From positions 1,408,001-1,472,000 of the forward strand of contig OZ219920.1 of NCBI GenBank assembly GCA_964291415.2: DNA of 64,000 bases, given 5' to 3'. The position numbers and the translations under genes were made by a program. Source of the stretch: Alphaproteobacteria bacterium. GTDB lineage: Bacteria; Pseudomonadota; Alphaproteobacteria; SP197. The notes below the pieces were generated by a model. It was given only the letters and a program-made list of their open reading frames with translations, was not told the origin of the DNA and did not search any database. Numbering within the stretch: the stretch's first letter is position 1; every line of letters begins with the position of its first letter. Shown one piece after another: positions 1 to 64,000 of the stretch.

Positions 1-1046
1 CACGGGTTCATCAGATCGTGGCGGAACACGGCAGGAACACCCTGATGACCGCCATGTCCGCCATCAATGACCGGGCCGAGGTCCAGATGCGCGAGGCGCT
101 CGCGGCAATTCCCGACGGCGTCTACACGGGCGAAGACTGGCTCGACGACAATGCTGCGGGCGGTGGCCCCGTCGCCGTCCGGGTGCAGGTGACCATCGCC
201 GGCGACCGGGCCCGGTTCGACTTTTCGGATACGGACGACGAGGCACGGGGGCCGGTGAACACCACGCCCTTTGTCGCTGCCGCTTCCGTCTTCTATGTGG
301 TCAAGGCACTCCTTGGCGCCAGCATCCAGCCCTGCGGTGGCTGCTACCGGCCGCTGGAGATCGTGACCCGGCCCGGTTCGCTGCTCGATCCGGGCCGGGA
401 GAGCCCGGTGGTGGGCGGCAATCACGAAACGTCGCAGCGTATTGCCGACGCCGTGTTCCGGGCTCTGGAACCGACCGGGCCGGAGCGGCTCACCGCCGGC
501 GGTCCCACCACATCGGGACTGGTCCTGTTCGGCGGACGACGGGCCGACGGGACCTGGACCACTCTCTACGAGGTCCATGGCGGTGGAGAGGGTGCGCGAC
601 ATGATCGCGAGGGGATGCCGGTGGTCCGGGTGCACTTGTCCAACGTGATGAACACGCCGGCCGAGGTGGTGGAGGCCGAATTCCCCATCCGCATCGAATG
701 CCAGCGCCTGCGCCGGGGGTCCGGTGGCGCCGGCCGGCATCGAGGTGGAGAGGGGTTGCACCGGGAGTACCGGATACTCGCCGACGACATGTCGGTCACG
801 TCGATGTTCGAGCGGCGCGTCGTGCCGCCCTACGGCTTGCAGGGGGGTGATTCCGGAGCGCCCTTCCGCGTAACCATCCAGCGTTCGGACGGCAGCCGGT
901 CGGACATGCCTGGCAAGGCGAACCTGCGTCTCGGCAGGGACGACGTGGTTGTCGTCGAAAGCTGCGGCGGCGGCGGTTACGGGCAACCCGGAACGACGGC
1001 AACGGATACACTCGCGAACAGTGCAGACAAGGGAAAGATGCAGTGA
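1..1046 (+). CDS. Hydantoinase B/oxoprolinase family protein (5' truncated by window edge)
   Basis: Frame is open to the window start. Motifs IPDGVY, GGNHETSQR, NTPAEVVE, SGGAGRHRGGEG and GGGGYG are typical of HyuB/OplB. Confidence 0.9.
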   Translation, partial: RVHQIVAEHGRNTLMTAMSAINDRAEVQMREALAAIPDGVYTGEDWLDDNAAGGGPVAVRVQVTIAGDRARFDFSDTDDEARGPVNTTPFVAAASVFYVVKALLGASIQPCGGCYRPLEIVTRPGSLLDPGRESPVVGGNHETSQRIADAVFRALEPTGPERLTAGGPTTSGLVLFGGRRADGTWTTLYEVHGGGEGARHDREGMPVVRVHLSNVMNTPAEVVEAEFPIRIECQRLRRGSGGAGRHRGGEGLHREYRILADDMSVTSMFERRVVPPYGLQGGDSGAPFRVTIQRSDGSRSDMPGKANLRLGRDDVVVVESCGGGGYGQPGTTATDTLANSADKGKMQ

Positions 1047-1825
1047 AACTGGACGGCAAGAAGGCAATTGTCACCGGCGCCGCGAAGGGCATGGGTGCTG
1101 CCATCACGACAACGCTCGCGCGCGAGGGCGCCGACGTCGTTCTCACGGCGCGCGAATCGGACGCCCTCGAACAGGTCGCCGGGGAGGTCCGGGCGGTTGG
1201 GCGTGCGGCTCATGTCGTCGCCTGCGATGTCACCGACGAAACGCAGGTCAAGGCGATGGTGAATCACGCCCTGGATGCCTTCGGCGGACGCATCGACATC
1301 CTGGTCAATGTCGCCGGCGTTACCGGTCCAATCGAGACGCCGGTGCAGGACATTGCCGTCGCCGACTTCGACGACGTCATCACGACAAACGAACGCGGCA
1401 CCTTCCTGCCCATCAAGCACGTGGTGCCGACCATGATCGCCCAAAGGAGCGGCAAGATCGTGAACATCGGCGGCACGTCCGGTCTGCGCGGTTACGCCAT
1501 GCGCACGGCCTACAGCGCCTCGAAATGGGCGGTACGCGGGATCACACGGACGGTGGCACTGGAGGTCGGCAAGTACAACATCAATGTCAACGCCGTCTGC
1601 CCGGGAATCGTCGAGACGCCGCGCATGCAGAAGCTGTGCGAGGAAAAGGCGCGCGTACGCGGCTGGACCGTCGACGATGTGTACGACGAGTATGTTCAGG
1701 AGATGGCACTGAAGCGCGTGACCACGCCAGTCGACGTGGCCAACGCCGTCCTGTTCATGGCAAGCGAGGACAGTCGTCAGATCACCGGCCAGGCCATCAC
1801 GGTCGACGGCGGCTGGGACGTGTGA
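1043..1825 (+). CDS. SDR family NAD(P)-dependent oxidoreductase
   Basis: TGAAKGMG Rossmann motif, YSASK catalytic motif, VDGG C-terminus. GTGA overlap with the upstream gene. Confidence 0.92.
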   Translation: MKLDGKKAIVTGAAKGMGAAITTTLAREGADVVLTARESDALEQVAGEVRAVGRAAHVVACDVTDETQVKAMVNHALDAFGGRIDILVNVAGVTGPIETPVQDIAVADFDDVITTNERGTFLPIKHVVPTMIAQRSGKIVNIGGTSGLRGYAMRTAYSASKWAVRGITRTVALEVGKYNINVNAVCPGIVETPRMQKLCEEKARVRGWTVDDVYDEYVQEMALKRVTTPVDVANAVLFMASEDSRQITGQAITVDGGWDV

Positions 1826-2288
1826 CCGGGCAGAGAACATGACGGCAGAAGTCGCTGCGAGGCGCGCACCGTTTGAACCCGAAGTCCCGAGCATTCCGGC
1901 CGGCGAGGTCATTGTTCCCTTTGCCGGGGCCACGAAGTGAATGTTCGGTGTCCGCGCCAGGCGGGAGCCGCTGTACCAAGTGACAAGCACCCGTGAAGTC
2001 GGCGAACTGCCGCGGATCGAATTCTGGCCCCGATACAAAGTCATGTCCAGGCGCACGGCAGCGAGCGCCGCGCTGTGAATGAACCGCTTTTCCCTCCTCA
2101 GGGGAAAGCAGCCGAATCCCGTACTCCCTGGACAGATCGCGACCATCCGGACGGACTTTGGATCAAACAGAGGCGTTCGCCTCAGGGGGCGGTCTCCGTC
2201 ATGCGCATTCGAAACTGGCAACTGTCGCGTCGCACGACCGGTCGGCTTCGGCTATCTTCGCCCCGACGCGGCGGCGAGGGGAGACACC

Positions 2289-3899
2289 ATGCCCAGGGCC
2301 ATGATCACCAGCCTTCAGCCCGATGCTGTCGAAGCCGGCGCACGGGTGTTGCGCCAGGGTGGCAACGCGGTCGACGCCGCCCTCGCCTGCGCTTTCGTGC
2401 AGACCGTGGTCGATCCGATGATGTGCGGAATCGCCGGGTTCGGGGCGATGCAGGTGTACATGCCCGGACGCGGTATCCATGAGATCATCGACTTTCACGG
2501 CCGGGTTCCGGCCGCCGCAACCCCGGACATGTGGCAGGACCGCATCCTGGGCGAGACCGAGGATGGCTTCGGTTTCGTCCTCAAAGACGCCGTCAACGAT
2601 CTCGGCTACCAGGCGATCACGACCCCCGGCACCTGCCGAGCCTTCGCCGAGGCGAACCACCGCTACGGCACGCTGGCGTGGGACGAACTGATCGAGCCCG
2701 CCATCGCCTATGCCCGGGGAGGCTTCGTCGTGCGGCCGGGCGTCCATGGCTACTGGGCCGCTCCGGACCACCCCGGGCGCACGAGCGTGCGCGAGCGCCT
2801 CGCGTTTTCGCCCGAGGGCCGCGCCATCTATTTCCGGGCCGACGGCGAACTCCACGGCATCGGCGCCACGATCCGCAACCCCGGAATGGCCTTTTCCCTG
2901 GAGCAGATTGCACGGCACGGCCCTGAGGAGTTCTACGAAGGCGAGATCGCCGCCCGGATCGATGCCGACATGAAGGCCCATGGCGGCCTGCTCTCGGCCC
3001 GCGACCTGCGCGCCTATGCCACCGACACCAATCGCCCGCTGTGGGGCAACTACCGCGGACACCGCCTGGCGACGAACCGCCCGCCGGGCGGCGGCGTCAT
3101 GCTCGTCGAAATGCTCAACATCCTCGAGAACTTCGACCTCGTCGCCATGGGCCACAACTCGCCCACCTACATCCGCACTGTTGCCGAAGCGATGAAAATC
3201 GCCACCGCAGACAAGGACAATCATGTCGGGGACCCACGCTTCACGGAGGTGCCTCTCGAACGGCTGACCGACAAGGCGTATGCCAGGGACCATTCGAGGG
3301 CCATCGAGGCCGGCGAGAAGGCACACGTCGAGAGGATGCCTCTCGCCGAGGCCAGCGGTACGACCCACCTTGTGACGGTCGACCGCGAAGGCAACATCGT
3401 CACCATGACGCACACGCTGGGAATGATGTCGGGTGTCATCACCGAGGGACTGGGCTTCATGTACAATGGTGCGATGGCGGTCTTTGATCCGCGCCCGGGC
3501 CGTACGGGCTCGATCGCGCCGGGCAAGGCCCGCTTCTCATCGCTGTGTCCCACCATCGTGTTCGACGGCAACCGCCCCGTCCTGGCGCTGGGCGCCCCGG
3601 GAGGCACCCAGATCGCCATGGGCGTGCTGCAGGTCATTCTCAACGTCATCGAGTTCGGCATGAGCCCGCAGGAGGCCATCCTGGCGCCCCGTTTCTCGGC
3701 CACCAGCGACACCATCACCGTGACGGCGCGCATACCGCGCTACCTTTGCAAAGACCTCGAGGCAGAGGGCTACCGCGTCGAGCGCAGCCCTTTCAGCTAC
3801 GATATCGCCTCGGTCCATGCCATCGGCTTCGACTCCGAAGGTCATCCTTCAGGAGGAGCCGACATTCCCTACGGCGACGGCATGGCGCTGGCCGTCTGA
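2289..3899 (+). CDS. ggt: Gamma-glutamyltransferase family protein
   Basis: GGNAVDAA, nucleophile segment TTHLVTVDREGN, GAPGG. ATG at 2289 follows GAGGGGAG. Confidence 0.9.
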   Translation: MPRAMITSLQPDAVEAGARVLRQGGNAVDAALACAFVQTVVDPMMCGIAGFGAMQVYMPGRGIHEIIDFHGRVPAAATPDMWQDRILGETEDGFGFVLKDAVNDLGYQAITTPGTCRAFAEANHRYGTLAWDELIEPAIAYARGGFVVRPGVHGYWAAPDHPGRTSVRERLAFSPEGRAIYFRADGELHGIGATIRNPGMAFSLEQIARHGPEEFYEGEIAARIDADMKAHGGLLSARDLRAYATDTNRPLWGNYRGHRLATNRPPGGGVMLVEMLNILENFDLVAMGHNSPTYIRTVAEAMKIATADKDNHVGDPRFTEVPLERLTDKAYARDHSRAIEAGEKAHVERMPLAEASGTTHLVTVDREGNIVTMTHTLGMMSGVITEGLGFMYNGAMAVFDPRPGRTGSIAPGKARFSSLCPTIVFDGNRPVLALGAPGGTQIAMGVLQVILNVIEFGMSPQEAILAPRFSATSDTITVTARIPRYLCKDLEAEGYRVERSPFSYDIASVHAIGFDSEGHPSGGADIPYGDGMALAV

Positions 3900-4013
3900 G
3901 CGATCCGGTAATCGCTCTCGAAAATCGAATGGCAGACGCTCACCGTCGTCCCGACCTGCCGGCACTTCAGGCGCCTGAGAGAGGCTCCGGGATGGAATGG
4001 CACCTTTCGTGAT

Positions 4014-4031
4014 TTGTCACACTCCTGACAA
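4014..4031. promoter_or_regulatory. Inverted repeat TTGTCA-N6-TGACAA, candidate operator
   Basis: Perfect 6-bp arms in an AT-rich stretch upstream of the binding-protein gene. Confidence 0.4.
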
Positions 4032-4103
4032 TGACATAACATGCACACAATATCGGCTTGAAATTGAACTAAAACCTAAGAGCGGTCAGGAGGGCCAATC
4101 ACC

Positions 4104-5240
4104 ATGAACAAGATTCAAGGGCTGTTTCCGGACGGCGCCCCCTTGTCGTCCGTCGCTCCCGGCACAAGCCGCCGTCAGGTGCTCAGCACCCTGGCGTCAG
4201 CCGGCATTCTCGTGACGTCTGTGCCGTTTGTCGGACGCACTCAGGCAGCCGATCATCACCCGCTGGTGTTCACATGGGACGGGTACAACGTGCCCGAACT
4301 CCACAAGCCCTATAGCGACAAGTATGGGCGATCGCCGGAGTTCTCGTTGTTCGGCGGTCTCGACGAGGCATTCGCCAAGCATCTTTCGGGCTTCGTCCCC
4401 GATATCACCACGCCTGGCGCCGAGACGATTGAGCGCTGGAGGGACGGCGGCATCATCGTGCCCACCGATACCTCGAAGCTCAGCAACTGGCCCGATCTGT
4501 TCGACGGCCTCAAGACACAGGCTCCCGCATTCGAGGACGGTCAGCAGTGGGCCGTTCCCTTTGCGTGGGGCGGATCGGCCATTGTCTATCGCCCGGATCT
4601 GGCGCCCGAGTACGCTGACAATCCGACATGGGACATCCTTTGGGATCCCAAGTACGAGGGCCGCCTTTCGATGCGCGACGATTCGACGGACAGCGTCGTC
4701 ACGGCTGCCATCGTCGCCGGCATCGACGATCCGTTCAACATGACCGACGATGACATCGCCAGGGTCCGGGCGCTCCTGACCGAGCAACGACCGCTGCTGC
4801 GCTACTACTGGAGCGATGCCACGTCGATGGAACAGTCCATGGCGACAGGAGAAATTGTCGCGTCGTACGGTTGGACGAGCTCGGTCTCGATTCTCAGGTC
4901 ACAGGGCGTTCCGGTCGAATTCATGGTTCCAAAGGAAGGCATGATCGTCTGGATCGACTTCCTGTCGATCTGCAACGGCGCCACGGCCTCGGAAGAGAAA
5001 ATGTACGACTACATCGATTCCGTGATCTCGCCCGAGAGCGGTGCTTTTCTTCTTGGCGAATGGGCAGTGGCCTCGCCCAACCGGAAGGCCTACGACCTCG
5101 TCGACCTGGAGATGGTCAGGGAACTCGGTCTCGACAACGCCGATGCCGTCACGGAAGCCGGTGTCTTGTTGATTCCGTTCTCCGTCGAGAGTCAGCCCAA
5201 GGTCGTCGGCATGTTTGACGAGGTCAAGTCCGGCTTCTAA
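4104..5240 (+). CDS. PotD/PotF-like polyamine ABC transporter substrate-binding protein with Tat-like signal
   Basis: SRRQVL twin-arginine motif, FTWDGY, VPFAWG, WDILWDPKYEGR, PKEG..WID. Confidence 0.85.
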   Translation: MNKIQGLFPDGAPLSSVAPGTSRRQVLSTLASAGILVTSVPFVGRTQAADHHPLVFTWDGYNVPELHKPYSDKYGRSPEFSLFGGLDEAFAKHLSGFVPDITTPGAETIERWRDGGIIVPTDTSKLSNWPDLFDGLKTQAPAFEDGQQWAVPFAWGGSAIVYRPDLAPEYADNPTWDILWDPKYEGRLSMRDDSTDSVVTAAIVAGIDDPFNMTDDDIARVRALLTEQRPLLRYYWSDATSMEQSMATGEIVASYGWTSSVSILRSQGVPVEFMVPKEGMIVWIDFLSICNGATASEEKMYDYIDSVISPESGAFLLGEWAVASPNRKAYDLVDLEMVRELGLDNADAVTEAGVLLIPFSVESQPKVVGMFDEVKSGF

Positions 5241-5403
5241 CCCTATCGAGTCTGTTGACAAAACAGGCTGAGTGCGGCGCGTGCCAGCCGTTGGCGCAGC
5301 GATACGTTGGAGGACACCGGCCTTCCGTTTGCCTACGAAGATGGACACCGGCAGCATCGCCGTTGATCACCATCTCCGCCATGGCCTCCCGACGGCAGGA
5401 GTT

Positions 5404-6857
5404 TCATGGCGGGAAGACATGGATCCGCGTTCTGTCGACGACGAGGCCGAGGGTGTCGCCTTCCATGAAGGAGCCGGCCGGAACCGCGTCATTGACCCGA
5501 ACGGTACAGCGACTGGCCGGGGTGTCGAAATGAAGCAGAGTCTCGGCGCCGAGCGGTTCGATGCTACTTCCTGAGAGTTGTCGGACGGCCCTCCCAATAG
5601 TGATCGACAAGGCGGGCGACGAGGTCCGCCTCCCCGGTCCATCGCAAGCCGAGCGATTCCGGCTTCCCCAATCGTATCCCGATGGTCTGAGGTAGGCCCT
5701 CCTTCGACCCCTGTGGCTGACCGAATGCGGGTCCTGGCGTTCATGAAAGGCATGGATCGTGACGAGATGTCTCACACTTGACCGCGAAGGTGACCGCGAG
5801 CCGGTATCGCGTCCACGTTTCCATGCATCGAAAGAAAGTTCATGGCCGGCGCTCAGGTGACGATGAATCCGTGCAACGATAGGTGTTGGCCGGATTGCCA
5901 AATCATGGTAGAGTTCCATCGGCGTGGGCCGGCGACCTGGTATATGATTCTTGCCTCTCAAAACAGGAAGACCGAATTTATATTGAGATTTCTTCACCTC
6001 AACTATCCCCCTGGTTGATGACGTTAAGGATTCTTCATCATGCGGTCGGCGAGGGTCATCTGCCTCGGTCTGGTCTGATGTTTGTCTTGGGTGTTGTAGA
6101 TCTGAACTGGTCACGCCATCAAGACCTGCCCCGCCTTGTGAAGCCGCGATCTCGAGGCGCATGCGCACTTCCGCGCAGTCGCCGCATTGTCGATTGCGGA
6201 GGTTGGAGAGCGGCTCGTCGAACAGGAACACCTCCGGATCGCGGATGATCGCCCGCCCGATTGGCGACACGGCTGACATGCTCGCCGCCGGTATCGACAG
6301 CTGCCGATGGGCATGCGGGTAGAGAGCAGGTCTGCGATGCCCAGTCTCGCCTTCGGCGTGGGTGACATAAATCGTCACGCCATCGAGCGCCTTGTGAAGC
6401 CGGGCCTCGAGACGCATCACGCGCCGATCAATCTCTCCGGATGATCGCCCGCCGCGCGCTGCGGGCAGCTGCCGGGGCATGCGGGTGAGCAGGTCTGCGA
6501 TGCCCAGTCTTTCGGATCACGCGCCGATCAATCTCTTGCCGGCGTGCGGGCAAGCGAGAGTCCGAATCCGATGTTGCCGGCGACGTCCAGATGCGGGAAG
6601 AGGGCGTAGGACTGGAAGACCATGGCAAGGCGCCGCTTCGAGGGAGCAACGCCGGTCACGTCGCGTCCGCCAATCCTGATCGTGCCGTCGCTGACGTCCT
6701 CAAGGCCCGAGATCAGGCGCAACATGGTCGATTTGCCACACCCCGAAGGGCCGACGAAGACCATGAACTCGCCTCTCACGATATCGAGCGAGACGTCCCG
6801 GATGACCTCGACGTCGCCGAAGGACTTGCGGATGTTTTCCAGCGTGACGCGTGCCAT
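5404..6857 (-). pseudogene. MalK/UgpC-type sugar ABC ATPase, frameshifted and scrambled (possibly an assembly artefact)
   Basis: Intact N-terminus with Walker [10 protein letters not shown] stops at 6528. Fragments FLFDEPLSNL, IYVTH, PMELYH and EPLGAETLLH are recognisable downstream among duplicated blocks. Confidence 0.85.
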
Positions 6858-6859
6858 TC

Positions 6860-7705
6860 CTACCCCTTGACCGCGCCCATGGTCATGCCCTTGATGAAAT
6901 AGCGCTGGAAGAAGAGGAAGATCACCAGGGTGGGCAGGCTGGCAACCAGGGACAGCGCCCCCTGCACGCCCCAGGCGACCGTGTACTGCCCCTTGAGGTT
7001 GACGATTCCGATCATGATGGTGCGCTTCTCATCGGACTGGGTGAAAATCAGGGGCCAGAGAAAGTCGTTCCAGATCCATGTGAACTGCAGGGTGGCCAGG
7101 ACCGCCAGCGCCGGCAAACCCAGCGGAATGGCCACCCTGGTGAGAACCTGCCATTCGCTGGCGCCTTCAAGGATGGCCGCCTCTCTCAGGGCGTCCGGAA
7201 CGGTGGCAAAGAAGTTCCTCATCAACAGCGTGCAGATGGGAATACCGAGCGCCGTGTGGACGAGGAAGATTGGCCACAGTGTATCGATGAGACCAACGCC
7301 ATTGAACAGTCTGAACAGCGGCACCAGGATGACCTGGGGCGGAAAGAACATACCGGCGACGATGGCAAGGAAGAGGATTCCAGCACCGCGGAACGGCAGC
7401 TTGGCAAAGACATAGCCTGCAAGGACGCCAAGCGCGGTCGACGCCGCGGTTGCCGGGACGGTCACGATCACGGTGTTGACGAAGTAGCGATGAACTGCGG
7501 GATTCGAGAGGACCTCGGCGTAGTTTCCCAGAAAGAGTTCGCCCGGGATCGACCACAGGTCGCCGAGCGCAATGGCTCGTGTCGTCTTGATCGAGGACAG
7601 CAGCACACCGACGGTCGGTGTGAGGAACAGCACTGCCAGCATGACCAGGATTGCGATGAGCGCCGCCGTCCAGGGCGTAAGCGGCAGCGTCCGGCGTTCA
7701 GCCAT
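6860..7705 (-). CDS. Carbohydrate ABC transporter permease (MalG-like)
   Basis: EAA loop [20 protein letters not shown]-terminal GAVKG. Confidence 0.93.
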
Positions 7706-8579
7706 AGATCTCATCGAGCCTCTTCAACTGCCGGAAATAGAATCCGATGATGACCAGAGCGATGAGAAAGAGAATGACCGAAATGGCGCTGCCATAGCCC
7801 ATCAGGTACTTCTTGAAGCTCTCGTTGTACATGTGCATGGCAAGCGTGTCGGAGGAATGAAACGGTCCGCCGCCCGTCATGATGTAGAGAATGTCGAACC
7901 CCTTGAGCGAGTTGATGATCGACAGCGCAATGACCACGATTGTCGAGGGAATCAGGAGAGGAACGACGACACGCCGAATGCGCTGCCATGCCGTGGCCCC
8001 CTCGATGTCACAGACCTCGAGCAGGTCAGAGGGTATCGCCGTCAACCCGGCAAGATAGATGACCATGGAGAGTCCGGTCTGTTGCCAGGACCAGGCGACG
8101 ATGACCGACCACAGGGCACTGCCGGGTCTGGCGAGCCAGGCATGCGTGAACGGTTCACCGGCAACGAACGAGATGACCGCGTTGAGAAGACCCCAGTCGG
8201 GCTGATAGATCCAGGTCCATATCTGGCCCACAACGATGGCCGAAAGGCAGATCGGCAGATAGAAGATGGTCTTGAAGATCCGGGCGCCGCGAATCTGCCT
8301 GTCGAGGAGGAGCGCCAGGGCAAGACCGAGGAGTGTCGGCAACAGGATAGCTGCCACCATCCACAAGGCGGTGTTGATGATGGCCCCGAAGAACAGCCGG
8401 TCCGTCCAGATTCTGGCGTAGTTGTCAAATCCGACGAAAGCGTAGTTCGGATCGAATCCGTTCCAGTCGGTGAAGCTGTACCAGAATGAACTGAAGAGCG
8501 GCCACACGACGAAGACCGCAAAGACCGAGAGCGGAAGAATGAGCAGGACTACACGCCAGAACCGATTCTCGCGTTCCAT
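7698..8579 (-). CDS. Carbohydrate ABC transporter permease (MalF/UgpA-like)
   Basis: SFTDWNG, FVGFDNY, MTGGGP, multiple transmembrane helices. Confidence 0.93.
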   Translation of the reverse strand: MERENRFWRVVLLILPLSVFAVFVVWPLFSSFWYSFTDWNGFDPNYAFVGFDNYARIWTDRLFFGAIINTALWMVAAILLPTLLGLALALLLDRQIRGARIFKTIFYLPICLSAIVVGQIWTWIYQPDWGLLNAVISFVAGEPFTHAWLARPGSALWSVIVAWSWQQTGLSMVIYLAGLTAIPSDLLEVCDIEGATAWQRIRRVVVPLLIPSTIVVIALSIINSLKGFDILYIMTGGGPFHSSDTLAMHMYNESFKKYLMGYGSAISVILFLIALVIIGFYFRQLKRLDEIYG

Positions 8580-8597
8580 CCGCTCCTCCGCCGGTTA

Positions 8598-8631
8598 CAG
8601 GGCCGTGCCACCAAGGGACGGCACGGCCCTG
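8598..8631 (-). terminator. 12-bp GC-rich hairpin between the binding-protein and permease genes
   Basis: cagggccgtgcc-N10-ggcacggccctg with no U-tract. Probably an mRNA-stabilising or attenuating stem. Confidence 0.55.
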
Positions 8632-8643
8632 CCCTCTACGTTA

Positions 8644-9915
8644 TCACTGGGTAAAGGCCGAAGCTGCGTCCGAAGCCGCCTGCTCAAGAATGGCATCAAC
8701 CCTGGAGGGATCATCCATGAACTCGGCGAACATGGAGAGACCGACCTCGGCCACCGGTGGCGGTGTCGCAAGGTCGTAGTTGAAGGCAAAGTTGTCCGAC
8801 GCGCCAATGGTGGCAATGACGTTCTGCGTCACATCGTTGTAGTGCGCCGGATCGACATTCACATTGGCCGAAACAGCGCCGACCGCATTGGTCCACGCCA
8901 GCTGGACGTCGGTGTCGGACATCATGAAAGCGAGGAACGCCTTTCCTCCTTCAGGGTTGTTCCCGTGGGCCGAGACCACGAATCCGTCCACCGGTCCGAC
9001 CACCGAGACCGGAACCGAGTCGTCGATCACCGGAAACGGAAAGAACGAGTAGTCATCGCCTGGAACGAGACCGATGTCGTTCCAGTAGCCGGTGATCCAG
9101 GTCCCCATGAGGGTCATGGCAGCATCACCGCGGGCAACCCTGTCCGACGCGTCGGTCCAGGTGTCGGCATTGGCGTTGGGAGCAAAGTACCCGCGGTCGG
9201 CAAGGTCCTTCCACATCGCCATCGCCCGGGCGACCTCGTCATCGTCGTACCTGGCCGTGCCGTTCATCAGCGCGGCGCGGTAGTCCGGACCGGCCGTTCC
9301 AAGGAGCAGGTAGTCGAACCAGAACTGTGCCGGCCAGCGGTACTTGGAACCCAGTGCGATCGGCGCCACGCCGGCGTTCTTGAGAACTTCGGCGACTTCA
9401 AGAAACTCGTCCCAAGTGCCTGGAAGTTCGGTGATACCGGCGTCGGCGAACACCTGCGTGTTGTAGAACATTCCGGCATAGTGGTAGTTGAACGGCACCA
9501 GGTAGCGCATGCCGTCATAAAGGGTGGCACTGTCGGCAATGGACTTCGCCACGACATCGTCAAGGCCTTCCCGGTCCCACATGTCATCAATGGGGGTGAG
9601 ACTCCCCGAGTCGACCACGAACTGGACCCTGGCTCCGGCCCAGTAGCTGAAGACATCCGGCAGACTGTTGCCGGACGCCCTTACGAGAATGTCCGTCTTG
9701 AAGTCCTCGTGACCCACCGGACTGTTGCGCATCACGTAACCGGACGCCTCCTCGAAGCGGGCGATCTGCTCGTTGAGCGCCTTGAGACCGAGATCACCGG
9801 TAAAGTAGTGGGTAATCGTGACCTCGTTGTCCTGGGCCGACACGGACAGGCCTGTCGCCGCCATGACCGCGCCGGCAACGCAGGAAATCAGCGCACGTCT
9901 GTTGAAACATGTCAT
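8644..9915 (-). CDS. Sugar ABC transporter substrate-binding protein
   Basis: NRRAL signal peptide, PDVFSYW, FYNTQVF, MTLMGTW. ATG at 9915 follows GGAGGG. Confidence 0.9.
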   Translation of the reverse strand: MTCFNRRALISCVAGAVMAATGLSVSAQDNEVTITHYFTGDLGLKALNEQIARFEEASGYVMRNSPVGHEDFKTDILVRASGNSLPDVFSYWAGARVQFVVDSGSLTPIDDMWDREGLDDVVAKSIADSATLYDGMRYLVPFNYHYAGMFYNTQVFADAGITELPGTWDEFLEVAEVLKNAGVAPIALGSKYRWPAQFWFDYLLLGTAGPDYRAALMNGTARYDDDEVARAMAMWKDLADRGYFAPNANADTWTDASDRVARGDAAMTLMGTWITGYWNDIGLVPGDDYSFFPFPVIDDSVPVSVVGPVDGFVVSAHGNNPEGGKAFLAFMMSDTDVQLAWTNAVGAVSANVNVDPAHYNDVTQNVIATIGASDNFAFNYDLATPPPVAEVGLSMFAEFMDDPSRVDAILEQAASDAASAFTQ

Positions 9916-9935
9916 CAGAGGTTCCCTCCCGGCTA

Positions 9936-10076
9936 ATTTACACATGTTGTACATTCAGCACCAAATTCGGGACAGCATGCGCCGCTCAGCGGCGTTGTCA
10001 ACGGGAAGTGTTGCCAATGCTGTAAGTAGAAGGCATCTTGTCGGCAGTATTGCTGCTCTGTACAACAGTGTTGAAC
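9936..10076. promoter_or_regulatory. Divergent promoter region with two related candidate IclR operators
   Basis: GTACAACAGTGTTGAAC (10060-10076, +) and GTACAACATGTGTAAAT (9936-9952, -). TTGACA-N16-CATGCT on the minus strand (10001-9974). Confidence 0.5.
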
Positions 10077-10118
10077 GTATTGTGCAATATGCGGTGACCT
10101 CACTTGAGGAAGTTCCCG

Positions 10119-10844
10119 ATGCGTGTCTTGCAGTCGCTTTCACGGGGCCTCAGGACCCTCGACCTTCTCAGGGAGGCCGGCGAACCCTTGCGCCTGACGC
10201 ATATCGCCGACGAACTGGGTGTCCGCAAGTCAAACGCCTCCCATGTTCTCAAGACCCTCGTGGCGGCTGGCTGGGCCATCCAGGACAGTACACGCCGCTA
10301 TGCCCCGGCCGCCCGTTGCGGAGGACGACACACCCTGTCAGACGTTGTGGCCTGCAAGGAACGGTGCCGGCCCGCGCTCGAATCCCTGGTCGCCGCCACG
10401 GGTGAGTGCGCCCACCTTGCCGTCCTCGTAGAACACCGGGTCTGGTACGTCGACAAGGTGGAGTCCGCGTTGCCGCTGAAGGTCGATCATCCGATCGGAG
10501 CGCTCTCTCCGCTTCACTGCACGGCACTCGGCAAGGCTTTCCTCGCCTTCGGCAAGGCTGCCATTCCGCCCGTTCTGTCGAGATACACCGATCGCACGAT
10601 CGTCGAACGTCATCTTCTGGCGCGGGACGTAGCGGCGACGCGGGCCCGTGGCTTTGCCATCGACAACGAGGAGTTTGCTGAAGGCATCCGTTGTGTGGCC
10701 CGCCCCGTCTACGACATACGCGGCGACATGATCGCCGCTCTCGGGATTTCCGGACCATCGGTGCGGATTGATGACAGGCGCCTGGAGGAACTCGGCGCGC
10801 TCGTCAGAGCCACCGTCATCGTTCCCGAAGACAACGCGCCATGA
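10119..10844 (+). CDS. IclR family transcriptional regulator
   Basis: QSLSRGLRTL HTH start, LHCTALGKA, GFAIDNEEFAEGIRCVA, ISGP. Confidence 0.93.
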   Translation: MRVLQSLSRGLRTLDLLREAGEPLRLTHIADELGVRKSNASHVLKTLVAAGWAIQDSTRRYAPAARCGGRHTLSDVVACKERCRPALESLVAATGECAHLAVLVEHRVWYVDKVESALPLKVDHPIGALSPLHCTALGKAFLAFGKAAIPPVLSRYTDRTIVERHLLARDVAATRARGFAIDNEEFAEGIRCVARPVYDIRGDMIAALGISGPSVRIDDRRLEELGALVRATVIVPEDNAP

Positions 10845-11917
10845 TCAGGACACCGGTGCGAATCGGATTCATCGGCACGGGCCGGATTTCCGATCTTCAT
10901 GCGGCCGGATACCGGGGCAATGCGGCGGCCCGCATCACCGCGCTGTGCGACACGAATGTGGAGCGGGCGCGGTCGAGAGCGCGTGCCTGGGGTCTCGATG
11001 ACGTGGTGGTGACGGACGATCCCGGCGTCCTTCTCTCTCGCAGCGATGTGGATCTCGTCGAGATTCTTCTGCCTCACCATCTTCATTGTCCGCTGGCGCT
11101 CGCGGCAATCGAAGCCGGCAAGATCGTCTCGCTCCAGAAACCCATGTGCCTCACCGTGGAGGAGGCCGACCGTCTGGTTGAGGCAGCCGAGGCGCACGAT
11201 CGCCCGTTCCGGGTGTTCGAGAACATCCTGTTCGATCGGCCGGTCATGGTCGCCGACGCCCTTGTCGGTGACGGCGCCATTGGCAGGCCGTTGGCGATCC
11301 GCATGAAGTCGAATCCAGGCAAGAGCAAGGGCGCCTGGGAGGTTCCTCCGGAGGCCACGGCCTGGCGGCAAAGTCGGGACCTTTCCGGAGGCGGTCCGCT
11401 CATCTTCGATGACGGGCATCACAAGTTTTCTCTGGCATGGCATTTCATGGGGGAGCCTGAAGAGATCCATGCGTTCATCGGCCGGACCAGACACAGGGAC
11501 GGCAGCCAACTGGATGCCCCGGCAGTCGTTTCCCTGCGCTTTGATGAACAGCGCATCGGCAGTTTCGAGGTCGTCTACTCTCCCGACCTTGAGATCGAAA
11601 CGCGCCAGTATCCCCAGGACGACCGGATCGAGATCACCGGAACCAGCGGCGTCATCTGGATCAACAGGGGGCACGGGAACATCGGCAACCAGCCATCGGT
11701 GCAATGTTTCAGGAATGGGGAGCTGGACTCCTGCCACGAAGCCGGCTCGCAATGGGAAGACAGCTTCGTCCGCGCCACCCGGCATTTCCTGAGTTGCCTG
11801 CAGGAAGGCGACGCACCGGTCCTCACCGCCCGGAACGCCAGAAGCATCCTGCGATTCGCCCTTGCCGCAGAAGAGTCGGCGCGCACCGGCCGTGTCGTGC
11901 GTTACACGGAAACCTGA
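10841..11917 (+). CDS. Gfo/Idh/MocA family oxidoreductase
   Basis: GFIGTGRIS, PHHLH, QKP (EKP variant), GGG..FDDGHH. Confidence 0.9.
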   Translation: MIRTPVRIGFIGTGRISDLHAAGYRGNAAARITALCDTNVERARSRARAWGLDDVVVTDDPGVLLSRSDVDLVEILLPHHLHCPLALAAIEAGKIVSLQKPMCLTVEEADRLVEAAEAHDRPFRVFENILFDRPVMVADALVGDGAIGRPLAIRMKSNPGKSKGAWEVPPEATAWRQSRDLSGGGPLIFDDGHHKFSLAWHFMGEPEEIHAFIGRTRHRDGSQLDAPAVVSLRFDEQRIGSFEVVYSPDLEIETRQYPQDDRIEITGTSGVIWINRGHGNIGNQPSVQCFRNGELDSCHEAGSQWEDSFVRATRHFLSCLQEGDAPVLTARNARSILRFALAAEESARTGRVVRYTET

Positions 11918-11918
11918 C

Positions 11919-13778
11919 ATGGTCCCCGACACCAGGAGCGGGCGCGCGGCGTGGCTGGCGTCCCTTGGCGGACTGGAGGAGGCCATCGGAGCCGGCCACC
12001 TCTCGCAGCCCGTGACCCTGCCGCTCACCGAAGCGCTTGTTCTGGGGCTGATGCGGCAGGGCGTCACCAAGTATCTGATGATCCTCGGTCATGGTTCGAC
12101 GGAACTCGCGGAGACACTCAGGGTCTATGAAGAGGCCGGGCTGGTCCGCGGATACCAGTTCCGCAACGAGGTCGAAATGGCCCATGCGGGCACGGCGCTG
12201 CGCTGGGTCTACGGTGAGACTGCCGCCGTGGTAACGTCGATCGGTCCGGGCGCCTTCCAGGCAATGGCCGGGTCCCTCGCCGCCGTATCCAATGGCGTCG
12301 GCCTCTACCACATCTATGGTGACGAAACGACCCGTGGTGAAGGCTACAACATGCAACAGGTGCCGAAACCCGAACAGGGTCTCTTCGGGCGCATCACGGC
12401 ACTGATGGGCGCTTCCTACACGCTGCACACGCCGGGCGCACTGCGCGATGCGCTGCGGCGGGGCGCCGCAACGGTCTTTCACCCCTGGAAGGCCGGACCG
12501 TTCTACCTCAACCTGCCACTCAACACGCAGCCTGCCACGGTGGCCGTGCGTCCCGACGCTCTGCCAAGGCGGCCCCGGGTCGTGCCCCAGGCGCCCGCCG
12601 ACGGCACTCTCATCGAGGAAGCGGCGGGCATGATCAGAGACGCCAGGTGTGTTGCCATCAAGGCCGGTGGCGGCACCCGCGGCGCCAGCGACGCACTCCG
12701 GCGCCTCGCCGAGGCGGCCGGAGCGGCAGTCGTCCTTTCCCCGGGCTCGACGGGAGTCATGCCGGAGAGTCACCCGCTCAACATGCATGTCGGGGGCTCC
12801 AAGGGATCGATCAGCGGCAACTTCGCCATGGCGAACGCGGACCTCGCGATCTTTGTCGCAAGCCGCGCCGTCTGCCAGAGCGACTGTTCCGGCATCGGCT
12901 GGCCCGGGGTTCGCCGGGTCATCAACATCAACGCCGATCCCGTCGACGTTCTCCACTACAACAACACCCTGGCCCTTCCGGGAGATGCCGCAACGGTGAT
13001 GGACCGGCTGGCCGAACGTCTCGGGCCCGGGCCGGATGAGTCCGCGTGGCTGACCGCCTGTGCGGAAAGGAAGGCCGAGTGGCGGACATACAGGGAGGAA
13101 CGCTTTAAATGCGGGCCACTCCTGGACAGCGCCTGGAAGCAGCCCGTTCTCACCCAGCCGCAGGCCATCCGAATCGCTGACCGGTTCGCCCGACACATCG
13201 ATGCCATCAAATTCTTCGATGCCGGCGACGTGCAGGCAAACGGCTTCCAGATCGTCGAGGACGAGAAGGTAGGCGAGAGTTACACGGAGTCGGGTTCGTC
13301 ATACATGGGATTCGCCGTTTCCGCACTGCTCGCCGGAGGGCTTGCCGATCAGGGACGCTACGCCATCGCCTTCACCGGCGACGGATCCTTCATGATGAAT
13401 CCCCAGATCCTCGTCGATGGTGTCGAGCATGGCGTCCACGGCACCATCCTGATTCTCGACAACCGCCGCATGGGCGCCATCAGCCAGTTGCAGGAGGCCC
13501 AGTACGGCAAGGACTACCGCACTGCTGACGACGTCATCGTGGACCATGTCGGCCTTGCGACCGCAATCGGCGGCGTGAAGGCCCTTCATGGCGGCCGGAA
13601 CGCCGAGAGTCTCCGGAACGCACTTCATGAGGCTCATGCCTGGCCCGGGCTCAGCGTCGTCCACGTTCCCGTCTACTATGGCAGCAATCCCCTCGGTGGC
13701 CTTGGAGCATGGGGTGCGTGGAACGTGGGCAACTGGTGTGACGACGTCGAGAAAGCCTGGACCGGCACCCTGATCTGA
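11919..13778 (+). CDS. Thiamine diphosphate-dependent enzyme, IolD-like acylhydrolase
   Basis: ILGHGS, RNEVEMAHA, TSIGPGA and TPP motif GDGSFMM...LDN resemble IolD. Confidence 0.8.
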   Translation: MVPDTRSGRAAWLASLGGLEEAIGAGHLSQPVTLPLTEALVLGLMRQGVTKYLMILGHGSTELAETLRVYEEAGLVRGYQFRNEVEMAHAGTALRWVYGETAAVVTSIGPGAFQAMAGSLAAVSNGVGLYHIYGDETTRGEGYNMQQVPKPEQGLFGRITALMGASYTLHTPGALRDALRRGAATVFHPWKAGPFYLNLPLNTQPATVAVRPDALPRRPRVVPQAPADGTLIEEAAGMIRDARCVAIKAGGGTRGASDALRRLAEAAGAAVVLSPGSTGVMPESHPLNMHVGGSKGSISGNFAMANADLAIFVASRAVCQSDCSGIGWPGVRRVININADPVDVLHYNNTLALPGDAATVMDRLAERLGPGPDESAWLTACAERKAEWRTYREERFKCGPLLDSAWKQPVLTQPQAIRIADRFARHIDAIKFFDAGDVQANGFQIVEDEKVGESYTESGSSYMGFAVSALLAGGLADQGRYAIAFTGDGSFMMNPQILVDGVEHGVHGTILILDNRRMGAISQLQEAQYGKDYRTADDVIVDHVGLATAIGGVKALHGGRNAESLRNALHEAHAWPGLSVVHVPVYYGSNPLGGLGAWGAWNVGNWCDDVEKAWTGTLI

Positions 13779-13780
13779 CG

Positions 13781-15511
13781 ATGAAGGGCAAGGCGAGAGG
13801 ACTGGACGGCGGGCTTACCGACTACGGCGACCGGGAGTTTGCGCGGTTTCTGCGCCGCTCCTTCGCCCGGTCTGCGGGCCTCACCAGCCGATCTCTGGAC
13901 CGTCCGGTCGTCGGTGTCTGTCACACCGAAAGCGGCTTCAACCCCTGCCACAGGCATTTTGGCGACATGGTCGAAGCCGTCGCCAGAGGCGTGACCGCCG
14001 CCGGTGGCCTGCCGGTGCCGTTCCCCGTGATCTCCCTTGGGGAGGCGTTCCTCTATCCCACCTCGATGGTCTACCGCAATCTGATGGCCATGGCCGTGGA
14101 AGAGATGATTCGCGCCCAGCCGATGGACAGTGTCGTTCTCCTGGGAGGGTGCGACAAGACCGTCCCGGCACTCCTGATGGGCGCTGCATCGGCTGACAAG
14201 CCCGCCGCCCTGGTGGTGGCCGGCCCGATGATGACCGGACGCCACAGGGGCGAACGCCTGGGCGCCTGCACCGACTGCCGGCGTTTCTGGGCACGGTATC
14301 GTGCCGGCAGGATCGAGCGCGAAGAGATCGAACAGGTTGAGGGCCGGCTTGCGGTGACCACGGGAACCTGCGCGGTCATGGGAACTGCGTCGAGCATGGC
14401 ACTTGCTGCGGAGACCCTTGGGTTCATGCTTCCGGGGACGGCGGCGATACCCGCGGTTCACGCCGATCGTCTTCGGGCCGCGGAAGAGACGGGTGCGGTT
14501 GCCGTGACCATGGCGACTGAAGGCGGTCCCACTCCCTCCACGCTCATCACGCCCCAGTCGGTCGACAATGCCTTCCAGGTCCTGCTTGCTGTCTCCGGCT
14601 CAACGAATGCCGTCGTCCACCTTGCCGCCATCGCCGGGCGTGCCGGTATCGACTTCGATCCCGGCCGTTTCAATGACCTGGCGCGCGCGACGCCCGTCAT
14701 CGTCGACCTCAAACCCGTCGGCGAGGGCTACATGGAGGACTTCCATGCCGCCGGAGGCCTGGACGGCGTGCTGCGCGGGATTGCAGATGGTCTCGAGGGA
14801 GGCTGCATCGATCTCACGGGACGCACGCTCGCCTCGCGGCTCGAGGATCCCCTCGCGGACCCGATCGACCACCGTGTCATCCGCAAGGCCGACGATCCCG
14901 TGGATCACCAGGGAGGACTGGTCATTCTTCATGGATCCCTGGCGCCCGACGGCGCCCTTCTCAAGCGGGCGGCCGCGACACCCCGTCTTCTCGAGAGCGA
15001 AGGCCGAGCGGTGGTCTTTTCTTCCCTCGAGGATCTCGCGGCGAGAATAGACAATCCCGATCTCGATGTCCGCGCGGACGATGTTCTCGTCCTGCAGAAC
15101 GCAGGACCCGCAAGTCCTTCGGGCATGCCTGAAGCCGGCTATCTTCCCATTCCGCGAAAACTCGCCGCCGAGGGTGTCACCGACATGGTGCGCATCTCGG
15201 ATGCCCGGATGTCGGGCACGGCCTTCGGGACCATCGTTCTTCACGTGTCACCTGAATCCCATCTCGGAGGCCCTCTGGCCCTGGTGAAGAACGGCGACCG
15301 GATCCGGCTTTCCGTCTCGTCCTGCGCCATCGAACTCCTGGTCAGCGACGACGAACTGGAACGCCGGCGACGCGCCTGGAGGAAGCCCGGCGTCACCCAC
15401 CGGCGCGGGTACCGCTCGCTTCATGCGGCAAGTGTGTTGCCCTGGACAAAGGGGTGCGACCTCGATTTCCTGAGGCCCGTGACGAACGGCACCGCGAAGG
15501 CACGCGACTGA
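13781..15511 (+). CDS. IlvD/Edd family dehydratase
   Basis: FNPCH, GGCDKTVP, GTCAVMGTAS, SGSTNA, GMPEAG, RISDARMSGT. Confidence 0.93.
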   Translation: MKGKARGLDGGLTDYGDREFARFLRRSFARSAGLTSRSLDRPVVGVCHTESGFNPCHRHFGDMVEAVARGVTAAGGLPVPFPVISLGEAFLYPTSMVYRNLMAMAVEEMIRAQPMDSVVLLGGCDKTVPALLMGAASADKPAALVVAGPMMTGRHRGERLGACTDCRRFWARYRAGRIEREEIEQVEGRLAVTTGTCAVMGTASSMALAAETLGFMLPGTAAIPAVHADRLRAAEETGAVAVTMATEGGPTPSTLITPQSVDNAFQVLLAVSGSTNAVVHLAAIAGRAGIDFDPGRFNDLARATPVIVDLKPVGEGYMEDFHAAGGLDGVLRGIADGLEGGCIDLTGRTLASRLEDPLADPIDHRVIRKADDPVDHQGGLVILHGSLAPDGALLKRAAATPRLLESEGRAVVFSSLEDLAARIDNPDLDVRADDVLVLQNAGPASPSGMPEAGYLPIPRKLAAEGVTDMVRISDARMSGTAFGTIVLHVSPESHLGGPLALVKNGDRIRLSVSSCAIELLVSDDELERRRRAWRKPGVTHRRGYRSLHAASVLPWTKGCDLDFLRPVTNGTAKARD

Positions 15512-15577
15512 TGGCGCCACACCGCCAGGATACACCGTCCCGCAGGCCTGGAACAATTGCCAGGACGACAATGCGCC

Positions 15578-17284
15578 ATGACTGACGGGCGGGAGTACGA
15601 CTATGTCATCATGGGCGCGGGAAGCGCCGGATGCACACTGGCAGCCCGACTGACGGAGGACCCTTCAATCCGGGTTCTTCTTCTCGAAGCCGGTCCGGCG
15701 CGGGGTACGCCCTTCAATCACTGGCGTGTAGGAATGCCCGCTGCGTTCGGCAGCACCTGGCAGAATCCACGGTTCAACTGGATGTTCGAGGGCGAGGCGG
15801 AAGCGCAACTCAACAACCGTTCCATCATCCAGCCAAGGGGCCGGGTGCTGGGCGGGTCATCCTCCATCAACGGCATGTGCTTCATCCGCGGCCACGCCCT
15901 CGATTTCGAGCGCTGGGTCGAGGAAGGCGCCACAGGCTGGTCGTGGCGCGAGGTCCTGCCCTACTTCAAGCGCCTTGAAACCTGGCAGGGTGGCGAGAAC
16001 CGCTGGCGCGGCGGTTCCGGGCCGGTGCACGTCATCAAGGGCACCTGGCCCAGCGATCTCTATCGGGCCTTCATCGAGGCGGGAATCGAGGCAGGCTACC
16101 CATTCTCGGAGGACATCAACGGCGAGCTCCAGGAGGGTTTTGCCGCCTTCCAGATGAATGTCCGCGACGGTGTCCGCGCGTCGACCGCCGAGGCCTACAT
16201 CCGCCCCAACCGGCATCGCCCCAATCTCGCCATCGAGACCGGCGCCCTGGCCATCGCCATCACGATCGAGGGCAATCGCGCCTCGGGCATCACCCTGCGC
16301 AGGAAAGGCGGCGCCAGCGACACCGTCCGGGCCGCTCGGGAAGTCATCCTTGCGGGCGGCGCGGTCGGCTCTCCCCACCTGCTCAAGCTCTCGGGCATCG
16401 GACCGGCAGACGAACTGCGCCACCATGGCATCGATGTCAGGGTCGATCTTCCAGGTGTCGGGGAGAACCTTCAGGATCATCCGATCATCTACATGAAATG
16501 CCGGGTCGACCAACCCGTCTCCATGAGCCGCTACATGAAGCCGCACATGATGGCCTATACCGGTCTTCGATGGCTGGCGACGCACACCGGGCCCGGCGCC
16601 ACCAACAATGTCGAGACCTGTGCGTGGCTCCGTACCGAGCCCTCGCTCTCCCACCCCGACATGCTCATCCAGTTCCTGCCCGTTCTTCTCACCCACGAGG
16701 GAGAGGTCCTGCCCGGGAGCCATGGTTTCACCTATTGCCTGGGCCCGACGCGTGTCGACGGCCGCGGCTGGGTCCGGCTGCGCAGCGCCAACCCGGACGA
16801 TCCTCCCCGCATCGCCTCGAACTTCCTTTCGACGGACGCGGACCTCGAGCGCATGAAGCGCTCCCTCGACATCAGCCGTGACATTGTCTCCCGTCCGGCG
16901 CATCAGGCCCATGGTCCGCAGGAAGTCGATCCCGGCCCGGATGTCCGTTCCCATGGCGACATCGAGGCCTATCTGCGCGACAACGTGGCCGGCGACTTCC
17001 ACCTGGCGGGAACCTGCCGGATGGGCCGCGACTCCAGGGCCGTGGTCGACCCGGCACTGAAGGTTCACGGCATCGAGGGCTTGCGCGTGGTCGATGCCTC
17101 GGTCATGCCGAGCATCGTCAACGCCAACACCAATGCCACCTCCATCATGATCGGGGAAAAGGCGGCCGACATGATTCTCGGACGCGCACCGCTGCCACCG
17201 TCCGACGTCCCCCTTCCCGGGACGACTGCCGCAGACAGGGATGTGAGCACGCCTTCTCTTGACCTGCCCCTTCATTGGGAGTGA
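15578..17284 (+). CDS. GMC family oxidoreductase (choline dehydrogenase-like)
   Basis: GAGSAG, RGRVLGGSSSINGM, GVGENLQDH, LRVVDASVMP, NTNA. Confidence 0.92.
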   Translation: MTDGREYDYVIMGAGSAGCTLAARLTEDPSIRVLLLEAGPARGTPFNHWRVGMPAAFGSTWQNPRFNWMFEGEAEAQLNNRSIIQPRGRVLGGSSSINGMCFIRGHALDFERWVEEGATGWSWREVLPYFKRLETWQGGENRWRGGSGPVHVIKGTWPSDLYRAFIEAGIEAGYPFSEDINGELQEGFAAFQMNVRDGVRASTAEAYIRPNRHRPNLAIETGALAIAITIEGNRASGITLRRKGGASDTVRAAREVILAGGAVGSPHLLKLSGIGPADELRHHGIDVRVDLPGVGENLQDHPIIYMKCRVDQPVSMSRYMKPHMMAYTGLRWLATHTGPGATNNVETCAWLRTEPSLSHPDMLIQFLPVLLTHEGEVLPGSHGFTYCLGPTRVDGRGWVRLRSANPDDPPRIASNFLSTDADLERMKRSLDISRDIVSRPAHQAHGPQEVDPGPDVRSHGDIEAYLRDNVAGDFHLAGTCRMGRDSRAVVDPALKVHGIEGLRVVDASVMPSIVNANTNATSIMIGEKAADMILGRAPLPPSDVPLPGTTAADRDVSTPSLDLPLHWE

Positions 17285-17433
17285 CCCACTCCCGATCAAC
17301 CGCCGTCACGCCCCTGGCGATGGGCACGTGCAGGCCGTTTTCCGGTAATCGGAACTCCTGAGTGGCTTCATCATGCGCGTCCCGCTGTGGTCGCATCGCA
17401 CCTGCGAGTTCCGACAACGGAGCGTACACAGCC

Positions 17434-17463
17434 TTGACATGACCGAGGGCCCTTCCCTAGTGT
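17434..17463 (+). promoter_or_regulatory. Candidate sigma70 promoter of rpmG
   Basis: TTGACA-N18-TAGTGT, about 30 bp before the ATG. Confidence 0.4.
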
Positions 17464-17492
17464 CCGGCTCGACTTGCCGGAGCGGGTGAACC

Positions 17493-17660
17493 ATGGCCAA
17501 GCCGACCACCATTCTCGTGAAACTCGAGAGCACAGCCGACACGGGATACTATTACGTGACCAAGAAGAACCCGCGCACGCAGACGGAGAAGCTCTCCTTC
17601 CGCAAGTACGACCCGGTGGCGCGCAAGCACGTGGTGTTCAAGGAAGCCAGGCTGAAATAG
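17493..17660 (+). CDS. rpmG: 50S ribosomal protein L33 (cysteine-free form; absent from the ORF track)
   Basis: Manual translation: [55 protein letters not shown]. Confidence 0.97.
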
Positions 17661-17675
17661 ACCCGGTTCCACTTC

Positions 17676-18332
17676 TTGCCGCAGATACCAGATGAGCTGA
17701 ACGCTCTCGGCATCGATTCCAGCCGACCCCTTCTCATCAGTGACGCCGACGAAGTGCTCTTCGCCTTCATGGAAGGTTTCGAGCGTTTCCTGAACGGCCG
17801 CGATCTGAGCTTCTCTTGGGCGTCCTTCCGGCTCAACGGCAACATCATCGACGATCGCACGGGCGAGGCGGTGGAGACGTCGGCTGTCAGGTCGCTCATC
17901 TATTCCTTTTTCGAAAACCACACCCGGTCGATTGCCGCCGTCGACGGGGCGGCGGAAACCCTGCAGCATCTGGGCCGCCATCTGCAGATCGTTGTTCTCA
18001 GCAATATCTGGCCCGAATTCCGCGAAGCGCGGGCTCATGCCCTCAAGAGCCAGGGCATGCCCTACCCCGTCATCGCCAACCGCGGCTCCAAGGCGCCGGC
18101 TGTCGCACATCTGGCCTCGCAGACACGCGGGCCCGTCTTCTTTGTCGATGACATTCCCGAGCATCACCGGGACGTCGCCAGCCTCGCCGGGGATGTCATC
18201 CGCATCCACTACGTGGCCAACCGGCGGTTGGCGGACCTCCTTGGACCCGCGACGAACTGTCATCACCATGCCCGCGACTGGCCCGGCATCCGCTCCTACA
18301 TCGAGGGCTGTCTCGGCGTGAGTGCTTCGTGA
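17676..18332 (+). CDS. HAD-like hydrolase fold conserved protein
   Basis: ISDADEVL (DxD), VLSN, FFVDD motifs. Start uncertain. Confidence 0.65.
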   Translation: MPQIPDELNALGIDSSRPLLISDADEVLFAFMEGFERFLNGRDLSFSWASFRLNGNIIDDRTGEAVETSAVRSLIYSFFENHTRSIAAVDGAAETLQHLGRHLQIVVLSNIWPEFREARAHALKSQGMPYPVIANRGSKAPAVAHLASQTRGPVFFVDDIPEHHRDVASLAGDVIRIHYVANRRLADLLGPATNCHHHARDWPGIRSYIEGCLGVSAS

Positions 18333-18423
18333 TTCTTCCACTGTCCCTGGCGGTGTAGACGGAGAAAGCGGTGACCGCGTGCCTGTCACATGGAGACGAT
18401 GATGGCGGCGGGCCGGCGTCACC

Positions 18424-19155
18424 GTGACTGTGCTCTATGACACGATTGGCGTTGGCTATCGCCACCTGCGCCGCACGGATCCGAGAATCGCCTCGTCCAT
18501 CCATGCCCATCTTGGCGAGTCACACACCGTTGTGAATGTGGGTGCGGGCACCGGCTCCTATGAACCGTCTGACCTCGTGGTGACTGCGGTGGAGCCGTCC
18601 GCTGCCATGATCCGGCAACGGCCGCATGACGCCGCGGCGGTCGTTCAGGCCCGTGCCGAAGACCTGCCGTTCGGGGACGGGGCTTTCGATGCCTCGATGG
18701 CCATCCTCTCCGTTCACCACTGGGACGACGCCCGCGGCGGGTTGCGGGAAATGCGACGGGTGACGCGCGGCAAGATCGTCGTCCTGACCTTCGATCCCCT
18801 GATGTCGAACTTCTGGCTGCTCGACTACCTGCCATCCCTGGCAAGCCTGGACAGTCAGCAAATGCCTGCCATGGACGACTTCGAGGCCGCGTTCGGTCCG
18901 GTCGAACGGATCGCCGTTCCCATTCCCCATGACTGCATCGACGGTATGCTCTGCGCCTACTGGCGCCGGCCGGCCGCCTATCTCGACCCGGACGTTCGCC
19001 GCTCGATCTCGTCATTCTGGAAGATCGGGGACATTACCGAACCGCTGCTGCGGCTGGAAAGCGATCTGCGGAGCGGTGCGTGGGAACGCCGATACTCCCG
19101 GATTCTACGCAGGGAATCCCTTGACTTCGGCTATCATCTTGTCGTGACGCGGTAA
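18424..19155 (+). CDS. Class I SAM-dependent methyltransferase
   Basis: NVGAGTGSY, AVEPS, AEDLPF, SVHHW. Confidence 0.9.
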   Translation: MTVLYDTIGVGYRHLRRTDPRIASSIHAHLGESHTVVNVGAGTGSYEPSDLVVTAVEPSAAMIRQRPHDAAAVVQARAEDLPFGDGAFDASMAILSVHHWDDARGGLREMRRVTRGKIVVLTFDPLMSNFWLLDYLPSLASLDSQQMPAMDDFEAAFGPVERIAVPIPHDCIDGMLCAYWRRPAAYLDPDVRRSISSFWKIGDITEPLLRLESDLRSGAWERRYSRILRRESLDFGYHLVVTR

Positions 19156-19256
19156 CACCTGTCGGGGATCCGCCAGGGGCGCAACGGTCCGGCAGCCCCC
19201 TCCACAATGGTGATTTCCGTCACCAATCGACGGTCCAGAGGATTCCCGTCTTGCGA

Positions 19257-20024
19257 TCAGCAGTCGCCGGCGGGGAGTTCGGTCAACTCGCGGAGCGTCA
19301 GGGTGGTGATCGTCGTGTCGTCCTCGTAGCGGATGGTGTCGATCACGCCATCATCACGAACACTGGCCGTCACCTCCATTTCCGGTCCGATGTGTTCCGG
19401 GTCCGTGAAGATCGAGACCTTCACGGTCCAGATCATGTGGCCATCTCTCTCTTCGACCGACTGCACGAAGGTCGTGTACTCGCTCGCCGCGGCTCCATCC
19501 ATTCCATCGAAGACGACGTGGTTCATGAACCTCTCGCCTGTTGCGGCACGCTCGAGAACATCGATGGTGAAGCGCATCGGAAACACGGTGCCAACGGGCA
19601 GGTCTCCGATGAACGATTCTGGTTCGTCGACCACGATCCGCCCCGTCTTGTCCGCTTCATCCACCACCGCCTCGCCCGAGGAGAGTTCTGCTCCGCCCGG
19701 TCCATCGAATTCGTTCTGATAGCGGTACCACGACCCGTCCTTGGCTTCGAAACTCACCTGGCTGCTGGCAAATTCGGGCGCATCATCTCCACTTCCGATG
19801 CGGATGAGCGAGACCTCGTTGAAGAGCCAGGTTTCGCAGTGATCCTCCGTTCTCCACTCGACGAATCCCTCCCCTGACCTGATCGCCGGATCACCTCGCA
19901 GAATCTGCACACTGGCATGGTAGGAAGCCCGATGGGACAGCATGTCGAGCGCCTGTACCCCACCCGCCGTCCAGACCAGCAGCAGCATGGCGATGAATGT
20001 TTTGCGATTGGCCCGGGATTTCAT
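19257..20024 (-). CDS. EipB/DUF1849-like periplasmic envelope protein
   Basis: Signal peptide then LSHRASY, FEAKDGSWYRY, LPVGTVFP, VVFDG, and a Cys pair including a terminal Cys. Confidence 0.7.
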   Translation of the reverse strand: MKSRANRKTFIAMLLLVWTAGGVQALDMLSHRASYHASVQILRGDPAIRSGEGFVEWRTEDHCETWLFNEVSLIRIGSGDDAPEFASSQVSFEAKDGSWYRYQNEFDGPGGAELSSGEAVVDEADKTGRIVVDEPESFIGDLPVGTVFPMRFTIDVLERAATGERFMNHVVFDGMDGAAASEYTTFVQSVEERDGHMIWTVKVSIFTDPEHIGPEMEVTASVRDDGVIDTIRYEDDTTITTLTLRELTELPAGDC

Positions 20025-20073
20025 TATGGACGTGTCGTTCGGCCTCCAACGTATTTGAAAGTCAGGAGCAACC

Positions 20074-21048
20074 ATGTCAAGCGCAGACCACCGCCCCTCG
20101 GTCTTTGTCACCCGCCGACTCCCCGATGCCGTCGAGGATCGCCTCAAGCGCGACTATCGGCCCATGCTCAATGCCGACGATCATCTGCCATCGGCTGATG
20201 AGGTGGTCGAGGGATGCCGCGAGGCCGAAGCCCTCGTTCCCTGCCCCACGGACAAGATCACGTCCGAGGTCATCAGCCGGCTCGCTGACGGCGTCAAGGT
20301 GATCGCGTCGTTCTCCGTTGGCTATGAACATATCGACGTCGACGCGGCGGCCAGGCGCGGAATTGTCGTCACCAATACGCCGGACGTTCTCACTGATGCC
20401 ACCGCCGACATTGCCATGCTGCTGATCCTGGGCGCCGCCAGGCGGGTGCACGAAGGCCAGAGGCTGATCTACGAGAAGACCTGGGGCGCCTGGGCGCCGA
20501 CCGCGATGCGGGGCGTCCATGTCACGGGCGCCAGGCTCGGCATTCTCGGCATGGGCCGCATCGGACAGGCACTGGCCAGACGGGTCGCCGGTTTCGGCAT
20601 GGAGGTGCATTACCACAACCGGTCTCGACTGACAGGCGAACTGGAGGCGGGCGCCCGCTTTCACGACAGTCTCGAGAGTCTGCTGGCCGTCAGCGACATC
20701 CTGTCGATTCACTGTCCGTCAACGCCTGAGACCTTGCGCATCATCAACGAGGACAGCCTCCGGCTGCTGCCCGACGGCGCCATTGTCGTCAATACGGCGC
20801 GCGGCAATGTCGTTGACGATGATGCCCTGATTGCCGCCTTGTCCTGCGGCAAGCTCTTCTCCGCAGGGCTCGACGTGTTCGATGGAGAGCCCGATATCCA
20901 CCCGGGCTATCGCGACCTCGACAATGCCTTCCTCCTGCCGCATCTCGGCAGTGCCACCATGCCCACCCGGGACGCGATGGGATTTCGCGCACTCGACAAT
21001 CTCGATGCCTTCTTTGGCGGTCAGGAGCCACCGGACAGGGTTGCCTGA
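20074..21048 (+). CDS. D-2-hydroxyacid dehydrogenase (glyoxylate/hydroxypyruvate reductase-like)
   Basis: NTPDVLT, GMGRIG, NTARG, GLDVF, PHLGSA. Confidence 0.92.
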   Translation: MSSADHRPSVFVTRRLPDAVEDRLKRDYRPMLNADDHLPSADEVVEGCREAEALVPCPTDKITSEVISRLADGVKVIASFSVGYEHIDVDAAARRGIVVTNTPDVLTDATADIAMLLILGAARRVHEGQRLIYEKTWGAWAPTAMRGVHVTGARLGILGMGRIGQALARRVAGFGMEVHYHNRSRLTGELEAGARFHDSLESLLAVSDILSIHCPSTPETLRIINEDSLRLLPDGAIVVNTARGNVVDDDALIAALSCGKLFSAGLDVFDGEPDIHPGYRDLDNAFLLPHLGSATMPTRDAMGFRALDNLDAFFGGQEPPDRVA

Positions 21049-21066
21049 GACTCCAGCCCGGAAGGG

Positions 21067-21963
21067 TCAAAGTGGCGGGGCATAGGTCTTCATCGTCTCC
21101 ATCACCCTGTCGGAAAGGAGTTGCTGGTCGACGCGTCTCACGACTCTGAGTGGTCCGTCACCCCTGCTGAACACGGTGCGCCCAAACTCGCCGGCGTCGT
21201 TCCAGATCACGTCAACCGAACATGACTCGAGCGAATAGAGTTCAGGCCAGGCCAACAGCCCCGTCACCGTGACATCGTGAAGCGCCACCGGAGATTCCCG
21301 CCACATGGCGGCAACGGCCCTTCCCGGCTCTCCATAGCCTTCCATGGCGTCGAACCAGTCCTGCGGCGGCAGGATCCCGCGGGTGACATCCAGTGGAACG
21401 ACTGTCGCCGGCACCTTGCCCGTGAGCACGATCCGGGCGGCATGGGGATCGGCAAAGATGTTGAACTCGGCGTTCTTCGTGACATTGCCACCTCTCCGGG
21501 CGCCCCCCATGACCACGAGCTGTCCGATCGCCGGCGCCAGATCCGGTCTGAGGGACATCAGCAGGGCAATGTTCGTCAAGGGACCGATCGCCGCGATCGT
21601 GAGCGGTGTCGAAGCTTCCTCGAGAAAACCGGCAAGTGCCTCCACGGCATGGAAGTCCTCGACCGGAAGCTCCGCGTCGGGAAGCCCCGATCCCCCCATT
21701 CCGTCGGCGCCGTGGACATCAACGGCCGCCACGGAGTTTCGCATGAGTGGCCGGGCGCAACCGGGATAGACCGGTATGTCGTGGCGTCCCGCGGCTTCCA
21801 CGACACGTCGCGCATTGTGGCTGGTGTATTCGAGCGGAACGTTTCCGGTGACCGTGGTGATGCCAAGGACATCGATGATGTCCGGCAGTGCCAGGGCGAC
21901 GAAGAGCGCCAGCGAGTCGTCCTTGCCGGGATCGCAATCGAAGATGACGGGAAGCGGTTTCAC
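21067..21963 (-). CDS. Nucleoside hydrolase (IU-NH family)
   Basis: DCDPGKDD, GPLTN, MGG, AEFNIFADP, LHD. Confidence 0.9.
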   Translation of the reverse strand: MKPLPVIFDCDPGKDDSLALFVALALPDIIDVLGITTVTGNVPLEYTSHNARRVVEAAGRHDIPVYPGCARPLMRNSVAAVDVHGADGMGGSGLPDAELPVEDFHAVEALAGFLEEASTPLTIAAIGPLTNIALLMSLRPDLAPAIGQLVVMGGARRGGNVTKNAEFNIFADPHAARIVLTGKVPATVVPLDVTRGILPPQDWFDAMEGYGEPGRAVAAMWRESPVALHDVTVTGLLAWPELYSLESCSVDVIWNDAGEFGRTVFSRGDGPLRVVRRVDQQLLSDRVMETMKTYAPPL

Positions 21964-22026
21964 TCCAGAACCAGAATGCAAGGATTACGGACCCATCTTG
22001 CATCCACCACCGTGACGAGGCAAACC

Positions 22027-23226
22027 ATGACACCCCACAACAGGATCGACGATGCCATGACCGTGCCCGAAAACGTCACCTGGACCTGGCCCACGGAAAT
22101 CCGTTTCGGCCCCGGGCGGATTGCCGAACTCGCCGATGCCTGCCGCGCGCTGGGCATGGCGCGGCCCCTTCTCGTGACGGATCCGGGACTCGCGGGCCTC
22201 GACATGGTCACCCAGGCCCTCGGCGACATGCGCGAAGCCGGACTCCAGGCGGATCTCTTCTGCGACATCAGTCCCAATCCGTCCGGCTCCGATATCACGA
22301 GAGGAGTCGGACACCTCACGTCCGGAGACCATGACGGCGTCGTCGCCCTTGGCGGCGGCAGCGCCATGGATGCCGGCAAGACCATCGCCTTCATGGCCGG
22401 ACAGACGCTTGACATGTTCGTGTTCGAAGACAAGGGCGACAACTGGAAACGTGCCAACCACGACACCATCCTGCCGGTTATCGCCGTTCCCACCACTGCC
22501 GGGACGGGGTCCGAGGTGGGACGTGCGGCTGTCGTCATCGACGAGGCCGAGCGCACCAAGAAGATCCTGTTTCACCCCCGGATGCTGCCGGGCATCGTCA
22601 TCGAGGACCCCCGGCTCAGCGTCGGGCTTCCGCGCTCCATCACGGCGTGGACCGGTATGGATGCTCTCGCCCACTGCCTCGAGGCCTTCAGTGCGCCCGG
22701 CTATCACCCCATGGCTGACGGTGTTGCCCTTGAGGGCATGCGTCTGGTGAAGGAGTGGCTGCCGGTCGCGGTCAGCGACGGCGCCAACCTCGAGGCGCGC
22801 GGAAACATGCTGGTGGCCGCCACCATGGGAGCCACCGCCTTCCAGAAGGGACTGGGCGCCATCCATTCCCTGTCACACCCTGTCGGCGTGCTCTTCGACA
22901 CCCACCACGGTCGGACCAATGCCATCGTCATGCCCTATGTCATCACCTTCAACAGGAATGTCGTGGACGCACGATACCGGGATCTATCGCGCTGGCTCGG
23001 CCTTGGGAGCGGCGGTGTCGATGCCGTGATGGACTGGGTCCTCGACCTGCGCCGCACCATCGGCATTGAGCACACTCTGGGCGAGATCGGGGTCGACGAT
23101 CACGATGTCGACGAGATCGTCCGCCAGGGGCTCGCAGATCCTACGGCCGCCACCAATCCCCGGCCGCTCACCGATGACACATTCCGCCAACTCTTTCTCG
23201 ACGCACTCGAGGGTCGCCTCGGTTGA
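22027..23226 (+). CDS. Iron-containing alcohol dehydrogenase
   Basis: GGGSAMD, PTTAGTGSE, DALAHCLE, HSLSH, HHG. Start at 22027 or slightly downstream. Confidence 0.92.
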   Translation: MTPHNRIDDAMTVPENVTWTWPTEIRFGPGRIAELADACRALGMARPLLVTDPGLAGLDMVTQALGDMREAGLQADLFCDISPNPSGSDITRGVGHLTSGDHDGVVALGGGSAMDAGKTIAFMAGQTLDMFVFEDKGDNWKRANHDTILPVIAVPTTAGTGSEVGRAAVVIDEAERTKKILFHPRMLPGIVIEDPRLSVGLPRSITAWTGMDALAHCLEAFSAPGYHPMADGVALEGMRLVKEWLPVAVSDGANLEARGNMLVAATMGATAFQKGLGAIHSLSHPVGVLFDTHHGRTNAIVMPYVITFNRNVVDARYRDLSRWLGLGSGGVDAVMDWVLDLRRTIGIEHTLGEIGVDDHDVDEIVRQGLADPTAATNPRPLTDDTFRQLFLDALEGRLG

Positions 23227-23233
23227 TGGTGCA

Positions 23234-24763
23234 TCAGGTACGGCTGTTCATGGCCGTATAGGGCCGACGCGGGGGATGGTCCCAGGATCCGAACCAGGCC
23301 TCGACATGCGGCAAGGCCTCCAGGGCAAGATCGCGGGAGGATGCGGGAAATGGTGTTGCCGCCATGACCTCATGGAGTTCGCGAATCGCGTCATCGAGAT
23401 TGAAGCGGGTCGGCAGGCGGTCCTTGAGAACCCATTCCCCGGCAACCATCACGTCCCGCACGTCCGCACCCCGCACTCTCATGAGCGCCAGGTCCCGTGG
23501 CGAGGCTTCAGGCGCCACCCAGGGCGTCGTGGCCGCCGTCATGTCGATCAGGAGAAGATCGGCGGCAAAGCCCGGTGCAAGGCGTCCGAGCTGATCGTCC
23601 TTGCGCATCAATGTCGCTCCACCCCGCGTGGCGCAGGCAAGGATGTCACCTGGCGACGGTGCGGCCTCGTGGTATGTCGGCGCACGGGCAAGACGCAGGG
23701 CGAGGCGCATTTCGGCGAACATGTCCTCGTCATCGTTGATGGTGGTCGAATCCATGCCCAGCGCGGTGACCACACCGGCATCGAGGAAGGCGGTGAGCGG
23801 GGCGATTCCGGCGCGCAGCCTGAGATTGCTCGAAGGGTTGTGCGAGACCGCCGTTCCGGTCTCGGCCATGATGGCGATCTCCTCTTCCGTCATCCACACC
23901 CCGTGGGCCATCGACAAGCGTGGTCCAGTCAGCCCGAGCCTGTGCAGGTGGACAAGCATTGGCGCTCCATGAAACTTCGGCCCCTGGAGTTTTTCATAAT
24001 ATGATTCGGAGACATGCGTTTGAATGTTGACATCGAGTCTCGATGCCGCGTCACCAATGAGCTCCAGGAACGGGTCGCTCACCCACGGCGGTCCGGGCGG
24101 GCCGAACCAGACGTCGATGCGCTCGTGGGCATCCCAGGCGACGATCAGGTCTTCCATCAAGCGTATGTAGTCGGCCGCCGTCATCTGGTCGGCTCCCGGC
24201 ATGTAGTGCGAACGCAGCCGCTCGCCGAGGTCTCGAGGCAGGTTTGCGAGAAAGCGCTCGTCACAATCACCAGGCCCGACACCCAGGAAGTTCTGATCAC
24301 CGATTCCCGGACCAAAGGCACAGCGCATGCCCACCGTGTCGTAGGCCCGGAGTGCTTCGTCGCACGTCAAGGCGACCTCTTCGGCAGACCCCGACAGCGA
24401 GGCGAGATCAACGACTGTCGTGACACCACCGTGCAGTTGGCGCGTTGCCGAGAGAAGGATATCGAGACGCGTCGGCGACCGGCGCATGACCGCCAACGCC
24501 TTGAGCCAGCTCTCGAGCAGCATGTCGGGCGCGCCGTGCTGCACATGGCTGGCGGCGGACGAATGGTGATGGGCGTTGATGAGACCGGGCATGATGGCAC
24601 ACTCCCGATCGCCTGAGGCAGCCGCGTCGCCATGCTCCCGGCACAGTCTGTCGGCTGGCCCGACATCGACGATGCGACCGTCTTCGACAACGACGGCGCC
24701 GTTCTCTGTCACGTCGCCTTGAGCGTCCGGGATGATCCAGCGCCCCAGAACCACCTCCTTCAT
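23234..24763 (-). CDS. Metal-dependent amidohydrolase (TRZ/ATZ deaminase-like)
   Basis: PGLINAHHH, THVSE, AHGV, HNPSSNLRL, LGMD. Confidence 0.88.
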   Translation of the reverse strand: MKEVVLGRWIIPDAQGDVTENGAVVVEDGRIVDVGPADRLCREHGDAAASGDRECAIMPGLINAHHHSSAASHVQHGAPDMLLESWLKALAVMRRSPTRLDILLSATRQLHGGVTTVVDLASLSGSAEEVALTCDEALRAYDTVGMRCAFGPGIGDQNFLGVGPGDCDERFLANLPRDLGERLRSHYMPGADQMTAADYIRLMEDLIVAWDAHERIDVWFGPPGPPWVSDPFLELIGDAASRLDVNIQTHVSESYYEKLQGPKFHGAPMLVHLHRLGLTGPRLSMAHGVWMTEEEIAIMAETGTAVSHNPSSNLRLRAGIAPLTAFLDAGVVTALGMDSTTINDDEDMFAEMRLALRLARAPTYHEAAPSPGDILACATRGGATLMRKDDQLGRLAPGFAADLLLIDMTAATTPWVAPEASPRDLALMRVRGADVRDVMVAGEWVLKDRLPTRFNLDDAIRELHEVMAATPFPASSRDLALEALPHVEAWFGSWDHPPRRPYTAMNSRT

Positions 24764-24866
24764 CGTCGCTCCCTCCCCAAGTCCTGGACCGGTGATGCAA
24801 CAGCGCACTTCCGTCATGACCTGTGGAGGGTGCATGATGAATCGTCAACAAGGAACTCTGTGCGTA

Positions 24867-26117
24867 ATGGCTGACCACTGCGACGTCATCATCATCGGCG
24901 CCGGCTCGGCGGGGCTGTCGGCTGCGCGTGTAGCCATGGAGCAGGGCCTGACGTTCACGCTGCTGGAGGCCTCCCACCGGATTGGCGGACGAGCCCTGAC
25001 CGAAGAGATTGCACCCGGGCAACCCTTCGATCTCGGATGCCACTGGATGCACTCGGCGAGTCTCAATCCCTTTGTCGCCATTGCTGAGGGCCACGGTTTC
25101 GCCTATCGCCAGGAGAGCGGATGGGACCGCGACATCCACCACCGGGGATCGCGCCTCGACGATGATGCCCTGGCGGAGTTCGATGCCTATTTCGTGGCGA
25201 AAGACAAGGCCTTTTCTGAAGTTCTTGAAGGTGATGACAAGGCCGTCAGCGATGTCGTTGACCTCGACAGCCCCTGGGCTGTCTACGACGCCTACTGGTT
25301 CTCGCTGGGAACTTCCTGCGACATGGACCAGACCGGCGTGCACGACGTCTGTGCCTACCGCGATACCGACGAGGACTGGCCGGTCATCGATGGCTACGGC
25401 GCCCTGGTGGCCACCTGGGCTGCTTCGATACCAGTGACCCTCAATGCCGAAGCGACCAAGATCACCTTGACCGGTGATGGTGTCGCCGTCGCCACGCCAA
25501 AGGGAACGGTGCGGGGACGCACCGTCCTGATAACGGTGTCCACCAACGTCCTGGCTTCGGGGCGCATCAGCTTCGATCCTGGACTTCCTGCCTGGAAGGA
25601 AACGGCGGCGCGGGAGTTGCCGCTCGGGGTTCACAACCGAATCGCCATGCTGCTGAAGGACCCCCCTCGAGACTGCCGCGATGAAGACATGACCGTGCTG
25701 CTCCCGAACAGCGACGTGCCAATGGGTGTGCAACTTGGGCCCTACGGCACCTCCTGGGCCGTTGGCGTCACCGGAGGTCGATTCGGCTCCTGGCTTGAAC
25801 GCTCAGGCCAGGAGGCGTCTGTCGAATGCCTTGCCGAACACCTGAAGGCGGCATGGGGATCTTCCATCGCCAGGCACTTCACCGACCGCGTGATCGTCAC
25901 CGCATGGCAGGGCGATCCATGGACACTGGGATCCTATTCTGCCGCCACCCCGGGCAATGCCCACCAGCGTTTCGAGCTCGCCAGGCCGATCGACGACCGA
26001 ATCTTCTTTGCCGGCGAGGCCACCATTCCGGAGTTTCACGCCACGTGCCATGGCGCCTGGCTCTCCGGACGGCGGGCGATGCATGAAATCAGGTCAGCAT
26101 TGAGGCCTCGCGGCTGA
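24867..26117 (+). CDS. Flavin monoamine oxidase family protein
   Basis: GAGSAG, RIGGR, DLGCHWMH, GSYS, FFAGEA, HGAWLSG. Confidence 0.9.
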   Translation: MADHCDVIIIGAGSAGLSAARVAMEQGLTFTLLEASHRIGGRALTEEIAPGQPFDLGCHWMHSASLNPFVAIAEGHGFAYRQESGWDRDIHHRGSRLDDDALAEFDAYFVAKDKAFSEVLEGDDKAVSDVVDLDSPWAVYDAYWFSLGTSCDMDQTGVHDVCAYRDTDEDWPVIDGYGALVATWAASIPVTLNAEATKITLTGDGVAVATPKGTVRGRTVLITVSTNVLASGRISFDPGLPAWKETAARELPLGVHNRIAMLLKDPPRDCRDEDMTVLLPNSDVPMGVQLGPYGTSWAVGVTGGRFGSWLERSGQEASVECLAEHLKAAWGSSIARHFTDRVIVTAWQGDPWTLGSYSAATPGNAHQRFELARPIDDRIFFAGEATIPEFHATCHGAWLSGRRAMHEIRSALRPRG

Positions 26118-26346
26118 TCATCCCGAACATCGCTTTCATTGTCCGGGATCCGGAAAGCCGTGGTCACGGCATTGCCCTGCTCCGATGATTCGACGTGACC
26201 GGCCCCCGGCGTATCAATCACGTCACCAAGTGTTTTCCTCCAGAACAACTGCAAGAACCGCGAACGCGGGGCAGATCACCCGTCGCCATGGAAGCAGGAC
26301 TATCCCGGGTATGTTGGCATGCCCCGACAACGGCGTTTCAGGAATC

Positions 26347-27105
26347 TCATGCGGTCTCGCCGCCGTCGATCGCGACGATCGAACCGGTCGCAAAGGTCGC
26401 GGCATCGCTGGCGAGGAACAGCACCGGTCCCGCAAGCTCGTCAGTCCTGGCAATGCGCCGTTGCGCACAATCCCTGGCAATGACCTTGTAGCCGTCCTCG
26501 ACATTACCGGCGATGCGCACGGCAAGGTTCTGCAGCATGTCGGTATCGACCCCTCCGGGGCAGACTGCGTTCACCCGGACATCCGGGGCAAGTTCCTTCG
26601 CCAGGCACTTCGTCATGTTGATGACACCGGCCTTCGAGGGGCCGTAGGCAGTGCTTCGCACGACGCCCGTCATGCCGTTGACCGATGCGATGTTGACAAT
26701 GTTGCCTTTGGTGGGGCGCAGGTGCGGAACCGCTGCCTGGATGGTGAAGAACGTGCCCTTGAGGTTGGTGTCGATGATGCGGTCCCACAGCTCTTCCGTG
26801 AAATCGTCGATCGCCGCGCCGCCGCCCCTCCCGGCGTTGTTGACGAGCACGTCGAGGCCACCGAGTCCTTCGACGGCGGCCTCCACGACAGTCCTGCAAC
26901 CCTCTACGGTGGCCACGGATCCCGGCGCGCCGACAACTCGGTCTCCGGAATCGAGTTCGCTGACGGCATCACTGGTGGTGCCCTCGGAACTGCCGTTGAG
27001 TGCCACCCGGGCGCCCGCCTCGACGAAGGCCTCGACGATGGCGCGGCCTATTCCCCTGGTCCCGCCGGTGACGAGCACCCGCCTGCCTTCATGATCGATC
27101 TTCAT
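26347..27105 (-). CDS. SDR family oxidoreductase
   Basis: TGGTRGIG, NNAG, YGPSK, IDGG. Confidence 0.92.
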   Translation of the reverse strand: MKIDHEGRRVLVTGGTRGIGRAIVEAFVEAGARVALNGSSEGTTSDAVSELDSGDRVVGAPGSVATVEGCRTVVEAAVEGLGGLDVLVNNAGRGGGAAIDDFTEELWDRIIDTNLKGTFFTIQAAVPHLRPTKGNIVNIASVNGMTGVVRSTAYGPSKAGVINMTKCLAKELAPDVRVNAVCPGGVDTDMLQNLAVRIAGNVEDGYKVIARDCAQRRIARTDELAGPVLFLASDAATFATGSIVAIDGGETA

Positions 27106-27184
27106 GGTCCTGATCCTCTTCCGTCACACGTACTCTATTGCGCCCTGCAACCGGAACAACCGCTCGTTCACGGCGAGGGCCCGG

Positions 27185-30100
27185 TCAGGCTTCCCCCAGG
27201 GACATGAGCGTGGCGTTGCCCCCGCCGGCAGTGGTGTTGATCGACACGACCCGCTCGGTTGCGAACCGGTGAAGATAGCGGGGCCCGCCGGCCTTGGGAC
27301 CGGTGCCCGAAAGACCCTCGCCGCCAAAGGGCTGGCTTCCCACCACGGCGCCGATCATGTTGCGATTCACATAGATGTTGCCGACGGGCATGCGCCTCGA
27401 AATCCACTGCGCGCGCGAATCGATGCGGGTGTGAATGCCGAGAGTCAGACCGAAACCAGTGGCAACGATGGCGTCGAGCACCTCATGGAGCCTGTCCCCG
27501 GCAAAGCGCACCACATGGATGACCGGACCGAACACTTCGTGCTCGAGGACGCCAATGTCAGGAATCTCCACAAGGGCCGGGGCCAGGAACGTGCCGTGAC
27601 GTGCGAGGTCCGGATCAAGGGGCGAGCGGAAGAGAATCCGGCCGGCGGGTTCAATGCCGGCAAGATGGGACTCGAGCCCTGCAAGCGCCTCATGGTCGAT
27701 CACGGGACCGACGTCGGTGTCGATGAGAGCGGGATCGCCGACCTTCAGTTCCGCCATGGCGCCCGACAGCATCGTGATCACCCGATCGGCAATGTCTTCC
27801 TGCAGACAGAGCACGCGCAGGGCCGAACAGCGCTGGCCGGCACTGGTGATGCCCGAGCGAATGACATCGAGGGTCACCTGTTCGGGCAGCGCCGTCGAAT
27901 CGACGATCATGGCATTCTGTCCGCCGGTCTCGGCAATCAGCGGCACGATGGCGCCGCTCCGTCCGGCAAGGGACAGGTTGATGCGCCGGGCGGTTGCGGT
28001 CGACCCGGTGAAGGCAACGCCGTCGACGCGGGGGTCACGGACCAGGGCGGCCCCGGTGGCGCCGTCACCGGGAAGCAACGACAGTACGTCTTCGGGGATA
28101 CCGGCTGCACGAAACAGGCTGACGGCGTGGGATGCCATGAGAGGCGTCTGTTCCGCCGGCTTGGCGATCACCGCGTTGCCGGCGGCAAGGGCCGCCGCCA
28201 CCTGACCACAGAAGATGGCGAGCGGAAAGTTCCAGGGAGAGATGCAGACAAAGACGCCGCGTCCGTGAAGGCTGATGCGATTGGATTCTCCGGTGGGTCC
28301 CGGAAGTTCGCTGTCGTCAGCGAACTCCGTGCGGGCGCGAACGGCGTAGTACCTGAGGAAATCGACCGCTTCCCTCACCTCCGCCAGTGCATCGCCGATC
28401 GTCTTTCCGCCCTCCAGAACGGCCGTCGCCATCAGCCGGGCACAGTCCCGTTCGAGGAGGTCGGCCGTCATCTCGAGACACGAGGCACGGCTGTCGGCGG
28501 GCGTGACGCTCCAGTCCCAGGCTGCGCCGCGGGCGGCAGAGAGTGCCGAATTGAGATCGCTTTCAGTGGCTTCCCTGATGGTGCCGACAATCCGGCGCCT
28601 GTCTGCCGGACTGGTGATCGTGCGCTCCGTGCCGCTGCACGGCCTGTCGACCGCCCAAGGCGCGTTGCCAGCCGCCCGGTTCATGTCACGGGCGAGCCGG
28701 TGAAGAACCGCCACCCTGGTGAGATCGAGCCCCCTCGCGTTCCTCCTCTCCCCGCCATAGAGGCGCGGCGGTCGCGGGATCGCCGGGTGCACCACCGTAT
28801 CGGACTGGCGCAACACCGTCGCCGGGTCCTTCACCAGTTCCTCGATGGGCAGACTGTCATCGACGATGCGGTTCACAAACGAGGTGTTGGCGCCGTTCTC
28901 AAGCAGCCGGCGGACAAGATAGGGCAGGAGATCGTCGTGACTGCCTACGGGCGAGTAGATTCGGCAGGCCACACCATCCCCCTTGGAGCCGACGAGGGGC
29001 TGGTAGACTGCCTGGCCCATGCCGTGAAGGCGCTGAAACTCGATGTCGCGCCGCCCCTCGGCCAGAACGAGAATGGTGGCGATGGTCTGGGCGTTGTGCG
29101 TGGCGAATTGCGGGAAGAAGAGATCCGGCCGGGCCAGCAGTTTCCTGGCGCAGGCGATGTAGGAAAGGTCCGTCGACGCCTTGCGCGTGAAGACGGGAAA
29201 GCTCTCGAGACCGAGTTCCTGGGCCCGCTTGATCTCGCTGTCCCAGTAGGCCCCCTTGACCAGGCGCACGGGAATCCTGCGGGAGGTGCCGGCGGCGAGC
29301 CAGGCCAGCCAGTCGATCACCGCCATGGCCCGTTTCTGGTAGGCCTGCACCGCCAGACCCAGACCGTCCCAGCCGTTGAGGGCCCGGGAAGCCACCGCCA
29401 GGACATCCAGCGAGAGCTCGAGTCGGTCGGCTTCCTCGGCATCAACCGTGAGGGCTATGCCGCGATCACAGGCGAGATGGCCCAGTTCGATCAGGCGTGG
29501 GGCAAGCTCACTCAGCACACGGGACCGCTGGGCCATCTCGTAGCGGGGATGGAGCGCCGACAGCTTGACCGAGACGCTGGCACGGCGGGTCTGGTCCTGA
29601 CTCCCTTCGGCTTCCCCGACCCGTTCGATGGCATGGCGATAGTGCGCCAGGTGGCGATCGGCATCCGCCATCGTGCAGGCCGCCTCGCCCAGCATGTCGA
29701 AGGAATGCGTGTAGCCGTGCGCCACGTCGTCTCTCGCGTTGACCAGGGCCTCATCGATGTCGCGCCCCATGACGAACTGCCGGCCGACGATGCGCATGGC
29801 GTGCAGAAAGGCCTCCCGGATGACGGGTTCGCCAAGGCGACTGACAACACGCGACACCACGCCTCGCGCGTTCCCCGTCCACTCGGGATCCAGGCTGACG
29901 AGGCGTCCGGTGAGCATCAGCCCCCACGTCGAGGCGTTGACGAACAGCGACTCGCTGTCGCCCAGGTGCCGCTGCCAGTCGGCATCGCCGATCTTGTCCT
30001 GGATGAGCATCAGCGCCGTGGAGGCGTCGGGAATCCGCAACAGGGCCTCGGCGAGGCACATGATGGCGACGCCCTCGTGACTGGAAAGATCGTACTCGTG

Positions 30101-30352
30101 CATGAAGGCGTCGATGCCGCCGGCATGGCGCCTGTTGGCCCGCACGTGCGTCACGAGATCGATGGCGCGTTTCCTGACAGCGCGTCGGTCGTCAGCCTCG
30201 AGACGGGCCTCGGCCATGAGCTCTGCGACCCGCCGGGTCTCGTCCGACGTGGCGTCGAGGCGGACGGGAGCGGTCTCCGTCTCCTCCTCATCGAACACGA
30301 ATGTGATCGCCGCTTTCCCGTCAGACAATCGTCCCGGAGCGGCGGCGCTCAC
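27185..30352 (-). CDS. putA: Bifunctional proline dehydrogenase / L-glutamate gamma-semialdehyde dehydrogenase
   Basis: SFDMLGE, SVKLSALHPRYE, RLVKGAYWDSEIK, FATHNA, RRLLENGAN, ISPWNFP, ETGG, GQRCSA. Confidence 0.97.
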   Translation of the reverse strand: MSAAAPGRLSDGKAAITFVFDEEETETAPVRLDATSDETRRVAELMAEARLEADDRRAVRKRAIDLVTHVRANRRHAGGIDAFMHEYDLSSHEGVAIMCLAEALLRIPDASTALMLIQDKIGDADWQRHLGDSESLFVNASTWGLMLTGRLVSLDPEWTGNARGVVSRVVSRLGEPVIREAFLHAMRIVGRQFVMGRDIDEALVNARDDVAHGYTHSFDMLGEAACTMADADRHLAHYRHAIERVGEAEGSQDQTRRASVSVKLSALHPRYEMAQRSRVLSELAPRLIELGHLACDRGIALTVDAEEADRLELSLDVLAVASRALNGWDGLGLAVQAYQKRAMAVIDWLAWLAAGTSRRIPVRLVKGAYWDSEIKRAQELGLESFPVFTRKASTDLSYIACARKLLARPDLFFPQFATHNAQTIATILVLAEGRRDIEFQRLHGMGQAVYQPLVGSKGDGVACRIYSPVGSHDDLLPYLVRRLLENGANTSFVNRIVDDSLPIEELVKDPATVLRQSDTVVHPAIPRPPRLYGGERRNARGLDLTRVAVLHRLARDMNRAAGNAPWAVDRPCSGTERTITSPADRRRIVGTIREATESDLNSALSAARGAAWDWSVTPADSRASCLEMTADLLERDCARLMATAVLEGGKTIGDALAEVREAVDFLRYYAVRARTEFADDSELPGPTGESNRISLHGRGVFVCISPWNFPLAIFCGQVAAALAAGNAVIAKPAEQTPLMASHAVSLFRAAGIPEDVLSLLPGDGATGAALVRDPRVDGVAFTGSTATARRINLSLAGRSGAIVPLIAETGGQNAMIVDSTALPEQVTLDVIRSGITSAGQRCSALRVLCLQEDIADRVITMLSGAMAELKVGDPALIDTDVGPVIDHEALAGLESHLAGIEPAGRILFRSPLDPDLARHGTFLAPALVEIPDIGVLEHEVFGPVIHVVRFAGDRLHEVLDAIVATGFGLTLGIHTRIDSRAQWISRRMPVGNIYVNRNMIGAVVGSQPFGGEGLSGTGPKAGGPRYLHRFATERVVSINTTAGGGNATLMSLGEA

Positions 30353-31566
30353 GGTTCCCCGCCAGCCACGACAAGGTCGGGCAGATCACCCCGCGCCATT
30401 CGCTCCGTGAGCTTTGCGGTGTGCCAGCGAACGATGGCATCGTCGCCGTCGAGAGCGACGATCTCGCCGGAATCGCAGGCCCGGCTGCCATTCTCCTTCT
30501 CGACCCGGGTGCCAACGGCGATATCCGGAAAGGCCGTTCCCATGGCCTCGGAGACCCGCAGGCTCATGGGCCGGAAGTCCTGGTCCCGGCCGTTCTCCGA
30601 AATGCCGCGGAACAGACTGCCCTGGACCCAGGTGGAAACGGGCGGTTCGTCCTTGCGGGGCAGGCACTGTGACGCTTCGGCCGCCTGCCGTCCGGCCTGA
30701 TTGAGCAACCAGTTGACCGCTTTCGACGCATGACTGGCCGCCCGGAAGATCGCCTTGTTGTCGTCTTCTAGAATCCTCAGCCAGGCGCCGATGTAATCGG
30801 CGTGGTCTTCCCTGATGGCGGGGGCGATGCCGAGCTCTGCCGAGAGGAAGGCAGAGCCGATTTCCGCGACCAGTTCCTCCTTCGCATAGGGCACCTGGTA
30901 GCTGCCCCTGAACGTGCGGTTGAGACGGCTCGCATGGCGCGTCCAGTGGACCGATTCGTGGGCCAGCGTCGTGTAGTAGGCTTCACCGTCGTGGAAGAGT
31001 TCGAAAGCCGGCATCTGGATGTAGTCGTCGCTGAGGACATAGTAGGCCTCGTCCCCGCCGTGGCGGACATCGATGCCGAGATCATGGAAAAAGCCATCGA
31101 GATCCGCGGACCGCCGGTCGCGGTTGACCGGGTGGAACTCGGCGTAGGTACGGTGCCAGCGCTGATCGAGCCCATCGACCTGCTCGACATTGAACACCGT
31201 GAAGGTCTTGTGGAAACCCTGACGACGCACGTTTTCCTCGCCGGTTTCGGGATCGCGCGTCTTCCTGGTGTACTGGTCCGCATAGACGACCGACTGGCCC
31301 TTCTCGCCCTTCCTCACGCGGCCGCCGTGGCGTTTCGCCTGGTTGAAGGTCATCCAGGTCGGTTTCATGTAGCCGGCCGCTGCCGCCGCTGCCCACAGGA
31401 CAATGACGTTGATGCCGCTGTAGGGCTGTCCGGTATCGCGCAGGGGCAGGCCCGCACCCGCGAAAGCGCCGTCAACCCCCGATTCCCAGGGCCGCATCCA
31501 CGGACGGATGCCGTCACGCAACTGGGCCATGATGGACTGGGTAATCCTTGAATGAATGTCTGCCAG
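30349..31566 (-). CDS. ardC: ArdC family ssDNA-binding/antirestriction protein (DUF1738 plus zincin-like domain) with C-terminal extension
   Basis: RPWMRPW, YSGIN..LW, WMTFNQA, VRKGEKG, VFNVEQ, AHESVHWT (HExxH), YAKEELVAE, HADYIGAWL. Probable CTG start after GGGGAGAGGA. Confidence 0.88.
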   Translation of the reverse strand: MADIHSRITQSIMAQLRDGIRPWMRPWESGVDGAFAGAGLPLRDTGQPYSGINVIVLWAAAAAAGYMKPTWMTFNQAKRHGGRVRKGEKGQSVVYADQYTRKTRDPETGEENVRRQGFHKTFTVFNVEQVDGLDQRWHRTYAEFHPVNRDRRSADLDGFFHDLGIDVRHGGDEAYYVLSDDYIQMPAFELFHDGEAYYTTLAHESVHWTRHASRLNRTFRGSYQVPYAKEELVAEIGSAFLSAELGIAPAIREDHADYIGAWLRILEDDNKAIFRAASHASKAVNWLLNQAGRQAAEASQCLPRKDEPPVSTWVQGSLFRGISENGRDQDFRPMSLRVSEAMGTAFPDIAVGTRVEKENGSRACDSGEIVALDGDDAIVRWHTAKLTERMARGDLPDLVVAGGEP

Positions 31567-31582
31567 GAATCCTCTCCCCTGA

Positions 31583-32614
31583 TTACCGGGCCGCGGCGGG
31601 CGCCCCCCGCCCGGCGAACTCGCCTCCTCCCCACAGGGAGACGTGAGGGGGATGCATGACGCTTCCATCGTAGCGGATCGCACCCTCACGGTCGACGTGA
31701 AGCATCAACGGGCCGTCAAGGTCGACGAGGTCGGCATCTTCGGCGACCAGCATCGCCGGCGCCATGGCCAGCGACGTGCTCACCATGCAGCCCACCATGA
31801 CACGAAGCCCACGCTTGCGAGCCGCCCGGCGCAGCGCCAGGGCGCCGGTCAGGCCACCTGCCTTGTCGAGCTTGATGTTCACCATGTCGTAGCGGTCCGC
31901 CAGACGGTCGACATCGTCTGCGGTGTGGCAGGACTCGTCTGCGCACAAAGGAAGCGGACACCTGTAGCCGGCCAGCGCCTCGTCTTTCCCCGCAGGCAGC
32001 GGCTGCTCGATCATCTCGACGCCAAGGCCTGCGAGATCATCCGCGACGTGGATGAGCTGATCCATGGTCCAGGCCTCGTTGGCGTCAATCACCAGACGTG
32101 CACCGGGTGCGCCCTCGCGAACGGCATGCATCCTTTCCATGATGCACTCGCCATCGAGCTTGACCTTGAGCAGCGGGCGCGTCCGGTTGTCGGCCGCGGC
32201 CCTCATCATGGCTTGAGGAGAATCGATGCCAATGGTCCAGGCGGTGATGAGAGAGGAGGGCTCGCTGAGCCCGGCGTGTTGCCAGACCGACTGGCCGGCG
32301 AGTCGCGCCTCGAGGTCCCACAGGGCGCAGTCGACCCCATTGAAGGCCGCCCCCGCCCCGTGCAGATCGTGCCGGCCGGCGCCCCCCTCGACCGCCTCCT
32401 TCAGCCGGGCGATGTCGGCGAGCACCGACTCCATGGTTTCGCCGTAGCGGGCATAGGGAACACATTCGCCCCTGCCCGTCATGCCCTCCTGGGCGATCTC
32501 GACGACGATGACCCGGGCTTCGTTCTTCGCGCCTCGCGCAATCCTGAACGGACGGGCCAGTGGCCAGGTCTCGGGACGTGCGCGGACGGTTCGCCGATGA
32601 CGAGGGCCTGTCAT
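31583..32614 (-). CDS. dgcA: N-acetyl-D-glutamate racemase / L-Ala-D/L-Glu epimerase (enolase superfamily)
   Basis: GRGECVPYARYGE, KVK, DANE, EQP, ADES, NIKLDK, DLDG. Coupled to a dgcN-like gene. Confidence 0.85.
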   Translation of the reverse strand: MTGPRHRRTVRARPETWPLARPFRIARGAKNEARVIVVEIAQEGMTGRGECVPYARYGETMESVLADIARLKEAVEGGAGRHDLHGAGAAFNGVDCALWDLEARLAGQSVWQHAGLSEPSSLITAWTIGIDSPQAMMRAAADNRTRPLLKVKLDGECIMERMHAVREGAPGARLVIDANEAWTMDQLIHVADDLAGLGVEMIEQPLPAGKDEALAGYRCPLPLCADESCHTADDVDRLADRYDMVNIKLDKAGGLTGALALRRAARKRGLRVMVGCMVSTSLAMAPAMLVAEDADLVDLDGPLMLHVDREGAIRYDGSVMHPPHVSLWGGGEFAGRGAPAAAR

Positions 32615-33615
32615 GGCTCCAGGGCATCAACGATGAACGAGGCGCCATGACGCACCGGATCGCCACACGGCAGGCCGTGCTCGGCGGCAGTCTTCGCGAT
32701 CTCGCGAAGCGCTTCCTCCTCTCCCAGCGCGGAGGTGTTGATGGAGATGGCGATGACCCGGGCTTCGGGCGCGGTCAGGCCAGCCATCCGTTCATTGATC
32801 TCGATGCAGTGCCGAAGTGACGGAAGGGATCGTCCCGGAAGACCGCGCATGTGGGAGCGCGTGGGCTCGTGACACATGACGAGGGCTTCCGCCTGGGCAC
32901 CGTGAAGAAGACCGAGGCTCACCCCGGCAAAGGAGGGGTGAAACAGCGATCCCTGCCCCTCGATGATGTCCCAGTGATCGGGATCATTGGCCGGAGCAAG
33001 CCACTCCACCGACCCGGAAATGAAATCGGCGACCACCCCGTCAACGGCGATACCGCTCCCGGCGATGAAGATTCCGGACTGCCCGGTCGCCCTGAAGGTC
33101 GACTTCATGCCGCGGTCATGCATCTCGCGTTCGATGGCAAGGGAGGTGAACATCTTGCCCAGGGAACTGTCCGTGCCGACGGTGAGAAGCCGTCTGCCGG
33201 TGCGCGGCGTCCCCTTGCCGACGGAGAACTCTCTGGTGCTCTGGCGCACATCATGGAGGGTTCTTCCCAGACGTCGCGCGGCTTCGGCAATAGCCGGAAT
33301 GTCCGCAAGGCGCGTGTGCATGCCGGCCATGACGTCAAGTCCTGACTCGAGGGCCTCGATGATCGTGGCGCTCCAGTGATCGGGAATGAATCCACCGGCA
33401 TTGGCAACACCCACCAGCATCGTCCGGCATCCTGCATCTGCGGCCTCGCGGGTCGTCATGTCGGGCAATCCGAGATCCTGGTTGCAGCCGGCAAGGCGGA
33501 TCTGTGCCCGCGCCTTGTCGGGGCGCCAGATCTTGACCCCGGTCGCCCCCTTGATTGACAACTCGTCCCGGGCGTCACCCAGAAACAGCAGGTAGGGGGA
33601 TCCTGCATCTCTCAT
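32611..33615 (-). CDS. dgcN: D-glutamate N-acetyltransferase (DUF1611 family)
   Basis: PYLLFLGD, VGTD...GKMFT, FRATGQ, VVADFISG, EGQGSLFHPS, LLHGAQ. Confidence 0.88.
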   Translation of the reverse strand: MRDAGSPYLLFLGDARDELSIKGATGVKIWRPDKARAQIRLAGCNQDLGLPDMTTREAADAGCRTMLVGVANAGGFIPDHWSATIIEALESGLDVMAGMHTRLADIPAIAEAARRLGRTLHDVRQSTREFSVGKGTPRTGRRLLTVGTDSSLGKMFTSLAIEREMHDRGMKSTFRATGQSGIFIAGSGIAVDGVVADFISGSVEWLAPANDPDHWDIIEGQGSLFHPSFAGVSLGLLHGAQAEALVMCHEPTRSHMRGLPGRSLPSLRHCIEINERMAGLTAPEARVIAISINTSALGEEEALREIAKTAAEHGLPCGDPVRHGASFIVDALEP

Positions 33616-33696
33616 GTCTTCCTCCGACAGGTTGTCACGAAGCCCACGTCGTCGCGCCATAGTAGTGTCACGACAGGGTGCCGGACCACATGCCGG

Positions 33697-34263
33697 TCAG
33701 CCGGAGCCCGACGCCGGGATCGTATCGTCATCGAAGTCCGACTCGAGCGGGACACGCGCGGTCTTCAGCAGCGTCGACATGACGAGATAGACGCCGACGG
33801 TGAAGACGATATCCAGGATCTTCCTGTCGCTGAAAACGCCATCCATCTCATCCAGGGTTTCCGGCCCGATCTCGGTCCCATCAAGCATGTCATCGACCGC
33901 ACGCAGCAACAGCTTTTCCTGCCTTGACCAACCGAGAGCCTCGCTTCCCTCCCGTACGCGGGCAATCCGGTCATCGTCAAGGCCGGCCTTGCGACCACGC
34001 ACCACGTGGTGACGCCACTCGTAGTCGCACGCGGTCAGGTGGGCGACTCGCAGGACCACAAGTTCCCGCTCCGCGGCGTCAAGTGAGGACGATTTCACAA
34101 CATGTTCGCGCAAGGGCGCGTAACTCGCCATGAGTTCCGGGTGACGGGCAATCACCCCGTGAATGTTGAGTGGCTGCCCGATCCGCCGCCGCACATCTCC
34201 CAGGGCGGGATCCCATGCATCCGGATCAAGTGGTTGAAGGCGGTGCGCTGAACCTGCCGACAT
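33697..34263 (-). CDS. Carboxymuconolactone decarboxylase (AhpD-like) family protein
   Basis: LNIHGVIARHPEL, RELVVLRVA, CDYEWRHH, VGVY. Confidence 0.85.
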   Translation of the reverse strand: MSAGSAHRLQPLDPDAWDPALGDVRRRIGQPLNIHGVIARHPELMASYAPLREHVVKSSSLDAAERELVVLRVAHLTACDYEWRHHVVRGRKAGLDDDRIARVREGSEALGWSRQEKLLLRAVDDMLDGTEIGPETLDEMDGVFSDRKILDIVFTVGVYLVMSTLLKTARVPLESDFDDDTIPASGSG

Positions 34264-34371
34264 GAACATCTCCAGCTTGTCTCCTGACCCGCGACATTGC
34301 CGCCAGACCGGTCCGAAAGGAAGGCCACATCCTGCATGACACCAGGTGGCCGCGTCCCTACCCTGGAACCC

Positions 34372-35199
34372 ATGGCAAACGTTCCCTGGACGGACGACGA
34401 GAATGACCTGCTCGTCGCAGACTACTTCCGGATGCTTGCTGCCGACCTGAACGGGCAGAACTACAGCAAGGCTGGACACGCGCGTCAGCTCATGGATCGC
34501 CTGGACAACCGCTCGAAAGGAGCAATCGAGTACAAGCGGCGCAACCTCAGTGCCGTCCTCCAGGGACTCGGTGACACCTGGTTGCCAGGTTACCTTCCCG
34601 CGTACAACGTCCAGGCGTCCCTTGAAGATGCCGTCGCCCGGTGGCTGGCGCGCCATCCTGGCTGGCTGGACCGCGTACCTGCACTCGAGCCAGCCAATGC
34701 GGTGCCCCTGCGAATCGAACAACCGCCAACGCTCGCCAACCACCCATTGCCGGAGGGCCACGACAAGGTGTCCGGGATCGCCGTCAGGTTTGATGCCGCG
34801 GGCCGTGACGAACGCAACCGGGCACTCGGCCATCTCGGCGAGCGCCTCGCCCTAGCTCATGAACGGACCACGCTGGCGTGCGCTGGCCGCGCCGATCTTG
34901 CCCGTGATGTGCGCTGGGTATCCCAGGAGGACGGTGACGGCGCCGGATACGACATTGCCAGCTTCACCCCTGAAGGCGCGGTCCGTCTCCTGGAGGTGAA
35001 GACCACGAAGGGATACGCGCGCACCCCTTTCTGGATATCCCGGAACGAATTGGCAGTCGCCGAAGAACGGCGCGCTGAATGGAGGCTGTTCCGTCTCTGG
35101 AATGTCTCACGCACGCCTCAGGCATTTGAACTCTCCCCGCCGCTCGACGCACACGTTTCGCTCATGCCCACGCAGTTTCTGGCGGACTTCCGCCACTAG
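34372..35199 (+). CDS. DUF3883 (NO VEIN C-terminal-like) PD-(D/E)XK nuclease domain protein
   Basis: WTDDENDLLVADYF N-terminus, LGE..A..HE, GDGAGYDIASF, LEVKTT, FWISRNE. Confidence 0.85.
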   Translation: MANVPWTDDENDLLVADYFRMLAADLNGQNYSKAGHARQLMDRLDNRSKGAIEYKRRNLSAVLQGLGDTWLPGYLPAYNVQASLEDAVARWLARHPGWLDRVPALEPANAVPLRIEQPPTLANHPLPEGHDKVSGIAVRFDAAGRDERNRALGHLGERLALAHERTTLACAGRADLARDVRWVSQEDGDGAGYDIASFTPEGAVRLLEVKTTKGYARTPFWISRNELAVAEERRAEWRLFRLWNVSRTPQAFELSPPLDAHVSLMPTQFLADFRH

Positions 35200-35268
35200 G
35201 CTGTTCCTGTCGGCAAAGACCTTGATGTCGCACGACTGCTATGCGACATGGCCGCAGCGATCCAAGGA

Positions 35269-36528
35269 ATGTCTCACGTGGTCCCTCCCCTGCTCGATAC
35301 CGGCTATGCCCGCTCCTTCTTTCCTGCCCTCAACGACTCGTGGGCCTTCATGGAGAACGCGGGCGGCAGTCTTGTTCCACATACGGTGATCGAGGCGGTC
35401 AGCGCCTACATGAGCGAGTGCCAGGTGCAGCCCGGCGACAATGCGGCGATTGCGCGCGAAGCGCAGCGGCGCATGGCGGCCGGTCAAGCGACCGCAGCCG
35501 CCATGCTGAACGCCTCTCCGGACGAGGTGGTCGTCGGCCCCTCGACCACGCGCAACGTGCAGACCCTGGCCATGGCCATGCGCTCCCGGCTTCGCGAGAA
35601 CGACGAGATCATCGTCACCAACCTCGACCACGAAGCCAACAACAACCATTGGCGGCGCCTTCGGGAGTTTGGCCTCGTCATCAGGGAGTGGCAGGTCAAC
35701 CCCGAGACGGCGGAACTCGAAACCGGCGCCCTGGAGCCGCTGCTCAACGAAAGAACGAGGCTGGTCTGCTTTTCCCACTGCTCCAACATCACCGGCGGTC
35801 CCAACCCGGTGCGCGAGATCACTGCCCTGGCGCATGCCGCCGGGGCCCAGGTCTGCATCGACGGAGTCGCGATGGCCCCGCACGCGTCCATCGATGTCCG
35901 CGAGCTCGATGTGGACTACTATCTGTTCAGTCTTTACAAGACCTTCGGTCCCCATCTTGGAGTCATGTATGGGAAGCGGGAACATCTTCTCGCGCTGCCC
36001 GGACAGTACTTCCATTTCCATGGCGAGGACGACATCCCGCTCAAGCTCAACCCCGGGGCGCCCAATCACGAGCTGACGGCGGCGACGGCCGGCGTTGGCG
36101 CCTATCTCGACGCCCTGGCCCGGCACCATCTCGACGAGCCCGCGCACGATCCGGTCATCCGCTATCGCCAGGTCTTCGGCCTGATCCGGGATCATGAATC
36201 GGCGCTTTGTGGCCGGTTTCTCTCGTGGGCCGCGGATCGGCCCCGGATCCGTCTGGTGGGACGCCGGCAGGCCGGCAACACCGGTCGCGCGCCCACATTC
36301 AGTTTCACCGTGGACGGCATGGCCAGTCAGCAACTGCCCGCGTTGCTGGAGTCCCGCGGCATCGTGGCGGGAGCCGGCGATTTCTATGCACCCAGAGTGC
36401 TGGAGGCGAAGGGAATCGCTCCTTCAGACGGCGTCGTTCGGTGCTCACTCGTTCACTACAACACGGCGGACGAAGTGGACCGCCTCACCATGGCCCTTGA
36501 TGCCATCATGGCGGAGAATCACGCATGA
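35269..36528 (+). CDS. Class V PLP-dependent aminotransferase (cysteine desulfurase-like)
   Basis: ENAGGS, DHEAN, CSNITG, DGVAMAPH, FSLYKTFGPH (PLP lysine), SLVHYNT. Start at 35248 or 35269. Confidence 0.88.
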   Translation: MSHVVPPLLDTGYARSFFPALNDSWAFMENAGGSLVPHTVIEAVSAYMSECQVQPGDNAAIAREAQRRMAAGQATAAAMLNASPDEVVVGPSTTRNVQTLAMAMRSRLRENDEIIVTNLDHEANNNHWRRLREFGLVIREWQVNPETAELETGALEPLLNERTRLVCFSHCSNITGGPNPVREITALAHAAGAQVCIDGVAMAPHASIDVRELDVDYYLFSLYKTFGPHLGVMYGKREHLLALPGQYFHFHGEDDIPLKLNPGAPNHELTAATAGVGAYLDALARHHLDEPAHDPVIRYRQVFGLIRDHESALCGRFLSWAADRPRIRLVGRRQAGNTGRAPTFSFTVDGMASQQLPALLESRGIVAGAGDFYAPRVLEAKGIAPSDGVVRCSLVHYNTADEVDRLTMALDAIMAENHA

Positions 36529-37481
36529 CCTCTCTCGAGGCCCTGTTGTCGGCCGAGCGGCTGCTGCGCCGCCACCTCGGCGAAACCCCCCTTCACCACT
36601 GGCCGCTGCTCAGCCGGCGCAGCGGCGCCGAGGTCTGGGTCAAGCATGAAAACCACACCCGGATCGGCGCCTTCAAGATCCGCGGCGGGCTTGTCTACAT
36701 GGAGAGGCTCAAGGCACGGGAACCGGACGTTCCAGGTGTCATCGCGGCGACCCGCGGCAATCACGGCCAGAGTGTGGCCCTTGCGGCCGGTCTCTCCGGC
36801 GTTCCGGCAACCATCGTCGTGCCGCACGGCAATTCCGTCGAGAAGAACAAGGCGATGCGCGCACTTGGTGCGGACCTGATCGAGCATGGCCACGACTTCC
36901 AGGAGGCCCTGGTTCACGCCCGGGATCTGGCCGGACGCCACGGCCTCCACATGCTGGCCTCGTTCCACGATGACCTTGTCTGCGGCGTCGCAAGCTACGG
37001 TCTCGAGATCTTCCGAAGCCATGATGACATCGACACGGTCTATGTGCCGATCGGTCTGGGCTCGGGCCTGTGCGGTACCTTGAGGGCGCGCGACGCGTTG
37101 GCGTCCGGCGCCGCGGTGGTTGGCGTGGTGGCCGAAAACGCCCCCTGCTACGCCCGTTCCTTTGCTGCCGGAGCACCCGTCACCACCAACCGTTGCGATA
37201 CCATCGCCGACGGCATGGCGGTGCGCGTGCCTCACGATGACGCGGTGGGCGAGATCAACGCCGGCGCCGAGCGCATCGTCACCACGAGCGAGGACGACAT
37301 CCGCGCCGCCATGCGGCACTACTTCACCGACACCCACAACGTGGCGGAAGGCGCCGGCGCCGCCCCCCTGGCGGCCCTCTTGCGTGAACGCGACCGCATG
37401 GCCGGACGCAAGGTTGTTCTCGTGCTGTCGGGCGGCAACATCGACCGCGATCTCTTCGCCCGTATCCTCCAGGACGCCTGA
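36525..37481 (+). CDS. Threonine/serine dehydratase family PLP enzyme
   Basis: KHEN..GAFKIRGG, TRGNHGQ, PIGLGSG, EGAGA, SGGNID. Confidence 0.9.
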   Translation: MTSLEALLSAERLLRRHLGETPLHHWPLLSRRSGAEVWVKHENHTRIGAFKIRGGLVYMERLKAREPDVPGVIAATRGNHGQSVALAAGLSGVPATIVVPHGNSVEKNKAMRALGADLIEHGHDFQEALVHARDLAGRHGLHMLASFHDDLVCGVASYGLEIFRSHDDIDTVYVPIGLGSGLCGTLRARDALASGAAVVGVVAENAPCYARSFAAGAPVTTNRCDTIADGMAVRVPHDDAVGEINAGAERIVTTSEDDIRAAMRHYFTDTHNVAEGAGAAPLAALLRERDRMAGRKVVLVLSGGNIDRDLFARILQDA

Positions 37482-37496
37482 CGCCTCCCCGGCACG

Positions 37497-38870
37497 TCAG
37501 AGCAGGAGCAGGGACCCAAGGGCGAGGAAGACGAAGAAGCCGACGACATCGGTCACCGTGGTGAGGAAGATGCTCGCGGCAACCGCGGGATCGATGCCGA
37601 ACCTCTCCAGCACCAGGGGCGTGGCGGCGCCGATGAATCCGGCGACAGCAAGGTTGGCCACCATGGCCATGGCGATGACGGCGCCAAGCATGGGACTCTG
37701 GAACCATACCCAGGCGACCAGCCCGGTGATCGCGGCAAAGAGAATCCCGTTGAGGGTGCCGACCAGAATCTCCTTGGCGATCACCCTCATGCCGTTGGCC
37801 CGGGTGAGGTCCCTTGTCGCCAGGGCCCGGACCGCCACCGTCATCGTCTGGGTACCGGCATTGCCCCCCATCGAGGCGACGATGGGCATGAGGACGGCAA
37901 GGGCAACGATCTCCCTGATCGTGCCTTCGAAGATGCCGATGACCATGGACGCCATGACGGCGGTTCCGAGATTGATGAAGAGCCACCAGAAGCGCTTGCG
38001 CGTGGTGTCGATCACCCCCTGATTGAGGTCGGTGGCGGCCACGCCGCCAAGGCGGAGCACGTCCTCTTCCGTTTCCTCGCTCAACACGTCCACCATGTCG
38101 TCGAAGGTGATGGTACCCAGCAACCGGCCGTCGCCGTCGACGACAGCCACCTCGGAGAGCCCGTACTGCTGGAAGAGCCAGGAAACCTCTTCCTGGTCGG
38201 TATCGGCCTTCACGGTCAAGGCTTCGCCCTGGACGAGCGACGTCAGTCGAACGTGGCGGTCACTGCGAATCAGCGCTGCCAGCGCGATGACACCCAGTGG
38301 CCGGTGACCGGGATCGACGACAAAGACGGCATAGAACTCTTCCGGGAGATCGCCTGCGCCTCTCAGGTGGTCGATGGTCTGGCCTACGTTCCAGAATGCC
38401 GGGAGAGCCACGACATCACGGCGCATGAGGCGCCCGGCACTGTCTTCAGGGAAGGTGAGTCCCTGCTCCACCACCTGGCGTTCCGGCGCCGGCACCGCGT
38501 CCAGCACTTCCCGGCGGACCGGGTCATCGAGATCGGCAATGACGTCGACGGCATCATCGGAATCGAGCCTGCCCACCAGCCGGGCAAACGTCTCGAGGCC
38601 GAGTTCCTTGCGCAGGTCGTCGAGAACGGCGTCATCGAGATCGGGAAGGATCTCGGCGTCGATGTCCGGACCGAGGGCCTCGATCACCACCCGGCGCTGT
38701 GCGCCGCCCATCTGTTCGAGGAGATCCGCCTTGTCGGCGGCATGCAAAGGCACCACGAGCGCCTCGAGACGCACCAGGTCCTCCGCATCGACAGCATCGA
38801 TGATTGCCCGAAGAAGATCGGGGCTGAGCCCGTAGAGATCGTGAACTGACTGCAGCGATGTGTCTGTCAT
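37497..38870 (-). CDS. mgtE: Magnesium transporter MgtE
   Basis: EDSAGRLM, CBS pair, LMPIVASMGGNAGTQ, DPAVA, TTVTDVVGF. Confidence 0.96.
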   Translation of the reverse strand: MTDTSLQSVHDLYGLSPDLLRAIIDAVDAEDLVRLEALVVPLHAADKADLLEQMGGAQRRVVIEALGPDIDAEILPDLDDAVLDDLRKELGLETFARLVGRLDSDDAVDVIADLDDPVRREVLDAVPAPERQVVEQGLTFPEDSAGRLMRRDVVALPAFWNVGQTIDHLRGAGDLPEEFYAVFVVDPGHRPLGVIALAALIRSDRHVRLTSLVQGEALTVKADTDQEEVSWLFQQYGLSEVAVVDGDGRLLGTITFDDMVDVLSEETEEDVLRLGGVAATDLNQGVIDTTRKRFWWLFINLGTAVMASMVIGIFEGTIREIVALAVLMPIVASMGGNAGTQTMTVAVRALATRDLTRANGMRVIAKEILVGTLNGILFAAITGLVAWVWFQSPMLGAVIAMAMVANLAVAGFIGAATPLVLERFGIDPAVAASIFLTTVTDVVGFFVFLALGSLLLL

Positions 38871-38909
38871 GGCACACGTCCCCTGTCGTTCCGGGGGCGC
38901 GTGCTGAAA

Positions 38910-38996
38910 TGGTGCGGTCGAGAAGACTCGAACTTCCACGGGCTCTCGCCCACAGCGCCCTCAACGCTGCGCGTCTACCAATTCCGCCACGACCGC
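38910..38996 (-). tRNA. tRNA-Leu (anticodon GAG)
   Basis: GCGGTCG acceptor stem, D-loop GGAATTGGTAGAC, anticodon arm CAGCG-TTGAGGG-CGCTG, long variable arm, GTTCGAGTC, encoded CCA. Confidence 0.97.
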
Positions 38997-39014
38997 ATTG
39001 ACGGGCAGGCCGCA

Positions 39015-39043
39015 CGTATAGCTAATCCTCAAGTACGCCGCAA
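39015..39043 (-). promoter_or_regulatory. Candidate tRNA-Leu promoter
   Basis: TTGCGG-N17-TATACG followed by a GC-rich discriminator, ending 18 bp before the tRNA. Confidence 0.55.
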
Positions 39044-39054
39044 GGCGAGGTATC

Positions 39055-39110
39055 CGTGTCGATGAAATCTCATTCCATCGACACGTGCCACCGTGGCAAG
39101 GGTATGCGCT
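39055..39110. repeat. Direct repeat copy 1 (downstream of fic) containing a 31-bp palindrome
   Basis: 48/56 identical to 40281-40336 by manual alignment. Palindrome cgtgtcgatgaaat-ctc-attccatcgacacg. Confidence 0.9.
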
Positions 39111-39146
39111 GCGGGCGCGGCCATGAGCCATGAGCGCCGGGAATGC

Positions 39147-40232
39147 TCATGCAGCGTCGGCGAGGAGCGCCAGGAGAGGCCGGTTGATGTAGAGGTTTTC
39201 GCGTCCGGCCCTGATTTGCTTGAGTATGCCCTCGGCAGCAAGGGACTTCAGGTAGATGGCGGCTGTCTGGCGTTTAGCGATGTTGGCGGCGACCACGTCA
39301 CTGACTCGGCAGTATGGTTGCTCGAAGACCAGTTCGATCAGTTCGCGAGAATAGATTTTCGGCAGTTCCTGTCGCATTTCAGCGGCCTTCTCGTCGAGAA
39401 GATCCCGAATCGCATTGATTTTTCCCGTCGTCCACTCGGCCGTCGTTCTGACCGCCTCGAGAATGAACAGGATCCAGGTCTCCCAGGCGTGCCGGGTCGT
39501 CACATCGTGCAGATACCGATAGTAGAGCGCCTTGTTCCGGATGATGTGTCGACTGAGGTAGAGCACGGGAATGTCGAGAAGGCCCTTGTCGACAAGATAG
39601 AGCAGGTTCAATACGCGTCCTGTCCGACCGTTGCCATCAACGAACGGATGAATGGCCTCGAACTGATAGTGCATCACTGCAAGCCGGATCAGCGGGTCGA
39701 GTTCCCCGCCTTCGTGGATGTAGCGCTCCCAGTTCGCCAGCTTTCTCCGAAGCAGGTCCTCTCCCTCAGGCGGAGTGTAGATCACGTCACTGGTTGCATC
39801 ATTGATCAACGCGGTCCCGGGCGTATTGCGAACATCGAGATCGACTCCCTTGATCGTCCGACAGACTTCGACCGCCAGGGCGGTCGAAACCGGGCGGCGC
39901 TTCAGCATCTTGAAACCACGGTAGAGGGCGGTGCGATAGCGCAGAGCCTCCCTCGTGGCCGGGTCCGCCTGATCCGCCACGTCGTTGGCATGGCGGAACA
40001 AACGGTCGGTCGTCGTGACGATGTTCTCGATCTCGGAACTCGCCTGCGCTTCGAGCAGAGGAATCGAGTTAATCAACATCGCCTGGTTCGGTATGAGCCT
40101 GCCGGAGATCCGAAGTTCTTCCAGCGCCGTGCGCGCGGCGATGCAGCTGCGAAGGATGGCGCGTGTCTCGGTTTGAAAAACCGGTGGCAGGTCCGGAAGG
40201 TCATTGAAGGGGCGGCCGGGATCGAAGGCCAT
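39147..40232 (-). CDS. Fic family protein adenylyltransferase (SoFic-like, class II) with C-terminal winged-helix-like domain
   Basis: Canonical HPFVDGNGRTGR motif, inhibitory SSEIEN motif, C-terminal KRQTAAIYLKSL..EGIL. ATG follows GGGGAG. Confidence 0.93.
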   Translation of the reverse strand: MAFDPGRPFNDLPDLPPVFQTETRAILRSCIAARTALEELRISGRLIPNQAMLINSIPLLEAQASSEIENIVTTTDRLFRHANDVADQADPATREALRYRTALYRGFKMLKRRPVSTALAVEVCRTIKGVDLDVRNTPGTALINDATSDVIYTPPEGEDLLRRKLANWERYIHEGGELDPLIRLAVMHYQFEAIHPFVDGNGRTGRVLNLLYLVDKGLLDIPVLYLSRHIIRNKALYYRYLHDVTTRHAWETWILFILEAVRTTAEWTTGKINAIRDLLDEKAAEMRQELPKIYSRELIELVFEQPYCRVSDVVAANIAKRQTAAIYLKSLAAEGILKQIRAGRENLYINRPLLALLADAA

Positions 40233-40280
40233 GTCGATGCGCTCCCCGGACATGTCGATACCGTCGACATATGTCCTTAA

Positions 40281-40336
40281 CGTGTCGATGAAATTCAATT
40301 TTATCGACACGTGCGATCGTTGCAAGGGTATGCGCT
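40281..40336. repeat. Direct repeat copy 2 (upstream of fic): candidate promoter plus operator
   Basis: Palindrome cgtgtcgatgaaatt-c-aattttatcgacacg. Minus strand reads TTGCAA-N16-TAAAAT. Confidence 0.9.
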
Positions 40337-40399
40337 ATCGAGCAGACGTGGGAGCGGGCGGGTTCCGGGCAACATTGGTGATCTGCTAGATTTGCTTCC

Positions 40400-41041
40400 A
40401 TGACATCTGTTCGCTGGATGGTGAGCGATCGGCCGGTGGCCTATCCGGATGCGGTGCGGTCCATGGAAGAGACGGTCGCTGGCATTCGCGCCGGCGGGGC
40501 GCCGGAAACGGTGTGGCTGCTCGAACATCCGAGCGTCTTCACTGCGGGAACGAGTGCGCGGGATGACGAACTCATCGATGCCGGAGACATCCCTGTCTAC
40601 CGCACCGGGCGCGGCGGCCGCTACACCTGGCATGGGCCAGGTCAGCAGATTGCCTACGTCATGCTCGACCTCGCCCGCCGGGGACACGATCTGCATGCCT
40701 TTGTCGCTGACCTTGAAACCTGGATCATCCGGACGCTGGCGCGATTCGGAGTTGAGGGTCAATGCCGCCGGGACCGGGTCGGGGTCTGGGTGGTCGACGC
40801 CTGCGGCCGCGAGGACAAGATCGCGGCCATCGGCATACGCGTACGGCGCTGGGTGAGCTTTCATGGCATCAGCATCAACCGCGCCCCGGATCTCGCGCCC
40901 TACACCCGTATCGTGCCGTGCGGCGTCAGGTCTCACGGCGTGACGTCACTGGCTGCGCTCGGCGTCGAGGTCGAAGACGATGCGTTGCGCTCGGCCATGG
41001 AAGAGACGTTCCGGGACGTCTTCTACAACGTTGGTCGTTGA
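40400..41041 (+). CDS. lipB: Lipoyl(octanoyl) transferase
   Basis: WLLEHP.VFTAGTS, RGGRYTWHGPGQ, KIAAIG, HGISIN, IVPCG. Confidence 0.96.
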   Translation: MTSVRWMVSDRPVAYPDAVRSMEETVAGIRAGGAPETVWLLEHPSVFTAGTSARDDELIDAGDIPVYRTGRGGRYTWHGPGQQIAYVMLDLARRGHDLHAFVADLETWIIRTLARFGVEGQCRRDRVGVWVVDACGREDKIAAIGIRVRRWVSFHGISINRAPDLAPYTRIVPCGVRSHGVTSLAALGVEVEDDALRSAMEETFRDVFYNVGR

Positions 41042-41319
41042 GCGAATCCGCGTGCCACCTCTCCCCTGAACGATTCGCAGGCGACTGTCTCGACAGCGGC
41101 CAGCGGCGGTCCCTCCTTCAGGAGGCACAGCATGGTGTCGATATCCTCCCGGCTTCCGGCAAGGACCGCCTCCACCGAACCGTCGCTGCGGTTGCGGACC
41201 CAGCCGTCGAGGCCGAGGTCGCGCGCTTCCTCGGCCGTCCATGCCCGGTACCACACGCCCTGCACGCGTCCAGTGACCGTCACCCTGACCCGCCGCTCGT
41301 GACCCGGACCAGTGGTCAT
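41023..41319 (-). CDS. acyP: Acylphosphatase
   Basis: GRVQGVWYR, GWVRNRSDGSVE, GPP.A.V. Confidence 0.94.
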   Translation of the reverse strand: MTTGPGHERRVRVTVTGRVQGVWYRAWTAEEARDLGLDGWVRNRSDGSVEAVLAGSREDIDTMLCLLKEGPPLAAVETVACESFRGEVARGFAQRPTL

Positions 41320-43304
41320 GAGGAGGCGTACTCGAGGAGGGTGGAATCAACGGAGACCGAGTCGCCGACGGCGACATGAACCTTCTCAATCTCGCCGGAA
41401 CGTTCCGCCCGCAACACGTTCTCCATCTTCATGGCATCAATGACGACGAGCACCTGACCCGCCTCGATCTTGTCACCTTCCCCGACTGCAAGATCGACGA
41501 TCCGCCCGGGCATCGGTGAGGTGACAAGGCGGGAATGATCGGCGGCGGGCCGGGCCGGCATCCGCGACAACAACTTCGCCGCCCCCTTCGAGAGCACCGT
41601 CATCTGCTCGTTGACGCCGGCATGGACCAGTTCCCAGGAGGTCCCCTTGCGCTCTACCTGCACGACAGCCGGACGGCCGTCCACCTCGCCCTGAAACAGC
41701 GTCTGGCCGGGGCTCCAGGAACTCTCGACCGTGATGGCGCGCTCGCCGCTTCTCCAGATGATTCCGTCCCCGGTCAGCCGGGTCGTCACCTCGAACTCGT
41801 CACCGGGAAACTGCACGACCCAGTCACGGGCCATCGGCCCCGGTTCGCGCAGCGTGCCCGTGATCCTGCGGTCACGCTCGAGAACCCTGAGGTGGGCAAG
41901 GAGGCCCACGCCGGTCAGCACCGTTCTCTCGCGCTCCGTGACCGGAGCGCCGGAAAAGCCGTCGGGCCAGGTGCGACCGATGAAGGCGGTGGTCATGTCG
42001 CCCGCAGCAAACTGCGGGTCGCGCATGATCGCGGCCAGAAAGTCGATGTTGTGCTGAACGCCCCTGATCTCGAAGGAATCGAGTGCGTGGCGCATGGCGG
42101 CGATGGCGGTCGGCCGGTCCTCGCCGTGCACCACCAGCTTGGCGATCATGGGATCGTAGAACATCGTCACCTCGGAGCCCTCCTCCACACCGCTGTCGAT
42201 CCTCAGCGACCGGTTTGTGTGCGGAGGCCGGTAGGTGCTGAGGCGGCCGATCGAGGGGAGGAATCCGCGGCGTGAGTCCTCGGCGTAGATTCGTGCCTCG
42301 ATGGACCAGCCGTCGATGCCGACATCATCGGCGGTGAAGGCGAGGCGTTCCCCGGCGGCAATGCGGATCATCTGTTCGACGATGTCGACACCGGTGATGA
42401 ACTCCGTCACCGGATGCTCGACCTGGAGTCGGGTGTTCATCTCCAGGAAATAGAAGTTCCTGTCGGGGTCGACGACAAACTCGACCGTTCCCGCCGAGCG
42501 GTAGTTGACGGCCCGTGCCAGGGCACAGGCCTCCCCGGCCATCGCCTGGCGCGTCGCACCGTCGATGAGCGGGCTTGGCGCCTCCTCGATCACCTTCTGA
42601 TGACGCCGCTGGATCGAGCATTCCCGCTCGTTCAGGGCCACCACGTTCCCGTGATTGTCCGCCAGAAGCTGAATCTCGACATGGCGAGGGCGTGTGATGA
42701 ACTTCTCGAGAAAGACCCGGGTATCGCCGAAGGCGGTGGCGGCCTCCGATTGCGAGGCCCGGAAGCCCTCGACAAGTTCGTTGTCATCGCTGGCGACCCG
42801 CATCCCCTTGCCGCCGCCACCGGCGGCCGGCTTGATCATGACCGGATAGCCGATGTCGCGGGCGGCAGCGAGCGCCTCCTCGACATCACTCGTTTCGGAA
42901 GCGCTGCCGGGAACCACGCTGACCCCCGCCGCATTGGCAATCCTCTTGGATTCGATCTTGTCGCCCATGGCGGCAACAGCCGCGGCGGGCGGACCGATGA
43001 AGACGGCCCCCGCAGCCTCGACCGCCTCGACGAAACGGGGATTCTCGGCAAGAAAGCCGAAGCCGGGGTGGACCGCCTCGGCGCCCGAATTCACAAGGAC
43101 ATCGATGATCCTGTCGATGGCGAGGTAGCTCTCTCCGGGCGGCGGCGGACCGATGGGATGCGATTCATCGGCCATCCGGACGTGGAGAGCATCCTCGTCG
43201 GCCTCGGAATGAATCGCGACCGTGGCGATACCCTGCGCCCGGCACGTGGTGATGATCCGGCAGGCAATTTCCCCCCGGTTGGCAATGAGAATCTTGTTGA
43301 ACAC
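41316..43304 (-). CDS. pccA: Propionyl-CoA carboxylase alpha subunit (biotin carboxylase plus carrier)
   Basis: KILIANRGEIA, GGGGKGMR, EMNTRLQVEH, biotinylation motif AMKM. Follows pccB. Confidence 0.9.
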   Translation of the reverse strand: MFNKILIANRGEIACRIITTCRAQGIATVAIHSEADEDALHVRMADESHPIGPPPPGESYLAIDRIIDVLVNSGAEAVHPGFGFLAENPRFVEAVEAAGAVFIGPPAAAVAAMGDKIESKRIANAAGVSVVPGSASETSDVEEALAAARDIGYPVMIKPAAGGGGKGMRVASDDNELVEGFRASQSEAATAFGDTRVFLEKFITRPRHVEIQLLADNHGNVVALNERECSIQRRHQKVIEEAPSPLIDGATRQAMAGEACALARAVNYRSAGTVEFVVDPDRNFYFLEMNTRLQVEHPVTEFITGVDIVEQMIRIAAGERLAFTADDVGIDGWSIEARIYAEDSRRGFLPSIGRLSTYRPPHTNRSLRIDSGVEEGSEVTMFYDPMIAKLVVHGEDRPTAIAAMRHALDSFEIRGVQHNIDFLAAIMRDPQFAAGDMTTAFIGRTWPDGFSGAPVTERERTVLTGVGLLAHLRVLERDRRITGTLREPGPMARDWVVQFPGDEFEVTTRLTGDGIIWRSGERAITVESSWSPGQTLFQGEVDGRPAVVQVERKGTSWELVHAGVNEQMTVLSKGAAKLLSRMPARPAADHSRLVTSPMPGRIVDLAVGEGDKIEAGQVLVVIDAMKMENVLRAERSGEIEKVHVAVGDSVSVDSTLLEYASS

Positions 43305-43322
43305 GTCCGGGCACCACCTTGA

Positions 43323-44855
43323 TTACAAGGGAATATTATCGTGTTTCTTCCACGGATTGCGCAACTCCTTGCCACGCAGCATGCGAAGCGCGTTGCACAG
43401 TCGACGGCGCGTGTTGCGCGGCATGATGACGTCGTCGACGAACCCCCTCGACGCGGCGACGAAGGGATTGGCGAAGCGCTCCTTGTATTCTGCCGTGCGA
43501 GCCTCCATGCGACCGGGATCGTCAAGATCGGAACGGAATATGATCTCGACCGCTCCCTTCGATCCCATGACCGCCACTTCCGCCGTCGGCCAGGCGTAGT
43601 TGATGTCGCCACGCAGGTGCTTCGAGGCCATGACGACATAGGCACCGCCATAGGCCTTGCGTGTGATGCAGGTAAGTTTCGGAACCGTAGCCTCGGCAAA
43701 GGCATAGAGGAGTTTCGAACCGTGCCTGATGATCCCGCCGTGCTCCTGATCGGTTCCTGGCAGGAACCCCGGGACATCGACGAAGGTGATGATCGGAATG
43801 TTGAAGCAGTCGCAGAATCGCACGAAGCGCGCCGCCTTGCGCGAGGCCTCGATATCGAGGCAACCGGCCAGCACCATCGGCTGGTTGGCAACAACGCCCA
43901 CCGTCGAGCCTTCCATGCGGCCGAATCCGACGACGATGTTGGCCGCATGGGCCGGCTGGATCTCGAAGAAGTCCTGTTCGTCCACCACCCTCGTGACGAG
44001 TTCCTTGATGTCGTAGGGCTTGTTCGGATTGGAGGGCACCAGGTTGTCCAGGGCTGGCTCGACCCGATCGAAGGGATCGGAGGTCTCGAGCACCGGCGGT
44101 TTCTCGCGATTCGAGGCAGGCAGGAAATCCATCAGACGCCGTGTCTGCGCGAGAGCCTCGACATCGTTGTCCCAGGCGAGGTCCGCCACGCCGGACCGCG
44201 TCGTGTGGGTCACGGCGCCACCGAGATCCTCGTGACTGACAACTTCGTGGGTCACCGTCTTCACCACGTCGGGACCGGTCACGAACATGTAGGAAGTATC
44301 CTTCACCATGAAGATGAAGTCGGTCATCGCCGGGGAGTAGACCGCCCCACCGGCGCAGGGTCCCATGATCAGCGACACCTGTGGCACGACCCCGGAAGCA
44401 AGGACATTGCGCTGGAACACTTCGGCATATCCGGCAAGGGAATCCACACCCTCCTGGATGCGTGCACCACCGCTGTCGTTGAGACCAATCACCGGAGCGC
44501 CCACCTGAAGCGCCCGGTCCATGATCTTGCAGATCTTGGTGGCGTGAGACTCCGAGAGTGATCCTCCGAACACTGTGAAGTCCTGGCTGAAGACGAAGAC
44601 CAGACGGCCGTTGATGGTCCCCCAGCCGGTTACGACCCCGTCACCCGGCACCTTGTGGTTGGCCATGTCGAACTCCGCCGAACGATGTTCGACAAACATG
44701 TCCCATTCCTCGAAGGAGCCTTCGTCCAGGAGCAGTTCGATGCGTTCCCGTGCGCTCAGTTTTCCCTTGGCGTGCTGACGGGCGATGCGTCCTTCACCGC
44801 CTCCCTCGCGGGCGCGGGCGCGGCGCTCCGTCAATTCACCGATCACATCCTGCAT
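43323..44855 (-). CDS. pccB: Propionyl-CoA carboxylase beta subunit
   Basis: [37 protein letters not shown]. Confidence 0.93.
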
Positions 44856-44900
44856 CGTCCGGTTCCGCCTGATTGAGATCACTGGCCAGCATACCAAGGT

Positions 44901-45602
44901 TCATGTCTGGTGACGAAGCAGACGGAGAAAGCGGTCCGCATCGCCAATGTCCATCTGCCTGACATCCAGTCGGCGCCGTGCTTCGGCGTCGTCGCCCCAC
45001 ACCTCCAGGGACCACAGATCGTCGAGGGCGCCAGCACGGAAGGCCTCCCCGGCGCCCAGGCGTCCGGAAAGGAGTGCCAGGGCAATGACAAGGGAACCGG
45101 TCGCACTTGCGACACTGTGGACCGCCACGAGGCGGAAACAGTCCAGGCCTGAGAGGACTGAGCGAAGGGCGCCAATCGATTCCGGGGGCTGTTGCCGCGG
45201 CATGATCCCGGTGGTGACGGCGAGTGCCGCACCGTGCTCTGCCGCGACCCAGTCGACAAGGGGCTGCCAGCACGCCGCCTGGCGCCTGACCAGTTCCACC
45301 GGATGATCAGCGCGAAAACACACGAGATCGCTCATCCCCCAGGCCACGAGATCGGTGACGACGCGTTCAGGGTCGGGCGCTACACGGTCAATGGCCGTGG
45401 CGGCAAGGCGCGTCAGGGGCATGGTCGAAGGATCGACGCGACCCTCCTGGCGCGCCCACTCTCCGGCGATGGCGTCGCCCAGGGGCCTTGTGGGAACGCG
45501 AAGGGTATGCCGTGCCGGTGTCATCACCGGCCGGCCGTCGAGCTCGACACGGTAGTCCCCTTCACTCCCGGCGACACCGGTGGCCGCATACCGGCGCTTC
45601 AC
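44901..45602 (-). CDS. ATP12 chaperone family protein
   Basis: LDGRPVMTP, EW, MPLTRLA, WG.D.EA..R. Confidence 0.9.
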   Translation of the reverse strand: MKRRYAATGVAGSEGDYRVELDGRPVMTPARHTLRVPTRPLGDAIAGEWARQEGRVDPSTMPLTRLAATAIDRVAPDPERVVTDLVAWGMSDLVCFRADHPVELVRRQAACWQPLVDWVAAEHGAALAVTTGIMPRQQPPESIGALRSVLSGLDCFRLVAVHSVASATGSLVIALALLSGRLGAGEAFRAGALDDLWSLEVWGDDAEARRRLDVRQMDIGDADRFLRLLRHQT

Positions 45603-46558
45603 GGACCATCCCCGTTCACACTGAGTCCCAGCGTGTCCCAGGTCTCCTGAAGGTCCGGCGGCAGGTCACACGCGAGATTCAGTGCGCCGCCCTCAGGGTG
45701 CGGCAGGTGAAGCGCCTGCGCGTGGAGGTGGAGACGCCGGACGTGCGTGATCCGCCCAGGCGTGCGGCCGCCGTATTTGCCATCCCCGAGGATCGGATGG
45801 CCAATGGCGGCACAGTGCACCCTGAGCTGGTGGGTACGGCCGGTCAGCGGGCGCAAGTCCAGCCAGGTGACGACACGGCCGGCGGTTGCGACGATACGAG
45901 CAAGGGTCACGGCGCGGCGGCCGTCCTCTTCGGCGACCTCGACGCGCTCGCGGCCCGGCTTTCCCCTCTTGGCGAGCGGCATGGCAAGACGGCCATCCCG
46001 CGGCAGGTCCGGGACTCCGGCGACGAGCGCCCAGTACGTCTTCTCGACCTTGCCTTCCCTGAAGCAGGTCTGCAGGGCGCGCGCCGCCGGGGCGTGACGG
46101 GCGAGAAGCAGGATGCCGCTGGTCTGCCTGTCGAGGCGGTGAACCAGGCGCGGCCTCTCCGCCGCGCCGAAGCGCAGTCCGTCCAGCAGGGCATCGAGGT
46201 GGCGTGACAGTCCGCTGCCTCCCTGCACGGCAAGACCCGCCGGCTTGTCGATGGCCAAGACCCAGTCGTCCATGTGAATGACCCGCGCGGCAATGTCCTC
46301 GAGGTCGCGGCTGTCGGGCAACCGGCGGGCCGGTTCCGTCGCCGCAGGCGCTGCAGGAAGAGGTGGCAGCCGTACCGTCTGGCCAGCCTGCAACCTGGCT
46401 CCCGCACCGCATCTCCCGCCATCGAGGCGGATCTGGCCCGTGCGCAGGAGTTTCGAGAGATGTCCGTGGGTGACATGGGGAAAGCGCTGGCGGAACCAGC
46501 GATCGAGGCGCATGCCGGCGTCGGCGTCGGCGACGGTGAGGTGAGTGACTGCGGTCAT
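45599..46558 (-). CDS. RluA family pseudouridine synthase (RluC-like)
   Basis: RLDRW S4-like domain, KPAGLAVQGG, HRLD, TGRTHQLRVH. Confidence 0.93.
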   Translation of the reverse strand: MTAVTHLTVADADAGMRLDRWFRQRFPHVTHGHLSKLLRTGQIRLDGGRCGAGARLQAGQTVRLPPLPAAPAATEPARRLPDSRDLEDIAARVIHMDDWVLAIDKPAGLAVQGGSGLSRHLDALLDGLRFGAAERPRLVHRLDRQTSGILLLARHAPAARALQTCFREGKVEKTYWALVAGVPDLPRDGRLAMPLAKRGKPGRERVEVAEEDGRRAVTLARIVATAGRVVTWLDLRPLTGRTHQLRVHCAAIGHPILGDGKYGGRTPGRITHVRRLHLHAQALHLPHPEGGALNLACDLPPDLQETWDTLGLSVNGDGP

Positions 46559-46938
46559 GCGAGAACAAGACGCATGAGGCGAAGCCCTGCCAGAAGGGCC
46601 AGAACCGAGAGCACCACCGAGGCAACGACGTAAAGGACCGCAAGGGAGTTGAGGCCGCGCTCGAACTCGTTCACCACATCAAGGGAAAAGGCCGAGAAGG
46701 TCGTGAAGGCACCGAGAAAGCCGGTGGCAAGAAAGAGCCTCATGTCTCCAGGCGGCGTCCAGGCGGCCGACAGCAGTCCGACCAGAATCCCGAGCAGGAA
46801 CGAACCCGCCACATTGACGATGAGGGTACCCCAGGGAAATCCGCTGCCCAGCCACGCCGCGGCGCCGGCCGTCACGAGATAGCGGCCCAGCGCGCCCAGC
46901 GCGCCACCGGCGGCAACCAGAAGACAGGCCTTGATCAC
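46555..46938 (-). CDS. crcB: Fluoride efflux channel CrcB/FluC
   Basis: GGALGA..RY, FPWGTL.VN, GFLGAFTTFS. Confidence 0.95.
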   Translation of the reverse strand: MIKACLLVAAGGALGALGRYLVTAGAAAWLGSGFPWGTLIVNVAGSFLLGILVGLLSAAWTPPGDMRLFLATGFLGAFTTFSAFSLDVVNEFERGLNSLAVLYVVASVVLSVLALLAGLRLMRLVLA

Positions 46939-48230
46939 CCGTCCTCTCCGATCTGTTGGCGCAGCCGCTCCCAGTAGGCGAGGCGTTTGGCGATCTCGCG
47001 TTCAAATCCCCGTTCCACCGGCCGGTAGAAGTGCTGCCTGCCCATGCCTTCCGGGAAGTAGTCCTGTCCGGAGAACCCGGCCGGGGTGTCGTGGTCATAA
47101 GCGTATCCCTCGCCGTAGCCCAGATCCTCCATGAGGCGCGTCGGCGCATTGAGGATGATCTTGGGCGGCATTGGACTTCCCTCGACCCTGGCGCTCTTCG
47201 TGGCAGCGGAATAGGCGCGGTAGGCGGCGTTGGACTTCGGAGCGGTGGCGCAGTAGAGGACGGCCTGGGCGATGGCCAGTTCCCCTTCCGGCGATCCAAG
47301 GAAGGCGAAGGCGTCCCGTGCAGCCACGGCCTGAACGAGCGCGGCGGGATCGGCGAGACCGATATCCTCGACCGCCATGCGGATGACGCGGCGGGCGACG
47401 AAGAGTGGATCCTCGCCTGCCTGGAGGATGCGGGCGAGCCAGTAGAGAGAGGCGTCCGGGTCCGATCCCCGGACCGACTTGTGAAGGGCGCTGATGAGGT
47501 TGTAATGGCCCTCTTCGGCCTTGTCGTAGACCGGAACCCGGCGCTGCACCACTTCCGCCAGGCCCTGCCGGTCCAGAAGCGTCGGCACATCGAGAGCGAG
47601 GAGTTCTTCGGCGATGTTGAGCAGGAAGCGTCCATCACCATCGGCCATCGCGGCAAGGGCCACACGGGCATCGTCGTCGAGCGGCAAGGTCCTTTGCCGG
47701 AGGTTCTCGGCCCGGCACAGAAGTTGACCCAGTGCGTCCAGGGACAGCCTTTCCAGCACCAGCACCTGGCACCGCGACACCAGGGCCTGGTTGACTTCGA
47801 AAGAGGGATTTTCGGTGGTGGCTCCAACAAGAACGACGGTGCCGTCCTCGACGACGGGCAGCATGGCGTCCTGCTGCGCCTTGTTGAAGCGATGGATTTC
47901 ATCAACGAACAAGAGTGTGCCAAGACCCGTGGCACGCCTCGAACGGGCCCGTTCGAAGACTTTCCTCAAGTCGGCCACGCCGGAAAACACGGCCGATACG
48001 GGATCGAATGCAAGATCGACCCGTTCGGCGAGGAGCCGGGCGATGGTGGTCTTGCCGGTTCCAGGCGGCCCCCAGAGAATCATCGAGGCAAGACGTACCT
48101 GAGCGACCATGCGGCCCAGCGGACCGTCCTTCCTGAGCAGATGATCCTGGCCAACGACGTCCTCCAGCGACGTCGGACGCATGCGGTCGGCCAGTGGTCG
48201 CGGCACCTCGTCTTCAAAGAGACCCGTCAA
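46935..48230 (-). CDS. rarA: Replication-associated recombination protein A
   Basis: PLADRMRP, GPPGTGKTT, DEIHRFNK, ATTENPSF, SALHKSVRGSD. TTG start at 48230. Confidence 0.95.
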   Translation of the reverse strand: MTGLFEDEVPRPLADRMRPTSLEDVVGQDHLLRKDGPLGRMVAQVRLASMILWGPPGTGKTTIARLLAERVDLAFDPVSAVFSGVADLRKVFERARSRRATGLGTLLFVDEIHRFNKAQQDAMLPVVEDGTVVLVGATTENPSFEVNQALVSRCQVLVLERLSLDALGQLLCRAENLRQRTLPLDDDARVALAAMADGDGRFLLNIAEELLALDVPTLLDRQGLAEVVQRRVPVYDKAEEGHYNLISALHKSVRGSDPDASLYWLARILQAGEDPLFVARRVIRMAVEDIGLADPAALVQAVAARDAFAFLGSPEGELAIAQAVLYCATAPKSNAAYRAYSAATKSARVEGSPMPPKIILNAPTRLMEDLGYGEGYAYDHDTPAGFSGQDYFPEGMGRQHFYRPVERGFEREIAKRLAYWERLRQQIGEDG

Positions 48231-48368
48231 GCACCCGTTCCTTCCCTGGGCAGCGGGCCGCCATGGTGCACCGTGCACGGTCGAGGCGGCAACCGCCGTT
48301 GGCTCCCGGCGACAGGATCGGTCATCATGACGCCATGACGCACCACGCTCGCCAGGAGGCCTGAACCC

Positions 48369-48683
48369 TTGTCCGTCCGGCTCGCCTCGGCTGTCTGGGT
48401 CCAGGCCTTTCTGCGCCGCTGCGACCTTGCCGCCGTACCCGTTTACGTCCTGCGGCGCGGCGACACGGATGCCGGGGAAATCTGGCTGAAGCTGGTGAAG
48501 GGAAACGATGAGGTCAGCATTCTTCAGGTGTCGCGGGAAGACCTTACGCCCACCGTGCACACGGTCCTGAACGAGGCGGAGGCGGACCGCCACCTGGCAC
48601 GCCAGGAGACTTACGATCCCGATCTCTGGGTCATCGAGGTCGACGATCGCGCGGGGCGGGGCGACAACCTGTTCCACGGCTGA
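48369..48683 (+). CDS. DUF1491 family protein
   Basis: WV.AFLRR, RRGD.DAG, DPDLWVIEVDDR.GR. Confidence 0.85.
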   Translation: MSVRLASAVWVQAFLRRCDLAAVPVYVLRRGDTDAGEIWLKLVKGNDEVSILQVSREDLTPTVHTVLNEAEADRHLARQETYDPDLWVIEVDDRAGRGDNLFHG

Positions 48684-48718
48684 GCACGGTGGAGCGGGAG
48701 CGACCGTGCCCCGGAAAC

Positions 48719-49132
48719 TCAGTCCTCGTCTTCGCTCTTCGGCGGCGGGCCTGAATCCTGGCCCTTGGCGTCCTCGTCCCGGTCAACGAACTCGACGACC
48801 GCCATGGGCGCGCTGTCACCGTAGCGAAATCCTGCCTTGAGCACCCTGGTGTAACCGCCGGCACGATCCTCATAGCGCGGCGCCAGGGTCTCGAACAGCT
48901 TCACCAGCATCGCGTCGTCGCGCAGCCTCGCATGGGCAAGGCGCCGGGCATGAAGCGTGCCGCGCTTGCCCAGGGTGACGAGTTTCTCGACATAGGGAGA
49001 GACTTCCTTTGCCTTGGCAAGGGTGGTGGTGATCTGCTCGTGCTTGATCAGCGCCGCTGCCATGTTGCGCAGCATGGCGGTACGGTGTGCACTCGTTCGA
49101 TTGAGCTTGCGGCCCGAATGCCGGTGTCGCAT
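48719..49132 (-). CDS. rplQ: 50S ribosomal protein L17
   Basis: [18 protein letters not shown]. Confidence 0.98.
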
Positions 49133-49151
49133 GACCCTCTCCCCGTCCTCG

Positions 49152-50180
49152 TCAGCTGAAAGGATTTTCGTAACGCCGGGCCAGTTCCTCGATGTTCTCC
49201 GGCGGCCAGTCCGGCAGATTCATGTCGAGGCCAAGCTGCATCTGCGCCAGCACTTCCTTGATCTCGTTGAGAGACTTGCGGCCAAAGTTCGGGGTTCGCA
49301 TCATCTCCGACTCTGACTTCTGAACGAGGTCGCCGATGTAGACGATGTTGTCTCCCTTGAGACAGTTGGCCGAGCGCACCGAGAGCTCGAGTTCGTCGAT
49401 CTTGCGCAGCAGGTGCCTGTTGAATTCCGGCTCCCGCGCATCGTCGTGATCGACAAGATCCTGCGGCTCCTCGAAATTGACGAAGGGCTGCAGCTGTTCC
49501 TGGAGAATGCGTGCCGCCAGAGCCACCGCGTCCTCGGGGTTGACCGCGCCGTTGGTCTCCACCGACATGGCAAGCCTGTCGAAGTCCGTCACCTGCCCGA
49601 CTCGGCTGTTCTCCACCTTGAACGCAACCTTGCGAACCGGGCTGTAGATGGCGTCGATGGGGATCAGTCCGATCTGCGCCTCCTCGTCACGGTTACGCGA
49701 GGCGGGGACGTAGCCATTTCCCGTTGCCACATGGAGCTCCATGTCCAGGCTGGCGCCGGCATCGAGGGTGCAGATGACATGGTCGGGATCCAGCACCTCG
49801 AAATCCGCACCGCCGTCGATACGGCCGGCCAGCACGGCGCCGGGCTCGCTGGCGCTGAGAAAGACGCGTCGAGGCTGCTCGGGCGTGTGGTCGCTGTGCA
49901 TCTTGATAGCCAGCGCCTTGATGTTGAGGATGATGTCGGTCAGGTCCTCGTGCACACCGCGGATCGAGGAGAACTCGTGAACGACGTCGTTCACGCGCAC
50001 ACCCACAACGGCGGCACCGCGCAGCGATGACAGCAGAATCCTCCGCAGGGCATTGCCCAGGGTCGTGCCGAAGCCCCTCTCCAGAGGCTCGACAACGATG
50101 TCCGCCTCGCGCGAAGCGTCCATTCCGGGAATGATCTGCAGTTTCCTGGGCTTGATCAGAGCCGTCCAGTTCTTGTCCAT
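49152..50180 (-). CDS. rpoA: RNA polymerase alpha subunit
   Basis: [43 protein letters not shown]. Confidence 0.98.
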
Positions 50181-50252
50181 TGCTTGTCCATTGCCTCATT
50201 GGTGACGCCGCCGCATCGCGGCGTCCGTCAGGGTCACGATGTCCGGGGCAGG

Positions 50253-50642
50253 TCAGACCCGGCGACGCTTGCGCGGTCGACACCCGTTGTGCGGGATAGG
50301 GGTCACGTCCTGGATGGCGGTGATCTGGAATCCGATTGCAGACAGGGCGCGCAGGGCCGATTCACGTCCCGAACCCGGGCCCTTGACATAGACTTCCAGA
50401 GTCTGGACACCATGTTCTTGCGCCTTGCGGCCGGCGTCCTCGGCCGCCATCTGCGCCGCATAGGGCGTCGACTTGCGTGAACCCTTGAATCCCATGGACC
50501 CCGCCGACGACCACGAGATGGCGTTGCCCTGGGCGTCGGTGATGGTGATCATGGTGTTGTTGAACGAAGCGGTCACATGGGCAAGGCCCGACGTGATGTT
50601 CTTCCTTTCGCGCCGCCTGACGCGGGTCGTTTCGCGTGCCAT
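50253..50642 (-). CDS. rpsK: 30S ribosomal protein S11
   Basis: [20 protein letters not shown]. Confidence 0.98.
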
Positions 50643-50652
50643 GGTCGGGACT

Positions 50653-51021
50653 CTACTTCTTCTTGCCGGCGACCGGCCGCGCCTTGCCCTTGCGGGTTCG
50701 CGCATTGTTGTGCGTGTTCTGGCCGCGGACCGGCAGTCCCTTGCGGTGACGAATACCGCGGTTGCATCCGAGATCCATCAGCCGCTTGATGCTCATGGCC
50801 ACTTCGCGGCGCAGGTCACCTTCGACCATGTAGTCGCGGTCGATCAGTTCGCGGATCTGGACGACTTCCGCGTCCGTAAGTTCGTTGACACGTCTGGCAT
50901 CGGGTATCTGCGCCACACGGCAGATCTGACGCGCACTTGTGCGGCCGATTCCGTGAATGTAGGTCAGCGCCACTTCCACCCGCTTGGACGTCGGGATGTT
51001 CACTCCTGCAATGCGCGCCAA
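50653..51021 (-). CDS. rpsM: 30S ribosomal protein S13
   Basis: [25 protein letters not shown] start. Confidence 0.98.
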
Positions 51022-51085
51022 AGCCGTCTCTCCCTGGCCAGTAACTGAAGGGGATATGGATGAATTTGATTGAAGGACAAGGGTG

Positions 51086-51772
51086 TCATTCTAGGGGGCT
51101 TCCGCCGTCGCTGTCAATCGTTGAAGATGTCGGAAGCGCCGCCAGTATCTGCTCCGTCACCGCATCGATGCCGGCCATGCCGTCCACCGTGACAAGAATG
51201 CCGCGGGAAGCGTAGTACGGCAGGAGAGGCTCTGTCTGGCAGTGGTAGACCGCCAGCCTCGAACGCACCGTTTCCTCGTTGTCGTCGGCGCGCCGGACAA
51301 AGTCGGTTGAGCCGCAGACATCACACATGCCGCTGCTGGCGGGCTTGCGGAAGACATCGTGGTACCCTGCGCCGCAGGCACGGCAGGTGAAGCGTCCGGT
51401 GATGCGGCTGACGAGGATGTCGTCATCAACGCCGATCTCGATGACACGATCCAGGGCGCTCGAGCGCGACGACAGCATGGTGTCGAGAGCCTCGGCCTGG
51501 GCCGGAGACCGGGGAAATCCGTCCAGAATGAAGCCGTTCCGGCAGTCCTCCTGGGCGATACGACCCGCAATCATGGCAATGATGAGATCGTCGCTGACAA
51601 GATCACCCCGTTCCATGATTTCAGCCGCGGCGCGGCCGAGTTCGCTTCGGTCTGCCACTTCCTTGCGCAGCATGTCCCCCGTGGCAAGCTGGGGAATGGC
51701 ATAGCGCTCCATCAGGCGGTGCGCCTGGGTTCCCTTGCCGGCACCCGGGGGGCCGAGCAAAAGCAGCTTCAA
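51086..51772 (-). CDS. adk: Adenylate kinase
   Basis: [20 protein letters not shown], Cys4 lid. TTG start overlaps the secY stop. Confidence 0.97.
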
Positions 51773-53115
51773 CGCCGCCTCCCCTTGAGCTTCGCCTTGC
51801 GAATGAGGCCCTCGTACTGGTGTGCCAGGAGGTGAGACTGGATCTGGGAGACCGTGTCCATGGTCACGGTGACGCAGATCAGAAGCGATGTGCCGCCGAG
51901 GAAGACAGGAATGGCAAGGCTGCCGATCAGGTACTCGGGAAGCAGGCAGACGAAGGCCAGGTAGAGCGCACCCACGGTGGTCAGCCTGGTGAGCACGAAA
52001 TCGAGATATTCGGTGGTGTTCTTGCCCGGTCTGATACCCGGAATGAAGCCGCCGTTCTTCCTCAGGTTGTCCGCGGTATCGGCCGGATTGAAAACCACCG
52101 CCGTGTAGAAATAGCAGAAGAAGACGATCGCCGAACCGAAGATCAGCAGGTAGAGGGGCTCGCCACGGCCCAGCAGTCTGGTGATCTCCGTCAGCCAGTT
52201 CGAACCGGTCCCCACTGCGGAGAAGCTGGCAAAGGTTGCGGGCATCAAGAGGATGGAACTGGCAAAGATGGGGGGAATCACGCCAGCCGTGTTGAGCTTG
52301 AGGGGGAGGTAGGAACTCTCGCCGCCGAACATGCGGTTGCCGACCTGGCGTTTGGGATACTGCACGACGATGCGTCTCTGGGCACGCTCCATCCACACGA
52401 TCCAGTAGATGATCAGGGCCGCACCAATGAAAATCGCCATGATGGTGAATGCGGAAAGGGAACCGACCCGGCCCAGTTCCAGCAACTGCGCGATGGCGCC
52501 AGGGAAACTGGCGACGATACCGGCGAATATGATGAGGGAGACGCCGTTGCCGACTCCCCTCTGGGTCACCTGCTCACCAAGCCACAGCAGGAACATGGTG
52601 CCGCCCAGCAGGGTGACCACCGTGGTGAAGCGGAAGAAGAGACCGGGTTCCATGACCGCCGAACCCTGACTTCCCGCCATCGCCTCGAGACCGACGGCGA
52701 TGCCGTAGCCCTGGACGATGCACAGCCCCACTGTCAGGTAGCGGGTGTACTGGTTCATCGTCTTGCGCCCCGACTCGCCCTCCTTCTTGAGCTGGTCGAG
52801 ACGCGGCGAGACCGCCGTCATGAGCTGCATGATGATCGCGGCGGAAATGTAGGGCATGACGTTAAGCGCGAAGATGGTCATGCGTTCCAGGGCGCCGCCG
52901 GCAAACATGTTGAACATCGACAGGATGCCGCCGGCCTGCTGCTGGAAGATGTCGCCGAGGATCGAGGGATCAACACCGGGAATGGGGATGTAGGTGCCCA
53001 GGCGATAGACCACCAGTGCGCCCAGGGTGAACCAAAGGCGTTTCCTGAGTTCCGTCGCCTTGCCGATTGCTCCGAGATTGAGCTGGCCGGCGAACTGATC
53101 CTGACGGGTTGCCAT
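51769..53115 (-). CDS. secY: Preprotein translocase subunit SecY
   Basis: PYISAAII, GVGNGVSLII, AGVIPPIFA, IPGIRPG, GGTSLLI. Confidence 0.98.
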   Translation of the reverse strand: MATRQDQFAGQLNLGAIGKATELRKRLWFTLGALVVYRLGTYIPIPGVDPSILGDIFQQQAGGILSMFNMFAGGALERMTIFALNVMPYISAAIIMQLMTAVSPRLDQLKKEGESGRKTMNQYTRYLTVGLCIVQGYGIAVGLEAMAGSQGSAVMEPGLFFRFTTVVTLLGGTMFLLWLGEQVTQRGVGNGVSLIIFAGIVASFPGAIAQLLELGRVGSLSAFTIMAIFIGAALIIYWIVWMERAQRRIVVQYPKRQVGNRMFGGESSYLPLKLNTAGVIPPIFASSILLMPATFASFSAVGTGSNWLTEITRLLGRGEPLYLLIFGSAIVFFCYFYTAVVFNPADTADNLRKNGGFIPGIRPGKNTTEYLDFVLTRLTTVGALYLAFVCLLPEYLIGSLAIPVFLGGTSLLICVTVTMDTVSQIQSHLLAHQYEGLIRKAKLKGRRR

Positions 53116-53126
53116 GCCCCTTGTCG

Positions 53127-53588
53127 TCAGCCGGCGGTCACGTTGACGGTACCGCCCTGTTCCTCGATCTGCCGACGTGCCGACTTCGTGACCCGGGCGA
53201 CCGTGATCTCGACGCGCGCCGACAGATCGCCCGAGCCAAGGAGACTGACACCATCACGAAGCCGCCTGATGACGCCGGCTTCACGCAGGGTCTCCCCGGT
53301 CATGGCCTGACTGGCGTCGAGCCTGCCGGAATCGATGGCCCGCTGCAGGCGCTCCAGTGTCACCTCGACATAGCGCTTGCGCGAGGGATTCGTGAACCCG
53401 CGCATGGGCAGGCGACGGTAGATCGGCATCTGGCCACCCTCGAACGTGGCGAGAGCCACACCGGAACGCGATTTCTGGCCCTTGTGGCCACGCCCGCCCG
53501 TCTTGCCAAGACCGGAGCCGATGCCACGCCCGCGGCGCTTGCGCGCATGGGTGGCGCCGTGATTGTCACGGATCTCGTTGAGTTTCAT
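53127..53588 (-). CDS. rplO: 50S ribosomal protein L15
   Basis: [18 protein letters not shown]. Confidence 0.98.
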
Positions 53589-53797
53589 GAGCTGGAGTCC
53601 CCGCCAATCTCTTCCCAGTTCACCAGGTGATGCACCTTTCTCAGCATGCCGCGCACGGCCGGAGTGTCCTCGAGAATGCGAGTTCTCGACACGCGCCCCA
53701 GGCCCAGGCCGACGAGTGTCTGGCGCTGGTCCGCCGGGCGGCCGATGGGGCTGCCGGTCTGCGTGACCCTGATGCGCCCGGTCCTTGCGTCTTCCAT
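53585..53797 (-). CDS. rpmD: 50S ribosomal protein L30
   Basis: [20 protein letters not shown]. Confidence 0.96.
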
Positions 53798-54348
53798 CAG
53801 GTTCTCGACTCCTGGATCAGGCGGTTCGACTTGTTGCGCTTGGCGGCCACCTGGCGTGGTGACATCGTCCGCGCCAGCGCATCGAACGTCGCCTTGACCA
53901 TGTTATGGGGATTGGCGCTGCCGGTCGACTTGCAGACGACGTCCTGGGCGCCAAGCGCCTCGAAGACGGCGCGCATGGGACCACCGGCAATGACGCCGGT
54001 GCCCGGCGGTGCGGCACGCAGGACCACGCGTCCGGCGCCGTAGCGTCCGGTCACGTCGTGATGCAGGGTCCGCCCTTCCCGCAGCGGCACCCGGATCATG
54101 TTGCGGCGCGCCTGTTCGGTCGCCTTGCGGATTGCCTCGGGCACTTCGCGCGCCTTGCCGGCGCCGTGACCGGCGCGACCCTTCTGGTCGCCAACAACCA
54201 CGAGCGCAGCAAATCCGAAGCGCCGGCCACCCTTGACGACCTTGGCGACGCGGTTGATGCTGACGAGCTTCTCGAGAAACTCGCTTCCCTCCCGGTTGTC
54301 ACCGCCGCCGCGGCGTCCGCCGCCTCGTTCACGACCCGATGATGCCAT
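53797..54348 (-). CDS. rpsE: 30S ribosomal protein S5
   Basis: [20 protein letters not shown]. Confidence 0.98.
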
Positions 54349-54372
54349 CCGCTATTCCTTCCAGAACACGTT

Positions 54373-54735
54373 CTAAAGTTTGAGACCGCCTTCACGGGCG
54401 GCGTCGGCGAGTGCCTTGACGCGGCCGTGGTAGCGGTAACCTCCCCGGTCAAAGACCACCTCCGTGATCCCGGCGGCGATGGCGCGCTCGGCAATGGCCC
54501 TGCCGATATGCGTCGCTGCCTCGATGGTGGCGCCGTTCGCAACCTCGCCCTTGATGCTGCTGTCGATGCTGGATGCCGAAGCCAGAGTGACTCCGGCGCC
54601 GTCCTCGATGATCTGCGCATAGATGTTCCGTGACGAACGGAAGACAGAAAGCCGCGGCCGACCGGCGGCCCGCGCCTTCACCTTGAGTCGTGTCCGCGCC
54701 CGGCGGCGCGCCTGAAGTTCCCTTGCCGTCTTCAT
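54373..54735 (-). CDS. rplR: 50S ribosomal protein L18
   Basis: [21 protein letters not shown]. Confidence 0.98.
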
Positions 54736-54743
54736 GGCCGCCC

Positions 54744-55277
54744 CTACTTCTTCTTGCCTTCCTTGCGCAACACGATCTCGCCTCGGTAGCGAATCCCCTT
54801 GCCCTTGTAGGGCTCCGGCGGTCGCAGACGCCTGATTTCGGAGGCGAGCTGGCCGACGCGCTGCTTGTCGATACCGCTGACGACGATCTCCTGCTGGTTC
54901 GGACACTCGATGGCGAGCCCATCGGGCACCGGAATCTCGATATCGTGACTGTATCCGACCTGGAGCCGCAGCACCTCGCCCTGCATCTGTGCCCGGTAAC
55001 CCACGCCCTGGAGTTCGAGAGTGCGGCTGAATCCCGAGGTGACTCCGGTCACCATCGACTGGATGTTGGAGCGCGTCGTGCCCCACAGGGCCGTCGCCTG
55101 GCGCGATGGCGAATTCGGCGTCACCACCACCATGCCCTCCTCGAGGGCAACCGACACCTCGGGCAGAAAGGACTGCGCGAGCGATCCCTTCGCCCCGGAG
55201 ATCTCGATTGAGGACTCGCCAACGGTAACGTCGACTCCCTCTGGCACGGCGATCGCATTCTTTCCAATGCGGGACAT
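54744..55277 (-). CDS. rplF: 50S ribosomal protein L6
   Basis: [21 protein letters not shown]. Confidence 0.98.
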
Positions 55278-55304
55278 GGTTCCCTCTCCTAGCACACGAC
55301 TGCG

Positions 55305-55703
55305 TCAGAAGACGCGACAGAGCACTTCGCCGCCAACATTGGCCGCCCGTGCCTCGTCGTCGGTCATCACGCCCTTGGGCGTTGACATGATGGTGATTCC
55401 CAGGCCTCCATAGACGCTGGGCATGTCCCTGACGCCGGTATAGATCCTGCGTCCGGGCGTGGATATCCTGCCAATCTCGCGGATGACCGGCTCGCCCTCG
55501 TAGTACTTGAGCTCAATCACGAGTTCGGGCCGTGACGGCATCTCGCTCTTGCGGTGCCAGTCACGGATGTAGCCCTCGCGCTTGAGCACACCGAGCACGT
55601 TTTCCTTGAGTTTCGACGCCGGGCAGTTGATGCGCGACTTGCCGCGCATGTGCCCGTTCCGGATGCGGGCCAGCATATCGCCCAGGGGATCGGTCATTGT
55701 CAT
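55305..55703 (-). CDS. rpsH: 30S ribosomal protein S8
   Basis: DPLGDML.RIRN, GLGI..MST, GGEVLC. Confidence 0.98.
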
Positions 55704-55722
55704 GACGCTTGTCTCACCTCGC

Positions 55723-56028
55723 TCACCAGCTTGACTTGACCATGCCGGGAATCAGGCCATCGGAGGCCAGTTCGCGCAGCATCACCCGGGACATGTCGAA
55801 TCTGCGGTGGTAACCGCGTGCCCTGCCGGTCATGGCGCACCGGTTGCGTAGCCTGACCTTCGATGAATTGCGCGGCAGCTTGGCGAGCTTGAGTCTCGCC
55901 TGGAAACGCTCTTCCATGGGAAGGTCCTGCGCATTCGCCTGGGCGAGAAGTGCGGCCCGCCGGGCAGCGAAGCGTGCGACGAGCTTCTTTCGCCGCTTGT
56001 TTCTTTCGATGGCGCTCTTCTTTGCCAT
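55723..56028 (-). CDS. rpsN: 30S ribosomal protein S14 (long form)
   Basis: [23 protein letters not shown]. Confidence 0.98.
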
Positions 56029-56064
56029 GATCGTCCTTTCCTTGGGATCTCTCTCGACAGATGC

Positions 56065-56613
56065 TCACGTCCTGGTGAAAGGCATGCGGAAACCGTCAAG
56101 CAGGTGCCAGGCCTCATCGTTGTTCCTGGCCGTGGTGCAGATGACAATGTCGAGTCCGCGAATGCGACTGACCCGGTCATAGTCGATCTCGGGGAACACG
56201 ATCTGTTCCTTCAGGCCCATGGCGAAATTGCCCCTGCCGTCGAAACTCTTCGAATTGACGCCGCGAAAGTCGCGCACCCTGGGGAGAGCGATGGTGACGA
56301 GACGGTCGAGGAACTCGAACATGCGGCGTCCGCGCAATGTGACCCGCGCTCCGACGGGCATGCCTTCCCTCAGCTTGAAGTTTGACACCGAACGCGAGGC
56401 CCGGGTGATGACCGCCTTTTGTCCGGCAATCAGTGTCAGTTCCCCGGCGGCGGCATCAGCCTGCTTCGAATCCTGAACGGCATCGCCCACGCCCATGTTG
56501 AGGATGATCTTGTCAAGCCGGGGGACGGCGTGGATGTTCTTGTAACCGAACGTTTCCATCATCGCCGGACGGATGGTGCTGTCGTACATCGCCTTGAGAC
56601 GCGGCACAGTCAT
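56065..56613 (-). CDS. rplE: 50S ribosomal protein L5
   Basis: [24 protein letters not shown]. Confidence 0.98.
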
Positions 56614-56627
56614 GGCGTCGCCCTCCT

Positions 56628-56945
56628 TCATCCGTCGATCACTTCGCCGGAACGCTTGGCCACGCGGACCTTGCGGCCATCGTCCAGGTTGCGGAACCCG
56701 ACACGGGTCGGTCTGCCGTCAACGGGATCGGCCACCGCTAGATTCGAAAGATCGATCGAGAGTTCCTTGGTGACGATGCCACCCGGGTCCCGTGCCGTCG
56801 GTCTGGTGTGACGCCGTGCCACGTTGACGCCGGAGACGATGGCCCGGCCCTGGCGCGGCAGCACCTTGAGAACCTCGCCCTGCAGGCCCCGGTCTCTGCC
56901 GGCGAGAACGACCACGCGGTCCCCGTGCTTGATCCGTGCAGCCAT
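56628..56945 (-). CDS. rplX: 50S ribosomal protein L24
   Basis: [12 protein letters not shown] motif, GGIV.KE, TRVGF. Confidence 0.97.
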
Positions 56946-57328
56946 CAGAGCACCTCGGGCGCCAGTGAGATGATCTTCATGAAGTTGCGGGAACGCAGCT
57001 CGCGCGTGACCGGACCGAAAATGCGTGTGCCCACAGGCTCGTTCTGCCGGTTGATGATCACCGCGGCGTTGCGGTCGAAGCGAAGCGCGCTGCCGTCCGG
57101 GCGGCGGATTTCCTTGGCGGTGCGCACGATCACGGCGCGGGCCACATCACCCTTCCTGATCTTGGCACTGCGGTCCGGCGACTGGGGATCGGCATCCTTG
57201 ACCGTGACGACAATGATGTCGCCCACACTTGCGGTCTTGCGTTTCGAGCCGCCGAGCACCTTGATGCACTGCACGCGCCTCGCACCGGAGTTGTCGGCCA
57301 CGAAGAGATTGGTCTCAGCCTGGATCAT
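56945..57328 (-). CDS. rplN: 50S ribosomal protein L14
   Basis: [26 protein letters not shown]. Confidence 0.98.
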
Positions 57329-57356
57329 CGATCACTTCCCCCAATAGGCGCGCCGG

Positions 57357-57593
57357 TCAGACGGCGGGCTCGAGAACCGTCCACCGCTTGAGCTTCGACA
57401 GCGGGCGGCTTTCACGGATCCGGACCTTGTCGCCGACCTGAACCTCGTTGGTCTCGTCGTGGACGTGATAGCGCCTGGAGCGGCGGATTGTCTTCTTGTA
57501 GAGCGGGTGCTTCATCAGCCGGTCGACCCTGACCACGACGGTCTTGTCGCCCGACTTCCCTGTCACCACTCCCTGCATCGTGCGTCGCGGCAT
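57357..57593 (-). CDS. rpsQ: 30S ribosomal protein S17
   Basis: KTVVV, HPLYKK, HDE, RPLSK.KRW. Confidence 0.97.
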   Translation of the reverse strand: MPRRTMQGVVTGKSGDKTVVVRVDRLMKHPLYKKTIRRSRRYHVHDETNEVQVGDKVRIRESRPLSKLKRWTVLEPAV

Positions 57594-57596
57594 GGC

Positions 57597-57803
57597 TCAC
57601 GTGCCTCCTTCAAGGCTGGCCCCGGACCGGCCTTCCACAGTCTTGATGCGCGCGATGTCGCGGCGGATCTGCCGGACACGCGCGGTGTTGCCTTCGCGCC
57701 CGTTGGCCTGCTGAAAGCGCAGGTTGAAGAGTTCCTTCTTCAGCGAAAGCAGCTGTTGGCGCCTCTCGTCGGCGCTCATGGCCCGGATCTCGACGGCCCT
57801 CAT
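57597..57803 (-). CDS. rpmC: 50S ribosomal protein L29
   Basis: [19 protein letters not shown]. Confidence 0.97.
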
Positions 57804-58222
57804 GCCGTGCCTCCGGAGTGGCGCTGGATGAAACGAACCGGTATCGGCAGTTTCGCGGCGCCCAGCCTGATGGCTTCGCGGGCCGTCGTCTCGTCGACTC
57901 CGTCGAGTTCGAACATCACGCGTCCTGGCTTCACACGGCACATCCAGTACTCCGGCGAACCCTTGCCCTTGCCCATGCGCACTTCGGCCGGCTTGGTGGA
58001 CACCGGAACGTCGGGAAACACGGTCACCCAGACACGCCCGGCACGTTTCATGTAGCGGGTGATGGCGCGCCTGGACGCCTCGATCTGCCGTGCCGTGATG
58101 CGTCCGGCGGTCTGCGCCTTCATGCCGTAGGCGCCGAAGTTGAGGCTGGTGTATCCCTTGGCGTTGCCGTGGATACGGCCCTTTTGTGCCTTGCGGTAGC
58201 GTGTTTTCTTCGGAGAAAGCAT
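57800..58222 (-). CDS. rplP: 50S ribosomal protein L16
   Basis: [17 protein letters not shown]. Confidence 0.98.
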
Positions 58223-58227
58223 GACCG

Positions 58228-58917
58228 TTACATCCTCGCCTGGGTACCGTGAAGTTCCGTTTCACGGCGCTCGTGGGCTCCGGGATCGTGGGTGAACACC
58301 TCGCCCTTGAAGACCCAGGCCTTGACACCGAGTGTTCCGTAAGCGGTCTTGGCGGTGACCCGGCCGAAATCGATATCTGCCCGCAGGGTGTGGAGCGGCA
58401 CCCTGCCCTCCCGATACCATTCCGCTCGGGCAATCTCCGCGCCTCCCAGACGCCCTTCGACATTGATGCGAATGCCCTCGGCCCCGAGCCGCATGGCCGA
58501 CTGCACGGCGCGCTTCATGGCGCGACGGAAGGAGACCCTCCGTTCCAGCTGCTGGGCGATGTTCTCGGCGATCAGGTAGGCATCCACTTCGGGCTTGCGG
58601 ATTTCGACAATGTTCACCGCAACGGTCGATTCGGTCAGCGCCTGGAGACTCTCGCTGAGCGACTTGATGCCCTTGCCGCGCGTGCCGATGACGACTCCGG
58701 GTCTCGCCGTATGGATCAGCACCCGCACCCTGGACGCCTGGCGTTCGACGACCACCTTCGAGATGCCCGCCTGCGACAGCTGGCTGCGCACCAGGCGGCG
58801 TATGGCCAGATCCTCGTGCAGCATGCGGGCATAGCCCGCACCACTGGCATACCAGCGCGAATCCCATGTCCGGTTGATGCCGAGGCGCAAGCCGACGGGA
58901 TTGACCTTGTGTCCCAT
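58228..58917 (-). CDS. rpsC: 30S ribosomal protein S3
   Basis: [31 protein letters not shown]. Confidence 0.98.
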
Positions 58918-58918
58918 A

Positions 58919-59302
58919 TCAGTCCTCACCTTCCTGGGTTTCGCACAACACGATCTCGAGATTCGAGAACGACTTGCGATAGGGGTGGACGCGGCCGCGG
59001 CCCGCCGGCCGGAAACGGCGCATCTTCAGCCCCGGGCCCACCGTGGCCTCGCTGACGACCAGGCGATCGACGTCAAGGCCGTGGTTGTTTTCCGCATTCG
59101 CCATAGCCGACAGCAGCACCTTGCGTACATCGCCGGCGATGCGGCGGCGCGAGTACAACAGGTCGTTGAGCGCCCTATCAAGGTTCTTGCCCCTGATCGG
59201 CGCCACCACTTCATTGAGCTTGCGCGGACTGACCCTCAGGGAACGCGCCCGGGCATACACCCTGTCGTCTCCCAGATCGGGCAGTGTGTGCCGTCTCGCC
59301 AT
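58919..59302 (-). CDS. rplV: 50S ribosomal protein L22
   Basis: [15 protein letters not shown]. Position between rpsS and rpsC. Confidence 0.97.
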
Positions 59303-59306
59303 GGCC

Positions 59307-59585
59307 TCAGCCTCTCCGCGCCTTCTTGTCGGCGGCATGTCCGTAGTAGGTCCTGGTCGGCGAGAACTCGCCGAACTTGTGGCCCACCATGTTTTCCGTC
59401 ACCAGCACCGGAATGTGCCGGCGGCCGTTGTAGACGCCGAATGTAAGGCCGACGAACTGCGGCACGATGGTCGAACGCCGGGACCAGGTCCTGATCACTT
59501 CCTTGCGCCCGGACTCGCGCACGGCCTCGGCCTTCTTGAGCAGATAGCCGTCCACGAAAGGTCCTTTCCAGACAGATCGGGTCAC
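59307..59585 (-). CDS. rpsS: 30S ribosomal protein S19
   Basis: [23 protein letters not shown]. Confidence 0.98.
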
Positions 59586-59595
59586 ATCGGGTCTC

Positions 59596-60429
59596 CTAGC
59601 GTTTTCTGCGGTGGCGACGGGCGATGATCAGCTTGTCGCTGGCCTTCTTCGAACGCGTGCGCGCACCCTTGGTCGGCTTGCCCCACGGAGTCACGGGATG
59701 TCGGCCCCCACTTGTACGCCCCTCGCCGCCGCCATGGGGATGATCCACCGGGTTCATCACGACGCCGCGTACCGAGGGTCTCTTGCCAAGCCAGCGCGAC
59801 CGGCCGGCCTTGCCGAGCTTGCGGTTCTGGTGTTCGGGATTGGACACCGCACCGATGGTGGCCATGCACTCGCCTCGCACGACGCGCATCTCGCCGGACT
59901 TGAGCCGCAGCTGGGCGTAGCCCTGGTCCTTGCCGATAAGCTGGGCATAGGCGCCTGCCGAACGGGCGATCCTGCCGCCCGCGCCGGCCTTCAACTCAAT
60001 GTTGTGCACCACGGTACCCACCGGGATGTTCTGCAGCGGCATCGCGTTGCCGGGCTGGATGTCGACGCGCGAACCCGACACCACGCGGTCGCCGACGCCG
60101 AGACGCTGGGGAGCGAGAATGTACGACTGTTCGCCGTCCTCGTATCGCACGAGAGCGATGTGGGCAGAGCGGTTGGGATCGTACTCCAGGCGCTCGACCG
60201 TCGCCGGAACATCGAATCTCGCACGGCGGAAGTCGACCTTGCGGTAGCGACGCTTGTGCCCGCCGCCACGCCGGCGGGTCATGATGTGGCCGTGGACGTT
60301 GCGTCCGCCCTTCCTGTTGAGTCCCTCGGTCAATTCCTTGACCGGCCCACCCTTGTGAAGATGACGGCGATCAACCTGGACGAGGCCACGTCTGCCTGGT
60401 GTCACGGGTTTTTGGGGTCTGAGTGCCAT
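59596..60429 (-). CDS. rplB: 50S ribosomal protein L2
   Basis: [26 protein letters not shown]. Confidence 0.98.
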
Positions 60430-60431
60430 GG

Positions 60432-60725
60432 TCAAAGTGTTCCGGTCACGTCAATCCGCTCCCCCTCGGCCAGCGTCACGACCGCCTTCTTGACGGCATT
60501 GCGACGGCCGAGGCGGCCACGGAATCTCTTGACCTTGCCCGTCTGGTTCATGGTGTTCACCGCCTTGACCGTGACGCCGAAGATGGTCTCGACGGCCTGG
60601 CGGATCTCTTTCTTGGTCGCCCTGCGGTCCACCTGAAAGGTGACCTGATTCCACTCGGCGCCCCGCATCGACTTTTCCGTGATGACCGGCCGGTGAATGA
60701 TGTCGTAGCACTGTTCTGGCGTCAT
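60432..60725 (-). CDS. rplW: 50S ribosomal protein L23
   Basis: PVITEKS, KKAVVTL. Confidence 0.97.
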
Positions 60726-61342
60726 TGGAGCCGCTCCTTCAGCGCCGCCACGGCATCGGTGGTCAGAACCAGCGTGTCGTGACGCAGGATGTCGTGGACG
60801 TTGATGCCGCATGACGGCAACACGTCGATCCCGGGAATATTGGAGGCGGCGCGCCGGAATCCGGCGTCAACCTCGCGGCCGTCGACGACGAGCGCATTGC
60901 TGATGCCCATCTCCTGAAGGCGGGACCTGAGATGGCCCGTCTTCGCCTGGCTGAGCCGGGTGCTGTCGACCACGACCAGCTTGCCCTCGCCCGCCTTGAG
61001 GGAGAGCGCCGTCTTCAGTCCCAGGGCGCGGACACGCCGGGGCAGCGCGTGGGCGTGACTGCGCGGCCGCGGTCCATGGGCCACGGCACCCCCGCGGAAG
61101 ATATTCGTCTTGCGGCTGCCATGGCGGGCGGTGCCGCCGCCCTTCTGGCGCCGGAACTTCGCCGTGGTCCCGATCACCTCGCCGGTCGTCCTGGTCATGT
61201 GGGTGCCCTGGCGCCGCCTGGCCAGTTGCCAGCGCACCACGCGGGCGAGAATGTCCGGTCTGACAGGAAGGCTGAACATCTCTTCAGGCAACTCGACATT
61301 GCCCTTCGCGCCATCCTCGAAGGAGTAGAGGTCGATCTTCAT
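60722..61342 (-). CDS. rplD: 50S ribosomal protein L4
   Basis: [23 protein letters not shown]. Confidence 0.97.
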
Positions 61343-62040
61343 GACGTCTCGTCCGGGTGATCGTCATCGCTGACAAGGGCACCGGGAAAGGGAGCGTCGT
61401 CTCCAGGCGGAGCCTTCACCGCATCGCGGATCAGCACCCAGCCGGAGGGCGCACCCGGTACGGCGCCCTTCACCATGATGAGACCCTTGCCGGCGTCGGT
61501 CGAGACGACCTCGAGATTCTGCACCGTGACCTTCACGTCCCCCATGTGCCCGGCCATCTTCTTGCCCTTCCACACGCGGCCCGGGTCCTGGCTGTTGCCC
61601 GTGGAACCATGGGCGCGGTGGGAGACCGACACGCCGTGAGTGGCGCGCATGCCGCCGAAGTTATGTCGCTTCATGGCGCCGGCAAAGCCGCGGCCACGCG
61701 TCACTCCGGTGACATCGACCTTCTGGCCGGTCACGAAGTGATCGACCGACAGCATTGCCCCGACCGGCAACATGGCCTCATCGCTGACGCGGAACTCGAC
61801 AAGCTTGCGCAGCGGCTCGGTGCCGGCAGCGGCGAAATGCCCCCGGCGGGGCCGGTTGAGATGCCTGGCCTTCGCCTCTTCCGCGCCGATTTGCAGGGCC
61901 GTGTACCCATCGCGCTCAACGGATCGCCGGGCCACGACGCGGTTCGCACCGACCTCGAGAACGGTGACCGGGACGTGCCCGCCGTCAGGCGTGAATACCC
62001 TGCTCATTCCGAGCTTTCTGGCGATCATGCCGCAACGCAT
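61339..62040 (-). CDS. rplC: 50S ribosomal protein L3
   Basis: [28 protein letters not shown]. Confidence 0.98.
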
Positions 62041-62050
62041 GGCCTTCACC

Positions 62051-62359
62051 TCACAGCTTGATCTCGACATCGACGCCAGCCGCGAGGTCGAGCTTCATGA
62101 GTGCATCGACGGTCTGGGGTGTCGGTTCGACGATGTCGATAAGGCGTTTGTGGGTGCGGATCTCGAACTGTTCGCGCGACTCCTTGTCGATATGGGGACC
62201 TCTCAGGACGGTGAACTTCTCGATCCGTGTCGGTAGTGGAATGGGACCCTTGACCCGGGCGCCGGTGCGCCGCGCCGTGGAGACGATTTCGCTGGTCGAC
62301 TGATCGAGCAGGCGATGATCGAAGGCCCTGAGCCTGATCCTGATGTTCTGTCCCGCCAT
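62051..62359 (-). CDS. rpsJ: 30S ribosomal protein S10
   Basis: [23 protein letters not shown]. Confidence 0.98.
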
Positions 62360-62383
62360 GGCCTTCGTCCCCTCGCCTCAACT

Positions 62384-63574
<1,191 letters not shown>

Positions 63575-63611
63575 GAGGTTGCCTCATCTGTCCTTTCAAG
63601 GTGTCTCGCAC

Positions 63612-64000
63612 TCAGGCGATATGGGCCCGCAGGTCTTCCGAGACCATGTCGGGCACGGGTTCATAAGAATTGAAATGCATGGTGAAGGTCGCCCGTCCCT
63701 GGCTCATCGAGCGCAGGTCGTTGACATACCCGAACATGGTGCCGAGCGGCACCCGGGCCCGCACCACCTGGGCATTGCCCCTGGGCTCGAGACCCTGAAT
63801 CTGCCCGCGACGGCTGTTGAGGTCGCCCATGACATCCCCCATGTGCTCCTCGGGTGTCACGACCTCGACCCGCATCACCGGCTCAAGCAGCCTCGGCGCC
63901 GCCGCGAGGGCACCCTCGCGGAACGCTGCGCGCGCCGCCACCTCGAAGGCCATGGCGCTGGAATCGACGGCATGGAAGGCGCCGTCATGGAGTGTCGCCC
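63612..64000 (-). CDS. fusA: Elongation factor G, C-terminal part (5' truncated by window edge)
   Basis: [36 protein letters not shown]. Directly upstream of tuf. Confidence 0.96.

Follow-up and report, generated by a model that had tools for sequence, protein, structure and literature searches.

A predicted self-repression operator of a SoFic-type fic gene and its truncated second copy in an alphaproteobacterial genome

In a 64,000-nucleotide stretch of an alphaproteobacterial genome, hereafter the window (contig OZ219920.1, positions 1,408,001 to 1,472,000), a fic gene is bracketed by two 56-bp direct repeats, each of which carries a palindrome. We consider it probable that the palindromes are operators through which fic represses itself, and that the downstream copy is not a recombination site but what remains of a second fic unit placed head-to-tail. 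The layout of the upstream copy is conserved at the fic loci of the genus, its half-sites co-vary with the recognition helix of the Fic protein, and the downstream copy is unique to this locus within the genus. For the most part, then, the two repeats are nothing unusual: a promoter-operator and its spare, truncated duplicate.

The fic gene (39147..40232, reverse strand) encodes 361 amino acids, and its translation places the start codon at the ATG at 40232 and not at 40235. The product matches the Pfam families Fic_N, Fic and SoFic-like_C (PF21248, E 6.7e-31), and residues 7-358 align with the SoFic structures 9tch/3eqx in the PDB (E 2e-134). The Fic motif HPFVDGNGRTGR is intact in the translation and invariant in the homologue alignment, and the sequence SSEIEN at residues 65-70, also intact, fits the (S/T)xxxE(G/N) motif of the N-terminal inhibitory helix, as the class II definition is given in PMC9755527. 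Judged by these motifs, the C-terminal domain and the full-length similarity, the product can be classified as a SoFic-type class II Fic AMP-transferase with a C-terminal winged helix (wHTH).

On the strand of fic and beyond its stop codon lie tRNA-Leu(GAG) (38910-38996, identified with ARAGORN) and, downstream of it, the magnesium transporter gene mgtE (37497..38873; Pfam MgtE_N, CBS and MgtE). The octanoyltransferase gene lipB (40400..41041, forward strand; Pfam LplA-B_cat and synteny) is divergent from fic. Synteny bears out the original prediction that fic has been inserted here: the gap between tRNA-Leu and lipB is empty in 8 congeners, where the two genes are separated by 60-176 nt with no fic between them. 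The absence of a nearby recombinase gene was likewise rightly predicted: of the 22 ORFs in the 26-53 kb interval none matched an integrase or transposase family, and 5 matched no family at all. The region immediately upstream of tRNA-Leu (38997..39054, reverse strand) is conserved across genera in an alignment of 17 genomes, and from this conservation a promoter of the tRNA's own may be assigned, with TTGCGG (39043..39038) as the -35 element and TATACG (39020..39015) as the -10 element. Comparison of fic units identified the segment 39111..39146 (reverse strand) as the 3' flank of the unit, up to its junction with the downstream repeat copy; of this flank, roughly the first 20-30 nt past the stop codon recur in fic units elsewhere.

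A repeat search of the window confirmed that 39055-39110 and 40281-40336 are direct repeats of 56 nt in the same orientation, 1226 nt apart and identical at 48 of 56 positions (86%). The eight mismatches fall at repeat positions 15, 16, 17, 21, 22, 35, 37 and 41, and on reading both copies the first five are indeed found in the palindrome centre, as had been noticed beforehand. Both copies are near-perfect palindromes; the downstream one has the predicted 14-3-14 structure (arms 39055-39068 and 39072-39085, 93%), but the upstream one, described earlier as 15-1-15, is 16-1-16 according to the search (arms 40280-40295 and 40297-40312, 94%). Two matches to the pattern GTGTCGAT-N13-ATCGACAC are present in the window against 0.03 expected, a count reached in 0 of 100 shuffles. 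In the whole genome (4.44 Mb) the palindromic module is present in three copies, every one of them linked to fic; the third, at G000:C1:343012, precedes a degraded 5' end of fic, and this solo module is co-oriented with a PhyH gene downstream of it. The case in which the 56-mer would be a dispersed repeat unrelated to fic is therefore not the one found, and a REP or MITE element was ruled out on the same count. An integron attC cassette was also rejected: neither 56-mer contains GTTRRRY, no integrase family was found at 26-53 kb, and there is a single gene and not an array. Inspection of the 56-mer by eye revealed no dif-like or attC-like core.

That the pair arose as an assembly artefact or by chance similarity is hardly credible. 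The genome record lists 8.99% contamination, and run X1 includes contigs from other organisms; however, two X1 contigs, covering 38982-40047 and 40029-40600, span both copies into unique flanks with 0-1 differences, these contigs having been assembled independently from a run that is possibly the source of the genome itself. The eight differences between the copies argue against a collapsed or duplicated read pile, and the expectation of 0.03 argues against chance.

The upstream copy (40281..40336, reverse strand) comprises the fic promoter and a predicted operator, named here O1, as indicated by the repeat search, the promoter scan and the 13 fic loci of the genus. The promoter consists of a -35 element TTGCAA (40325..40320) and a -10 element TAAAAT (40303..40298) with a 16-nt spacer, and the scan of the fic strand found TTGCAA-16-TAAAAT once against 0.4 sites expected. 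The upstream O1 (O1-up), TGTCGA-N15-TCGACA at 40283..40309, extends over the -10 element and the likely transcription start. Beginning 40 nt past the start of O1 on the fic strand, a second site, O2, has the shorter form TGTCGA-N5-TCGACA (40253..40269), and a half-site TCGACA, O3 (40232..40237, reverse strand), ends with the A of the fic ATG; in several relatives, compared within the genus and at the level of the class, O3 is a full N15 palindrome that contains the ribosome-binding site. Exact hexamer pairs are found genome-wide 11 times with the N5 spacing and 4 times with the N15 spacing, against about 2.3 expected per spacing. The two most operator-like of the extra places were inspected as possible members of a wider Fic regulon; located at C1:421455 and C4:1553996, both lie in coding sequence, in frames whose translations read as malic-enzyme-like and arginase-family-like, respectively, and were dismissed as chance.

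All 13 fic loci of the genus, found in 12 of 22 congeners and in the genome analysed here (G000), have O1, O2 and O3 upstream of the gene, so that an inverted repeat over the gene's own promoter, with O1 covering the -10 element, is conserved in 13 of 13. The gene and its operator layout occur in at least six genomic contexts within the genus. Between non-syntenic loci, homology begins some 75 to 175 nt ahead of the ATG and ends at most about 25 nt past the stop codon, which delimits a unit of about 1.25 kb that no other gene accompanies. A wider survey covered 78 fic loci from Alpha-, Beta- and Gammaproteobacteria, Cyanobacteria, Acidobacteria and other phyla. At 47 of them the 200 nt upstream of fic contain an N15 site with at most one mismatch, and at 42 there is an N5 site upstream; the coding control gave 0 of 78 for each. 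The N5 site is offset from the N15 site by +40/+41 in 32 site pairs and by -30/-31 in 19. Counted by spacing, the half-sites form 46 pairs at N15, 28 at N5, 35 at N45 and only 4 at N26, and in some taxa they make up operator arrays of 70 nt. The TGTCGA N15 site is absent from 31 of the 78 survey loci, some of which have other half-sites. Homologues that are 43-45% identical carry TGTTAA-N15-TTAACA together with a half-site on the ATG, and the sequence of the recognition helix in them is V(T/S)RQTAAKYLD, versus A(K/Q/R)RQTA(A/S)xYLK in the TGTCGA class. Because half-site and recognition helix co-vary and the layout follows fic, the winged helix of Fic itself is the likely repressor. On these comparisons the palindrome is likely to be a conserved operator of SoFic-type genes, at which Fic would bind and repress its own transcription.

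The downstream copy (39055..39110, reverse strand), also detected by the repeat search, is a truncated promoter-operator. It comprises a -35-like TTGCCA (39099..39094), a weak -10 element TGGAAT (39077..39072) and O1 (O1-dn, TGTCGA-N15-TCGACA, 39057..39083) with both half-sites intact, and has neither O2 nor O3 nor any fic remnant. A promoter had been proposed at both copies: the upstream one was called by the scan, whereas downstream the letters TTGCCA-N16-TGGAAT are present but form a poorer promoter, on which the scan is silent because TGGAAT lacks the A at the second position of the -10 element. The copy begins 37 nt after the fic stop codon, about where the homology of the unit ends. At its other end it stops 2 nt past the palindrome and adjoins the conserved tRNA-Leu promoter, and the likeness to the tRNA flank of relatives breaks off at 39054/39055. 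It was considered as the promoter of tRNA-Leu and rejected, the conserved promoter lying between the copy and the tRNA in 17 genomes. O1-dn was also considered as a possible terminator: as RNA it would fold into a 14-bp hairpin that no U tract follows, and a scan of 38700-40600 found no terminator-like site.

A downstream copy is present at 1 of the 13 fic loci of the genus and in none of the other congeners examined. It is identical to its upstream twin at 48 of 56 positions, to the module of congener G006 at 48 of 56 and to that of G019 at 47 of 56; being about equally far from all three, it is no fresh copy. At the same locus, module remnants are found in three congeners (G005, G012 and G014) and two tandem modules in three others (G001, G004 and G016). 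An Alcanivorax locus independently displays the same arrangement; its direct repeat is 252 nt long and 87% identical, and terminates precisely where O1 has its right edge.

The explanation that we favour combines self-repression with an ordinary duplication. Dimeric Fic would most likely bind O1, O2 and the half-site through its C-terminal winged helix and shut off its own transcription, which would keep a potentially toxic AMP-transferase low and make fic a self-contained unit of about 1.25 kb, able to function at any site where it landed. The downstream 56-mer would be the first 56 nt (-35 element and O1) of a second unit placed head-to-tail, produced by homologous or slippage recombination of the ordinary kind between fic units, either as a tandem duplication or when a circle of one unit integrated into a resident module. 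A loss at the O1 palindrome's edge would have removed the remainder of the second unit, and no dedicated recombinase would have acted on the palindromes. Since the half-sites of O1-dn are intact, Fic probably still binds it as an auxiliary operator. It counts against the stump that the deletion must have stopped precisely at the edge of O1; the intermediate, with two full units, is preserved in none of the relatives examined. Moreover, the repeat has its left end (AGCGCAT) some 9 nt within the 5' unit sequence shared by the clade (...gatcgat|agcgca), so the junction does not represent a clean unit-to-unit joint.

The downstream module may instead have been kept for a function, which we regard as rather unlikely. 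As a looping auxiliary operator, O1-dn would pair with O1-up 1226 bp away and tighten repression or block read-through; as a control element, it would let Fic act on the adjacent tRNA-Leu(GAG)/mgtE promoter, the inferred tRNA start lying about 62 nt downstream of the module centre. In the lac (O2/O3) and lambda (OL-OR) systems a distant second operator within or beyond a gene can strengthen repression by looping; for a Fic-wHTH protein looping is putative, and here, in contrast to those systems, the second site is not conserved in relatives. The half-site arms with their flanks are unchanged between the two copies (0 of 18 positions, versus 8 of 38 in the remainder of the repeat; p about 0.03, one-sided, calculated by hand with a partition chosen after the data had been seen). 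An N15 or N5 site follows the fic stop codon in 8 of 75 loci of the wide survey; post-fic operator arrays precede hsdR at two loci (L121 and L134), a copy on an Agrobacterium vitis pAt plasmid has a perfect O1 approximately 25 nt past the fic stop codon, facing a convergent gene, and the orientation of the solo module towards the PhyH gene points the same way. Against this, the downstream site occurs at a single locus in the genus, generic-pattern N15 sites downstream of fic (6 of 97 loci) are hardly more frequent than in a longer coding control (4 of 97), the tRNA has its own promoter, and the downstream -10 element is poor. The earlier suggestion of a duplicated promoter-operator kept under selection therefore stands as regards the duplication, of what is a conserved SoFic operator, whereas for the selection the unchanged arms provide a hint.

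It is quite improbable, in our judgement, that the 1226-bp segment is a mobile cassette, moved by a recombinase acting in trans at the palindromes or by RecA-mediated crossover between the 56-bp repeats. The gene does sit inserted between tRNA-Leu and lipB, and it is found as a minimal unit in many contexts. Flanking direct repeats of at least 40 nt were detected at 8 of 99 fic loci, and repeats of at least 40 nt and at least 85% identity at 7 of 1774 random positions, a rough enrichment given that the control consisted of random positions of this one genome and not of accessory genes. The fic unit of genome G180 has a 385-nt duplication, 99.5% identical, that is single-copy in its congener G324, which has no fic there, and SoFic-like genes were counted on 325 plasmid records, of which 218 are conjugative. 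However, repeats of 56 bp with 86% identity are a poor substrate and point to an old event, the flanking repeats elsewhere are locus-specific ends of neighbouring genes and not palindromes, the palindrome here is accounted for as an operator, and there is no integrase or transposase within about 12 kb. The 8 congeners with an empty tRNA-Leu/lipB gap, where the presence of a single copy of the 56-mer had been posed as a question, have none, which makes it neither a target duplication nor an att site. A search for split reads or a circle of about 1.2 kb had also been suggested; no contig of runs X1, X2, X3 or X5 skips the 1226 nt, rare forms being invisible in contigs. The joint 38997->40499, in one X1 contig, comes from the empty tRNA-lipB locus of a relative, the X5 joint 39183->40377 is anchored by no more than 21 nt at one end, and run X2 contains near-identical fic pieces. 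The original prediction of a minimal cassette recombining at palindromic sites is not supported by the relatives, which have the module upstream only; what they display, fic with one copy and the second copy as a one-off, is the situation that had been named as speaking against it. Overall, its duplicated promoter-operator is retained and its cassette is not, and the flanking repeats elsewhere are mostly locus-specific target duplications.

For such duplications a precedent exists in restriction-modification (R-M) units that lack mobility genes and are inserted with target duplications of tens to hundreds of bp, the flanking repeat being single-copy where a related genome has the site empty (Furuta et al. 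2010, PMC2853133). The window resembles these cases in having a direct repeat of more than 30 bp (56 bp) around an insert that consists of fic only, and differs from them in that the repeat is the unit's own promoter-operator and the empty sites of the 8 congeners are without a copy. The G180/G324 pair, by its sequence comparison, would fit fully an insertion with long target duplication, which would extend to a Fic gene a process so far described for restriction-modification genes. Fic would be able to move as a bare 1.25-kb unit because its operator travels with it. We mention as an improbable conjecture that fic genes of the SoFic type are mobile units of one gene each, selfish and self-silencing, with the tightly bound O1 palindrome at the 5' edge of the unit as a hot spot for breakage, head-to-tail duplication and circle formation. 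If that were true, the operator array would keep a toxin-like enzyme off on arrival, and the O1-fic-O1 arrangement found here, in Alcanivorax and on the Agrobacterium plasmid would be the amplifiable, excisable form, in parallel with the life cycle proposed for restriction-modification genes with long target duplications. Leftover operators would then give rise to new Fic-controlled sites, by tRNA-Leu/mgtE and PhyH here and by hsdR elsewhere.

The window protein also matches, weakly (E about 1e-5), 7xux-type PDB entries, which we tentatively take to be CccR. Fic-wHTH proteins number in the thousands, and CccR has the sole mapped operator that we found in the literature searched. CccR of Yersinia pseudotuberculosis, which has a Fic domain and, at its C terminus, an HTH, is described as repressing its own promoter, for which it must be a dimer, at an inverted repeat near the -35 and -10 elements (PMC9755527). 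By analogy, the window fic would likewise encode a Fic-HTH repressor with a palindrome at its own promoter. The CccR operator is, however, a single site, AGATAATCAT-N26-ATGATAATCT, with 10-bp arms and a 26-bp spacer, whereas the window has TGTCGA hexamers in three phased sites (N15, N5 and start codon), and N26, the CccR spacing, is rare among the pairs of the survey; no T6SS context is seen at the window locus. The candidate operator of the SoFic branch (TGTCGA-N15-TCGACA, TGTCGA-N5-TCGACA 40 nt further on and a start-codon site) makes SoFic autoregulation directly testable, with TGTTAA as a second specificity class that changes together with the recognition helix.

SoFic of Shewanella oneidensis (MloA) shares with the window Fic its domains, its inhibitory and catalytic motifs and a near-identical recognition helix, and is the only one of these proteins for which EF-Tu is an established target. 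The SoFic dimer, whose structure is solved, is reported to bind the 100 bp that precede the start codon of its gene, and the main text of the preprint names no operator sequence, palindrome or footprint (bioRxiv 10.64898/2026.07.09.737422). In our survey, Shewanella loci related to SoFic have a hybrid TGTCGA-N15-TAAACA site together with a perfect N5 site, which in two Shewanella loci is located at -67.

The fic gene lies on the minus strand at 39147-40232 (ATG at 40232) and encodes a protein of 361 aa with Fic_N, Fic and SoFic-like_C domains, which matches SoFic structures over its full length (E 2e-134) and retains both the catalytic motif HPFVDGNGRTGR and the inhibitory motif SSEIEN intact. 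On one side it is followed by tRNA-Leu(GAG) (38910-38996, minus strand) and mgtE (minus strand), and on the other side lies lipB, which is divergent from fic. Among the 22 ORFs at 26-53 kb, five of which have no family match at all, no integrase or transposase family was detected, as the original prediction had held for recombinase genes near fic. An ArdC-like anti-restriction/zincin gene is located about 7.5 kb from fic and adjoins two long ORFs without a Pfam family (window 30349-31689, minus strand, and 26185-30700, plus strand); together they may be the remains of a conjugative element.

The two 56-nt copies, located upstream (40281-40336) and downstream (39055-39110) of fic, are in the same, direct orientation with an offset of 1226 nt, and they are identical at 48/56 positions (86%). 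The predicted repeat pair is real, and each copy contains a near-perfect palindrome; one arrangement was 14-3-14 (I13), as predicted, and the other, predicted to be 15-1-15, was measured as 16-1-16 (I8). Two occurrences of the core GTGTCGAT-N13-ATCGACAC are present in the window, where 0.03 would be expected by chance. In agreement with the earlier count, five of the eight differences between the copies fall in the palindrome centre, and the remaining three are in the stretch from the palindrome to the -35 element. A promoter had been proposed in each copy: the scan of the fic strand found TTGCAA-16-TAAAAT in the upstream copy only, and the downstream copy has TGGAAT at -10, without the key A. 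Both copies are spanned into unique flanks by contigs assembled independently from sequencing run X1, which is possibly the source run of the genome itself. One X1 contig links the tRNA straight to lipB (joint 38997->40499) and many diverged fic pieces are present in X1, so this run, which covers the window best, contains more than one related organism, consistent with the contamination value of 8.99% recorded for the genome. A further direct repeat, of 50 nt and 70% identical, is present in the 5' part of mgtE (38518-38567 and 38626-38675), and probably reflects internal repetition within the coding sequence.

The upstream layout of fic is shared by 13/13 loci of the genus, and consists of a -35 element, the site O1 (TGTCGA-N15-TCGACA) over the -10 element, the site O2 (TGTCGA-N5-TCGACA) about 13 nt past O1, and a third element, which is either a full N15 palindrome around the RBS or, in the window fic, a single TCGACA whose final base is the A of the fic ATG. 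Among 300 further genomes sampled from the class, 15 have a homologue (cut-off E <= 1e-40), and a scan of species-representative genomes yielded 80 loci from many phyla, 50-83% identical. The upstream sequence was long enough for a count in 78 loci: an N15 site, allowing a single mismatch, was present up to 200 nt from the start in 47, and an N5 site was present in 42, against none of either kind in the coding control of the same loci. Relative to the N15 site, the start of the N5 site is displaced by 40-41 nt in the downstream direction in 32 pairs and by 30-31 nt in the upstream direction in 19, a phasing that gives 70-nt arrays in some taxa. Upstream of fic in L078, L086, L089, L092 and L103 there are two to three tandem operator modules with this period (N5, N15, N5, N15 …). 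This arrangement suggests that several dimers bind on one face of the DNA. Two Shewanella loci have a perfect N5 site at -67 together with hybrid TGTCGA-N15-TAAACA sites; such hybrids beside a perfect TGTCGA-N5-TCGACA were seen in L104 and L114 (Shewanella), L117, L121 and L134, and their two unlike half-sites are an odd asymmetry for a homodimer.

Homologues that are 43-45% identical show the same geometry with TGTTAA-N15-TTAACA and a half-site on the ATG (cATGTTAAA), and their recognition helix reads V(T/S)RQTAAKYLD, versus A(K/Q/R)RQTA(A/S)xYLK; a third helix type, ITRITATKHLR, pairs with TATATA-type palindromes. Because operator and recognition helix change together, the comparison suggests that the sites are bound by the wHTH of Fic itself, and no other gene was found to travel with the fic unit. 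As precedents, PMC9755527 describes CccR, whose own promoter is repressed via AGATAATCAT-N26-ATGATAATCT and for which a dimer is required, and a preprint (bioRxiv 10.64898/2026.07.09.737422) reports that the SoFic dimer binds within the 100 bp that precede its own start codon and that SoFic AMPylates EF-Tu; the main text of this preprint never mentions a palindrome, operator or footprint. A description of the TGTCGA operator was not found in the literature searched, which does not prove its absence. The palindromes are thus predicted to be the operators of a self-repressed SoFic-type gene. Self-repression is a known kind of regulation, and the gain here is a defined, phylum-wide operator architecture.

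The 4.44 Mb genome contains three TGTCGA-N15-TCGACA sites of the fic-module kind, two in the window and one on contig C1, and those of the other exact N5/N15 hexamer pairs that were inspected are inside coding sequence; the possibility that the 56-mer is a widespread dispersed repeat unrelated to fic was rejected on this count. The third module (C1, 343012-343068; about 1490-1560 of the fetched locus L009) has the same order of -35, O1 and TGTCGA-N5-TCGACA followed by ATGACC…, and is flanked by an amidohydrolase gene and a PhyH gene. The sequence 3' of it looks like a deleted fic 5' end. This module lies about 110 nt upstream of the PhyH-family dioxygenase gene, in the same orientation, and may represent the decayed remains of a fic unit that now precedes another gene.

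Forty other genomes were compared, of which 22 are congeners, and the tRNA-Leu/lipB region was fetched from 18 congeners. In eight of these the gap between tRNA and lipB is 60-176 nt, and none of these short gaps has an O1 site; the other gaps hold 0.4 to 7.5 kb of varied cargo, including a Rieske oxygenase, an Opp-type ABC operon, hipBA, an IS-like gene, and fic or fic remains. The fic gene is intact in G001, G004 and G016, has an internal deletion in G006, is truncated at about codon 165 in G019, is reduced to stumps of promoter and first codons in G005 and G014, and has left a solo module in G012. This content argues that the gap is a hot spot, and that fic is an old, frequently decaying tenant of it. 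In G004, genes for a hipA-like kinase and an HTH (hipB-like) protein lie directly 3' of fic in the same gap (L025, 3074-4649), which makes the hot spot a place where toxin-like genes cluster. The tRNA-Leu's own promoter, CTTGCG…N17…TATA, is conserved across genera at most 50 nt upstream of the tRNA, and similarity to relatives ends at 39054/39055, the exact start of the downstream 56-mer. Relatives of fic occur in 12/22 congeners in at least six different contexts, and homology between non-syntenic loci begins about 75-175 nt ahead of the ATG and ends no more than about 25 nt past the stop, which delimits a unit of about 1.25 kb, comprising the gene and its own promoter.

The original prediction had offered two explanations for the pair, a minimal cassette moved via palindromic sites or a duplicated promoter-operator. 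The cassette idea as stated fails: empty sites have no copy of the 56-mer, the copies are only 86% alike, and no 1226-nt joint was seen in the contigs, the only data available for it. The second copy is not regarded as the terminus of a site-specific cassette. Direct repeats nevertheless flank fic units frequently: repeats of at least 40 nt were found on both sides of the gene in 8/99 fic loci (L056, L075, L101, L108, L118, L119, the window's genome and G180). In a rough control drawn from this genome alone, 25 of 1774 random positions passed the same score, and seven had repeats of at least 40 nt with an identity of 85% or more. Most of the repeats at fic loci consist of the end of an adjacent gene, and the one in L118 is a multi-copy element. 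In G180 the repeat measures 385 nt, is 99.5% identical and corresponds to the 3' end of a gene for 378 aa; because it is single-copy and without fic in the congener G324, the G180 fic is an insertion with long target duplication, a type of event described for restriction-modification genes in PMC2853133. Comparison of L137 (G180, contig C46) with L143 (G324, contig C123) places the 1.3-kb fic unit and its operators beside this unannotated gene. SoFic-like genes also occur on plasmids (325 records, of which 218 are conjugative) and in one phage record.

The duplicated promoter-operator explanation fared better: the palindromes are predicted fic operators, and the second copy appears to be a spare module, truncated and peculiar to this genome, a one-off, since O1 after the gene is absent from the other fic loci of the genus. 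It contains the -35 element and O1 only, starts 37 nt past the fic stop, approximately where unit homology ends, and finishes 2 nt past the palindrome, abutting the tRNA promoter. Because it is equally far from its twin (48/56) and from the modules of G006 (48/56) and G019 (47/56), and retains the TTGCCACGG form known from other species, it is old or imported, not fresh. From its content, position, divergence and absence elsewhere in the genus, we interpret it as a 5' stump left by a second fic unit arranged head-to-tail, which would have arisen by tandem duplication or by a one-unit circle integrating into a resident module, the remainder of the second unit then being deleted. Tandem modules and stumps are frequent at the tRNA-Leu/lipB locus, which supports the reading as a stump. 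In G005 the O1 right half is fused straight to the ATG, which shows that the repeated half-sites are points of deletion. An Alcanivorax locus, where fic is flanked by a 252-nt direct repeat (87% identical) that likewise ends exactly at the O1 right edge, is an independent case in support. Against a stump, however, no relative preserves two full fic units, and at its left end the repeat starts about 9 nt into the 5' sequence common to the clade's fic units.

The downstream copy is possibly functional, and may still be bound by Fic. The operator arms differ at 0/18 positions between the copies versus 8/38 elsewhere (p ~0.03 by hand calculation, with the partition chosen after seeing the family consensus). 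Transcribed into RNA, the palindrome would fold into a hairpin of 14 bp that is not followed by a U tract, and no site resembling a terminator was called around the fic locus (38700-40600). An N15 or N5 site past the fic stop was present in 8/75 loci of the wide survey; with a generic half-site pattern, a downstream N15 was seen in 6/97 loci versus 4/97 in a longer coding control. In L121 and L134 an operator array lies directly after fic and before the type I restriction gene hsdR (HSDR_N), and in both loci the beginning of fic overlaps the stop codon of the preceding gene (in L134 through its ATG). At these loci the Fic-wHTH protein may control expression of the restriction gene. These two loci, like L117, L119, L122, L128 and L132, have fic without an upstream TGTCGA operator and with the array 3' of fic. 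The Agrobacterium vitis pAt locus (L144) has a perfect TGTCGA-N15-TCGACA about 25 nt past the fic stop (about 3625-3651); this plasmid-borne fic is 73% identical, has operator sites upstream too, and its downstream O1 faces a convergent GNAT gene.
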